Source: Dimorphilus gyrociliatus (lineage: Eukaryota; Animalia; Annelida). Taken from it: DNA of 64,000 nt. Made by a program: the position numbers and the translations under genes. Each line of letters opens with the position of its first letter. Positions within the stretch are counted from its first letter, which is position 1. Positions 1-64,000 of this stretch are shown here, piece by piece. The stretch is taken from positions 682,001-746,000 of the forward strand of contig CAJFCJ010000006.1 of NCBI GenBank assembly GCA_904063045.1, in the 5' to 3' direction. Below the pieces are notes generated by a model that saw only the letters and a list, made by a program, of their open reading frames with translations, had not been told where the DNA came from and ran no database searches.

Positions 1-12
1 ATTTCTTTACAG

Positions 13-633
13 TTTATATATTAGGCTCGATTTCGGGATCGCCTCTCTCTTGCAAGAAAGTAAATAATTGCTTCCTAGCCAGAAACACTCACAATTGGTG
101 TAAAAATTGGCTTCACTGCAATCAAGTTTTTATATTCAAGACATGCATAAATTTTAAAGACGGTTTAAAATGCTTAAAGAAAATGAAGTGCCACTTGAAA
201 CAAGTGGATAGTAATACTTTTCTACCAGGCTATCCTCAGGGAATTAATATCTATTGCACATTCTTATTAAAAAACCCTTTTAAAGAGACCATTTATACAA
301 CAGCGTTCAAAAACTCTATTAGCGAAATTAACAGATGTTTAAGTATTTTTAACCAATCAGTCGAATTTGTTGAACTAACTGATCAATATTGCAGGTTGGT
401 AACTAAAGAACTAACAAAACATAGACTTATAGCTGTTTTTCAGAGAAGTTAAGATCCTGGAAACTTGTATTGAAAACAACGTCAATTATGAGATTAAGGA
501 TCACAAATATGATTTCATTCGTTTTGTCCATCATAAAATTTATCCATACCTACCATTTGGGCCAGCCACCGAAATTTGTGTAGGTATCTTCATAATTATT
601 GTTATTTTTTTCTACTGTGGTTCTATAACGTAG
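13..633 (+). CDS. 3' part of a Cys-rich protein of unknown family with a hydrophobic C-terminus (gene starts upstream of the window)
   Basis: Acceptor ttacag at 12. The frame is open from 13 to 394 (YILGSISGSPLSCKKVNNCFLARNTHNWCKNWLHC...DQYCR). A 49-nt intron (395-443) joins in phase to EVKILETC...PATEICVGIFIIIVIFFYCGSIT* (stop 631-633). Alternative donors at 580/584 could instead give ends at 786/677. Confidence 0.55.
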
Positions 634-2048
634 AAAAGTCTTGCAAGATATGGCCAGACTTACTCTTCAACATCTGAATTACAAGATATAAGTAACTCTT
701 CTGGAAGATTAACATCAGGATTTCTTGCTACTATGAGTCCAACTTTCTATTTTCTTGTATTAAGAATTTGTTGGAAACTCATTTGAAACTTTCCTAAAAT
801 CCTTTCCTGATTAGCTTACTGTACAAAAGTATTATACATATTCATTACCAGCTTTGAGGTCACGGAAAAGCTTTGAAAAGCTTTACCTGCCAGTGTCAAA
901 ATTATTTACTTTTGGCGACTTATAAGCTCACTCAACTAGATAGTTACATTATAGTTACATTAACTGTATCTTCAGATGAAGAATGTTTCATTTAAAGCTG
1001 TATCAACTGCTTTTTGTTGGGTCAAAAAATGCTCTTGTTTATTAGTCAAAATTATTTTTCTATTTATTCTAGAACGAATTCTATGGGCGTTCAATGTTCC
1101 GAAAGCCGACGCGATTAATGTCTCATGATCGCATTTTCTACTAATAGTGTAAGAACTAGAATTTTAAGCTGAATGGGTGTTTGATTGACCTTATCAACAA
1201 CAGCTGAGCTCTCTTTCCACAGGCAATCAGTCTCTTCGCATGCGTCTCTGAAGCCTTTTCTATTTCGAAAATAAAAGTAAATGGATAGATAAAAGACGAA
1301 TGCTTACCGAATTCTTTTCAAGTTAAATTTAAAGCAGTGCAATATTCTAAATCAGCAAAATAAGTTGAGCTGAGTCCTGATTCGCATAAAGAGTGCTTTG
1401 AAGAAAAAAATTTTATTTCAATTTTTCAAAGTCATAATTAAACGTTGAAAGAAATTAGTTTGCATAATAGTGTTTTTTTTTAAGTTTTAATATACTATTA
1501 TTTGTGTCATGCGCGTAAATAATGTGGCGTAATTATTGCTTAAACAGATCTCAAAGTGAATTGCTATAGATGTACAGATGCAGAGTTACAAAATTATATC
1601 TTTTTAAGTGGACAAGTTTTATTTGAAAAGAGCATTCTGCAATATTACTAGATGCTATAAGCGTTTACAAGCATTCAAGAATGAAACACCAGTTTATAAT
1701 GAGGGAACGGTGTTCAATTCAATTCCGAAAACCATACTTTAATCTTGTGAAGTCTATACCAGACTAATTGTCGTTTATACATTTGTTTGAAGACGCCTCT
1801 TAGTTTTTTATGCAAACATTTAAGATAGCTTGCAGAAAATAACAGAAATTAAATCTCTTTTACTTTCCAAACCACAAAAGTTATGTAAGTAGACATTTCA
1901 TAATTTAAAATAATTTAAAAACTATTTTCCCAAAAAAATGAGAATATTATATATATTATTATTGACATTGTATATATTTAATCGAATTCCTGTTATACGT
2001 GACTATTTAGTTATTATCATAGCATTTGGTGCGCTTGAAACCTGGCGA

Positions 2049-2056
2049 TGACGTCA
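2049..2056. promoter_or_regulatory. CRE/ATF palindrome TGACGTCA upstream of RhoA
   Basis: Perfect TGACGTCA about 80 nt upstream of the RhoA ATG, in a locally CpG-richer patch. Confidence 0.45.
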
Positions 2057-2112
2057 GTGTAGGGCGTATGCGTGCAAGCGTCTAATGTATGCACACCGTT
2101 TGAATAGACTAG

Positions 2113-2961
<849 letters not shown>

Positions 2962-3274
2962 TGAGACTGAAATAAGAATGTTCTCAAAGTGTCGTTTGCG
3001 GAATAAAACATGCAGCTTTACCATTCAGTAATGCCAAGACATATTAAAAAGCAAACTTTTGTTGATGTTGTCAGATCATAAAATTGCCAAGATTAGAAAT
3101 TTGCTCCGTTTTAATTACAAATAGTAAACTCAAAACAACAGCAGACAAAATTTGCAACAATATGCTTAGTTTGAAAAAACTGAATACCCTTTTATTATCA
3201 TCTCATTTTTTTTTCTACTGAAAATTATTATTTTATTGTCTTATCCAATATAAATAATGGTCGATATTGGAAAA

Positions 3275-5983
3275 TCATGAATTTTTGTCGTCTGTGACAT
3301 TATTATTTAGGTTGCTTTTATAGCAAGGGGATGGTAGACTAGCAGTTCGTTTTATCCTCTGAGGTACAGAGCTTTCCAAATCGGCAGGAAGTGATGTTGA
3401 TCCAGGAATAATTGCTTGAAATGACCTCTTACATGGAATCCCGATTGACTGAAGTATTTCGTCCATTTTATTCATGTAGTCCATATGACCATTAACTATT
3501 TCCGTTAAATCAAAATTGTGCATACGCCTGTCCTGAAGATCAATCCTTTCTAAGCCTGGGAATGCAAATTGTACGTCATCCCTTCTTCTAATTTATATTA
3601 TATCACCTTACCTGCTATGCTGTATTGGATATTAGTTGTTCTATAAAGAAATTTAAGCAACCAATCTTTTCTGCAGAAACCATTAACTATCCTACCAGCA
3701 ACAACCTTTCTAAAACTTGTCCATTCTTTTTTAGAGGCAGTCACAGGTGCTCCAAGTAATACAACGTCTTCTATAATTCCCTCACAATTTTTTCTTCTGC
3801 TCATTTCTTGTAAACAAAAGAAGATAACTCGAGCACCCAGGCTGAATCCTATCAGAGAGATGGGGCGTCTTCCTTGTTGACGGGAGAGCAATACTTCGGC
3901 AAGGTGTCTGCCAACCGCGGCTGATCTTTGAGTACAAACTCCCCATGGATTATCGATTATACTGGCTGCGCTTAAGAGTGTTGCAGGCCAAGCGATTGCA
4001 GCTAACAACGCTGATATAATTAAAAATTAAGTCTTATAATCAACTTTTTACTTGTTTATGCTTACATGACAGAATGGTATATTGTAAAGCTTCTTGTGCC
4101 GCAGCCGAAACAGCAAAACTTAACAAATAATCAATGGCCTGGCCCATCTGGTGAAGATATTTAGATTCATATTTCAAAACAAACTGTTCACGGGAAATAG
4201 ATAAATTTCGCCAAGGGTATCTAAAATCTTGAATAGAATCTGTTAGCCATCCAGAAATGGCTATTGTTACAGCTAAATGCTGGCCTGATGAGATAGATTC
4301 AGTATTGATAAAGTACAAATATAAATAAAAATATTCAAAAATACCAGATGTAATGGGTTGGAATTCAAACTCCTCTATATCACCGATTCTTTTTTTCATC
4401 TATAGCATAAATTTTATATTCAAACAATGAAGTTATAAAATAAAATAATATGAAAACCTTATAACCCGTGAGACCTGCTCCCGCTACGCCGAATAGAGTC
4501 CCGAATACGGCTATTCCAGCAGTTCCTATTTAAATAAAACATAGAGTTTATTTTGAGAAAATTTGCTCCAACCTAAAGCAGCAGCTGCTCCACTTCCCAA
4601 AACCGCACCTGAAAAATCATAAAAGTAATTTTATATACTATATAGTGAGCAGCATTAAAAATAATGAAAGAAACTCAGTGTAATAATTACGCCTAATTTA
4701 ATTATAAAACATATCAGAAGATGTACACATAAAGAAAGTTCATTAAACATACCAGCTATGAAAGGGGCGGCCAGACCACCAGTTAAGCCTAAAAAACATA
4801 TACAGTAAAAAAGAGTTCAGCCTTAATGATTTTATTTTGGTTCACCTATTAAAGTTCCTCCGCCAACAGTAGCAACACCTATAAGAGCATATCTTTTTAT
4901 TTTAGCCTTCAGTTGCTTTTTTTTCTTCAATGCATGCTCCTCTTCAGTCATTTCATGTTGATCTGTCTGAAGTGCTTTCACGACTAGTTGCTCAAAGTCT
5001 TCAGCCTCTTCCCAGTCAACGTTGAGCAGGCGTGCCAGATGCTTAGCAAGAATTCTTGTTCTGGCATCATATGATCCTTAAGAAATATAATTAAGCTTAA
5101 ACATTTACTGTAGTAACCTATAAGCGTATTACCATTTTGCAAATTTGCGGCGATGAAGTCGTTTACTAGTAATTTGCAACCCTCTCGTTTGATAATTTCT
5201 TCTTCGCTGATTACCTTTTTATGAAATTCATAAATTAGAGAAAAATCGGGTATGAACAGTTTTTACACATACTTGAATGAACGGCTTCTCACAATCATGT
5301 CCTCGCCCATTCATTATAGCTTGAACCGACGAACGAACTTGATCACATTGATTGATGTGTCGGACAACATTGTTTATACATTCCTTTTTATAGTCTCTGA
5401 AAAGTACGATAGAATGATTAGCAATTATTTAGAAACTAAAATAGGGACCAACTCGTATTCCTCTTCGGGATAAAGCTGAAGAAGTGCAATTCCACACAGG
5501 CCAGCGTATGCGAACTGACCTGCATCTGACAGTTGTCTTCCAGTTGCCTGCTCTCCAGCTAATCGATTATCTGTTAATCGAAAGCAATCAGTAAAAAAGT
5601 AAATTTTATTTCTTGCAGGAAGTTATAAAAGATTGTATCTAGCTTCTAAATTGATAAACTAATAACTATTTAATCTGAACAAAGAAAAACTCTAACTAAC
5701 ACTCTCTTGCAGGATAATCTTGCTTTATTTCTCTACTAATTAAGAAAAAGTCATACATACAACAACAGATAAACATTAATAATAAAAAAAGGTAGAATAA
5801 CGAGACTTACGATTTATATTTTCGAAAAGTCTGTGGTCTTGATCATTGATTTCTTTAATTACGATTTTACTTTTTAAAAATGAGAAAATGATTACCTAAT
5901 TCTTTTTTACAGTCATGATCTTCTGGCGAGGAGTCACGTCGCCGAAAGAAACTGAATAAAGATTCTTTCGGCGTTTTACTCAT
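3275..5983 (-). CDS. TMCO4: TMCO4 / DUF726 alpha-beta-hydrolase-like membrane protein
   Basis: AAIAWPATLLSAASIIDNPW, RPISLIGFSLGARVIF, DWLLKFLYR, GHMDY match TMCO4. Multi-exon gene; start MSKTPKES at 5983 is inferred by manual splicing. Confidence 0.9.
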
Positions 5984-6201
5984 CTTCGAAGTTTCATAAA
6001 AAAGTAAAACTGACTGAGGGAGTAAGTAACCTTGACCTTGGTATAGTATGGTTTACTAGTCCGAAATAGTAAATAATCAAGCGGGAAAATACTCGAAAAC
6101 CAATAATGGCGCTTCTATCTGATTATTATTAGCAGCCATTTTACAAATTTTCGCCTTGGAGACTTGAAGAGTCCTCAATATACATTAGCTTGGACAAACA
6201 A

Positions 6202-8361
6202 ATGGTTCAGGCTATCCTTACTTCTCAATCTCAAAAGTCACTAAGTAGTCAAGATATTGAGTCTATTGGGAGTCAAGGAAGTATGTCAGCACCTACGCTT
6301 GAATGGGATTCAAATGAACAATCGTCAGGAGAGGAGATTGAAGTGGAAAAAACTAAAGTTTGGGGCAAATTATTTCCAGTTGGAAAACATTTTGAGTATC
6401 TAGGCGTCACAGGTATAACACGGAGATCACGAAGTCAACTTATTTACAACATTGCAGTTTAGTGTGCCTAGTATAAATTGCTGATTAAGGCTAAATTTTT
6501 ACAGATTTAATTCAGGAAAGCTACTCAGTCGGTAGAGCTGACGACTGTACAATAACACTACAGGGTGATGATGATCCTAATTTCTTATTATATAGTAAAA
6601 AACATTTTGAGATACGTCGGGTAGTTGAAGTACTTTAGAATAGGTTCTTGGCTAACTCTTACCTTCCAAATAGGAAAAGCTTAGTACAGGCGAACACGTG
6701 TTTTTGTTGGACTGTAGTAGTAATGGAACACTTGTTAATGGGGTAAAAGTTGGTCAGTTTACAGTTTTCTCGGTTTCATAAAAAAAACAATAATATTTTA
6801 CTTACAGGGAAAAACAATAAGCAGGCATTAAATAACAACGATGAAATATGTCTGACTATAAAGAAACAGCTTGCATTTATATACATGGCATCCGATTCCA
6901 ACGAAGATGCGCAATTCCCTAAAGAACTTAGGACAAAATATACAATCTCAAAGGTTTTAGGAAGGTTGTCATATATTTTTTTAATGTCTATTATATTTTT
7001 TGTCTCCTTTGTTTTATTGTGGCTTTATTTATAGAGGCGCTTGTGGTGAGGTTAGACTTGCTTTTGAGAAAGGAAGTTGCAATAAAGTCGCCATTAAAAT
7101 TATCAAAAAAAGAAATTTCAGCCAGAACACAAAAATGGTTGGTAAAGAATTATATTTTTCATTTATTTTTATCACTAACTACTCTCAGATGAGCAAGGAA
7201 CAAACCTTAAACGAAGTTCGAATTTTGAAGGCTTTAAAGCATGTAAGTACCAATTCATTCATATTTATAATTTTAATAGCAATTTTCTTTTTCAGCCGTT
7301 TATTATCAGCATAGAAGATGTAGTAGATACCGACGATGGATTATTTATAGTTTTGGAACTGTAAGTTTCCTTCTAAATAATTCCTTTCACAACTTTGATA
7401 AACATACTTTACAAACATACCTGAAGAATGGAAGGTGGAGAGTTATTTGATAGAGTTGTTAGTGTTGGTCAGTTGGAAGAGAAAGTAGCCAAATTTTATT
7501 TTTATCAAATTGTTCTGGCTATAAAAGTAAGGTGCAAATATTTTGGCAAATATTCTATATGTATTTTTCTCCTATTTCAGTATTTACATGATCAAGGTAT
7601 CACTCATCGTGATTTAAAGGTATTTCAAATCAAATCCTACCAACAATTTTTTCTAAAAATCTCTTACTATCAGCCAGAAAATATCTTGCTTCTCAGTGAT
7701 AAAGAGGATACTGTTGTAAAAGTAACAGACTTTGGGCTGTCAAAATTTGTTGATTCTAAAACTCTCATGACAACATTTTGCGGAACTCCAAATTATTTAG
7801 CTCCTGAAGTGCTTATTACGAATGGAATGGGCTCCTATACTAATGCTATCGACTGCTGGAGTTTAGGAGTTATTTTATTTATTATGTAAGTTAAGTTCTT
7901 GAACTTGAGACAGAAGAGACATTATTCAAATTGCAGGTTGGTTGGATATCCGCCCTTTTCTGATGAGAGAACTGATATGGAGTTATCAAAACAAATTAAA
8001 GAAGGAAACGTTGACTATCCAAAAAAATATTGGAATGGAATTTCAAAGAATGCTATCGATTTATGTCGGAAGCTGTTGACTGTTGACATAAAGAAAAGAT
8101 ACAGTATGGAGCAATGCCTTACACATCCTTGGTTACAGGTTTGTTAACAAAAGTTATAGGTAGACAAAATAATTAACACAAATTTTTAGGATGATAACAT
8201 TAAGGCAAAGACCCGCAATATCTCAGGTGGCTTGATGTTACCACCATCGAGCTTGGTAAGAAAAACTATTGTTCTGTGCTTATGAAATACATCCATTATT
8301 ATTACAGCCAAAAAAACGTAAAGGAGAAATTGAAACTTTGGACATTCCAGCAAAAAAATGA
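6202..8361 (+). CDS. CHEK2: Checkpoint kinase 2 (SQ/TQ region, FHA domain, Ser/Thr kinase)
   Basis: SQ-rich N-terminus. FHA motifs WGKL...GRADDC, YSKKHF, DCSSNGT. Kinase motifs [39 protein letters not shown]-terminal NLS PKKRK. Confidence 0.95.
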
Positions 8362-8596
8362 AATATTTTGTAATTTGTAAGTTTCTGTCAAGATACTTGT
8401 TGTAATTACATGTCTTTCTTTATTTAAAATATATATTTATGTGTGGACAAATCTGTTTATAAGATTTTAAGTGTTATGATAATAATCACTATGCTTTTAA
8501 AATATATCTAATTCGATGTTAATTGGTAGCATCTATGTATTTACATCAACAATCGACATGTAGTAGTAACAAAAACACGAAATAGGCTAATTGAGT

Positions 8597-9094
8597 TCAA
8601 TGCGATATAGGATTCAGTGGATCGGCACATATTTTGCTCAAATCAATGGATTTGTCATGCTCCTCATCTATCTCACCAATCACAGCGCTGTTTAATAAAA
8701 ATCATTAGCTATTATAAAAACCGGAGATTCAAAACTTACACGTTGTCTCCTCTTACAATATATAATCCAAGTGCCACTTGCTCTACACCACTAGTAGCAC
8801 TGAATACACGTTCATGGCTGTCCTCCAAAATAATATTTATTGTTTGGTCATATCCCTTAAGCATACCCTTAAAAATACAGAAAATTCATAAGCAATTCAA
8901 AACATAGGCTAACAAAATACCACGATTAGGCGACCATCATTCGTAAGAACTGATACAACACCTGCACGGAAAATGGAACATAGTGAAAATATGAACGATA
9001 ATACCAGTTCTTTATAGTATTCCCTTTAAAGTAAGGAGATATTTAGTTTATAAGCATACTTACGGCCAACTAAAGTGTCTAATGAACCCGACAT
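8597..9094 (-). CDS. LSM8: U6 snRNA-associated Sm-like protein LSm8 (4 exons; not in ORF track)
   Basis: Spliced product MSGSLDTLVGRVVSVLTNDGRLIVGMLKGYDQTINIILEDSHERVFSATSGVEQVALGLYIVRGDNVAVIGEIDEEHDKSIDLSKICADPLNPISH. All introns are GT-AG. Confidence 0.95.
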
Positions 9095-9915
9095 AACTTT
9101 TTCTGCCGTTAAAATAGTAATGGGAAGCAATAAAACCAACTAATTAGTTTCAATTGTTCGAAACACCGCATAAAAAAAAATCGAAAAAAAAACGTTCTCG
9201 ACAATTTAAGTTGATGGTATAGAAAGTCCATAGCTGATTGGACAAAAACCGCCATTTTCTCAAAACATAAATTGTAATCATACTCAAATAATTTAAAGTA
9301 TATTAAATCAAACAATAAAGTAGTATCAATCAAAGTTGTTTAGTTTTTAGTTGAAAATATGAAAACATACTAGCACAATAACTCTTTCTTTCGCATGCTG
9401 TGATTTTGATTAGTTTTAAGTTTTCATCTTATGTCTAGATTATCTAATTATTTCACCCATTATATAAAATGATATATCATATTGTATATATTACAAGATA
9501 TATTATATACTAATGTCAAATGAGCAGTAAATTAGGGCTACACCTCAATCTTAATTTCCAGGGTGACAATGTAAACTTTTACTGAAACCACTTCTAATTA
9601 ACATTTATTAGGTATCACATTATGAAACTTTTAACTATGTAACAAACGACGAACGATTACTTTCTTATCAAAACGAACGTCTGCAGAGTATGATTTCAAG
9701 GATTAGAGAACTGTTCGTAGAATTTAGGAAAATTAACTTTCACACGTTAGATAATGTAAATGCATTTGTGACTAACGTAAAAAAAAGTCATTAGATTCAG
9801 ATTTGTACAATTATTAACATAGTGAGCGACAAATATATGTAAAGTTTTTTTTATTAATACTAAAAAGGAATGGCTAGCAATAATCAAGAATTGATCACAG
9901 CGCTTTAGGAGATTC

Positions 9916-11711
9916 TCATGCTACTACACCTCGACCTTCAAATCTTCTATGAGGAGAGCTTGGTGGAGGTTCTAGTTTAATACTGTTCGAATCATGAACA
10001 GTTGGAGTAGACGGTGACTCCAAAACAGCCTGACCGCTACTATCAACCTTTAAATGTATGATTCGATCTCCTAAAGGAGTCTCTGGATCTAATCGAGCTA
10101 GTGGAGCAAATCTTGAGGCATTTAAAACTAATGGTTCGAATGATTTAGTATTTGGTTTTTTCCAAGGGGGAGGCGTATTCTTATCCAAATTTCTTATAAA
10201 ATCTACGTCTCTCTGTAACAGCTCATCATCTTCCATAATATCACCTTCTACAAATTTTGCAGTACCATTCGTCTTTTCTGGGCTCATTGTTGCCCTTCCT
10301 GAATCAACTGGACTAACGATTTCTAAAGCGTTTAAAGTACCCTTTTCCCTTTTTCTTTTGCGCTCTGTAAGCAGTTTCTCATCCTCTGTACTTGGAGAAA
10401 GAGAGTTCGTTGGACTGGACGATGGGAGAGTTGTTGTTGCTGTTAAAGTTCTATCTATATGTGTCGGTTCTAATATTTCACCTAACCAATCTGGGTGTTG
10501 TTTAAAAAAAGCCTTAGCTTCATCTACAGCTTTGACTAAATCTTGTCCAATACCAGATTGTATGATGCGCTTATAATGAGAATCAAATGATCTCTCAGAG
10601 CGATGGGTTCGAGTGGAAATAGTAGATGTTCTAGACGATAATGTTGAAGTTTTATCATCTAATCTTTTGCGTAAATGCTGTTCAAATCGGCTAATATCTT
10701 TTGTTAAGCAAAAGGTAGGAGCAGAGTCGAGTTTTGGAGGAATATCATTTGTGGAAGAATAGTCAAAGTAGACAACTAGAAAATTCTGCAGATTACCATT
10801 TCCTGACTTTGCTGCGTGCATCTTATCTATTACTACTGAAATTGCATTTTGAAAAACATCGCTTTCGAATTTTCCTGGTCTATCTTGCACAACCCGATAA
10901 TTCCCTTGATTCCGAGCGCATTTGAAACGAGCACCCGTGCTAAAAGCAGTACCCATTAATTTATATTTAGTCTTGTCTATTCACTCACCTGCAAACTATA
11001 ACAACAAATTGTACAATTTCCAATTTATTGGATACCCAGCTCAAAACCCCTTGCTCGTGAATAACATTTTGGTCCCAAATATCTAAATGAACATCTAGCT
11101 GACAAACTTCCTTGAGATAAGTAGCTAAAACCATAACAGCTTTTTCATGAGCAGCACAATCGTAAGAATATAAAAGTAACACTGCTGGATCATTTTTTAC
11201 CATATCTAATAAACAAGTAACTTTTAAATATACTCATATTTAAATGTAAGTTATACCTATTTCTGTTGTGTTACCCATCTTAAAACGCCTCATTGAGAAA
11301 TCCGCTGCAAGTATTATTTTAATCTACGTTATAATAAAAATGTGTTCACTCAATACCTTTTCGTATAGGTATTTTCCTTTTGAAAATAAGGAACAACAAA
11401 ATAAAGAAAGCCAAAACGAATATTAAAGCTCCAAAAAATGAGCCTAATATAATGGCGATATTTCTATTTGTATGATCTGTTTGAGCTGTAGTGACTATCG
11501 GTACCGACATAGGCTGATCTAAAACGATAAGTAAAAACTTTGTGGTTTCAAATCATTAAGGATTAAAATTTTTTACCGGTACTGTATGTAAATTGGTTGT
11601 GAGAAACGACTGACCCATTAGTTTCATTACGTTGGTCCTATTTAATAATATTAATATTATTAGTATGCAGTTGAAATCTTTAGTAACTTTACTTACAATT
11701 TGGTTTGTCAT
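9916..11711 (-). CDS. IL-17 receptor D (Sef)-like SEFIR-domain membrane protein with very short ectodomain
   Basis: TM IAIILGSFFGALIFVLAFFILLFLIF. SEFIR motifs VLLLYSYDCAAHEKAV, VHLDIWD, VVIVCSTG, FLVVYFDYS...DIP. Start at 11711 has an in-frame stop 3 codons upstream; an alternative first exon 11975-11931 is also possible. Confidence 0.8.
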
Positions 11712-12238
11712 TTTATGTTATAAACTACACATTATCCGACAGTAAATACAATCTTTCATCTTGATATTACAATCAAAATTCTAGTTGAATGAATTAGGCG
11801 TCGATCTTTAGCTATAATGAAGAAATCACACCCAATTACATTAAGGATGTATGTTTGTTATCAATTGTTTTCAAAATCACAACATATGACGAAAAATAAT
11901 AAAGTATCTGTAGTTGTTAGTAAAACTCACGAGAAATCTAGCGGGCATCGTTGATGGCATCATAATCAGTGACATTCCTCGAACTTGACTGGAAAGCAGA
12001 AAAAAATCAATAGCCTTATTTATGTCGCCATGTTGTTTAGCCAGGTTACCAGTACTGCCGGAAGTAGTTACACCATGTCACCATCCTTTTTGAAACCAGG
12101 ACTGTCCAACGGCTGGATTTGACAGGTCAACCAATCAGCAGTCGACCGCCATTCTTAAAATTGAAGCATGTAAATTTTTATATTTTTCTCTGTAAATCTG
12201 CGTTTGTGTTTAATTTCAACCTGCATATGATCTCTTAA

Positions 12239-14506
12239 ATGACGACGGTTATAAATATGAAGCCTTCCTTTGACGCTATCCCGTCAGATGTCTCAGAAAC
12301 AAACAAATCTCCCAGGTTAGTAGTTGTATAGCTCACGCTAAGTTTTTTTGGCACCCATCCAATTCTTCATTACGTTCGCAGCAGTCATATAATTTGTTTA
12401 ACTTTAGCAATATATCAATGCTATTACTAAATTTTTTAAAGGAAAAAGTGCGATTTCATTGGTAAGAGATACCTGCTTAAAATAATATGCTAACAACTTA
12501 TGTAATCATTCGTAATATGACTTTAATTCTACTCGTTAAATTTTTTCGCTGAAGCCTTGATAATTTGTCGAGTTGATCGAGTCGTTATCTAATATAATAC
12601 TTAAAGCAAATGAATGTAAAAAGTATTGCCAAGTTTAGCAGATGTGAGTTCTTGTTAGTTTTCTTAACAAATGTTCAATTGCAGGAGATCAAGACGAACG
12701 AGCATGGAAAGTTTGTTCAAAAGCCCCAGCACGATGACTCTGAGCAACGTAAGTTAATTGTTTGTTAACGATAAATTTCTAATTTATATTTGCAGAAAAG
12801 AAGAAAACGTCAAAAACCTGACGACGATTCTTTAAGCTTGCACAGTGTCGATATGAATTTAAATAAAGATTCAAAGAAGAAAAAGCGTCTTTCCTTACAA
12901 AGATCCATAAATTCTATCTCTAATCTTTTCTCATCGCCGAAATCCAAAGTTTCAAACGCATTGAATGTGAGAAGTCGTTTTTGATTCTGCAGATTAATAG
13001 ATTTTTTTTTAATTAGCGATCAATCAGTTTAAAATCGTTGGTCTCACCTGCCAAAAGTGATAAGAATACATCCCAGTACAAACTACCACCCAAAACTCCT
13101 ACAAAGAGAAGACAGAGCGTATTTTGGGTGGACACAGTTAAGGAAGAAGCCAGGTCAAAATACACTTCTAATGAAATAGAGAGACAGGAGGCAATCTATG
13201 AGGTATACAAAACAGAAGAAGAATTGGTTGAAGACCTAAAAATGGTCATAAAGGTATGACTCATACAGTAATTATTAACTTGTTTAATATTCTGTTTTTT
13301 CAAGACGTACAGAGACTCAATGAAGCAGTTGGGATTATTGACGAACGAAGAATGTCACAGGATATTTGGTGATATTGATGAATTCGTTCCTGTACATGAA
13401 AACTTAGTGACTTTACTCAAAACTTGTATGCTCCCTGATGGTAGTTTCTCCTCTGTAGGAGTAATACTTAAAAACTGGGCACGCTCTATTCGATGTTATG
13501 TTTCTTATTGTTCAAATGAAGTTTATGCACATTCATTATTAGATGAAAAAAGATCTGATCCCGCTGTTTTAGATTTTTTACAACGGTGTCAAGAATCACC
13601 ATTCAGTAGAAAATTAGATCTATGGAGCTTCCTTGACGTCCCACGAAGTCGAGTTGTTAAATACCCATTGTTATTTAAAGCTATTCAAAAAGCAGTCAGT
13701 AATTTCCTTTCACTTTTAATTACTTCTAAATGAATGTTTTTTAGACACCACTTGATCACAAAGATACAGCAAACATTAATGAAGCTCTCAGTATCTGTGA
13801 GGATGTTATAAGCGAAATTGATAGAGAAACTGGAATAAAAAAATGTGAGTTTACCAGGGACAAATTGGACTATTTGGAGGAAGGACAGAAAGAATGTGGA
13901 ATTGAGGAATCGAAAGCCATACTTTGTGACGGAGTTTTAAAAAATAGTCGTGGCACGGTAAAAATATTCTTACTTCCTAGCAAGTGATTATGAGTCAGCT
14001 TCTTTTTCAGAAATTAACTGCCTTTCTATTTGAAAAAGTTTTAGTCCTCACACGGCCAGCAACTAGAAATGGAACTTTGCGCTATCAAGTATATAGGCAA
14101 CCTATTCCATGTGATCAACTTTGCATAGAAGATATTCCTGACGGTCAAGTCAAAGCCGGTTCATTTCGCACAGCCTTTTCTTCCAATCAAACAAGTTGTA
14201 TTATTTTAATTCTATTCATCACATAATAATAATTGAATGTCAATAGCAAAAAACGTTTTTCGCGTTTCTTTCCGCGAGTCTTCATCCGGTCAAGGATATA
14301 GCTTACAAGCACTTGACGAACATGACAAAAGACAGTGGTTGCAATGCTTACGAAGAGTTTTACCGGCCAGAGGAGAACCTGATGGCGCTGAGAGTGCTAA
14401 ATGTGGTGAAGATGATTCATTTCCAGATCCAACTTTGAGTTTGAGTTTCGAATCGGAGTGCTCATTTTCGTCTGATGTTTGTAGTCTAAGTAAGATTGAC
14501 GAATAG
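12239..14506 (+). CDS. NET1/ARHGEF3-family RhoA GEF (DH-PH)
   Basis: DH motifs EIERQEAIYEV, RKLDLWSFLDVPRSRVVKYPLL. PH motifs FLFEKVLVLTRP, YQVYRQPIP, DEHDKRQWL. Basic NLS-like N-terminus KRRKRQK. Confidence 0.92.
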
Positions 14507-14621
14507 CCATGTCTTTGTTGTTTTCTTACATTTATATATATATATTTGGATCCAAAATACACTTTTGATTAGCTTTTCGGCCTAGAGATAAACGACACGC
14601 CTACTTTTGAACTCTTTCACC

Positions 14622-15336
14622 ATGGTAGATCAAGCTATATCTAGACTCTCCTCAAATTTGAGTGTTTGGGCAGAAGTCAATATATTGTTGATAATATTTG
14701 CAAATGTAGGTGGTTTTATTGCCTTTGTTTCTACAAATTGGGCAGGACCCAAGAATCAAGGGGAAAACAAGGACGAATTTATTAGCATCGGTTTGTGGAA
14801 AACTTGTAGTCTTGAGAGATCTGGCGCTATTATAAAATGCCACGGCCCTCGATTCTTTGTTTGGTCTCGTGAGTACATTATTAACCTATAACTGTCGTCA
14901 AATGCACAATTTTCTCTCAGCTTGGTTTAAAGCTAGTCAAGCAATGATAACTCTTTCATTTATTGCTCTTGTTTTGGCATTCGGAGTTCACTCCGCTAGA
15001 TCTTGTGTGACACGAATTCAAAAATACCAGTGGGTTATAAAATTATTCATTTTATTATGTTTTATTCAAGGTAACTTTAATTTGATCTAATCGAAAGAAT
15101 CTGATTTCATTTCTGCAGCTTTTTTTTCTATGATTGGGTTGACGATATTTGGCGCGAGTCATAAGAATATAAAACTAGAGGGAAACGGTGAAAAATTTAG
15201 ATTAGAGTGGTCGTTCTATTTATGGCTAGCTTCCACTATTTTAGTTCTTTTGTGTTCGGCTTTATCTGTTCTAGAAATAAAATATTCAATGCAAACTACA
15301 AATGATGGAATGAATGATCAACTCGATATGAATTAA
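14622..15336 (+). CDS. Claudin/PMP22-like tetraspan protein (3 exons)
   Basis: Four hydrophobic segments, NW...GLWKTC...C motif, AWFKASQA, and FRLEWSFYL before TM4. Confidence 0.85.
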
Positions 15337-15419
15337 AAGTGTTTAATAAACTATAATTTTTTTAATTTATTATAAGCGTTTAATAAATCTGGAAAAATAA
15401 ACAAAGTATTGGAGAATTT

Positions 15420-15618
15420 TTAATTCGTTTCTTCCCCTATAAGTGCGCTGGCTGAAACAAGAGGTCATATAAAACACATGTCTATATTTTATCGCTCACT
15501 AACCAATTTTAAGAACAGTGCAAACACCTAGAAAAAGAATAAGGGTGTCTCTAACTGATTTTTTGGCTGCGCTTTCCCATTGCTCCGGGTTTTGTCCTTC
15601 AGAACCATAACTTATCAT
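15420..15618 (-). CDS. 48-aa single-TM microprotein, TOM5-like (not in ORF track)
   Basis: Exons 15618-15504 and 15451-15420, with a 52-nt GT-AG intron, give MISYGSEGQNPEQWESAAKKSVRDTLILFLGVCTVLKIASALIGEETN. Size and pattern resemble recalled TOMM5 ([29 protein letters not shown]). Confidence 0.55.
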
Positions 15619-16184
15619 TTTTAGGATTAACTTCTTTTATTAATGTTCTCGGAATTAAAAACGGGTAGTAAGAGAAAGTATAAAAGAGACGATTGACTTT
15701 CAAAAAAAATGTTCTAAAACTTAATTGGCTAAGTTTTTAAGATGATATATATTTGATATATTTTTAGCATAAAAATTATCACTTAGATGAGGACATTATA
15801 AATAATTTTAATTATTTCTCTGCGAAGATAGAATAGTAAAGTTTTTCAAAAATATTCTTTTTATAATACATATTTTTTTAATATTTAATTTGAAAACTTA
15901 CAATAAATGTTTATGTGTGTATGTAGTAAAGAAAAATAATTATTTTTTATTAAGGCAGTTGCTTTAGTCAATGACTTTGATTTTTGGAATTTTTAAATAG
16001 TTATGGAAGTCAAGTCAATTAGTTTCGTAGAAACTCAAAATTGAGAATGATTCAAACTTTTTCTTGTTGATTTTTCTCTTATATAATCGTCAAAATATCT
16101 ACTTATTAGAAAAATAATTTGTCAAAACCCTACTGGCTCCCCCAGGCGGTGACTTATGCACTTTTTCCACACGCTAATTTAGCT

Positions 16185-18099
<1,915 letters not shown>

Positions 18100-18512
18100 G
18101 ATAAGTACGCTTACTGAGACGTGATTACTTGGTAACTGTTATCAGAGAGGAAGTTTTGTAAAGAATGTTAATGGAATGAAATTAAATATATTAACATTTT
18201 CAGTTTGGTGAATACAGTAAACGTTATAAGTTTATTCTTGTATACCTGATTTTCCCTACTGAATAGAAAACTGACTGGTATTAAAATTTCTGATTGCATA
18301 AGTGGAAAGGTATAGAATTTGCGCGAAATAGTAGTCTTATTGCACAACAGTTTGAAGTTTTGAATGTATGGAGTGAAGAAAATTAGTTTATCAGTTTTTA
18401 AAACAAATTGATTTCTTTGAGAAACAAAAGTGTACTTGCATTGTTCAACACCACCAAATACCCCTGTATATAGTATTACATAGGCAGCAATCAGCAAACT
18501 AAAAAGAATAAT

Positions 18513-18788
18513 TTAGGCAAGGTTGATCAGTGAATCTGCATCAACTTGACGTTGCTGTAATTCTTCCAAGTAGCGTTCGTATCTAAGGTATGGCGGAAAA
18601 TTCGCATCGACGACAGTTCTTAGCATTTCATTCCTCGTTGTTTTATCCCAACTCTTAACAACTCTGAGTCGGTGAAGGTGGTCTATTAATCCACTCGTTG
18701 TCTTTTCTTTCTTAAACCTGCGTTTCTCAATTTTAATCGGGCAAGAACTATGCTTTAAGAGCTCAAGCTTTAATCGCCAATCTGTCAT
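18513..18788 (-). CDS. Hypothetical 91-aa protein
   Basis: Intronless ORF with a good start context (gacgccATG) and protein-like composition. Paired ATTGG boxes lie about 100 nt upstream. No family recognised. Confidence 0.5.
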   Translation of the reverse strand: MTDWRLKLELLKHSSCPIKIEKRRFKKEKTTSGLIDHLHRLRVVKSWDKTTRNEMLRTVVDANFPPYLRYERYLEELQQRQVDADSLINLA

Positions 18789-19299
18789 GGCGTCTCTAAC
18801 AACCGGAAGCCAATTATACTTTCAGCCTAGAATTATTTGTCTTATAAATTATGCTTTGGATTACAGTCTCAAACTTGAAATAAGATAATTATTGGCTATT
18901 GATTGGCCGCACGCATAGATTTTATTAAATTAATAGTCTACTCCAGAACAAATAGTCTAGACCATTTAAAAAAATTTAATTACATTACGAATAAAAAGAG
19001 AAATTGAAGGGCTCTTTTCTTCAAATGACTATCTGCAACTAGTATCCAATCAAAAAAAAATTTGGTAAAGAAATTCATCTTTTCAAATTAGAACTTATGA
19101 AACATTTGTAATAGGGTAAATTGACAGAAAACTCTCAATTAATTGCGGTTACGTGATGACGCCAATAAGTCCATAAAATCGTTCGTATTCGACGTTTTTT
19201 TATTAAAACATCAATGAACAGCCGGATTCGATCGCTGATTCGGAAATTGATTTAAACGCCCGATCAGTACTTTATACACTTATTCAAAAACTAGACGGC

Positions 19300-19923
19300 A
19301 TGGGGATATGTTCGAGTGTTGAAAAATCTTTTATTGTTTCTAATATATCGAAGAATATTGTTGTTATTTTTTCCAGTACAAAGAGTCAACATTCTAAGAT
19401 AGCCAAGAAGGTTATCGTTATTAATCAGAATTTCATTGAAAAGATCTATATAATTGTTTGAGAATTTAAAATTTCAAGATTTTACTTTACAAATGAATAT
19501 CATAAAACATACTGTAGGTGAAATGAGTGCTAATATTTTAAAATTTCAGATACTTAAGCAAGTTGGAGCTAAATATAAGCAGATTGAGTTGAATGAAATG
19601 GAAAATGGATTAAAAATATTGGAAAAACTAGGCGAAATGACCGATCACGCTACTCTTCCGAGAGTCTTTATTAAAGGAAAATGTATAGGCGGTAAGTAAA
19701 TGTGGCAATTTATAGATTTGAATAAGACTGTAAAAATATTTCAGGGGCTCAAGAACTAGCTGATTTACACAAGAGCGGTGAACTGAAGGTAATGCTTAAA
19801 AATCTAAATGCAATATGGTCAGAAAATGAAAAAGAATCAGGCCAAAAAATTGACGAGATTGAAGAAGATCAAAATGAAAACGAGGAAGAAGTCCGAAGAG
19901 ATTCAACTATTAGCACAAACTAA
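19300..19923 (+). CDS. Glutaredoxin-fold protein lacking both active-site cysteines (pseudo-glutaredoxin), N-terminal MGICSS
   Basis: Three exons: 19300-19410, 19550 to about 19691, about 19745-19923. Product ISKNIVVIFSSTKSQHSKIAKKIL...TLPRVFIKGKCIGGAQELADLHKSGELKVML aligns to the Grx2 pattern with SQHS in place of CxYC. Confidence 0.8.
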
Positions 19924-20030
19924 ACAAGTAATTTAATTTTTTAAGTTTTCATTTCAAGCAAACTTGACCTATGATGTCTAAAATGGAATATTCACAACGT
20001 CACGTTTAAAAAATTGATACTGATACTTAT

Positions 20031-21199
20031 TTATGAAGATTTTCCAAAAAGTTTCCCACCACTTCTTATTCTGCAAAATAAAGTCTGAGTCTTGTGCCAT
20101 TCTTTGTTTACAGTTTTACGTACTTAGATTTGCTAGCCTTTTTTGCGGGTTTTTCACTTGCGGAAGCACTATCTGTAATCATTTGCTCTGCTTCCGCGCT
20201 CTCAACCTGCTGAGTTGCTTTAAGAGTCTGCTTGATGCTTGATATCTGAATGGATCGCAGGAACATCAGTAAAGTAATAATCAACGGAATATATTTGACT
20301 CACTTCCTGGTCTACTTTGGCTTGAATCTCCGATTGTTTAGCTTTTCTCGTATTGGCCTTGCGAATTTGTTTTTCGATATTTGTTTGCATATTTTCACAG
20401 TTCGCACACCTTATAAATAAAATAATTAAATACTAATTCAATGAGGACGAAAGAGCACAACCAAATTTCCAATGTTTGAATTATGTCCTTTACCGCAGCC
20501 GGAGTAACATCGCGCCCAATAGAATAATCAACTTCAAGCCTTTGATTTCGTTGATCCAATTTACCCTCAATGACGTTTGCATAAATTATCTCAATAATTA
20601 AATCCTTAAATATAACAAACTTTTGACAAGATTTTTTTTAAGAATTTGACTACAAACCTCTAGTTCTCGGGTGTTTTTCATATCTAATTCTTCCAATAAA
20701 GTCGAATATGGTATTCTCTATATGAAAATAAAAACTCTTTCTAATTATGCTATTGAAAAAGATATGAAAATTTACCTTGTCAATTAGCGATAAAGATACG
20801 ACTGTTAATGCTTTTAGCTTTCTTAACATAGTATCAGTTAACTCGGGTAGTTGATCTATGTTTTCTATTTAAAAAATATGTCATTAGAAACGTGTTTCTT
20901 AGTTTTATCATAGTTACTTCTATATTCTTTGTAAGTTCCATAAGCAAAGAGATTTAACGCATTTAGATATTTCGAATATTCGCCTTCTGATAACTGTATA
21001 TTATTTATAGTAAGTTATTAGTACACTTTGTATATCCTCATACTTCACAAATGTTAGGCATATCCAATAATTCACCAAAAACATAAACGTTTGGTGCTTC
21101 AAGGACTTGGTTGATCAATTCAGCCATAGCTGCCCCCTTTGCAGTCTTAGCAAGCAAAACATATTGCTCCAGAGGATTTGAAACAGTTTTCTCGGACAT
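20031..21199 (-). CDS. COPS7: COP9 signalosome subunit 7
   Basis: [24 protein letters not shown]...[56 protein letters not shown] (PCI domain). Confidence 0.95.
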
Positions 21200-21577
21200 T
21201 CTAAAGCTCTTTACGCTGTTTTCTTTCTCTGGCTGAAATCGAATAAAAAGAACTTGACGATCACAAGCACATTTTAATACGTCAATAATCCATTTAAAAA
21301 GTTATTTCAAGCATTTAAAATTAGGTGAGTATATTAATATAAAATAATTTTTTCTGAAATTTAAGAATAGAGGTAATTGTTGCTAGTATACACCAAAAAA
21401 TAACGTACATCTAGTATTATTAGTCGTTTCCGGCTTCCGTAAAACATTCCATGAAAAAAATAAAGATCAAATAATTACCAGTTTGTATAGGTACACGTTG
21501 TCGCCATGTTATTACTGTCGAATTAGTTGGAATGCTAGAAACTTATGATAAAATAAATTTTTGACAATAAGAAAATA

Positions 21578-22580
21578 ATGAACATGATTCGAAGAAATAA
21601 CCCTACATCTAAAATTTTAGCATTAGTTGCTGGTGGGGTTTTATTACTATTTGTTATTTATATCTGGCATGATACTTTAGGGCGCTTGAGAAAAAGCGAA
21701 GAAACAAATGAACATTTGAACCAACAGCGTGATTCTCTGTCAGCACAATTGAGAGGTACAAGTATAAAACTGCATGGTATATAGTTATAACCCTTTTGCA
21801 TTATAGTTATATATGAACATAAAAGTAAGCTGGAGAAATCTTTACGAGATGATCGACAATCTTTTAAAAAATTCAAGACAGGTAATGTCAATTAAATATA
21901 GTCATCATATTATTTATTTTATTTTAACTAAACTATGTAGAATTGGAGGAAAAATCAGGTGAAACTGAAAAAAAGTTTTCTATGGAAAAACAAAGCCTTC
22001 TAAGCAAAATAGAAAGACTCAAACAGGACTATAAAATGCTTCAGGTACAAAAATTTAATTTTCAGTTTGTTTTTTGTTCACTTCCTGCTGATTCCATTTA
22101 GAGTCAACACCAAGATATGGAGAGTGAATTTAATCGATTAAATGAACTTTACAAAAAAGATAAAACTGACTTTTCGGCTGAAAGAGACAAGCATCATAAG
22201 GACTATCTCAAACTTCGAGACTATGCTTCAACTCTAAAAGAAAGTAATGATATATTAAACAATAAGAATATACTCCTTGAAAATGAGTCGAAAAAGTTGA
22301 AGAATGAGGTTAATTTACAATTTTTTGTTTTCATTTAGTTTACGTTTATATTCCATAGATTCTTTCAAAACAAAGAGATCAGACCGAAGCCCAGCAAGTA
22401 AGTTGATAAAATTGGATTTTAAAAGCATATTTAATACTCAAAACAAAAAAAAACAAGTTGTTCACAAAAGCGACAAATATGTATAAATTAATAAATATTT
22501 CGCAACAGCGTCATCAACAACAGCAGCAATTGTTTCAGCAACAACAACAACAACAGCAACAACAACAGCAGCAGCAACAA

Positions 22581-22615
<35 letters not shown>

Positions 22616-22655
22616 ACAACAACAACAGCAACAACAACAGCAGCAACAACAACAA

Positions 22656-22690
<35 letters not shown>

Positions 22691-22706
22691 ACAAGAACAG
22701 CAGCAA

Positions 22707-22738
<32 letters not shown>

Positions 22739-23772
22739 ACAGCAACAACAGCAGCAGCAACAACAACAACAACAACAGCATTTCCAACAGCAACAGACTC
22801 AGGAAGGTTTGCAGCACGGACAAAATCAATCTCAAGATCACATTAAATCACTCCAGCAACCACAGTTGAATCTTTCTGCATCTCATCAGCTGTCAAAAAA
22901 TAACCCTGATGACAAAAGTTTTGCTAGGGATAGAAATGATGAGACTATTGGAGTTTGTATTTGAATTTATTTAAAATACTTGAAACTATTGATAACTTAA
23001 CTTTAGAAAATTCCGGAAATTGAAAAGATGATCAATTCTCAAGTCAAAGCGTCTAAACCTTCAATTCCTATAGCAGGTAGGTCGATAATTTGAATACTGC
23101 AAACTGAAATGAAGAATATGAAATCTAACAGGTTTCGGATCGACTAGAGATAAAAAGGATTCTCTACAAGAACTGAAGGAACAGATTGACCATAATATGC
23201 AATTAAGACAACCTGGTTCGTGAAATTTTAGTGAATCAATTAATTGAACTATCTTGAAGATATCTCTTCACAGTTGAAGATAGAGAGGGACCAAAGCTTA
23301 AGCAAGACCATCAAGTAAAGCCCCCCTCATTACAAGTTAGCTAATTGGTTTTAACTTCTTTCGAGAAGATAAATATTTTTTTGTTTTTAAGGACATAGAA
23401 GGTGATGATGATCGCAGAAGGCGTCAAGGTAGGCTTATTAGTTTAAGGAGATTTTACTCCATCTCCTAAGTTGATTGGTAGATTGTGGTGTTTTGATAAA
23501 TAGTACTTTCTAAATAGAAATCGCTGGAAAGTGAAACACCATTGTAAGGGTTTGTGCCGGCTGTATCTATGGATATTAGGAAATTCATTACTGTTTTATA
23601 TAAACTTGGGCAGAACGCTATATTTTTTATTTAGGATTAAAATAGCTATTTCGCTTTCTCCAATCAAGGGCATTCATTTTGTTTCCTTTTTAACTTTTTT
23701 TCATTTTTTCCAGAAGAAAATGGTGATAGGGATGACGTTTACCATGCTGATGATTTAAATATAAATGGTTAA
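21578..23772 (+). CDS. GOLIM4: Golgi integral membrane protein 4 (GPP130)-like, type II membrane, coiled-coil and polyQ
   Basis: N-terminal TM, then DSLSAQLRVIYEHKSKLEKSL (recalled GOLIM4 ESLSAQLQVVYEHRSRLEKSL), MLQSQHQD and an acidic C-terminus. Confidence 0.85.
22515..22797 (+). repeat. Mixed CAA/CAG trinucleotide repeat encoding polyglutamine (53Q-E-27Q core)
   Basis: 22536-22694 is 53 CAA/CAG codons, then GAA at 22695, then 27 more CAA/CAG codons (22698-22778). Confidence 0.97.
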
Positions 23773-24040
23773 GGAAAAGACGCAAACTAAACATCACGGA
23801 TAGAGGGAATCATTAACTTTTCGGATATAAACAAATCTATAATTATTTTTTTTGCTGTTCTGTACAATTTATGCTTTTTCTACCACATTACTAAAGCGGT
23901 TGTAGACGTTTCTAATTGTTGAAGCTGTGATATGTTCTAATTGTATACAAATTATATTAATGCAAAATTAGCTGATCTGTTGTACAATTAGAAGTGATAG
24001 TTATTATAACTCAAAACATTACATATTACAACAATCAGAG

Positions 24041-24854
24041 TCAACGTAAAGAATTAGCTCTTTCTCTTTGAATATCTAAGCTGCCTCTTCTTCCTATGAG
24101 GGATCCCCTTCTAGAATCGTTACCACCGCTATCATCCGAAGTATTCGATTTTAAGCTTCCTGACCTAGAGCGTGAAGGTCTTCCTATACTGCCAGACCTA
24201 TCTCGCCTAACTGCATAGGGATTGTTGGCAGCCTTTGCTGCTCCTTCCAAAATCATTTGAATTGTTCTGCTTTCGATTGCAGTTTGAATAAAATTTTCTC
24301 GTCGAATTTTATCGCTCGAGCTGGCCCTTTCAAAAATGTATTCAACAAGATCGTCTACATTTCCTTCTCCGATTCCATGTAGAACATTAGCTCGTAAGTT
24401 AGTCAGAGACTATAAGAAAAATGTTCAAATAAATATTCTAAATACATGACAAAGACTTAATATCTACCGTAATCATTTGTTTTACTTCATCCTTAGTTAT
24501 ATATTGCGTTCTATGAATATCGTACATATCGAATAGCCATAATAACTTCTGCTTTAGGGATCCCTTAAGCTGAATATTAAGTGTTAGCATAAATTGACGA
24601 AAATTAATATGACCTTTTCCAGATTGATCAAATGTTCGGAATACATGCTCAGCAAATTTTTCTGCGTCACCGTTGGGAAATATTTCACTGTACATTTTTT
24701 TAAATTCGTCGACGGTCATATGCATCTTTGATTTATCCTTACAATCATGCAAAAACTGACGATACAAATCACCAATCTCCTCTCTGGTGAATTGTGTCTG
24801 CTGTTCAAGATCATTAATGATTTCTGGCTTAAGAGTTGAAGTCTTGTTACCCAT
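24041..24854 (-). CDS. Neurocalcin/hippocalcin-like neuronal calcium sensor with degenerate EF-hands and an extended basic Ser-rich tail
   Basis: MGNKTSTLKPEIINDL, TQFTREEI, FPNGDAEKFAEHVFRTFD, GSLKQKLLWLFDMYD. Exons 24854-24468 and 24409-24041. Confidence 0.88.
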
Positions 24855-24907
24855 TATTTTATGAAGCTTTAGAAATTTTGACAACTTAAATTAATCTATA
24901 AAGGCAT

Positions 24908-24952
24908 GTGATAAGACGATCTGAGATGATAAAAAATGGTCAGTGATAAGAC
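24908..24952. promoter_or_regulatory. GATA-site cluster (GTGATAAGAC twice plus TGATAA) upstream of the neurocalcin-like gene
   Basis: 10-bp direct repeat at 24908-24917 and 24943-24952, with a third TGATAA at 24927-24932. Confidence 0.45.
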
Positions 24953-24988
24953 ATTAGGTATGTGTTTTTTTTATATGTTTGAGCTTGT

Positions 24989-25927
24989 TTATTTCTTACG
25001 TCGAAAACACATAAAGCGATAAAAAACATTTCGAACAGCTTTACGAAAATCAGATAAAAGCCAAAAATAGACAATAGGGTTGAAAAATGAGTTGGAAAAT
25101 GTTAAAACTTTGCTGATTTCCAAAGCAGTAAATATCCACTTACTTATATTTTTTCTCTTTGATTCTTTAGTTTTATATATTATATTTAGCACTATATATG
25201 GTAACCAAGATAACAAAAATAAACACATAATTATAGCCATAGTTTTGGCGGCTTTCATTTCAAATTTTCGGCCTTTTGATCTTCTGGCTTCGTTTCCCAA
25301 AGTTCTGTCTAAGTTATGAACTCTCCTTTGTATTTTGAATGCTAGAACAAGCATTTTCAAATAAAGAACTTTGTTTACAACAACTGGTATTAAAAGGTGT
25401 GGAAATAGAATAAGGAAAAAGAAAAGACTTGGAAGCCAATTGCTCAGAGTACAAAAATGGTTTCGGTGACTATTGGTTTCTGAATTTCTTGTGAAGAAAA
25501 TGGAGGCTGATATTAATGGAATATATATCCACACCATAAAGAGCCAACATCTTGAGCGCCACTTTGTTATTAAAGTAGGGTATTTCAAAGGATAGTAAAT
25601 AGCAATATATCTGTCTATGGCAATTACCATCAAATTATACAAAGATACTCCACTTGAAGATAGAATGATATGTAAGCATGGATGACATAGTCTATGGGTG
25701 ATATGGTGAAGCCAATTCGTATTATTTAAAATATTATACAGAGGGTGAATACTTCCCATTAATAAATCAGACACTGCCAAGCTGATAGCCATTTCGTTTG
25801 TAGTAATACTAAATGTTTGAAACTTAGTAAAAACAATAATTGTTATAATATTTCCTGAAATAACCAATATTGTTATTAAAAAGTTTATCAATAAAATAAC
25901 AAAATGAAATGTTTTGGAAACTTCCAT
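24989..25927 (-). CDS. Intronless class A GPCR (adenosine-receptor-like or orphan, very short N-terminus)
   Basis: GN in TM1, SLAVSD in TM2, AIDRY in TM3, SWLP in TM6, NSFFNPIVY in TM7; 312 aa. Confidence 0.92.
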   Translation of the reverse strand: MEVSKTFHFVILLINFLITILVISGNIITIIVFTKFQTFSITTNEMAISLAVSDLLMGSIHPLYNILNNTNWLHHITHRLCHPCLHIILSSSGVSLYNLMVIAIDRYIAIYYPLKYPTLITKWRSRCWLFMVWIYIPLISASIFFTRNSETNSHRNHFCTLSNWLPSLFFFLILFPHLLIPVVVNKVLYLKMLVLAFKIQRRVHNLDRTLGNEARRSKGRKFEMKAAKTMAIIMCLFLLSWLPYIVLNIIYKTKESKRKNISKWIFTALEISKVLTFSNSFFNPIVYFWLLSDFRKAVRNVFYRFMCFRRKK

Positions 25928-26160
25928 CTCCGACTGATCTTCAATAAAATATTATCTCCACTTGATAAATACACCTGCACCATAATCTACGAAAATAATT
26001 TACACAGTTGTCATTAGCTGTGATTACTCAGGTTCTCTTTAAGAGCTTCAAAGCGTCAAAGACCAGCGTTAACTTGATTTCTATTTAAAGCTACATTTCA
26101 AAAATTATGCTATTTATTGGGAACAAGACTAAAGTGAAAGTTAAAGAAAGTGTTTTATAG

Positions 26161-28157
26161 TTAATCTTTTTCAAATAAGGGTTCAGTTGACTTCTTCAAA
26201 AATCCTCTTTTTGCTGCTTTGTGTGACTTACTTCTTAAATGAGCTAAAAATATTTCAATAAGCTATAAATTCTCCAGAATTTTCAGAACTTACCTTGCCA
26301 GTCTTTAGTTGTCAAGAACACCCTTCCTTCACAAAATTCGCATTCTTGGTATATTTTTTCACTGATTTCTCCAATAGTTTTTTCTGGTTCGAAAGGCATG
26401 TTGCCACTCTATTTGTATTAGCATATTCATTTATCGTCCTTTACAAGCTTAGCTCTGCTTACCTTTAAAACAGCATGAAATAATTCAAAACTCGGCTGAA
26501 AAACGTTTTCATCCCATTTTTCTGGTAAAGTTGAGTCAACCGAAAAAACTGGTGGTACCTGATTTCCTGATCCTTTAATTTATAAATATTTAATAATGCT
26601 TTAACAGTTGTTTGAAACTATTTACTCTTTAAAAATCGGTTGTTGATCCACTTTAATTGCTTTCTGGAGTACTTTCGCGTAACCCGTTGAAGATTTACTT
26701 TTCCTTGAAGTAAAAGGGATGAAATAGAATTATTTTTTTGTGTTCTTATATGCGATTCAATACCTTCGTCAAACAATGCCATTCCCAAAGGAGTATTTTT
26801 TTCATTGTCAGACAATGCAAGATATTTATGAAACTCTTTAAAGCCGATAGCCTGTAGTAAACCAATAGTGTAATCTTGTCTGAAATATTTCAACCATTAG
26901 TTCATTAATATGGAGATACTTTGATATAACAATACCCACTTTTGGCTCTTATATTCCTCATACAGTTCTGTTAATTCCTGTTTTAATCCATTTTCAATCA
27001 TAAATTCGACTCTAGAATTTATTCTTGCATCTAATACTGCCCAATTAAAGTTAATTTTACAGTATTTTTTAGACGATTTAAGATATTTGAGGAATGTGAA
27101 AGTTACAGAAAATTATAAGAACAAAAATTGAAGTCTTATCTAAGTTATCTTTGATTTAACAAAGTTAACATTAAAGATACATAAAAAAATATTAACTATG
27201 GTTTGGATATCGAAGTTATTGCTTTTTTTTAAATCAATTTAGGTCTCTTTCTAGTATATTATTGCAAAAAATTAGATAGAATGTATGTTGGTTTAATCTA
27301 CCTGTCTGATCGCATTTGACCCAAATTAAGCAAATTTTTTCATATTTCAGACGACCACTGATATGACTCCCACTTTCTCTTTGCTGATTTGAATGATATG
27401 TACTCAATTTTGTTTTACTATTTCTGAACACTTCTAATGCTCTCTTAATCTTTCTCTTGTCGTTAGGATGAATTTTCTTAGCTGAATCGGGGTCTGCTTC
27501 CATTAATGCACTATGCAAATCGTCCTCGTCTGATTCACTGGAACTTGCCTCGGAACATACACTTGGAACATCGACTAAAAAGTCCCACAAGAGTGCCTCT
27601 ATATAATAGTTTGTTCCACCGACTATTATTGGAATCTTATCCTCCTGCAGTAGTTTGTCAATCTGAAAATAAAGAGTAAAGTAAGAGTCATTTTAAAAAT
27701 TGGAAAAGAAAATCCATAAAATAAATCAAATATGTACAATTTATATCGCAAATATGTAACTTTGTTACTATTAATATATTAAACTTAGTACTTTCAAGAA
27801 GAGTTAAAGATACAAACATACAATGGGTATTGCTTTATCCCTGAATTGCGTAACTGTATGTTTCAGCCACGGTTTTTCAACATAGCTAATCATGTGGTGA
27901 GGGGCCTCCAATTGCTCTTCTAATGTAACTTTATTAGTTACAACATCTAACCCCTTGTAAACCTGAGCGATAATATATCAGTAAAAGAAGAAAAATGAAG
28001 TATGCGCTTATATATGTAACACCTGCATTGAATCGGCAGATATTATTTCCCCTTTAAATGTTTTGGCTAACTGCAAAGCTAATTTGGACTTTCCCGTTCC
28101 TGTCGCCCCCAATATCACTAAAATCGGTAACTTATTAATTTTCGTAAGAGCCGCCAT
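26161..28157 (-). CDS. TRIT1: tRNA dimethylallyltransferase
   Basis: [67 protein letters not shown], and a C-terminal C2H2 finger CEFC...HLRSKSH. Confidence 0.96.
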
Positions 28158-28560
28158 GTTTAGACGGTAGTTAATCCGAGAAAAGTTATTTGCATTTTGT
28201 TTCCCATTGGAGTGACTACCATGCTATCATTGAACCATATTTACTCTGTATATACACTTTATTTATGAGTAACAACTGATTATCTTATTAATCAATATTT
28301 CTTCGTTAAAAATTCTCTAAAGCGGTTTATACTTTGATTTTACGAAAAAAGAAAGTCGAGTGATAAAACAAGGTTTTATTATTCTCTAGAAACATAAATA
28401 ATGTATGCAAGTATCATAAGCAGTATTTATCTAGTACTTTTTGTGCACTGATAATTTATTGGATATCGTATTCATGTTGGTAAAAATATTTTAAAAGTAC
28501 TTTCACAGTTTTAAACTATAACCGGGTGGCCTTCTTCTCTTTGCAGATTCTGTTTGCAAA

Positions 28561-31292
28561 ATGGATCGATTTAACTTACCTGAACCACCAAATACAGACT
28601 TGCAAGAACCTGAAGATTTAAATCAACTAAGATCGGATAGATTGGAAAGAACTCGGAATGTGATGGTGGTTAGCGACCCTTTTTTTTGCATTCCTCTCAA
28701 GATATAACATTTGTCTTATAACTTCTATCAGTGTTATAATTTATCATTTAAATCAGAAACAAACTCTGAGATTGTAATTACAAAAAAAACTCTTCGTTAG
28801 ATATACTCATAAGTTTCTTATTTTATTTCTCTAATGCAACCTGTACTCATTCAACTGAATCCTATTAATTTACTTCTAAAATTATCTCTGCACTGATAAT
28901 CCTACTAATTCCTGTCTTTCGAAGTCCTCTGCAAAGTCTATAAAGTTTACTTTAATTTTTTGTAGGGGCTTAGTTCATCCATTGCTTCAGCAACGTTACC
29001 CAAAGTTAGTAAACTCAGGCAGAAGGGCTAACGTTTTTTATGAAGGAATTTTTTTTAGCAGAGACTAAGTAACAGGGAGACTTGTGCTATCAAAATACAA
29101 TCATATTATCGAGGCTGGAGAGATAGAAAAAAATTTTATGCTATGCTTTATGAGAAATATGCTGCTGTAAATATTTTATGAACAAATATCTATAGTCTTA
29201 ATTTGACACTCCGTAATAGGAAGAAGAGGAAATATTCCAGAAAATGCAGCAGCAAGTCGAGGAAGGAGAACTGCTAATTCAGAAGTGAGTTCATGTTTAG
29301 ATCTCACCTAAACCTTTCAGCATGACACGTTGATGGCATGTGCATCTTAGTTTTTGATCAATTTTAATAACTTTAAAACTTAATTTCAACTCTCCTACGT
29401 GCAGGAATATGTCACCAACACTTACTTTTTAAAATATAAGGTAGTTGCACAAAACAAGGGAAGGATTATTTGTCTAATTATGCTTTTTAAAGTGAAATAG
29501 TTTGGAATATTTATTATTATTTCAATTCATGATGTTTCTTTGCTTAAATTATCCTGTTCATTATTCAGCCACAAATTAGAAATAGAATTAGAAGACAGTA
29601 ATACTACACGTAAGAATAAGCATAGGCACTTTGAATCTAACATTGTTAAGTGAGTGTTATCTTTTTTTTAAAGATATATTTGTTTTGATGTTTTTGATTA
29701 AAGTTGCGTATAATTTAACTAGCTTTTAAAACTTCTTTAGAATTCAAAGGTGCTGGAGGGCGTATAAAGCTCGTCAAGCAGCTAGGATTACAGAAGACAC
29801 TGACCAAGATGTCGAGTCTGTTGTTTCTGACTACTCTGAAATAAATGAATCTCTTAGAGAACACTTTTCAAACGTTCAAATTATTTCAAGAGACAGACTG
29901 TATTCAGAAAATAGTAGCGATAAAGAGATTTTGGAGGTTAACCATTCTCCTTTCCGTACACCACTTCAACGTGTTCCAAAATTTGAGAGAGAAAATGATG
30001 AAGAATATTTAAAACGGGTGAAAAAGATCAATTTTTTGAGTTTAGCGCAAGAATTTGCCGCAATACAAAGAAACGATTCGACAGCTTTACCTTTTGTCCT
30101 AAGTGAATACGAAGATAAATATGAGGTCGAAGTTGAAACCCCTGTGAATGAAGATAAGAATTTTGCATGTGATAAGATATCAAGCAACGAATTAGAGATT
30201 GAATCTACGCTGCCCGAAATGGATTGGGAGAGCTTGGAAAAAAATTTGATGGATTCGGCTGAGGAACAAAAGAAAGCTCAAGCAAGATATGAAGAGAAAG
30301 AAGAGATTAGACAAAAATTAGCTGATGCAAAAGACGAAGTTGTCGAAAAAAAGTCTTCTAGAGTATACTCAACTGGTTCGTTTTTAAATAGTTGTTTCCC
30401 ATCCTAAACTAATATTTAACAGGTAATATGCAACTATGCTTCATAAATGAACTTAACACCGACGATGATGTCTTGAGAACAGCAAATTCGCCTCCCAAAA
30501 CAGTAGATGACTATTTCAATAAGCAGGAAAGCATAAGAAATGAGGCCAGGAAAGCTTTAGCCCAGGTTTTAATCACTGTTTACCAAACATATATAAGAGA
30601 ATGACTCATCTGCAGGTTCGACCTATGGCAAGAATGCAATTGCAAATTGAAAAACAACAAAAGAAACATTCTTTTCCGGCAGTTGTAAGTATTTATGGTA
30701 AATATGCGCTATGAAAGTTCAATGAGGTTCATTATTAACAGACAGGGATGCCATGCCACGATGATGGCACTGATAAATTTGACAAACAATCGCTATCTTA
30801 TTTGAATCTCGCTCAATTGCAAGTTATTGTAAATGATTTGCATACACAGATAGAAGGTAAAAGACTTTAGTTGTTTAAAATTTTTGCTTTGAAATTTAGC
30901 CAAGTTTTATCCCAAATTACATTACGATAGGAGAAAGTTTGAATGCATCTTGTTTTGCATTCCAGACTATGATCCTCCATTGCATTATATAATATGTTTT
31001 TGTTTATCTAGTTGCACTCAAATTTAGACAAGGAGCTATCAGTATTAAATAATCACAATATTGATTGATTCAGGCCTAAATGAAGACTTAATGAAAAATC
31101 TGATGGAACGTGATGATCTCCATATGATTCAAGACTCAATGCTCGTGGATATAGAAGATCTTCAAAGGTTATTTTATATTATTCATAATATTGAAAAATA
31201 TATTTTTTATTATCAGACGGGCAGAAGAATATGCAAAAAGAATGAACCAGAAATTAACCGTAAATCCTCATATGAGCATAATAATGCAGTAA
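28561..31292 (+). CDS. SCHIP1: SCHIP1 with N-terminal IQ motif (IQCJ-SCHIP1-like)
   Basis: SLAQEFAA, MDWESLEKNL, EEIRQKLA, LQVIVNDLHTQIE, DSMLVDIEDL match SCHIP1. IQRCWRAYKARQ at 29742-29777. The small 5' exons and start codon are less certain. Confidence 0.85.
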
Positions 31293-31797
31293 GATCTGAT
31301 TTATGAATTTTATTTCATTTCAGTTGAGATTATTTCAAATGTTATTGTTTCATGCAGTAAACAAAGTTATTTTTCGTTTATTCTGTAGCATATCAAACAG
31401 TATTATTCAGGAAAATAAAGCTTTTAGCCTGCTTATTCGAAATTCTGAATCGCTTAAAGTTATCTTTACGTTTTATTTTTTTTGTATACATATCGCATAG
31501 ATCAATTTGTCTGGGCTTCAGCAGTGATAAATGTTAATAAATTTAAGAAAACGAAATATTTTATTTTAAATTCTGTGCGGTGCATTAAAATGGCGAGAAA
31601 CAAATCAGTCAGCCTATTTCCACTTCCGGAATTCAACGGAGGCTAAATTCGTCGTAATCATCACGTGATTGAAACGTAGCATATGAAGAAGCAATTGTAA
31701 TTTGCAGCTGACTAGTTCTCAATTATTAGTTGAACTCAAATGAATTATATATCGAAATTCGCATTATAAAATTCGCCAAAGAGTTGACATCGAGAAA

Positions 31798-32249
31798 ATG
31801 CACCCATCTGAATACGCTAATTTGACTGATAAACCACTTTTTGGAGAAACTAGGCCTAGAGTAAGTCTTGCAATAATCTGGTAAATGAAATTTAAACTAT
31901 GATATTTTAGGATAGGATAATAAATGTATTAGTCGGAGGAATAACTACAATTCTAGTCGCGGTAAGGGGAATACAATTTTATCTTATAATTTTGTAAATA
32001 GAATAATTCACTGCTTCATAGGTTACCATAGTTCTCTCCTTCGTTATTCCTCTACCCCCTAATGGCATCAATATTTTTTTTGCCATATGCATTTTGCTCA
32101 TTGGTGCTTCAAACGTACTTCTAATCAAGTGGTATCGACAAGGTGATTTGGAACCAAAATTTTTGAGTCTAATATATTTCAATGCATTTACAACCATTTT
32201 GTTGTGTGTTTGTGCTATTTTGTACATTGATTTTATCAAAAGACATTAG
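31798..32249 (+). CDS. TMEM243: TMEM243 (C7orf23)-like small membrane protein (not in ORF track)
   Basis: Spliced product ...DKPLFGETRPRDRIINVLVGG...NIFFAICI...WYRQGDLEPKFLSLIYF, matching recalled TMEM243 RPLFGETSAKDRIINL and WYRQGDLEPKF. Confidence 0.93.
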
Positions 32250-32821
32250 TATTCAATCTACGCGAAATGATAATTATATATTTACATGGGAGAAGTTATT
32301 TTATATGAAATAAATAAATTTTGGGGACAGATGTTTAAAAGAAATTGTTATAATCACACAAAGAATCATTGATTTTTACATAACGTTTATTCATGACTGA
32401 AGTTTAACATATGACTAAATAATCTGAAATCTATCAAAATTTAAGTAAACCCTTAGCAACCTTCATAATAAATACAATGAAAAACTAAATAAGATACATT
32501 CGACAACAGACACTAGACTTAATAAAATTGTTGCCCTTCGAATATGACCTTAAGAAATGGAGTTTTGAGAGTATATGATACATATTATCGTATATTTTTA
32601 TACTTTCTGGAAGTAATATAAAATTTTATATATTGTAAGTTTAAAAGCCAATGAAAAAAAGCTAACAATATTAGCCATTTATACAAATATTAAATATAAA
32701 TGTATAGAAATTTATATACATGGACCAACCCTTGTATCCTTTATAATAAATATTTGAACTGAGCAATTCGTTTTTATAAAAAATGCGCTGTGTTAAAGTT
32801 TGTTTTATAACTAAATTCAAG

Positions 32822-33864
32822 CTAAGCTTGATTGCTGTCCATGGCATAATTGTCGTACTGTTGACTTAACTGATACGGTTTATAAGGGTGTCCATAGACT
32901 GGAGTTTCAATGTGTCTTGATTGTGGCATCTTACTATTATCTATATACTGTTGTTGAAAATTATGTGGAAACATGATAACTCCCCTATTATTGGGTTGAT
33001 ATGGTATTTGCTGAGCACTTTGTGTTCTTTTTTTCGAGATCTTTTGTTTCATAGCGGGCGATGTGAAGGCAACAATAGAACTTATCAAAGACAAAATAGA
33101 TGATACGATTGCCAATCCAAAGCAAGCGTGAACAAACTTTCTTCCTTCACCAACCTCAGCAGCATAAACTATCCACGATATCGTTGTAAGAAGAGTCGCA
33201 ACGGCAAGATCGCCACCTAACAATCTTTCACCCATGGGGTATTTAATAGTGTCTGTAACAGTTACTAAAATACAAAACAGAACGGCCAAGAGTATGGATA
33301 TCGCGGATAATATCATCAGAGCTCTGACGGACTTTAACCAATCTGTAGAGAAATTAATAAACAATTAAATGAATAGAATAAAAAGGTACTCTGTATAGTT
33401 CTTATTAATTAATTTTCGAATATTTTCCTTCCTTCCTAGAACTCTTATATTGATAATATAATATTTATACTTTATAGATATTTCACGACGGCAACTAGAT
33501 AGAAATGAATGATAATTTCTTTATCACAGGCCGCTTAGGGAGTAATTATTGACAGTATTTATAAACGCATATAAAGACTGTCCTTTTGGAAGAGTGCCAA
33601 ATTATACTATTTTAAAGAAATCTTACTAGGTGGGTCATTAATTGTTATACAAGCAGTTACTGAGAGTCCAGAGTCGACATTACATAATTTAAATAAGCCA
33701 ACTTCCTGCGATTTTTCAGCAATAATACCAGAGTTGATGTAACTTTTACTATGCAACCAATGAGGCGAAGATAAGGACACGATATGTACTATAAGGAGTG
33801 AAGGTAATAGTAGAAACAGTAATATTTTCATGTGCTTCGATGATCTTGTAAATGGAGACGCCAT
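32822..33864 (-). CDS. Claudin/PMP22-like tetraspan protein with a long Pro/Tyr/Gln-rich tail
   Basis: TM1, HW...GLFKLC...C, an in-phase junction DPP-N-WLKSVRALM, three further TM segments and FVHACFGLA. Confidence 0.82.
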
Positions 33865-34526
33865 ACTATATTGTTGAAGGAAGAAATGTACGGAGAGCTT
33901 TACTCTGAAATGTTGATAGTATCCAGGTAAAAAAATCAATAAGGTGTGTTCTTTTACTCTGTCGAAGAATCCTAATGTTGAAATATTCAATTACTTTATG
34001 TCAGTTTTCACTTGCTTTCTCGGAAGGGGCATAAGAAATAGCAAGAATTTTTATTATTAGAGTGGTTAGACTTATAGAAATCTGTGTTAGCAGATATTTA
34101 CGTATGCCCTGTTACTTTTGCCACATCAAAGCGCCCTCTAGTTATTACTTATAAAAAATGCTACCGTAGGGTTAAAGTTGGCTGTATTCAATAGCAAGTT
34201 CACGACAGATACGTATTATTTCCATTAACTAGAAAATTTTTTATATAACAAGAGTGATGGAATTTTGTTTTCTATTGGATAATAAATCAAACACTTCTTT
34301 CTCCCAAAATGTATCCTAAAATCAATTTATCCCTTTCATTTGTTCAGGCAAAAGTTTTACAAAAGTGTATTCAAATAAAAATAACTAAATCAGAGATTCT
34401 GTAAATAGAACGAAATTAATTTATTTTATCATGATACGTTTTGTGTAGATCATTGAAATTTTATGACAATAGCCATAATTTATTAAATATGCATTTCATG
34501 TTAAAATCTAATCAAATGAAAGTTAA

Positions 34527-34961
34527 TTATTTTCTCTTCTGAGATCTTGCCCACTTTTCATAAGTATGAACTTCATTCTCGTTCTCATTCATGCAATTGC
34601 TTATTAATTTCCAACCTTGACCGTGCAAGAGATCACTCAATTCTATCCTCTGGATTGATTGCTTTAAGGTGTTTACTGTTATGTAACCGTTACCGTGGTG
34701 TTGAACTGTGTCACATTTTGCATCTGTTTCCTCTTCCAAGTCTACTTGCAGTCCAGTATCCAAAATTGCCTGACAAAACCCAGTAATGGTCAGTGACAAG
34801 GTTTCATTTGTCGTTTTGTTCGATACAGAAAATATCTCCAGAGTTGAACCAAATCCCCTTGAAGAGCTTGTTTTAGGTATTTTAATTGTTGAATTTAACG
34901 TAGATTTTCCATTTTTTTCCAATTTTCCCAAAGTAATACTAGCATTCAGAGCATTTGGCAT
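34527..34961 (-). CDS. Hypothetical 144-aa protein
   Basis: Intronless ORF in otherwise AT-rich intergenic DNA with globular composition. There is only a weak resemblance to the KCTD C-terminal/GFRP fold. Confidence 0.6.
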   Translation of the reverse strand: MPNALNASITLGKLEKNGKSTLNSTIKIPKTSSSRGFGSTLEIFSVSNKTTNETLSLTITGFCQAILDTGLQVDLEEETDAKCDTVQHHGNGYITVNTLKQSIQRIELSDLLHGQGWKLISNCMNENENEVHTYEKWARSQKRK

Positions 34962-35774
34962 TTTATCATTCGCGAGTCAATAAATGGAAAATTCTAAAGC
35001 TACTGCAACAGTGTCTCTGCATGGTACTGTTCAATACATAATCGATTTATTGACTTTTACTTCGGTAAAAAGTTTCTTTTAATTAATATAACTTAAAAGA
35101 AATGCTACTTTCAAGCATCTGTACTTGAATGGGATTTAAACATTAGAAAAGATACGGGCTATCTTACATACAGTATAGCATGAAAATATTTTCGATTATG
35201 CTATGACTAATTGATTAGTAGAAAATTCTTTGTTTTTTAAATGGATAATGAATCAGAAATATTAAAGGAAAAAAAATTTATGTTATGACCGAGCAAGCTA
35301 TTATTTATAAAATGCGCCAACAATGGGTGGTCAGTATTGAAAAAAACCCCAGAAATAATTAAAAAAGAGAACGGATTTAGGAGCTTGTAAACCTTTTCAA
35401 CACTATTTTACGAAGTGCTTAAAGGTTAAAGTAATTCGAACTCATTAAATTTAAAATAGTCACATCTTTAAAAGCTTAGTTTCTATTAGAAAACTTTATG
35501 TTCAATCAATTTTCTCTTATTAAAGCTGAATCAAGTCAATTTTACAAATGGTTGTTAGTATCTTAACAATCTTTCTCAACAATTAAAAATATTAATAGGA
35601 ATAGTTAATTATAGTTATTTGGAAATAACTTTTTTTTATTTAATTATTCAAAGTAAGTATTATAGTGTTAAGTAACAAAATATAAAGTTTTCAACAGTTT
35701 TCCAAAGCTGAAGGTATGAATAAATTTTCCATGACTTATAATCAATAATCCAAAAACTAACATTTACATAGTAC

Positions 35775-37365
35775 CTAATTACAAGTCATTGTTCTTTCAA
35801 CAATTGTTATTCGAAATTCTTTCCCAGTGAGGAATTTGTCAGATACTTTGTCATATACTTCACAAGTATATTTTCCACCTGGAATCTTTTCAACTTTTCT
35901 TAGAACAAACACTTTTTCTATTGCTCCTTCTATGACATTCACATATTGATAAGAATATACCCTTTCGTATGATTCTAGATCTTTTTTGCCTTCAATTCTT
36001 GATACTTTCAACCTTGCTTCAGGATAACCGAAAACTTTACACCTAAAACAAGTTGGCGTTGTTCGTGTTAGGCATACTCGAAGACTGGAGTTTGATGATT
36101 CGCAAGGTTCAATATAAATTTTAGGTACATCGTGTTTGAAAAATATGGCATTAATCGTTTTGTCTTGATCGCTTCTTTTCATTATAGCAGATAGGGAAAA
36201 TAAATTATTATTTATTTTCCTAAACATTTTACTTAGGTTGTAAGTAGAAAAACCAAATTTAATTTTCTGATATGCTCCATAAGTTTTCATACGCCCATCA
36301 TCCTCATTCACCTTAACTTTGTATTGGGAAAGACCAGATTGTCTATTAGATCTCGGTGCTTCATAGTTGGGATACTCTTCATGGGATATTGTATAAAACT
36401 CGTCTATAAAAGGGTTAGCATCGCTATCTAACACAACAGTAAAGTCTAATTTTAAAAGATTGTTACTAAAACTAATAGCAGTTCTTTCAGCTTTCAGCCA
36501 ATAAACGCTATCTAACTCTTCAAATTTGATAGGTTGATGGAGTTGTACGGTAGTGTATATCAAGTAAGATATGGCATATGGGTGAAGAAATGAGAAAACT
36601 GTGCAAAATGAGTATTCTCTTTGCTTAGGCAATTTGTGAATTTTCAAAGTTTGTACGTGCACATTTCCAGCTGATAAGCTATTTAATTGAATATTCTTAT
36701 CTCCTGTAGGAAGTTTTAACAGATCGATATAGCAATACAAAAAAATATATGTACTATAATATTACAAGGGAATAAAATGTATTATTAAGTGATTAAGTTT
36801 ATAGTACACTTTGAAATCTAGTACAAGATCTATAATTAAAAAAATTTTTTTTCGTTCAACCTTACGATGACGATTCAGTACTTAAACTTTTAATATGGAC
36901 TTTCTATCTCGCTGAAAGATTTATTGCTTATTGCTCAATGTTCTTTTCGACATGTAGTTATTTTTTGATTCCTTAGGAACAAAAGTTACCCCCTTCTTAC
37001 CTATAATCGGAAGTAGTTTATCAATCGGTGAATAGGGAGTGTTTCTAGCTAAAGTTGAAAAATGCCACATTATAGAAGGCTTTGAAGAACACCTAAAAGC
37101 CAGAGTAACAGTAGCTGTTCTTCCAGGTACAAAGGTAGATAACCTTCTTCTCATTGGAGCAAAGATTGGAATATCGCTACTCCTCTTGCTCCATTCGGGC
37201 TGATATTTTCACAGAAAGAATTTTAAAGAGTTCAATATTTACAATTAACAACTTTTATAACTATAGAAACAAATAAAATAAAAATTTTACCATCGCCATA
37301 TCGATAAATACTTCCGACGATAAAGCAAATCGGAAAAGCGCAACCACAATGTGTATCCGCCGCAT
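35775..37365 (-). CDS. Secreted immunoglobulin-domain protein (about 400 aa, no TM)
   Basis: Exons 37365-37291, 37199-37001 and 36703-35775 join in phase. Signal-like MRRIHIVVALFRFALSS. Ig patterns FRC...IMW...TLKI...YSFC and FRCKVFGYPEA...GKYTCEV. Confidence 0.65.
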
Positions 37366-38782
37366 TAATCTGTTAGAGACTGAAAAAACCTTTTCTCGAT
37401 CGTATGTTTGCCCCAGTCGCTTAAATAATGGATATTTATTCATCACAATAGCGGCTCTATAAACATTCGATCTATTTTTTTGAGTTGTTTCACATTTTAA
37501 TAGAATTTTGATGTTTTTCTATTTATTCAATCACTTGTTTTTTTGATTCGTTGACGTAACTTTCCTGATTGAAACAATATGATCAATAATAAGAGAAACT
37601 ATACTGTCAATAATTAAATTTGTATCATTTAGTTAAGAAATTCATTATTCTCTATTCTATTCAATTTCGTTCCAAAAAAACAATTTTACTTAAATTTCCG
37701 TTTCTAATTAGAGAGTGTGCTATTCTTTTTATTAGCCTGTTAGAGTTATAACTACTGGGGTCGTTTAATTAATTAAAGTTATTCTTGCGAGGAACGCGGA
37801 ACAGTGCTGTTAGAAGCCAATAATGAAATATTTACATAATTCCACAATATGCAAACATTAAAAAAAACGCTGAATGAGTTTGTTTTATGTGCGAATTTTA
37901 GCGGTTAGTCGAAAAAGCTATATAACTATAATTTATAAAGTGTCGAATTGATATCGTTATTAATATTTTATATTAGTGCTCAAAATATGACTAGTTGCAA
38001 ATGTGGAAAGAGAATTAAATAGCAGTCTATAATGTCGAACATTGACTATAGTATACCCAATTTATACTGTATATATACTGTATGTTATATATGTATACAT
38101 TTATTTATATTATTCTATGGGTATTTTGTTCCTAAGTAAGAAAATATCAATATATTCACAAAATATTTCTTTCATGAACACATTTTAACACATTCTCTCT
38201 TGATCAGAGTATTTAGCTGTTAAAAATCTCTTATATTGAAGTTACCGAACATTTCCTTTAGTGGTCTATAAACTTGATGAAAATATAGCATGTTGTAGAA
38301 GTAGAGTTGTATCTTCTCATCCATTTTAAATGGTACTCTTTTATAGCTTATTATTTGTGAAGAAGAATAGACTAAACTTACAACAGTTAGATCTAACTCA
38401 ACCGAATAGGGTGGATTGAAAGTTATTCAAAACATAATGAGGAGTTGCTCAAAAGATATTAGAAATATTTTGAAACGCGAATAATAATAAACGGAAATAG
38501 TCTACGACAGAGTATTAGAAAACGAGAAGGATGGGATTATGTGAATCACAGTAGTCTTTTTGATAAAGCTTACTGAAAAAATAATTGTTCCTAGATATCA
38601 AATATGAGATTCACTCGATTTTCGAAAAATAATATCAGTAAAACTTGATAAAAGGTTATAAAAATCTTGTAATCTGTTATGTCACATCAGCTAAATGTAT
38701 ATATATATATATTAGATATTGTATTAGTATGTTGCCAGATTCAAAATTTGACAGACTGCAGAAAAACTACCTGACACTAAAA

Positions 38783-39826
38783 ATGTTAAAGCTGATCAAA
38801 TATCTTGTTCTCATAATTGTATTTGAAATCTTACTCTTAGTGGAGTCGCAAAAGATGAATGATCCTATACAAGGTATTTTACATTCTCTTTTTACTAATC
38901 TGGCGGTTCTGTGTTACATAGTACAAAAAATGATATTGATAGCCCTACTTTAATTTGCGTGATGGTGCATTTGAATTCATTAATCTTATTCCCCAGATTA
39001 CGCCAAACCTGATTGTAGGCGAAGTAGCTTAGTTTTAGTTGTTTTTTGCCAATTTACAGCTTGTAACAAAGATACATGATGCATAAATTTAAGTGTGAGG
39101 CTTTCAAAAACTATTAGATTTTTTAACCCAAAATCATGATCAAACTGAAAAAAGTAAAGTGGGAATTCTTTCAGAATCCTTTGAAAATATGTTTATTAGA
39201 TCTGAAAGAATAAAAGCAAAATTCGTGAGAAGTGGATTGATGCTATCGTTGACTCAGTCTTGTATCTTTTTTATTACTTAATCACGAAAAGCACCTCATC
39301 TGCATTGTTGCTACAACAGAATAATAGATACAATCATTTTATGCTACTTAAAAATCTAAACTTTAAAATATTACTTGTAATAAAAAATATTCTAATGATT
39401 TATTAGGGTTTTCAAAAACTTTGACACTCCTTTTGAAAATAATTGGTGAATTTAATATTTGACATTTATATACTTAAACCTTTAAACTCTCTCTCACCCA
39501 TTACTAATTGAAATTTTTCGGATAAATCATTTATAGGATCAATATTCGAAAGAGCAGAGTCGGATTGTTATAAAGTGATTCGTTAATTATAAGCAATTGT
39601 TTGTTTATCAGGTTTCTTGCAATATGAATTCTTCGACGAGGAGAACGACGGTAGTGGAATTGACACTTCAACAGCCTTAAGCCCAACAGAATCAAGTTCT
39701 GGTTTAAGTGGTGGAGCGATTGCTGGAATTGCTGTGGGATCGGTTGCCGCTGTTGGTGCAGTCGGAGGAATAGGAGGCTATTTTTGGTATAAGATAAAGA
39801 AAAACAATGTTACTCCTCTAATATAA
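38783..39826 (+). CDS. Small type I membrane protein with acidic DGSG site (mini-proteoglycan-like)
   Basis: Signal-peptide exon 38783-38873 (phase 1) joins exon 39612-39826: GFLQYEFFDEENDGSGID...LSGGAIAGIAVGSVAAVGAVGGIGGYFWYKIKKNNVTPLI. Confidence 0.7.
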
Positions 39827-40186
39827 GCTTTCAGCTATACTTTATACAAAATCGAAGAACATCTCAAGTATTCATTGAATGCATATTTATTGATAACAAA
39901 AATTTAGATAACTTTAAAGTACAATTAAAATTTCATTATTGAAATAATGTAATTTTATATTGAGCAGTTCAGTTTCGCTCACATTTCTTTCTTTATATAA
40001 TCAATTTCTCGTTCATATTCAATTTTTTTACGAGATAATAGTCGTTAACTATTTCTATTTGTCAATGTGAATAGTTACTACTCTTCAGATACGTTGTAGT
40101 ATCATTAATGATAAGATGGATTTTCATATAATCAGTATAATCAGGTCACTAAAACAGAGTACAGCATTTAAGTTTAGGGTTATATA

Positions 40187-41493
40187 TCAAGCAAACGCTC
40201 CTATTTTTTTATTCAAAGCCGACATCCAGCTTTCTCTTTCTTCCTGATAGCATAAAATATCACACTTAAGTTATAGTCAAAACATATTTAGAAATTTAAA
40301 AACTTGCTTTATTTGTTAAACTGAATCGAAATTCCTTTTTATTTGCTTTAAGAGTAAAACTAAGTTGATCTTCATGTCGGAAAAGAGTAATTGGGTTAGT
40401 CTTGTCAGCACCAACCAAATGTATCTCACTTTTTGGAAAAGCTGATAGCCTGTCCTCAAAATAAAGAAGACTTTTGTGATCTAAAACTAACCAGTAATAT
40501 ATTGAATATGTTTCATCAACTGTTTTTATTTTAGCATATCCCTCTTTGTAGAAATTCATAATCATTCTGTTCAACAATTGCGCCTCTGATTCGAAAGTGA
40601 AAATGAGTTCTGCCCTCTCAAACTTCAAGCGTCTAATCATATTATACCATTCCATCAGATCTTCACCCTTACTAGAATAAACAAATATATTTCTCCAAGT
40701 GTTATGCATTCTAAAAAATAGTTGCATTCCATTAGGGTGGTTAATTTTTTCCGGGCACAAGACTACTTTTAATTTATCATCTTCCAAGTGAATTGAAAAT
40801 TTTTTGTTCTATTTTAAAATATATTTTTTACTTCAAGAAATTAGTTGCAGAAATGTTAAATACTTACATCTTTCTGTTTAAAGTATGAAAGAGTCGAGGA
40901 TGATGCTTCAAGAACAAAAGTTTTTGGTTTAAAGTCTTTAAACGATTTTCGTTTTTTCAATAAGATTCCTTTCTTGTTTGGAGATTTAAAGTCGGAGTTT
41001 AATTGAAAACCTAGGCTAAACTCTCGGCGATAATATTTAGCTAGAATCCATTGTTCTTTTTGCACTCTGAAACAATTTAGCAAATTCGTAAATAAGAGGA
41101 TAGGTAACGATATTAATGTACAAATGTTAACTAACAACGGTGAATTTTTTTTGGGTCTCTCGTAATAAACTGGGACAAATTTTTCGAATTGCTCATGTGC
41201 TTTAACGTTTCCATTGTTTTTTAAGAAATTAAATTCCGTGCTATTGAATGAGCAATCGTCAATTTTCTGAATATTTGGTAGAATATCATCGAATCGCTTA
41301 TGAATGTCTGCACAAGCCGGGCAAATAAAAACTCCAAATGTCAATGAGCAATGCGTTTTTATTCCAGCTACAGGTATTTTTATAATCAATTATTCATATA
41401 TTTATTAATTTTATCACCTGTATCACCACAATCAGCGCAGTTTATATTACAGGGGAGAAATGTTAACTCCTTCACTTTTTTTCTAAAATTCAT
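40187..41493 (-). CDS. ADAP/centaurin-alpha-like ArfGAP with dual PH domains, divergent
   Basis: NINCADC...FGVFICPAC, EQWILAKYYRREF, CPEKINHPNGMQL, RNIFVY, EWYNMIR, NFYKEGY, LLYFEDRLSAFPKSEI. Confidence 0.88.
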
Positions 41494-41877
41494 TTTCTTT
41501 CTAGGCGGGATTGGATAAGAAATAAATATTTAGGCTGTATAAAAAGCTATGAAAGCTTCCTACTCTGATGACTGAGAATCATATTGAAAAGAATTTCAAA
41601 TAATGGCCGATCAATCTTAAAGTTTAAATAGAGAATGCAGTAACCAGCGCATTTTAGTTATTTTTTCTGAAGCATGACTTTCTGTAGAAAAATTTATATT
41701 TTTATTTAATAAACCCGTTTATTAAATGAGAAATATGACAAAATAATAAAATTAAAACATAAAATCATAAATTGAAATAGTCCAATTCAAACTATTACTA
41801 TCTGCTAAACTTAATAATGCATTAATATTTCAGAGAATCAAGAATTTTGAGTTATAACTGTTCTTGAGTTGTAAGAT

Positions 41878-42954
41878 CTATGGTTCATATGGCGGTGGAC
41901 TCTCATACGGTGGTGGTTGTACATCCGAAAAAATTGGTGGACCCAACTCATTTTCAAAAATTCTTCTTGGTGTTCGATAGAACTTTCTTAAATATAAAAT
42001 ATTTGCTGCTGTGGAAAAAATAGAACATCCTCCAGCGGCTGAGATGAGATAAAAGGAAATATCAAATCGTATCTGGTAAAAATTTAATACTAGTTAATTG
42101 AGGTCCACAATTATAAGAACTATTTTGATTAACAAACCATCACTTGGTTTCCTCCACTACTTTTAAGATTTCTTTGAAATTTATGAAGACTTTCCGCTAC
42201 ATGATAGCAAAGTCCACATATAACAACTATTGTTACAGCTGAGAGGATATGTAACACTTTTAGTATGTTTCATATAATATTAAAATTATAGATATTTTTG
42301 AAAAGAATATTTTGCATATTTCTCAACTAACCTGAGAATATACTAAACATCCCATTTCTGCGAGCAAACCTGAAACCCTTATCAGCTGGGCTTATCAAAT
42401 CAAGAGAAAATTGTATCAAACTAAACAGGAATGCTAAAATGCATAAAGTCAATATGGCCTTCATAGCTTTGACTATTGGTTTAGTTACGCAGTTAATTAA
42501 TAGTTCTGAATTTCGATTGCCATATCTGTAAATTGTCGATATTTCTTTGTTATAAGGCTTCAAAAATGATCCATCATAAAAAAATTGCTGAGCACCAAGA
42601 TGCAATAGCTCTTTATGATCGAAGTATTTACATTCTCCTCCAGTTATGTGAAACCAGTTCGGTTCAGCTATAGCTGCGCAGAGAACTACCATTGTTAGCA
42701 TGCTAAATATTGCTGTAAAACACTTGCATTGATTACAATTTTATTTTAGCTTGGATTTTATTGTAGATACCTGCACCAAAGTTTCTTTCCTTTTGTTTAC
42801 ATGTGCAGAATCCCCTAAAAAGTCTTGAAAAAAAATTTGTTCGCTGCCTCTCAACTGAGAAAAGATTTCGCTCCTGAGAAAAGTGAGTGGGGTGTAGAAT
42901 AGGAACATCCGAATCAGAGTCTTCATGATAAACCAGTAGATCTGTATCCGACAT
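41878..42954 (-). CDS. TMEM127: Transmembrane protein 127
   Basis: ERNFGAA, CAAIAEPNWFHITGGEC, NCV, LDLISP, SFYLISAAGGCSIFSTAANIL, and a C-terminal PPPY/PPY motif. Confidence 0.92.
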
Positions 42955-43518
42955 TTCTTTCAAATGACACCTCTTACATGGGACGAAGAATCAAATATGT
43001 TTTTTTTTCAGAATCTCAATTTGAAAGGATTTCGCAAAAATATTATTTACAATATTAACTTCCGGGAATAGGTAGTACTAAATCGTGCTAGGCAGGTGTA
43101 ATACTGCTGTTGATACTGATATTTTCTCCATTAAAAGTACAGAATAATTTTAAAACATTATCTCTTTATGTATGATAGACTTTTTATCTGTATATAAGAC
43201 ATACATATATACTCTTGAAATGAAATACTTATTCAATAGATCATAATATCATCTTAAAAATTAATTATATATTACCGGTTGATCGCGTCACACTACCTGC
43301 AGCTTCTAGGTAGTATCACATACTAAACAATTCCTTTCTCAAACAATCTAAGAATTTAAATTCTTAGTAAGAAATCGAAAAACAGAATCATAATTTGTAA
43401 AAAAGTAATAAATACTATTAACTTAAAATGAATAACTTATTTTAACTACTTAAAAATATATAATTCTTCTTTTTTCTTTTAAAAATGTGATAAAGGCAAA
43501 GTTTCGTATGTTACTTAA

Positions 43519-49229
<5,711 letters not shown>

Positions 49230-49536
49230 ACCTTTACACATATATGTTTATTGAATTGTGCTTTTTTTATTGAAATTGTTTTTTGAATTGTTTCCAAGTT
49301 TTTTCTACTACAATAATAAAGTTTTCTTAAACTTCATATAAAAAAATACAATTTTTTTCTTAAAAAGAATTGAAAATTCCGCCAACTAAAATATAGAAAA
49401 TATTAGGTGAATTTAACCATAAAATAAAAGTAATCTTTTATTGTTAAATATATTGAATATTTCATAACGCTTTGCCAAAAGACGAAGTTAGTTATAGAGC
49501 TTCACTCCTAGCAGTATATAGATATACCTAAAAGAA

Positions 49537-50186
49537 ATGGCGGCGTCCATATGGAAATGCTTTTCTGGTATTTTTCAAAGATGTTCACCTCAGTCATTAT
49601 TAATTGCACTTATTTTATATTTGTCAGGTTTTAAGAATATATTAGGAACAACATCATCAATTTTTCAACGTGCGTCTTTTAGTTCTTCTATTTTGGGCAA
49701 TTTCTCCAATAACTTCTCGTTGTTGTAGGTTAAACCATTAAATTTTATTAACTTACTAAGAACTTGGTATTGTCATACAGAAACTCACAAGCCATAAGAA
49801 ATTGTTTACCCGCTCCAGTTCAATTAGAACAAAAGCGATTTCGTAATGGTCCTCGATATATTATTAATCATCTTGGGAAGACCACCAATGCCGATGATGT
49901 AACGGATCGCTTCTACCGATTAAACAATGGAATGTGGATAAGAGCAAGAGCTGGAAGGTATCGATATTTATGGAGAAGGAGGACAAAAAGAAAATTACGA
50001 TTGCTTGAGCATGTTTTCTTAACTAGAGGTCAATGCTGGAAATTAGATAAAATGGTTACCACTAAATATAAAAGAAAGAAGTATTATCCAGACGATCCAT
50101 ACGAATATTATCATAAAGATCATCTTATAAGAGGACGACAATACTTTAAACCTCCTTTTTTACCTCTGAATTTAGAAAATAAGTAA
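49537..50186 (+). CDS. MRPL35: Mitochondrial ribosomal protein L35
   Basis: DVTDRFYRLNNGMWIRARAG, LDKMVT, YYPDDPYEYYH, with an N-terminal presequence. Confidence 0.92.
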
Positions 50187-50361
50187 TTTTTGTTTGAAAA
50201 ATAAAAATACGAAGGCTATCTTTAATTGCTTTTGGTGTGTACTCATTTGTTCAAATAATTGCCACAAAAATAATTCTTTAAGAAAGCATTAAAATTTGCT
50301 ATTTATTAATAATATATTATATAAAAGCTATGGAACAAAGCAGTTTTTGGCATGAATCTAT

Positions 50362-50992
50362 TTAACTTTTTGATGAACTAGGAACAAGCCGAATGGTTGA
50401 AACGTTCGAGTTATTATTTCCTCGTTGCATGACAGATAGAGAGCCAGGAGGGACGATCCTTTGCAATGTAGGCTGGACCATTCGAACTTTCTTTTCACTT
50501 TTCAATTTAAAATTTGGTGCTGTCAGACAAAATCTGTCTGGAGGCAATTTCAATCCTGTGTATGCTTTTATAACCGGTAGCGGTTGACTATTTTTCTGTT
50601 TAGCTACAGTCAATAGGAGCTGCAGGAAAACGATAATTTTTACAAAAGTTTAAAAATTAAAAGAATAATATACATCACGCGGCGGGGGTTGAGAAAAACT
50701 ATAATCCATTCGAGTTTGAACAGCTAACTTTACATCTTCAGTATCAATCGTCTTTTTTCCGGCATGGTTAGAAAAAGCCTTGGCGTCATCTAAGACATCG
50801 CTGACGTATTCTAAATTTCAATTTTCAAAATTACTATTATTAAGCCGAATACAAAAGTATAAACTTACTGTAAGAGAATTCTAGCATTATATTCACCAAT
50901 CTCGGTTCATAATCTTTAACACCCATTTCTTGTAGGATCGCCTGCATGACGAGGGCATCTCTCGGCAAGTCTTTCTTCACATTTGACGCCAT
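50362..50992 (-). CDS. TAF9: TFIID subunit 9
   Basis: [61 protein letters not shown]...[13 protein letters not shown]. Confidence 0.97.
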
Positions 50993-51322
50993 AATCCTAT
51001 ATATTTTTCAAAGCGTCACTTCAGGCTGTCTGCAATAAATTCCACATTCAGCCAGTCAAAAGGATCAAAAATAGTTCCTGTTTTAAGGACAGAGTCCAGT
51101 TTCGGCCTTCAACAGCTATCTGATTAATTTCTGCTATGTAAGAGATTAGGATTATATCCAATTAAATTAATGAATTTTGAAAATTAACATGAATATTAAT
51201 AAAGTGGGAATGTTTAAAAATTTTTTTATGGAAAGTTACTTATATCGAGCGATAATATAAGGTTATAGTTAACAATTTTGAAATTTTTTAAGGCACGAAA
51301 TAAAATAACAACAAAATATAAT

Positions 51323-53139
51323 ATGGAAACGGATACCAATGTGTCGAAAATTCTCACCCGAAGATCTAGGAGAAATACTGGGAAATGTGTTAATTATTTT
51401 CCTTATGAAAAAGACTCGGGGACTCAAAAAGACAAAGTATTATCTCCTCCAGCGAAAAAACGTAAACACAAAAAGTCTGCTAATAATCAAAAGGACAATT
51501 ATGGCGTATCAGAGAATTCCGTTGTGAATAATAATAATACTATTGATACTGATGTACGAATAGCTACACTTTTAAATCATGGTTTGTATACTCAAATTTT
51601 AAGCCAAATTGAGTTGATCTAATGAAGATCAATTGATACTTATTTTGATTGTGGCTAACTTTTCAGGTCACACGTGCTACGCTAATTGTGTTTTACAAGT
51701 TCTTAGATATACTCCTTTGTTCGTGAAGTATGCAAGAAAATTATGGACCAAAATTACAATTGTTTGTTATGAGCTAACTAAGCAGGGATTGCTGGTATAA
51801 GATCAAGTAGTAATTATTGTAAAATAATGGTTTATTATGTTATTCAGGCCAATGATGTTTCTCTAAAACCCTGGGTCTTTCTTAAACATTTGATAAATTT
51901 TATCGAGGAGATGATTCAAACTGAAGAAGAATCAAGTCCTGACTGTTCTTCTCACTACGACTCTCGAGGGGAAAGAAAAAGGTCCCATCCTTTAGTTTGC
52001 TGTCCTCATGTTTTATTTAGCATAACCAGGTTCGATATAAAATTTTTTGAAGCAAAATTACAATATTTTCTATCTCAGCCAACTATTTCCCGGCTTTGCT
52101 GAAATAAATACTGATCAAGATGCACGCGAATTCCTTGATTTTACACTCGAAAGGTTTCAAGAATCTCATGAAATATTACAAAGTCTTTTACTTCACGATG
52201 GTCCAAATCGAAGGCAGAATATACAAGATTCATTACAAAATCACATTCATCGAGTTACTTTTTCGGAAGAAGCCATAACAGAAAACGACAAGGACCCATG
52301 CTTTCATTGTAAGATGCCTCGAAATAACATGACAGAACTAGTCAAATCCACTTTGATGAACTTTGGAAAAGAGGTATCTGATGATTTCAAGACAGAAAAT
52401 ATTGCAGACATTCGCAAAAGATTTGAAATTCGAAAGTGTGAAGATTGGGTTTGCGATTCATGTCATAATACAATAAAACGACCTACTACGATTTTCGAAC
52501 TATCGATAATTTTCCCACCTGATGACTCGGATGTCAAGTCTCTTAGCTTGAATGATATTATTAAACGAAGTTCAGATAACCAAGAATTGGAAAGTTTAGC
52601 CCAAAAGTGGCTGTTAGGTAGGGCAAGATCAAAAAGGGAAAAAGTAGATGATTATAATTGTGGCAAATGTGGAAGCAAAAATATGTGGCGTAATGATAGA
52701 TACGTTTCTCTTCCACCCATCCTTGTGGTCTATCTTACAAGATTCAAGCAAAATGATAAAGGTGATTGGGTCAAAATAAGAAAGTTGAGGCCTACACCTT
52801 TCAGACTGCCTTGTCTTTTGGATTCTTGTGGAGCGTGCACGGATCCACTTCACATGTAAATTTCAAATTTGACAATCATTATTAGTTACTTTATTTCTTT
52901 CCTCTAGATATGAACTATATGCTGTAATTATTCATACTGGTGACAGCATTGATAGTGGTCATTTTACTGCAGTTGTAGATGCAACCTTATCCCCCCATGC
53001 GCATCGAGATGGATGGCTAAAACTTGACGACATGAAAGTAGAAGTAAAAGAAGTCGATAAATTCATTAATAGTGATCTCTCTGGGCGATTTTCAAAGACC
53101 CCTTACATGCTCTTCTATAGGCGATTGGGAGATTGTTAA
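51323..53139 (+). CDS. Ubiquitin-specific protease (USP family, divergent; loosely USP1-like)
   Basis: Cys box LLNHGHTCYANCVLQVL, QDAREFL, LPPILVVYLTRF, His box YELYAVIIHTG...SGHFTA...LDD, PYMLFY. NLS PPAKKRK. Confidence 0.88.
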
Positions 53140-53349
53140 GGTTGAAGAGTGCTATATAATAAAAATCAACCCGTATCTGATACACGAATATCTTCAAAGT
53201 TCGTAAACGGTTGTGTTTCATAAAGTTAATCATAGCTCTTCTCATAATTTAGAGTATAAACAACATTTTGTATGAATACATAATCAAAATATATACAAAG
53301 TGTTCACTAAAAAAATGTTCATTAAAAAGTTCTAATCATAAAATTACAA

Positions 53350-56300
53350 TCAGCAAAGCGATTCTTGACTCTTATTTAAATTTGGGCGAGGTTTCTTGTT
53401 TGGTTTCGGATGCAGAGGTGGCGGCCTACTATTCAATAACGGCTCCTCCTGAGACTTCCCGTTGCCAAATTTTGTTGGATACGGCTTTGGGGCAGCTTCA
53501 GGTTGCGCTTCTGTTTTGAGATCTGGTCGACTTCGAGGAACTGGTCTAACTGAATATTCGGATGATGCTTCACTTGGAGGTGGTTTTGACCAAACAGGGG
53601 TGTTGTTGATGAGGGGAGGTCGAGGTTTACGTTGTTGAATGGGTGAATTATTGTTTTGTTGATTTGCTGCCTCTTTTCTCTTCGTTGTTGGAGATATCTC
53701 GACAGATGTAAAAGTGGTATCACCGGCAGTATCATATTCACTATAACTATGGAGGTTTGGTTTTAAGGAGATTTCGTGTTTTGGATCTACTACTGGAACA
53801 ACCTTGATTACATCACTACCAGCAATATCAGCCTCTTTTTGCCTATAAAATGAAACTAATGTGTAACTGCATACAAGAATTCAGTATTCTAATAAGTACT
53901 CATCGAAAGGCTTTTCTTTCATTTTTCTCCTACAAAGGCAAAATATTACAATAGCCAGAATGATACCAAGAATAAGAACAACTCCAACTGGAACAGAAAT
54001 AGCGATAGCAAGAGCTGTTTTTTGAGCTTCCGCTTCTTCTTCAACTATATAATATCAACGTATATATTAGAATATATATTTGCTTCAAAGGAATATTCTG
54101 CAACTTATCAAAAAACTACTTACTTTTACATTCAGTTGTGACAGAAGGAGACCATCTTGCTTCACCATTTACTTCTTCACAAGTATACTCATCTCTGCCA
54201 TCTAATTTATACCCGGATCGACATCCCTTTATTATTACTCTACTTCCAACATAATATCTAATGGGACTCTCTTTTATGGCCATTGGAATTGCTAACCAAC
54301 TACAGTATTTTGGAGCCGAATTTGCTAATGACCTAATTTCTTCAACTCGTTTCTGTGTATAAATTATCTTTAATACATCTAGGAGAGCTTGATAAGAAAA
54401 ATTAATTTACCTGAGATCTCAGAGTAATTTGAGCAAGAGCTTCATTTCTAGTAATAGCATAGTCAAATTTACATTCAAAATCATTACCGCAGATATCAGA
54501 GGCGTCCGGTGCGCCTGTAGGTATTTCAAACGAAGGGGTGAAATTACCCCTTTTATAATAATTCCAATTTTTTTGCATTCTATATTGAAATAATGTTTGG
54601 GCATCAGTAATTTGCCAAGTTAAACCAAACTTGAAGTGTATTTGCTGTCTGTTGTTTGAATTTACAGGTCCACCTTGATTTTGAGGCATTAAATCATTTG
54701 AAGGATCATTGTCCCATTTACCCAATAAACCTTGTATTTTATTTCTCAATTTTTCGGGTGCACTAACGACTAAACTTAACAGTCCTGGCTGAAAGTATGA
54801 AACTTGTAAACCAACTCCAGAGACAGTATATACAGTAAGATTGTTTTGGGATTCAGACTCTCGGTCAAAATTTATGATTGAAACTCCAGAAAAATCTTGC
54901 CACCACAAGTGGTCTTTAACAAAGCTCCTTTCCACACCATCAACATATACTTGTAACTTTTTACGACTCTTTTCAGGATTAACTCCAATATGAATCTGCG
55001 ATCCTCCACCGTCTTTTAAAGCAATGGCTGTTACACCAGATGCATTAAAATAACTTTCATCATCTACAAAGATTAAATAAATATAAATAAATAACGCTCT
55101 AGAATTTGCAACATTTTACAAACCCGATCCTTGCACGTGCAATCTTTCGAGTCTAGCTTGTAACTCAATCTGATTGCTACTTGAGTCCACTGTTTTAATG
55201 AGCCAAAACTCGCCATTACCATTAAAAGTATATTCAACGTCTTCCCATGTCAAAAAATGAGGATCACCATATACAGCAGACGTCTGGGGAGGTTTATAGT
55301 TTTTGCAATCCGCTGTTGGTCTTGATTTCATGTATGTGTCAAAGCATAACCCATCGTTATTTGCATAAACGCAGCATAAATAGTATGGAGCTATTTCATT
55401 GAAAGCATGACTCAAAGTTGGAATATATGGAGGTTCACCATATGGCTCTTTACCAGATTCATGAGCTCTGTCTGAGGTACTACCAGAGAGAGAATCTCCG
55501 GAGTATAATAGTTCTCCATCTTGTCCATAACAGCAATGGCTTCCCGCTCCGGATTTTCTAAAATCGTGTACATATTTATAGTATAGTAAAATAGTTCACT
55601 ATTAATACCAACGTGCTCTGAGTTGATCGGACACAGTGAACAGCTTCAGTATGCCTAGCACAATTTTCTGGAAACTTATTGTTTTCTTGGCAGTAGGGAT
55701 CTGGCTGAAATCTGCCAAAATCTGCCTTTGCTTGTTGTATAGTACAAGGGCAAGGCTGACATAAGAAAATTATGAAATAAACTATTTATGTAAGATGAAA
55801 AACAATATTTACGTCCAGCTCAGTACGCCAGGTACGATCTCTAATATCCTTTGAGTGCCAGGCCTGACATTTAGATTTGGCCCAATCGCTACCCCTGTCT
55901 GATTTCGAAAAAGTTTTTATAAACCATCCCAAAGGAATAAAATGACTCCACATTCGTCTATAAATGGAGAAAAAATTTTATAATAAATTATTAGAAGTTA
56001 TGAGAATATTATAAATGTAGTATAGTTAATTTATACACGTACAGAGGGTTATTAACATCTGTGCTGCTTCTCCATACTGTGAAAGCTCCTATATCAAATA
56101 GTCTACAAGGATTATTGACATTTTCAATGTTTTTACATTGATGATCGTCCACTGAAAAGGAAAATTTTCCTGTATTCTTTATATCATTAGCCAAAGTATG
56201 TATTTTTTTTAGTTCATAACTTGAACCATCCTCTCTGTAACCCATTAAAACTATTTTTATAGTTTGATCTTTAAAGCCGGGAGCATCTTTGTCCCATTCA

Positions 56301-57710
56301 AGAGAAATTTCTGTAGAGTCCAGCCAGTTCTCTCCTCCCGAAACTTTGACTTGTGGTTGCTGGAGAGTGAATCTACCGACTTCCAGTTCAGACTTGAAAG
56401 ATATACTTTTTGCTCTAGCAGACACTTCCATATTAAGTTTGTTCAGTTTAGTTAGGGGTGGTGATATACAATAAGCTTTCATGGACGTATCATCACCCAT
56501 AACGTAACCAGCGTAATCGTCTTGGTCAAAACTGCATTGAGGTTTTTCTGGATGCCTGTAACAAGGACCAGAAACAGCAATTGCATTTCCTCCTAACATG
56601 TGTGTAAAAGAGGGAACAGTTTGCAAGGGTCTATCATCTTGAATTTCCTTATCACTCGAACATCCTCCTGTAATTATCATATCATCATCTACCCTATAAT
56701 AAAAGCGACCAGTAACATTTGATCCAGCAAATGGTATCAATGGTAATTGAATCATGCGCGGATTTTCCGAATAAGGCATTTTAGTGAATTGTCTGCCTTT
56801 ACCGGCATTCATTCCCATGTTTGCTGGTTTACATTTCTTGTTACTGTCTTGGGAAGTTCCTGTATCAGGGTTACAACCATTCTCAACAGCTCCATACCAA
56901 GACATTTGCAGATAGTTTATTACTGCAAATGTCATTTTTTCGTCTGTTACTAGTGCCAATTGAAAACTATTTCGAGGTCGAGAGTTAATATCTTGAGTAA
57001 CACTTGTGAAGGAAACCTGATGCCATGTTACGACAATGCCTTTAGTTGCTTCGAATTCCATTAAGTTAGGTATAGCACCAACAACATCACGACTAATGAA
57101 TTTTAACATTCCTTTTGTTATATCCTTGTGAACATCGTCGTCTTCGTCCAAGAGCCTATAATACAATTTGCTAAACTCTCCCCTTGGTATTTGTTGAGCA
57201 TGAAAATCGGTCCTTTCAAAAAACGGAGCAATAAAAGGAAAATCATCAACTTTTGGATAATCAGGATTCGGAAATTCCTTCGCGTAAGGCGTAGATTTGG
57301 CTGGCTTATTTCTAGAGAAAGCTATATGACCATAATGAGATATCTGAAAAGTATATCAGAGAATGATTTTGCCTGATTAGAGATGATAACCTACCCATAT
57401 TGCTGGATAATTAATTCCATAAAAGGGAAATGACCAAGTTATTTTGGGATCTATTCCTTTTTCTGACGAATGAGGAGTAACAATATTTGTATCAAAATAA
57501 GTTTCATTATAAGGATACATTCTTTCTCTTTCTATATAATCCGAATTATCTTGGAAATGCTTGTAGTATTCTTTATAGTATATTACAATAAGATTATTCA
57601 CTTTTTAAGTTGTTAAAAAATAACTAACCATCAAAACTTGATAGGGAAGATACACATCCTATGGCTATAGCCGATATAAAAAAGACGGAGAAACGTTCAA
57701 GTAGCGTCAT
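53350..57710 (-). CDS. SUSD2/Mesh-like protein (signal, NIDO, IPT, AMOP, VWD, Sushi, TM, Pro-rich tail)
   Basis: NIDO FPFIAPF and NSFQLALVTD; IPT MLGGNAIAVSGPC; AMOP PCPCT...HCCY; VWD YGDPHFLTWEDVEYTFNG; a Sushi Cys pattern; TM IAISVPVGVVLILGIILAIVIFCL. Confidence 0.93.
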
Positions 57711-57892
57711 ATTTTCATCGAAGAGCTATCTTGAGGAAAATTTAAGTTATCATTAAAAAAATAGGCCAATTCCAGTACTATTGAATATTACATATTGATT
57801 GACTCAGACCGGAACTGGTAAGGTGAAAGCTTTACCTGTACAATAATTTTAATCATTGAGCGCCATCTGTTGGCCTCATTTAACTAACAACT

Positions 57893-58588
57893 ATGCAAGA
57901 ATCTGTTACAGGTCGCAAATTGGAGAGCCTTTTACCTCCTTACGAGTCTCCTCCACCATGGATTCCTCCTCATCTAGTAGCAGAATGTTTTTTAGAGGAT
58001 TCTCTTGAATAATTTTTGAAAATTTTTGCAGAGAAAAGGGCACATGTTTTATGATAACGACATCGAGCAGTTCCTCCCCAGGATCTTATACATTCGTAGA
58101 CAAAATTCTCAATCTACGGTATGCATGTTTACTTATGTCAAGTTGGGTATTCACCCTGCAAATGGTTGTATTTTTTTCTAGTTAGGGTTTCATATAAGAG
58201 GAGGAAAAGAATATCATTGCGCCATTTATGTCTCTAAAGGTTCCTACTAACTATCTTGAATAAATAAAAGAAAATACAATCTGTTTTATACACAGTTATT
58301 CAGGGATCGGAAGCTGAAAGAGTCGGACTATGCGAAGGTGACCAAATCTTAGCAGTTAATGGAGTATCGTTTGAAAATCTATCACATTCGGAGGTTTAAA
58401 AGAAAGTAAAACTGTTACATAATGAAACTTATGCAAAAATTCCATTGCAGGCTGTTAGAGTTTTAACTGGAACCAATGAAGTAGAAATTACTGTGAAATA
58501 TTTCCCCTATGGATATCGAAGATCTTTTGATAGAACAAATCTAATAGCCGACATTCAAGATCAGGAGAAAGACAGGTTTTATCGATAG
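57893..58588 (+). CDS. PDZD11: PDZ domain-containing protein 11
   Basis: LPPYESPPPWIPPH, EQFLPR, LGFHIRGGK, GDQILAVNGVSFENLSHSEAV, KYFPYGY. Confidence 0.94.
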
Positions 58589-59067
58589 GAACTGGAGATA
58601 TTATATCTAAAATACTGACTGCTTTTTTAGTTATTGATATTGCATATAAATAAATTATTAAAAATAAATTTACAAGATAAAATAGTTTTGAAAATATATG
58701 CATTAACATTTAGGACAAACTATGTTTGTAAAATGGTACTTATCATCTAGATGTCGCTAGGTCAGTAATGCATAGGGCTGTATACTTTACTTGGGATGCT
58801 AGAAACTGGTATATTTCTTTGAATAATAAATGTGATATCAGATGCTGCAACAATCAATAGATGATAAAACCTAAATGCAAGGTAAAAGGTTTTTTTGGTT
58901 ATACAATTCAAATTGGCATTACTTGTGTAATCTATCTTATAAGTTATCCATGTCAAATCTCTATTAGAATACTGGCGAAGAATATTGTAACAATAAGTCT
59001 GCCATGAAAACAACCCCTTTTAGTAGATAATTTTAATGGACCATTAATCTGAAGAAAAATTTACGGA

Positions 59068-62000
59068 ATGGCAACCAGAGCAGCAGCATGTAAAACAATT
59101 ATTATTGACTTTAACTTAAATTTTATTGTAAATTGCTGTCTTTTAAATTTCAGTTTCATCAAAAATACGAAATCTAAAAGATTATCACTATAGAATAATC
59201 AATAACTTAACACCCCAACCTTCGGGAGTGGACGTTGCAAATACTTTAAAATATTTTTCTCAGACTCTTTTAAGGTTTGTATTATTAAGGATTACTTGAG
59301 TAAAATGAAGATTTGACTTTATTAAAAATATAGCGTCCTAAAGGATGTTCCACCAGTTCTTAGTGGTTTCTCTTTCACTGAAAGGCAGCAAGATTTCGTT
59401 AGATCATCTTTATTTCCTAGTTTAAATTATTCGGGTTTATATCAAGCGGTTATTAGCATATTAGACATAGTTCCCCAAATTCACCAGGGTCAAATGAGTG
59501 AGTTTTAAAGGATCAACTATAAATTGCATTTAATACATACTTTTTAAATTATTAAAGCTTTGGGAGTTGCTGTCTTAAATGTTCTCGGCTGTTTGGTATC
59601 TTTTATTGAGAACGAAGTGTTGGATACTCTTCCATTTACTGTCGCTTCAACCCTTGCCTTTTTCCCCGTATCACTTCAGTATCACATTATCAGTCTATTA
59701 TGTAACAACTTACTGCCTATTACGTTAGGCTATTACGGGATAAATGATTCTCCGACTTATGCCTCCAATTCAGTGGCTTCAATTTTAATGCTAGTATATC
59801 AACATGTAGAAAATCCTGCTTATCACTCAAGAGTTTTGGAATGTTTTATGAGTTATAAGAAAAATGTTGTTAAAGTAAGCGTTGATACGAAATGACAATG
59901 TTTAGGAATAATAATAATAATGGCTTCTTAATAGGACCTGTTAATGGTAATAGCATATGGTCCTCCTGCAGCTAAAACACCTGCAGTTGTTCATCTTTTT
60001 CACTATTGGCCTCAAATGGATCCTGCCCTCACCGACAAACGTGGTATTCACTTCAAATTTACTGGTGAATATAAAATTTATTTCTTAATTCTTTAATAAT
60101 TTCATTCTGTATAATTATCATAATTCGATTACGCGATACAAATTTTTTACTGAATCTTAACAGGGAAGAGTTTCACGGGTAAGATGGTTACAGAAATAGT
60201 TTAGACACTAGTTGTTTATAATAGTTAGTACTAACAATTTTTGGTAAGCGAGCGCGATTGCCCAGTTTTAGTTGGCTTTCAATATCAAAATTTTTTTTAG
60301 AGCTTAAGGGGCTTTCTGCTTTCCCTAATTCGTGTTTCGATTTTACTTAATTAAAAGCCTTGTTTTGCCTACAATTTTATATTATGTTTAGAGTGGACGC
60401 CAATCTTATGTCAGAAAGAAGGTTGCTTAAATAAAAATGAAAGTCGAGCTGTTAAGGTATCCATAATAGAAATTAGATTATTAATTGTCGTCAAATAATA
60501 ATGTTTGTTTTTTAACAAGATGTGTATGGATCCCACACTTGTGGTACAATGCAGTGAACAATCCCCGCCATTGTATTTGTGCGTTGATTGTGCTCATGTT
60601 CTTCGACACGAGCATGAAAAGAAGCTGATTCCTGTTCTGAAACCTTTAGAACGGATTGTTTCACTTAAATGTGAAAATAAAGTATTTAACGTTTTTTTAG
60701 AGTTTGATAGATTGTTACTGTACTTTCATTGTTTCAGAACTGTATGTCCCCAAAAAATAATGCAATAAGCACATGCTTTTCAAATGAATGTGCCAGCATA
60801 CTTGGCTGCAGGCCTATTCGCTTATGCCAAGCTTGTCATGAAGTATGAATAATTTTGTAATTTTAAAGATTATCTAAAGCCAATCTCCCTTAGTTAAAAC
60901 ATGATAAAGAAAAAGAAAAATCTCATATTTATGCAATGAGCATGCCTGATTTATGGTCAAGTCCTTCCGATATGCAATGGATTTTGGTTGAAGCTATAGT
61001 TAGGTTTGTAGACGTTTTTAACTCACAGCTTGTAAAGCAGGTAGCTTCAGATCAGATATTCTATTTTAGTCTGCTAAAAGAGGCTGAGCCTATTGAAGAC
61101 AAACGAAAGGTAGAAATGGGCGAGGAAAGGTTAGTCACTGGTTTAGCAGACATGAACGACGATGATGCAGAAAACGATGCAAGTTCAAATATCTCAAATC
61201 TTTCCTATAAGTTAATATAATTTGGATTTTCAGGGGAGCGATGATAGAAAGCTGCTTAGTAGATACGGTATATTGTTAATCGTTGAACTATGTAAACCAA
61301 AAGAGACTATGCCTATTGTAAGTGTATAATTTATAAGAAAGATGAATGTCAAAGAGAGTTTTTCATAGGATTTACTTGGGAGAATATTAGCTATGCTTTT
61401 TCATTGGTTTGATGCTACCGCCTATTTATCAGATGGTGAAGTCAAAGTTCTATCTCATTAAATAGTAAATGTCACTGAAAAAATTTTTCAGATATTGCCG
61501 GAAATGCTTTAGAAAAGTTGAAACCCAATTATATATGTGCTTGGTTAAAAACAATTTGTAGAACTCATCTGGAAGTAGTAATATCTTGTCTGCTACCTCA
61601 TCCCTGTGAATATGCCAAAGTCGGAGGCCATTGGTAGATATGAACAATTATTTATATAGTAGAAATTTTTTAATGTAAAATTTCATATAGGGAAACACTC
61701 TCATCAAGGACAAGTCAAATAAAAGAAGGGCTAAATCGTTTGTTTTGTTTGGTTCCCTACGATATAGTAACATTCGAAGTATGGGATTATGTTATGCCAT
61801 TTTGGATGGAAGCTATAAGAACAGAAATTCCAAGACAGGAGCAAATGGAATTAAAAGTCTTGTTATGGTTTGTAAAAAGGATATTTAGATCCAATTTAAA
61901 TAATAGTAATCCCTTAATCAACAGTAAAGTTTTTGATGTCGATATGTGCCCTTTGTCCTTCGATATGGAACACGTCTATCATTTCATTAGCGAGAAATTT

Positions 62001-64000
62001 GAAAACACATCATCCTCTGTTCAGGAACAAACTTTACTATGGCTTCAGATTTTGTCATTAGTTGACATAATAGTTCCCCTGCATATTCTCCTAGATATGT
62101 TTCAGAAAGGGGTACAAACAATGAAACTCGAAGGTTAGTCGCTGTTTTATCTTTGATTTGAGTATTCTACTTTAATTGTTACAGAGAAAGATGATATCGA
62201 GCAAGAGGCTCATGAGAACTTAGATGAACCAGTAGAAAATGTTACCTGTTACCTTCTCATGCTGGATATTACTCTCAAACAAATTGAGATGCAGTCTATG
62301 TCAGCTCATATGGGAGTATACAACGAAACTAGTAAACAATTAATGTTGCTGTTGACCTCTATGATATCTACTCCATGGCAAGGCAAACATACCTGTGACT
62401 CGGATACAGAAATAATTGAGTGCAAGTCTTGTGAAAACGGTGCAATTTGGCATCAAATAGCTTATCAGGTAAGGATAACTTTGTTTTTGAAAACTCATCA
62501 TAAACTAGTTTTGTAGTTATTGGCCTATATAACACCAAGAGATGAAATTCAAATTCCTGAAAAAGATATACCGCGAATAGATGAAATTCATCATAATATA
62601 TTCTCAAAATCAGGTATACGGATTTTATTCTTTGCATCAATAAATATGAAAACCAAAGCTGCTATGACAGATAAAGAAACTCCAGTTACTGAACAAAAAG
62701 TTGATGATGTTAATCTTCAATTGAATGTAGACCAGCAATTGCCTCATCTTCAACTTTTATACGCTTTACTTCAAGTAAAATGATCTAATCTATCACAACT
62801 AATGTAATAATCCGAAATTACTCTCGTATTTTACAGGAACTATCCCACCAAACAGACGCTGACGCCCTTTTCTATCTTCTGCACTCCCTCAGGTATTTAT
62901 GCTTACACGGGGAGTGCTTAAATTATGGAATAAGAGACAACGAAATGCTTGTAAAACATTGTCTGAAAACACTGTTTATTCCGAGGTAAATTTAACTTCT
63001 TTTAATAATTCCTAATTGGTTTGTAAATATTTATCAAGTATATGGAGGCTTTTGGAAGCCAAGCATTCGACCTTGGGTACGATTGGCGTTCCATTGCTAC
63101 TTCATTGCTTAACTATTCCATCTGGTGCTGATGTATTTTGGCATCTCGTTGAGGAAGATTTCACAAGTGAAGATTGGACATCCAGATTTTCTGCAGTCGA
63201 AAAAGTAGTTATTGTATCTCGTCTTATTCAACCTGAAACCATTATGAACAATCATGTAAGTTTGAAAAAGTTCTTTTGGATCTCTTAATTAAATATAACA
63301 TTACAGGTTATCTTAACTGCTATTGCTCATGCAACGTGCTATTTGATCGATATGTTGAATGATGTTAAACCAGAAGTTGCTCAGCGCACCCTTTTGTATT
63401 TAGACACAATTAAAACATCATCGTTAAAGGTATCATTTCATTCAGAACATTATGTATTGTGAAGCAACTATACTTTAAAACAAACTTTGTTTCTCAACAG
63501 TTTTTGATGCATGCATTGGAGTTTCAATTCGATTCCGTAATAAGTGACCGTAGTATGATAATGCAACGAATCTATTTATTATTCGTAGCTTTAAGGAACA
63601 AAAGGGAGGTAATCGGTTGGGAATTTTTCCTGAGTAGATTCGATACCCTGTGCTTGGAGGCTCAACTCGATTTGGACAATAGCGTTGATGCCTCAAGCGT
63701 TACTGGTAAGATTATCATTCAAACGTTTAGAGTAGCGTTAATGATTACACAAACCGAAAGCAACCTTGTTTTCTTACCTGCCGATTATAGAAACTTTATA
63801 AAAGTTTTTACATCCCTTAGAGCACGAGAAAACCGGTACGTAATGATAGAATAGATTAAATATCTATTAACATTCGGCACATTATATAACTGTCTTTCAC
63901 AATCGATTCACACTGTATCGTAAATAATTTTTATCATTATATTATGGCATTTGTCCTATTATATTACAATATTCGCTTATAAGAATTTCTGTATTTTTTA
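59068..64000 (+). CDS. UNC79: UNC79, NALCN channel complex subunit (5' part; continues beyond the window)
   Basis: FSSKIRNLKDYH, PSGVDVANTLKYFSQTLL, IAYGPP, LFHYWP, MCMDPT, PPLYLCVDC, EGLNRLFCLVPYDIVT, IGWEFFLSRFDTLCLEAQ. Confidence 0.96.

Follow-up and report, generated by a model that had tools for sequence, protein, structure and literature searches.

To our knowledge, the redox-dead members of the thioredoxin and glutaredoxin (Trx/Grx) families that have been recognised are mostly either ancient, with an origin that can no longer be traced, or have kept one cysteine together with the binding of glutathione. The best point of reference for the gene described here is animal GLRX2 (for instance zebrafish Grx2, structure 3UIW, and the Owenia fusiformis protein named 'Glutaredoxin-2, mitochondrial'), which has the PF00462 fold, oxidoreductase activity and the ability to bind an Fe-S cluster through the first active-site cysteine. 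Its typical features are: a C(S/P)(Y/F)C active site with a Lys at position -3, a Gln in helix 3, the G-x-R-TVP loop, a Cys in the GKCIGG segment and an MGxxx[S/T] start located some 30-37 residues before the active site. A comparable MGxxxS start is found in the class I glutaredoxin GRXC1 of Arabidopsis, a fully active CGYC enzyme that attaches to membranes in a myristoylation-dependent manner and is delocalised by a G2A replacement (bioRxiv 10.1101/2023.09.01.555924); it has no Cys near the N-terminus, which excludes palmitoylation. Grx folds that lack an oxidoreduction function are represented by the plant class III ROXY/CEPD proteins and by the class II CGFS glutaredoxins, whose inactivity has been explained by an altered geometry of the glutathione site (PMC11724882, PMC11887855, PMC7138851), and which have not lost the first active-site Cys and still bind glutathione or Fe-S clusters. 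The SH3BGR/SH3BGRL proteins, finally, have a Trx-type fold without a redox motif, which in SH3BGR is extended by an acidic (glutamate-rich) C-terminus, and act by non-enzymatic binding: SH3BGRL caps the pointed ends of actin (PMC12827327). These proteins are ancient, widespread and not lipid-anchored.

We analysed a stretch of 64,000 nt from the annelid Dimorphilus gyrociliatus (referred to as the window; all coordinates are relative to its first letter), which carries a Grx-like gene at 19300-19923 on the forward strand. In the reading that we prefer, and to which we assign a probability of roughly 0.55, the gene encodes a Grx2-derived pseudoenzyme: a binding module that is tethered by lipid, does not catalyse a reaction and is regulated through an RRDS motif. 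Such a protein has so far been seen only in Dimorphilus and its close relatives. The transition appears recent and can still be read: the protein nests inside Grx2, its nearest canonical relative has a CPHC active site and the core of the fold was left untouched. The gene would therefore provide a clean natural test of what the Grx scaffold can do without thiol chemistry, and a membrane-tethered, phospho-regulated binding module is a concrete hypothesis for a tractable annelid with a very compact genome.

The gene consists of three exons separated by GT..AG introns, and the spliced coding sequence of 432 nt specifies a protein of 143 aa. Exon 1 (19300-19410; 37 codons, with the GT donor at 19411) encodes the N-terminal sequence MGICSS, helix alpha0, strand beta1 (VVIF) and a degenerate active site, in which S29, Q30, H31 and S32 (SQHS; agt caa cat tct, 19384-19395) take the position of the CxxC motif. 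It is followed by intron 1 (19411-19549) and by exon 2 (19550-19691), which contains the core of the Grx domain, including L61, D69-H70-A71, T72-L73-P74 (the TLP motif, 19652-19660), C82 and G84. The latter is the first residue of the GG pair (residues 84-85), the codon of G85 being split by intron 2 (19692-19744; phase 1). Exon 3 (19745-19923) encodes the final Grx-fold helix (up to around residue 108), an acidic linker and the C-terminal motif EVRRDSTISTN (19888-19920), with an RRxS consensus for basophilic kinases, and ends with the stop codon (19921-19923). The protein contains only two cysteines, C4 and C82. Past residue 90 there are 15 acidic versus 7 basic residues, and RRDS corresponds to residues 133-136. 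The features that had been listed in the initial annotation of this DNA (MGICSS, SQHS, TLP, GG, the acidic tail and RRDS) were thus all recovered at their coordinates upon translation. Its description of the gene as an intact ORF holds in so far as the gene is intact, spliced and transcribed, but the coding sequence is divided over three exons and not contained in a single continuous frame.

The exon structure was evaluated using assembled transcript contigs from four public runs that were placed on 18400-20400: X1 and X2 from organism A and X3 from organism B, both relatives with around 90-95% identity to the window, and X4 from the same species (100% identity). The spliced contigs of X1/X2 and X3 join 19410 to 19550 (GT..AG) and 19691 to 19745, so that both introns are skipped. 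The X4 contigs stop exactly at 19410 and resume at 19548, and no single X4 contig spans the junction of exons 1 and 2. Over 19145-19414, and thus through the ATG, the X1/X2 contig and the genome are colinear, which implies that there is no intron, no alternative coding exon and no upstream CxxC-bearing exon in between. Moreover, exon 2 alone aligns to positions 18-60 of the Pfam profile, so the active-site segment must come from exon 1. A different first exon that would supply the CxxC motif, which had been put forward as the observation that could overturn the initial annotation, was accordingly not found. Among the differences listed for the four runs, none falls within 19384-19395, and those listed for exons 1 and 2 (19359, 19377 and 19588) are all synonymous third-position changes. 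RNA editing back to Cys was considered and rejected, as an X4 contig runs over 18942-19410 without a differing letter, with the proviso that assembled contigs drop rare variants. In organism A, the spliced sequence is longer by 9 bases (the three codons V-T-A) exactly at the exon 1/exon 2 junction, pointing either to a donor that has shifted or to an insertion in helix alpha1 of this relative; the junction in organism B is the same as in the window.

The public protein model for this gene, DgyrCDS4318 (P0001; 125 aa), is identical to exons 2 and 3 but omits exon 1 and starts at an ATG within intron 1 (19493). It consequently lacks MGICSS and the SQHS site as well as strand beta1 and helix alpha1, and with exon 1 both features of interest are lost from the public record. 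The annotated start is an artefact: stop codons close the reading frame upstream of exon 2 in the orthologous gene described below, the 19 residues encoded by the intron are not conserved, and the transcripts splice exon 1 to exon 2.

We then established the family relations of the protein. Pfam PF00462 (Glutaredoxin) was the sole match above the cut-off, with exon 2 alone scoring 28 bits (cut-off 22.9; E 2.5e-6) and residues 20-125 of the public model 26.5 bits. The best NCBIfam model was GRX_euk (E 4.3e-14) and the best match among solved structures was zebrafish Grx2 (3UIW; E 2.6e-13). An exhaustive HMMER search of 1.84 billion representative sequences yielded 558 hits at E ≤ 1e-3, the best single-domain relatives being 45-51% identical, and no cluster of close orthologs was present among them. 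The closest named relatives were animal GLRX2 proteins from teleosts, sharks, the annelid Owenia, the leech Helobdella, a bivalve and a rotifer; identity to animal Grx2 over the domain is around 45-50%. In a maximum likelihood tree of the domain, the protein was placed within the animal Grx2 clade (support 89/94), which comprised 30 rows and included fish, shark, Owenia, Helobdella and bivalve sequences, so that both the profile match and the phylogenetic position identify a class I, Grx2-type glutaredoxin. The sister sequence (P0068, from SRR18067527; support 86/82) carries CPHC. The stem leading to the Dimorphilus protein measures 0.82 substitutions per site versus a median of 0.41 for the tips, and the two tips that follow the split between the two species measure 0 and 0.009. 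From CPHC the present motif could have arisen through three single-base changes (tgt cca cat tgt to agt caa cat tct).

Word-index protein searches, performed with the 81-aa frame that holds exon 2 and with residues 20-125 of the public model, returned only the annotated protein itself, which indicates that the searched database holds neither a full-length or transcript-derived version nor a close ortholog of suitable length. When P0068, the nearest canonical relative, was used as the query, only distant Grx proteins of beetles and echinoderms were recovered. Membership of the SH3BGR family was ruled out by Pfam, as the corresponding profile (PF04908) gave no match even at E values up to 1. The likeness to SH3BGR proteins is thus functional and architectural only and crosses families, the Dimorphilus protein being a recent, bona fide Grx2 derivative. 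The top HMMER hits (P0002-P0034) were long proteins of up to 1034 aa with 2-4 tandem Grx repeats, some of which have degenerate active sites (e.g. SPYS, DPYS and GNRF). A Grx2-like protein of the bryozoan Watersipora subatra (P0113; XP_067928954.1) also seems to be devoid of both active-site cysteines, as it reads S-L-S-Y-G-R-IAKK against S-C-S-Y-C-x-x-AKK in its relatives. The helix-3 Gln, G-A-R-TVP and GG are present in this protein, strand beta1 is missing, and it could represent either an independent Cys-less Grx2 derivative or a problem in the gene model.

A full ortholog was found in the genomic contigs (L001-L004; SRR23372228-32) of a more distant relative, which were reached through a 55-aa ORF for the tail (P0071). 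The contig L001 contains the genes for DLD, the Grx-like protein, CSN7 and an EF-hand protein in the same order as in the window, in a block with 72-76% identity at the DNA level, and the orthologous Grx-like gene has the same three-exon structure and also encodes 143 aa. Residues 1-100 are identical between the two proteins, MGICSS and SQHS included, as are 100 of the first 101. Over codons 1-101, we counted 38 synonymous codon differences and a single amino-acid change (M101L), which corresponds to a dS of 1.39, a dN of 0.0125 and a dN/dS of ~0.01 according to the method of Nei and Gojobori (NG86). The differences in exon 1 are 12 synonymous and 0 nonsynonymous, the codon of S32 itself having changed synonymously from tct to tca, and the protein encoded by exon 2 is the same despite 19 synonymous codon changes. 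The introns are 58% (intron 1) and 63% (intron 2) identical, and the neighbouring proteins 83-91% (DLD), 84-94% (CSN7) and 86-91% (EF-hand protein). The Cys-less domain is the most constrained coding sequence of the syntenic block. The gene passed through a burst of changes and then became the most constrained of its neighbourhood. The retention of 100 out of 101 residues at a dS of around 1.4 excludes neutral decay in the SxxS ortholog, the other outcome that would have gone against the initial annotation; what we observed instead was very strong purifying selection over codons 1-101.

To put the active site in perspective, we collected the tetrapeptides found at that position in 176 Grx-domain alignments derived from the 150 best database relatives. 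The most common were CPYC (57), CPFC (23), CPHC (16) and CPYS (13), and a Ser at both the first and the fourth position occurred in only two, both of them internal repeats of multi-repeat proteins. The initial annotation was correct in that both catalytic cysteines have been replaced by Ser, SQHS standing against CP[Y/F/H]C in the relatives, and judged by these alignments the presence of SQHS is more than chance. The spliced protein was also aligned with 51 single-domain relatives and the columns that were conserved in 80% or more of these were inspected. Seventeen of the 24 conserved columns are retained, comprising T72, P74, G84-G85 and the core of the fold, and seven are changed: S26 (family Lys at -3, 94%), S29 (Cys, 98%), Q30 (Pro, 80%), S32 (Cys, 88%), L61 (helix-3 Gln, 90%), D69 (Gly, 86%) and L73 (the invariant Val of TVP, 100%). 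Two further departures are A71, which replaces an Arg (67%) in the basic loop, and H31 in place of Tyr or Phe. The remaining cysteine of the domain, C82, is ancestral (Cys in 53% of the relatives) and the acidic residue after GG, E88, is kept.

All seven changed columns fall in the areas that were defined experimentally as active site and glutathione site in ScGrx7, where mutagenesis identified the sites that act as glutathione scaffold or activator: the Lys three positions before the Cys, the Pro and Tyr of CPYC, the helix-3 Gln and the basic loop before TVP (PMC7138851). H70 and A71 take the positions of R152 and R153, which line the groove in ScGrx7 (PMC7138851). Besides the two cysteines, six further determinants (Lys, Pro, Gln, Gly, Arg and Val) have thus been replaced, and three of the replacements make the groove, whose ligand is anionic, less positive or more negative. 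The view that the glutathione site is retained stands for the cis-Pro P74 and for GG, but these are elements of the fold, and of the glutathione-related residues only T72, P74, G84-G85 and E88 are kept. By alignment to characterised glutaredoxins, the whole groove for glutathione has been rebuilt with loss of positive charge, a change that goes well beyond the two Cys-to-Ser replacements. The motif SQHS lacks the nucleophilic first Cys of the CxxC or CxxS type and a glutathione-dependent oxidoreductase activity is expected to be absent. In terms of its sequence, the protein is a Grx by descent and fold and not by enzymology.

These differences set the protein apart from the described systems. 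Animal Grx2 has the residues C(S/P)(Y/F)C, Lys at -3, helix-3 Gln and G-x-R-TVP that are replaced in the Dimorphilus protein, and since the active-site cysteines are among them, thiol catalysis and Cys-ligated Fe-S binding of the Grx2 type should be impossible. The ROXY/CEPD and CGFS proteins keep at least one of the active-site cysteines, whereas the Dimorphilus protein has lost both, and most of the contacts to glutathione as well. By analogy, its closest functional counterparts may be the SH3BGRL proteins and, in plants, the redox-inactive ROXY family.

The second property that we inspected was the N-terminus. The sequence MGICSSV fits the PROSITE-type pattern G-{EDRKHPFYW}-x(2)-[STAGCN]-{P} and has Cys4 nearby, and MGICSS is identical in the ortholog. 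A myristoylation-type start located 31-39 residues before the catalytic Cys was found in 14 of the 51 relatives and in 10 of the 28 members of the Grx2 clade, where shuffled sequences led us to expect around one, with a maximum of 5. In these relatives, the MGxxx[S/T] start is placed at residue 1 or directly behind a presequence of the mitochondrial type. Given this positional enrichment over shuffling, the lipidation-type start looks ancestral to the Grx2 clade and would not be an innovation of this protein. The reading of MGICSS as an N-myristoylation-type start, proposed beforehand, has thereby gained in weight: it fits the pattern, is the same in the ortholog and matches a conserved element of the clade. 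Motif prediction is weak on its own and we consider the myristoylation of Gly2, the palmitoylation of Cys4 and a location at the membrane as predicted properties. The literature searched did not yield a report on lipidation of animal Grx2. Compared with Grx2, the Dimorphilus protein has no mitochondrial presequence, a shorter N-terminal linker (28 residues from M1 to S29) and an added acidic tail with the conserved RRDS. Compared with GRXC1, it combines a similar start with a Cys-less active site and with Cys4, and the lipidation motifs of plants and animals probably arose independently.

The tail shows a different pattern of conservation. Its dN is 0.41 (residues 102-132), versus 0.0125 for codons 1-101, and the ~30 residues that precede the C-terminal motif have diverged from those of the ortholog. 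The last 11 residues, EVRRDS[T/A]ISTN, are again identical at 10 of the 11 positions (T137A), with five more codons that differ synonymously only. The RRDS motif at the end of the acidic tail, flagged earlier as a potential PKA site, is hence conserved within a tail that has otherwise diverged, and phosphorylation of RRDS may be a means of regulation.

Taken as a sequence of events, the preferred reading would be as follows: a class I glutaredoxin of the Grx2 type kept its fold and lost its thiol chemistry (CxxC to SQHS), its glutathione groove was rebuilt, and the new surface was then frozen under very strong purifying selection. The protein would be N-myristoylated at Gly2 and probably palmitoylated at Cys4, which would keep the Grx fold near the cytosolic face of a membrane. 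There, the remodelled groove of the former active site could bind, but not convert, a protein or some other ligand as its partner, which would make the protein an adaptor or regulator, and the terminal RRDS-containing motif of the flexible acidic tail would be a site of phosphorylation or docking. Precedents for Trx/Grx folds that have become non-enzymatic binding modules are provided by SH3BGRL on actin (PMC12827327) and by ROXY9 (PMC11724882). A more far-reaching version, which we propose only tentatively, holds that the protein is an essential, dually lipid-anchored, non-redox signalling adaptor, in which the groove has become a new invariant binding site or a catalytic site of the Ser/His/Asp type and the output is gated by phosphorylation of RRDS. 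If true, it would represent a recent and traceable case, within one small animal lineage, in which the Grx fold was neofunctionalised from enzyme to adaptor.

The function that was suggested at the outset has fared less well. In that view, the protein is tethered to a membrane and, without catalysis, reads glutathione or glutathionylated proteins through the ancestral glutathione site. The strong selection is compatible with such a role, as are T72, the cis-Pro loop with P74, G84-G85 and E88, and laboratory-made Cys-to-Ser mutants of Grx are in general still folded. The retained residues, including the acidic residue after GG, may even allow some residual, weak binding of glutathione. However, a simple reader or trap would have needed a change in the two cysteines only, whereas the net charge of the groove has shifted by about -3 against an anionic ligand and precisely those residues with the largest measured contribution as scaffold or activator are gone, the change of Tyr to His included (PMC7138851). 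Because these determinants have been replaced, the reader function is not supported and binding of glutathione as the conserved function is unlikely.

Even less probable, in our opinion, is that the replaced residues constitute a neo-functional centre, either a catalytic Ser/His/Asp site or a His/His/Asp(/Cys) metal site, composed of S29, H31, S32, D69-H70 and C82. A Ser at the N-terminus of a helix is a classic position for a nucleophile, and S29, H31 and S32 would lie at the N-terminus of helix alpha1, with D69-H70 in the loop before the cis-Pro. These residues count as new when compared with the family consensus, the ortholog has every one of them, and H70 and A71 are found at the groove-lining Arg positions of ScGrx7. 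Yet a His at the third position of the motif is also present in ordinary CPHC relatives (16 of 176) and C82 was inherited, being a Cys in half of the relatives; the literature searches did not turn up a precedent. Finally, the idea that we are dealing with a decaying or recently inactivated Grx2 copy, or with an artefact that hides a real CxxC first exon, to which the different start of the public model and the long stem branch might seem to point, is refuted by the dN/dS of ~0.01 with a fully synonymous exon 1, by the transcript contigs of two related organisms that splice exon 1 to exon 2 behind a colinear 5' UTR, and by the stops at the non-conserved intron-1 start in the ortholog.

The DNA around the gene displayed several additional features. 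Identity to the orthologous locus is 83% over the 200 nt that precede the ATG, versus 58-63% for the introns. The promoter or 5' UTR block (19120-19299, +), in which the transcript contig of a relative begins at or before 19145, contains ttacgtgatgacgccaat, a bZIP/CRE-like TGACG plus a CCAAT, and two short upstream ATGs (19156 and 19214), for which the DNA is conserved and the peptides are not. Further upstream, between the DLD gene and the Grx-like gene, a 91-aa ORF is present on the minus strand (18513-18788). This ORF lies under a deep X4 contig (18400-18746), is only weakly conserved in the more distant relative (~58% in tblastx), and may be a short lineage-specific gene or part of a UTR. 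On the downstream side, within 19548-20400, the Grx-like gene converges with a CSN7-like gene on the minus strand (introns 20071-20123 and 20246-20303). An X4 contig that is spliced for the minus-strand introns runs unspliced across exons 2 and 3 and intron 2 of the Grx-like gene, and the 3' end of the CSN7-like gene may therefore overlap the Grx-like gene in antisense. The two genes were also merged in a single contig in X3.

Follow-up and report, generated by a model that had tools for sequence, protein, structure and literature searches.

Can a protein of the NCS family, whose members are textbook Ca2+-myristoyl switches, leave calcium control and come under the control of kinases? The question is raised by a locus in a 64,000-nucleotide stretch of the annelid Dimorphilus gyrociliatus (contig CAJFCJ010000006.1, forward-strand positions 682,001 to 746,000; the window), part of an AT-rich genome (~32% GC). 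The original prediction for this locus was a calcium-blind neurocalcin with a novel tail of kinase motifs, rewired from Ca2+ input to phosphorylation and 14-3-3 input. Loss of Ca2+ binding is well known among EF-hand proteins (S100A10, myosin light chains, EF2 of KChIPs); the literature searched for calcium-insensitive NCS proteins, or NCS proteins with all loops eroded, yielded nothing relevant.

The gene of DgyrCDS4322 occupies positions 24041-24854 of the window on the minus strand and consists of two exons, with a product of 251 aa:

24468-24854, minus strand: exon 1, 129 codons, ATG at 24854; encodes the N-terminal myristoylation motif, EF1, EF2 and EF3.
24410-24467, minus strand: intron of 58 nt, GT..AG, phase 0, after ...KQMIT.
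24044-24409, minus strand: exon 2, 122 codons; encodes the EF4 remnant, the C-terminal helix and the Arg/Ser tail.
24041-24043, minus strand: stop codon.

Database protein P0151, which is DgyrCDS4322 of Dimorphilus gyrociliatus, was compared with the two exons by script; its start corresponds exactly to exon 1 and its end exactly to exon 2. Upstream on the same strand lies an intronless 312-aa ORF (24989-25927, minus strand) for a rhodopsin-type GPCR with a DRY-like IDRY and an NPIVY motif, which ends ~134 nt before the NCS start. This adjacency is kept in L001 and L003, two assemblies that carry the orthologue described below; the gene found upstream there has a Pfam match to 7tm_1. GPCR signalling is known to be regulated by NCS proteins. 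Just downstream of the NCS gene, an ORF at 22458-22964 (plus strand) contains a very long polyglutamine run, of ~80 or more Gln.

We analysed to which family the protein belongs. Exon 1, compared with the PDB by phmmer, matched HPCAL1 (1.3e-39), neurocalcin delta (9.4e-39) and hippocalcin (E ~1e-39), and it also matched Pfam EF-hand families; the best PDB sequence matches of DgyrCDS4322 were 5t7c (2.2e-40) and 1bjf (1.9e-39). In an AlphaFold2 model derived from an alignment of 73 sequences, the NCS core had a pLDDT above 90, and the top Foldseek match of the model was neurocalcin delta (1bjf), with a TM score of 0.86 (by target) and 39% identity. The prediction of a neurocalcin/hippocalcin-like NCS protein was thus borne out by sequence matches and fold. 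The protein has the ~190-aa globular fold with four EF-hand helix-loop-helix units by which the family is recognized, and the last helix of the model is long (residues 177-201). At the N terminus stands the following motif:

24834-24854, minus strand: MGNKTST, N-myristoylation consensus with G2, S6 and no Pro at position 7; lipidation is predicted from sequence.

It agrees with the MGxxxS/T start of NCS proteins, and neither M1 nor G2 varies in the 24-sequence alignment described below. As predicted, the myristoylation motif MGNKTS is therefore kept, and DgyrCDS4322 would be N-myristoylated. The EF1 loop, HDCKDKSKMH, deviates from the canonical form: it retains Cys38, has Lys in place of Pro and carries an insertion of three residues relative to HPCAL1. 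EF1 thus appears to be disabled as in other NCS proteins, again in agreement with the prediction. Neurocalcin delta, hippocalcin and HPCAL1 (the VILIP class of NCS proteins), the best sequence and fold matches, share with DgyrCDS4322 the myristoylation motif, the four EF-hands, conserved hydrophobic core residues and the intron position after ...EIV/MIT. Unlike them, however, DgyrCDS4322 has EF2, EF3 and EF4 off consensus, the 3-residue insertion in EF1, Leu in place of Trp30 (in DLYRQF) and a C-terminal extension of ~60 aa.

Relatives were gathered by an exhaustive search with exon 1 and by word-indexed searches, which recovered 22 further full-length tailed proteins of 214-282 aa. With DgyrCDS4322 these make up a clade of 23 (the others being P0050, P0008, P0152-P0169, P0029, P0168 and P0177); the 24-sequence alignment consists of the 23 clade members and P0170. 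Common to the clade are an MGN start, DLYRQF, an EF2 ending in FRQ, and a C-terminal block of the form AAxxPYxxR[KR]xxxGSxG, which in DgyrCDS4322 reads:

24182-24232, minus strand: C-terminal motif that defines the family, AANNPYAVRRDRSGSIG, residues 189-205; it lies where the predicted helix 177-201 ends.

Within this motif A189, P193 and R197 are invariant, and A190, Y194, G202, S203 and G205 nearly so; position 198, also a nearly invariant column, is Lys in nearly all members and Arg in DgyrCDS4322. Basophilic Ser sites follow the block in DgyrCDS4322, and RRxS sites recur in the tails of its relatives. In a "short-tail" group (Dimorphilus, P0008, P0164, P0168, P0029, P0169 and P0177) the motif is followed by [KR]xxR[ST]xS[LFV], and in a "long-tail" group (n=16) by a linker rich in His, next RR[PG]S and, at the terminus, RR[PA]SLTPxMLDF. 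Long-tail members carry two to four, mostly three, [RK][RK]xS/T sites, which fall at three positions in the alignment. The last two of the three correspond in the alignment to the RRGSL pair of Dimorphilus; this match is tentative, because the region is of low complexity.

In quick maximum-likelihood trees the 23 tailed proteins form one clade (SH-aLRT 97-99), which adjoins a short P0091/Capitella group (including CAPTEDRAFT_226463) with consensus-type EF loops. DgyrCDS10709 branches near the base, without a resolved position. An SH-aLRT of 100 supports the branch that separates the tailed clade, the P0091/Capitella group and DgyrCDS10709 from a canonical neurocalcin-like and NCS-2-like group. 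These quick trees thus place DgyrCDS4322 outside the canonical neurocalcins, to which it had been assigned, in a clade of its own (SH-aLRT 99). A third homologue search, with a profile of the 24 sequences, found no further named family member, a feature search of the ESM Atlas returned generic EF-hand clusters only, and the tailed family is neither named in the source records nor described in the literature searched. The predicted tail of about 55 aa is present (57 aa), but it is not novel to this gene, as homologous tails are found in 22 relatives of one clade. Since the tail and part of the loss of calcium sites are common to about two dozen relatives, the idea of a one-off novelty private to DgyrCDS4322 has to be corrected.

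The closest short relatives of DgyrCDS4322 are DgyrCDS10709, Capitella CAPTEDRAFT_226463 and the P0091 group. They share with it IQLKG, WLF/WAF..YD and a C-terminal EAxxSPF/Y motif. In contrast to DgyrCDS4322, they have a consensus EF2 and EF3, a near-consensus EF4 and a length of 194-210 aa, and end a few residues past the PF motif (three in DgyrCDS10709) with no phospho-tail. DgyrCDS10709 (P0206) is 46% identical to DgyrCDS4322 over 196 aa; as its loops are at or near consensus and it has no tail, the changes in DgyrCDS4322 can be read site by site.

Among the best matches of the exhaustive search were also eight proteins of 1,660-3,072 aa (P0001, P0004, P0011, P0021, P0032, P0070, P0080 and P0087) with 9-12 separate NCS-like stretches each; every one is either a concatenation of NCS modules or a gene model in which a tandem array has been fused. 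In P0002 and P0003 a recoverin-like or neurocalcin-like N-terminal half is repeated twice; the probable cause is a wrong joining of gene models, with introns read through.

All named members are annelid: Dimorphilus in the tailed clade, and Dimorphilus and Capitella in the short sister group. The remaining family sequences are from marine samples that bear no taxon label. Eleutheroschizon duboscqi and Selenidium pygospionis are apicomplexan parasites of polychaetes. P0168 and P0177, taken from EukProt (TSA GHVT and GHVN), belong to the TSA projects of these two species (PMC10304595). Both are animal-type NCS proteins with a myristoylation motif, found inside protist transcriptome assemblies. 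As both species parasitise polychaetes, host contamination is the likely source, and P0168 and P0177 are most likely transcripts of contaminating polychaete hosts. To judge from its named members, the tailed family is probably annelid.

The evidence for transcription of the tail is indirect: it shares one exon with EF4 and occurs in transcript-derived relatives. P0168 and P0177 carry it in uninterrupted ORFs, and ~1 kb contigs from metagenome and Logan sources carry it in intron-free ORFs. The genomic loci (window, L001, L004 and L005) contain the intron, and the intron-free contigs are therefore spliced mRNAs. The intron position is common to the window, L001 (49 nt), L005 (~420 nt) and L004. 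L004:178-1226 (NCBI GCA_022702835.1) and L005:4500-5725 are genomic copies of the family with the intron after ...MIT/IIS; the second half of L004 is apparently split by at least one more intron, and the long tail of L005 lies entirely within one exon 2.

We compared the calcium loops of DgyrCDS4322 with the consensus ligands that NCS proteins have in EF2 and EF3 and, for the most part, in EF4 (D1, D/N/S3, D/N/S5, G6 and E12):

24594-24629, minus strand: EF2 loop DQSGKGHINFRQ, residues 76-87, with Lys at position 5 and Gln at position 12.
24486-24521, minus strand: EF3 loop DIHRTQYITKDE, residues 112-123, with His at position 3, Arg at 4 and Gln at 6.
24293-24325, minus strand: EF4 remnant ASSSDKIRREN, residues 158-168, without Asp at position 1 and shorter by two residues than in every relative.

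Read against these ligands, EF2, EF3 and EF4, the three normally active loops, depart from the consensus, and the individual changes are those that had been foreseen (K5 and Q12 in EF2, H3 and Q6 in EF3, a shortened EF4 that lacks D1). The Pfam EF-hand_1 score of DgyrCDS4322 is 31.5 bits, versus 71.3 bits for its same-genome paralogue P0206. Replacement of Glu by Gln at loop position 12 is a classic way of silencing an EF-hand. Gln stands at position 12 of EF2 in 19 of the 23 clade members, where position 5 is often Lys or Arg. The spread of Gln12 suggests that the loss of EF2 probably arose early in the tailed clade and that this residue is an old family trait. The EF3 and EF4 loops differ across the clade. 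They are of consensus type in some members, for example DADASGYVTKND and DNNQDGNISLQD in P0161, and are lost in others; the family as a whole is therefore not calcium-blind. Dimorphilus stands at the far end of the series, with all three loops off consensus, and only the added erosion of EF3 and EF4, which makes the erosion complete, is specific to the Dimorphilus lineage.

It is possible that DgyrCDS4322 is still a sensor of Ca2+ (or Mg2+) with a lower affinity, acting through EF3 and perhaps a reshaped EF2, in which case the tail would be an added, secondary regulation. EF3 retains D1, T5, I8, T9 and E12, Pfam still places EF2 and EF3 above the EF-hand threshold, and several family members have consensus EF3 and EF4 loops. 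However, His occupies the Y ligand position of EF3 and Gln replaces Gly at its position 6, EF4 has lost Asp1 and two residues, and EF2 combines K5 with Q12; in the PDB entry of recoverin E85Q (1omv), where Glu is likewise changed to Gln, the title gives Ca2+ only in EF3. We consider a lower-affinity sensor unlikely, and infer from the loops that DgyrCDS4322 is calcium-blind; its EF3 might keep weak binding of Ca2+ or Mg2+.

We analysed the C-terminal extension for kinase target sites:

24044-24214, minus strand: tail, residues 195-251 (57 aa), with 13 Arg, 13 Ser and a net charge of +8.

All of the predicted motifs were found in it: three RxRxxS, namely RDRSGS, RSRSGS and RERANS (predicted acceptors S203, S214 and S249), and two RRGSL (predicted acceptors S232 and S239). 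When the tail was shuffled with its composition preserved, at least three RxRxxS/T motifs occurred at p=0.0185; for RxxS/T, of which the tail has seven, p was 0.007. In the AlphaFold2 model the tail is disordered (pLDDT below ~55 from residue 205 on), which would leave it open to kinases. With R-R-x-S followed by a hydrophobic residue in a segment predicted to be accessible (pLDDT below 55), both RRGSL sites have the form of PKA/PKG-type substrates. An SR-protein-like RS domain was also considered for the tail and rejected, as there is one short RSRS run only.

An orthologue at ~80% DNA identity was found in Logan assemblies of three runs (L001-L003). In L001 the GPCR gene again lies upstream, the intron (49 nt) sits where it does in the window, and the stop is unchanged. 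The proportions of nonsynonymous and synonymous differences from the L001 orthologue were as follows:

Exon 1: pN 0.040, pS 0.705.
Exon 2: pN 0.078, pS 0.686.
Tail only: pN 0.062, pS 0.593.

Synonymous sites are thus close to saturation while replacements are rare, and the pN/pS of ~0.06-0.11, for core and tail, indicates strong purifying selection. The L001 orthologue shows no change in its EF2 and EF3 loops, its EF4 is equally shortened, and all five tail motifs are kept. So are all 26 Ser and Arg residues of the tail (13 Ser, 13 Arg), 13 of them with synonymous changes. As these motifs and residues are kept near synonymous saturation, the pattern goes beyond chance.

These data also bear on the possibility that the gene is a decaying duplicate (a pseudogene), or that the gene model is an artefact whose tail lies outside the real protein. 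The eroded EF loops would fit such an explanation, as would the fact that exon 2 alone has no match in Pfam or in the PDB. However, the frame is intact, the orthologue stops at the same position, pN/pS is low in core and tail alike, the tail lies in the EF4 exon, and transcript-derived relatives have a homologous tail. Exon 2 aligns with the C-terminal halves of relatives, and positions 22900-24040, checked for an alternative downstream exon with a canonical EF4, contained none. The pseudogene reading was rejected on the pN/pS evidence; purifying selection, together with the kept motifs and stop, excludes it and shows, at the level of sequence, that the tail is coding. Decay or artefact is thus extremely improbable.

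The reading that we favour, and hold to be probable, is that DgyrCDS4322 is a lipid-anchored adaptor of the NCS fold, under little or no direct Ca2+ control and regulated by phosphorylation of its tail. The tailed lineage, a sister lineage of the neurocalcin/hippocalcin group and probably annelid, would have arisen by a duplication that parted it from a short paralogue whose EF loops are of consensus type; DgyrCDS10709 would be the same-genome copy of this paralogue. The tailed copy would then have gained its C-terminal extension: a longer last helix, with AAxxPYxxR[KR]xxxGSxG at its end, and then a disordered segment of repeated RRxS/RxRxxS sites. Position 12 of EF2 would have changed from Glu to Gln in most members, and EF3 and EF4 would have eroded further in the Dimorphilus lineage. 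The hydrophobic target groove and the lipid anchor would have been kept, with direct Ca2+ control weak or absent. A basophilic kinase of the PKA/PKG, AKT/RSK or CaMK type would phosphorylate the tail at multiple sites, which may change both its charge (+8) and its contact with the membrane, the groove or a partner.

Tail phosphorylation and its effect are proposed here from the motifs. RRGSL is of the type recognized by PKA/PKG, and RxRxxS of that recognized by AKT/RSK/SGK. Since RxxS is compatible with CaMK as well, an indirect action of calcium is still conceivable. The tail begins right at the end of the C-terminal helix, which in other NCS proteins sits at the target groove. AlphaFold2 gives no reliable docking position for the tail.

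Alternatively, DgyrCDS4322 may be a constitutive, unregulated subunit or adaptor, the basic tail serving mainly as a second membrane anchor beside the myristoyl group rather than as a phospho-switch. The conserved myristoylation motif and the net charge of the tail, +8 in DgyrCDS4322 and positive in all members, are consistent with this. We consider it quite improbable, since it is the Arg-Arg-x-Ser positions and every Ser that are conserved rather than the charge, which is +1 or +2 in some members. The range of net tail charge across the family (+1 to +8) also weakens a purely electrostatic mechanism. As the positions of the motifs are conserved more than the net charge, specific recognition by a kinase or reader is favoured over a purely electrostatic membrane switch; such a switch may contribute in Dimorphilus, where the tail charge reaches +8.

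It is also possible that the phosphorylated tail is a client of 14-3-3. R-S-x-S cores (RSRSGSL) and several RRxS sites would suit this, and many 14-3-3 sites have no Pro at +2. On the other hand, a search of the tail for the strict mode-1 and mode-2 motifs gave no match to R[SFYW]xSxP or RxxSxP, no Pro at +2 is conserved anywhere in the family alignment, and RRPSLTP has its Pro at +3. A 14-3-3 client seems rather unlikely. Of the rewiring that was originally predicted, the passage from Ca2+ to phosphorylation gains from the off-consensus loops and from kinase motifs under selection; the 14-3-3 part, with no strict mode-1 or mode-2 motif in the tail, is conjecture.

The favoured reading, of a phosphorylation-regulated adaptor, can be set beside known systems. 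KChIPs, also NCS proteins, bind no Ca2+ through EF1 or EF2 and serve largely as constitutive channel subunits. They are structural neighbours of the DgyrCDS4322 model, with a weaker sequence match (~1e-25); unlike DgyrCDS4322, however, they vary at the N terminus rather than the C terminus and keep a functional EF3 and EF4. S100A10 (p11) and the myosin essential light chains are EF-hand proteins that have lost Ca2+ binding and are conserved as functional binding modules. The likeness to them is a functional analogy. They come from other EF-hand families, and both the myristoyl group and the phospho-tail are missing in them. In plants, CIPKs phosphorylate the C-terminal FPSF motif of the CBLs, which are NCS-like scaffolds anchored by lipid. 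In MARCKS, a basic, Ser-rich segment accompanies a myristoyl group, and phosphorylation of this segment causes release from the membrane. With CBLs and MARCKS the likeness would be one of mechanism only, and no homology of the tail is implied.

The family offers a natural series, from a consensus-type paralogue through members with a silenced EF2 to a protein in which none of the three loops fits the consensus, and every clade member has a conserved tail with multiple kinase-target sites. The clade is thus a system for asking how an EF-hand sensor scaffold passes from ion control to kinase control, with DgyrCDS10709 as a built-in control from the same genome. More tentatively, it is possible, though less than probable, that throughout the tailed clade the phosphorylation of multiple RRxS sites in the C-terminal extension by a cyclic-nucleotide-dependent or other basophilic kinase replaces the Ca2+-myristoyl switch and controls exposure of the groove or attachment to the membrane. 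If this is true, the tailed proteins would form a regulatory class of their own among NCS proteins, and the dinophilid protein would be its fully calcium-independent end point.
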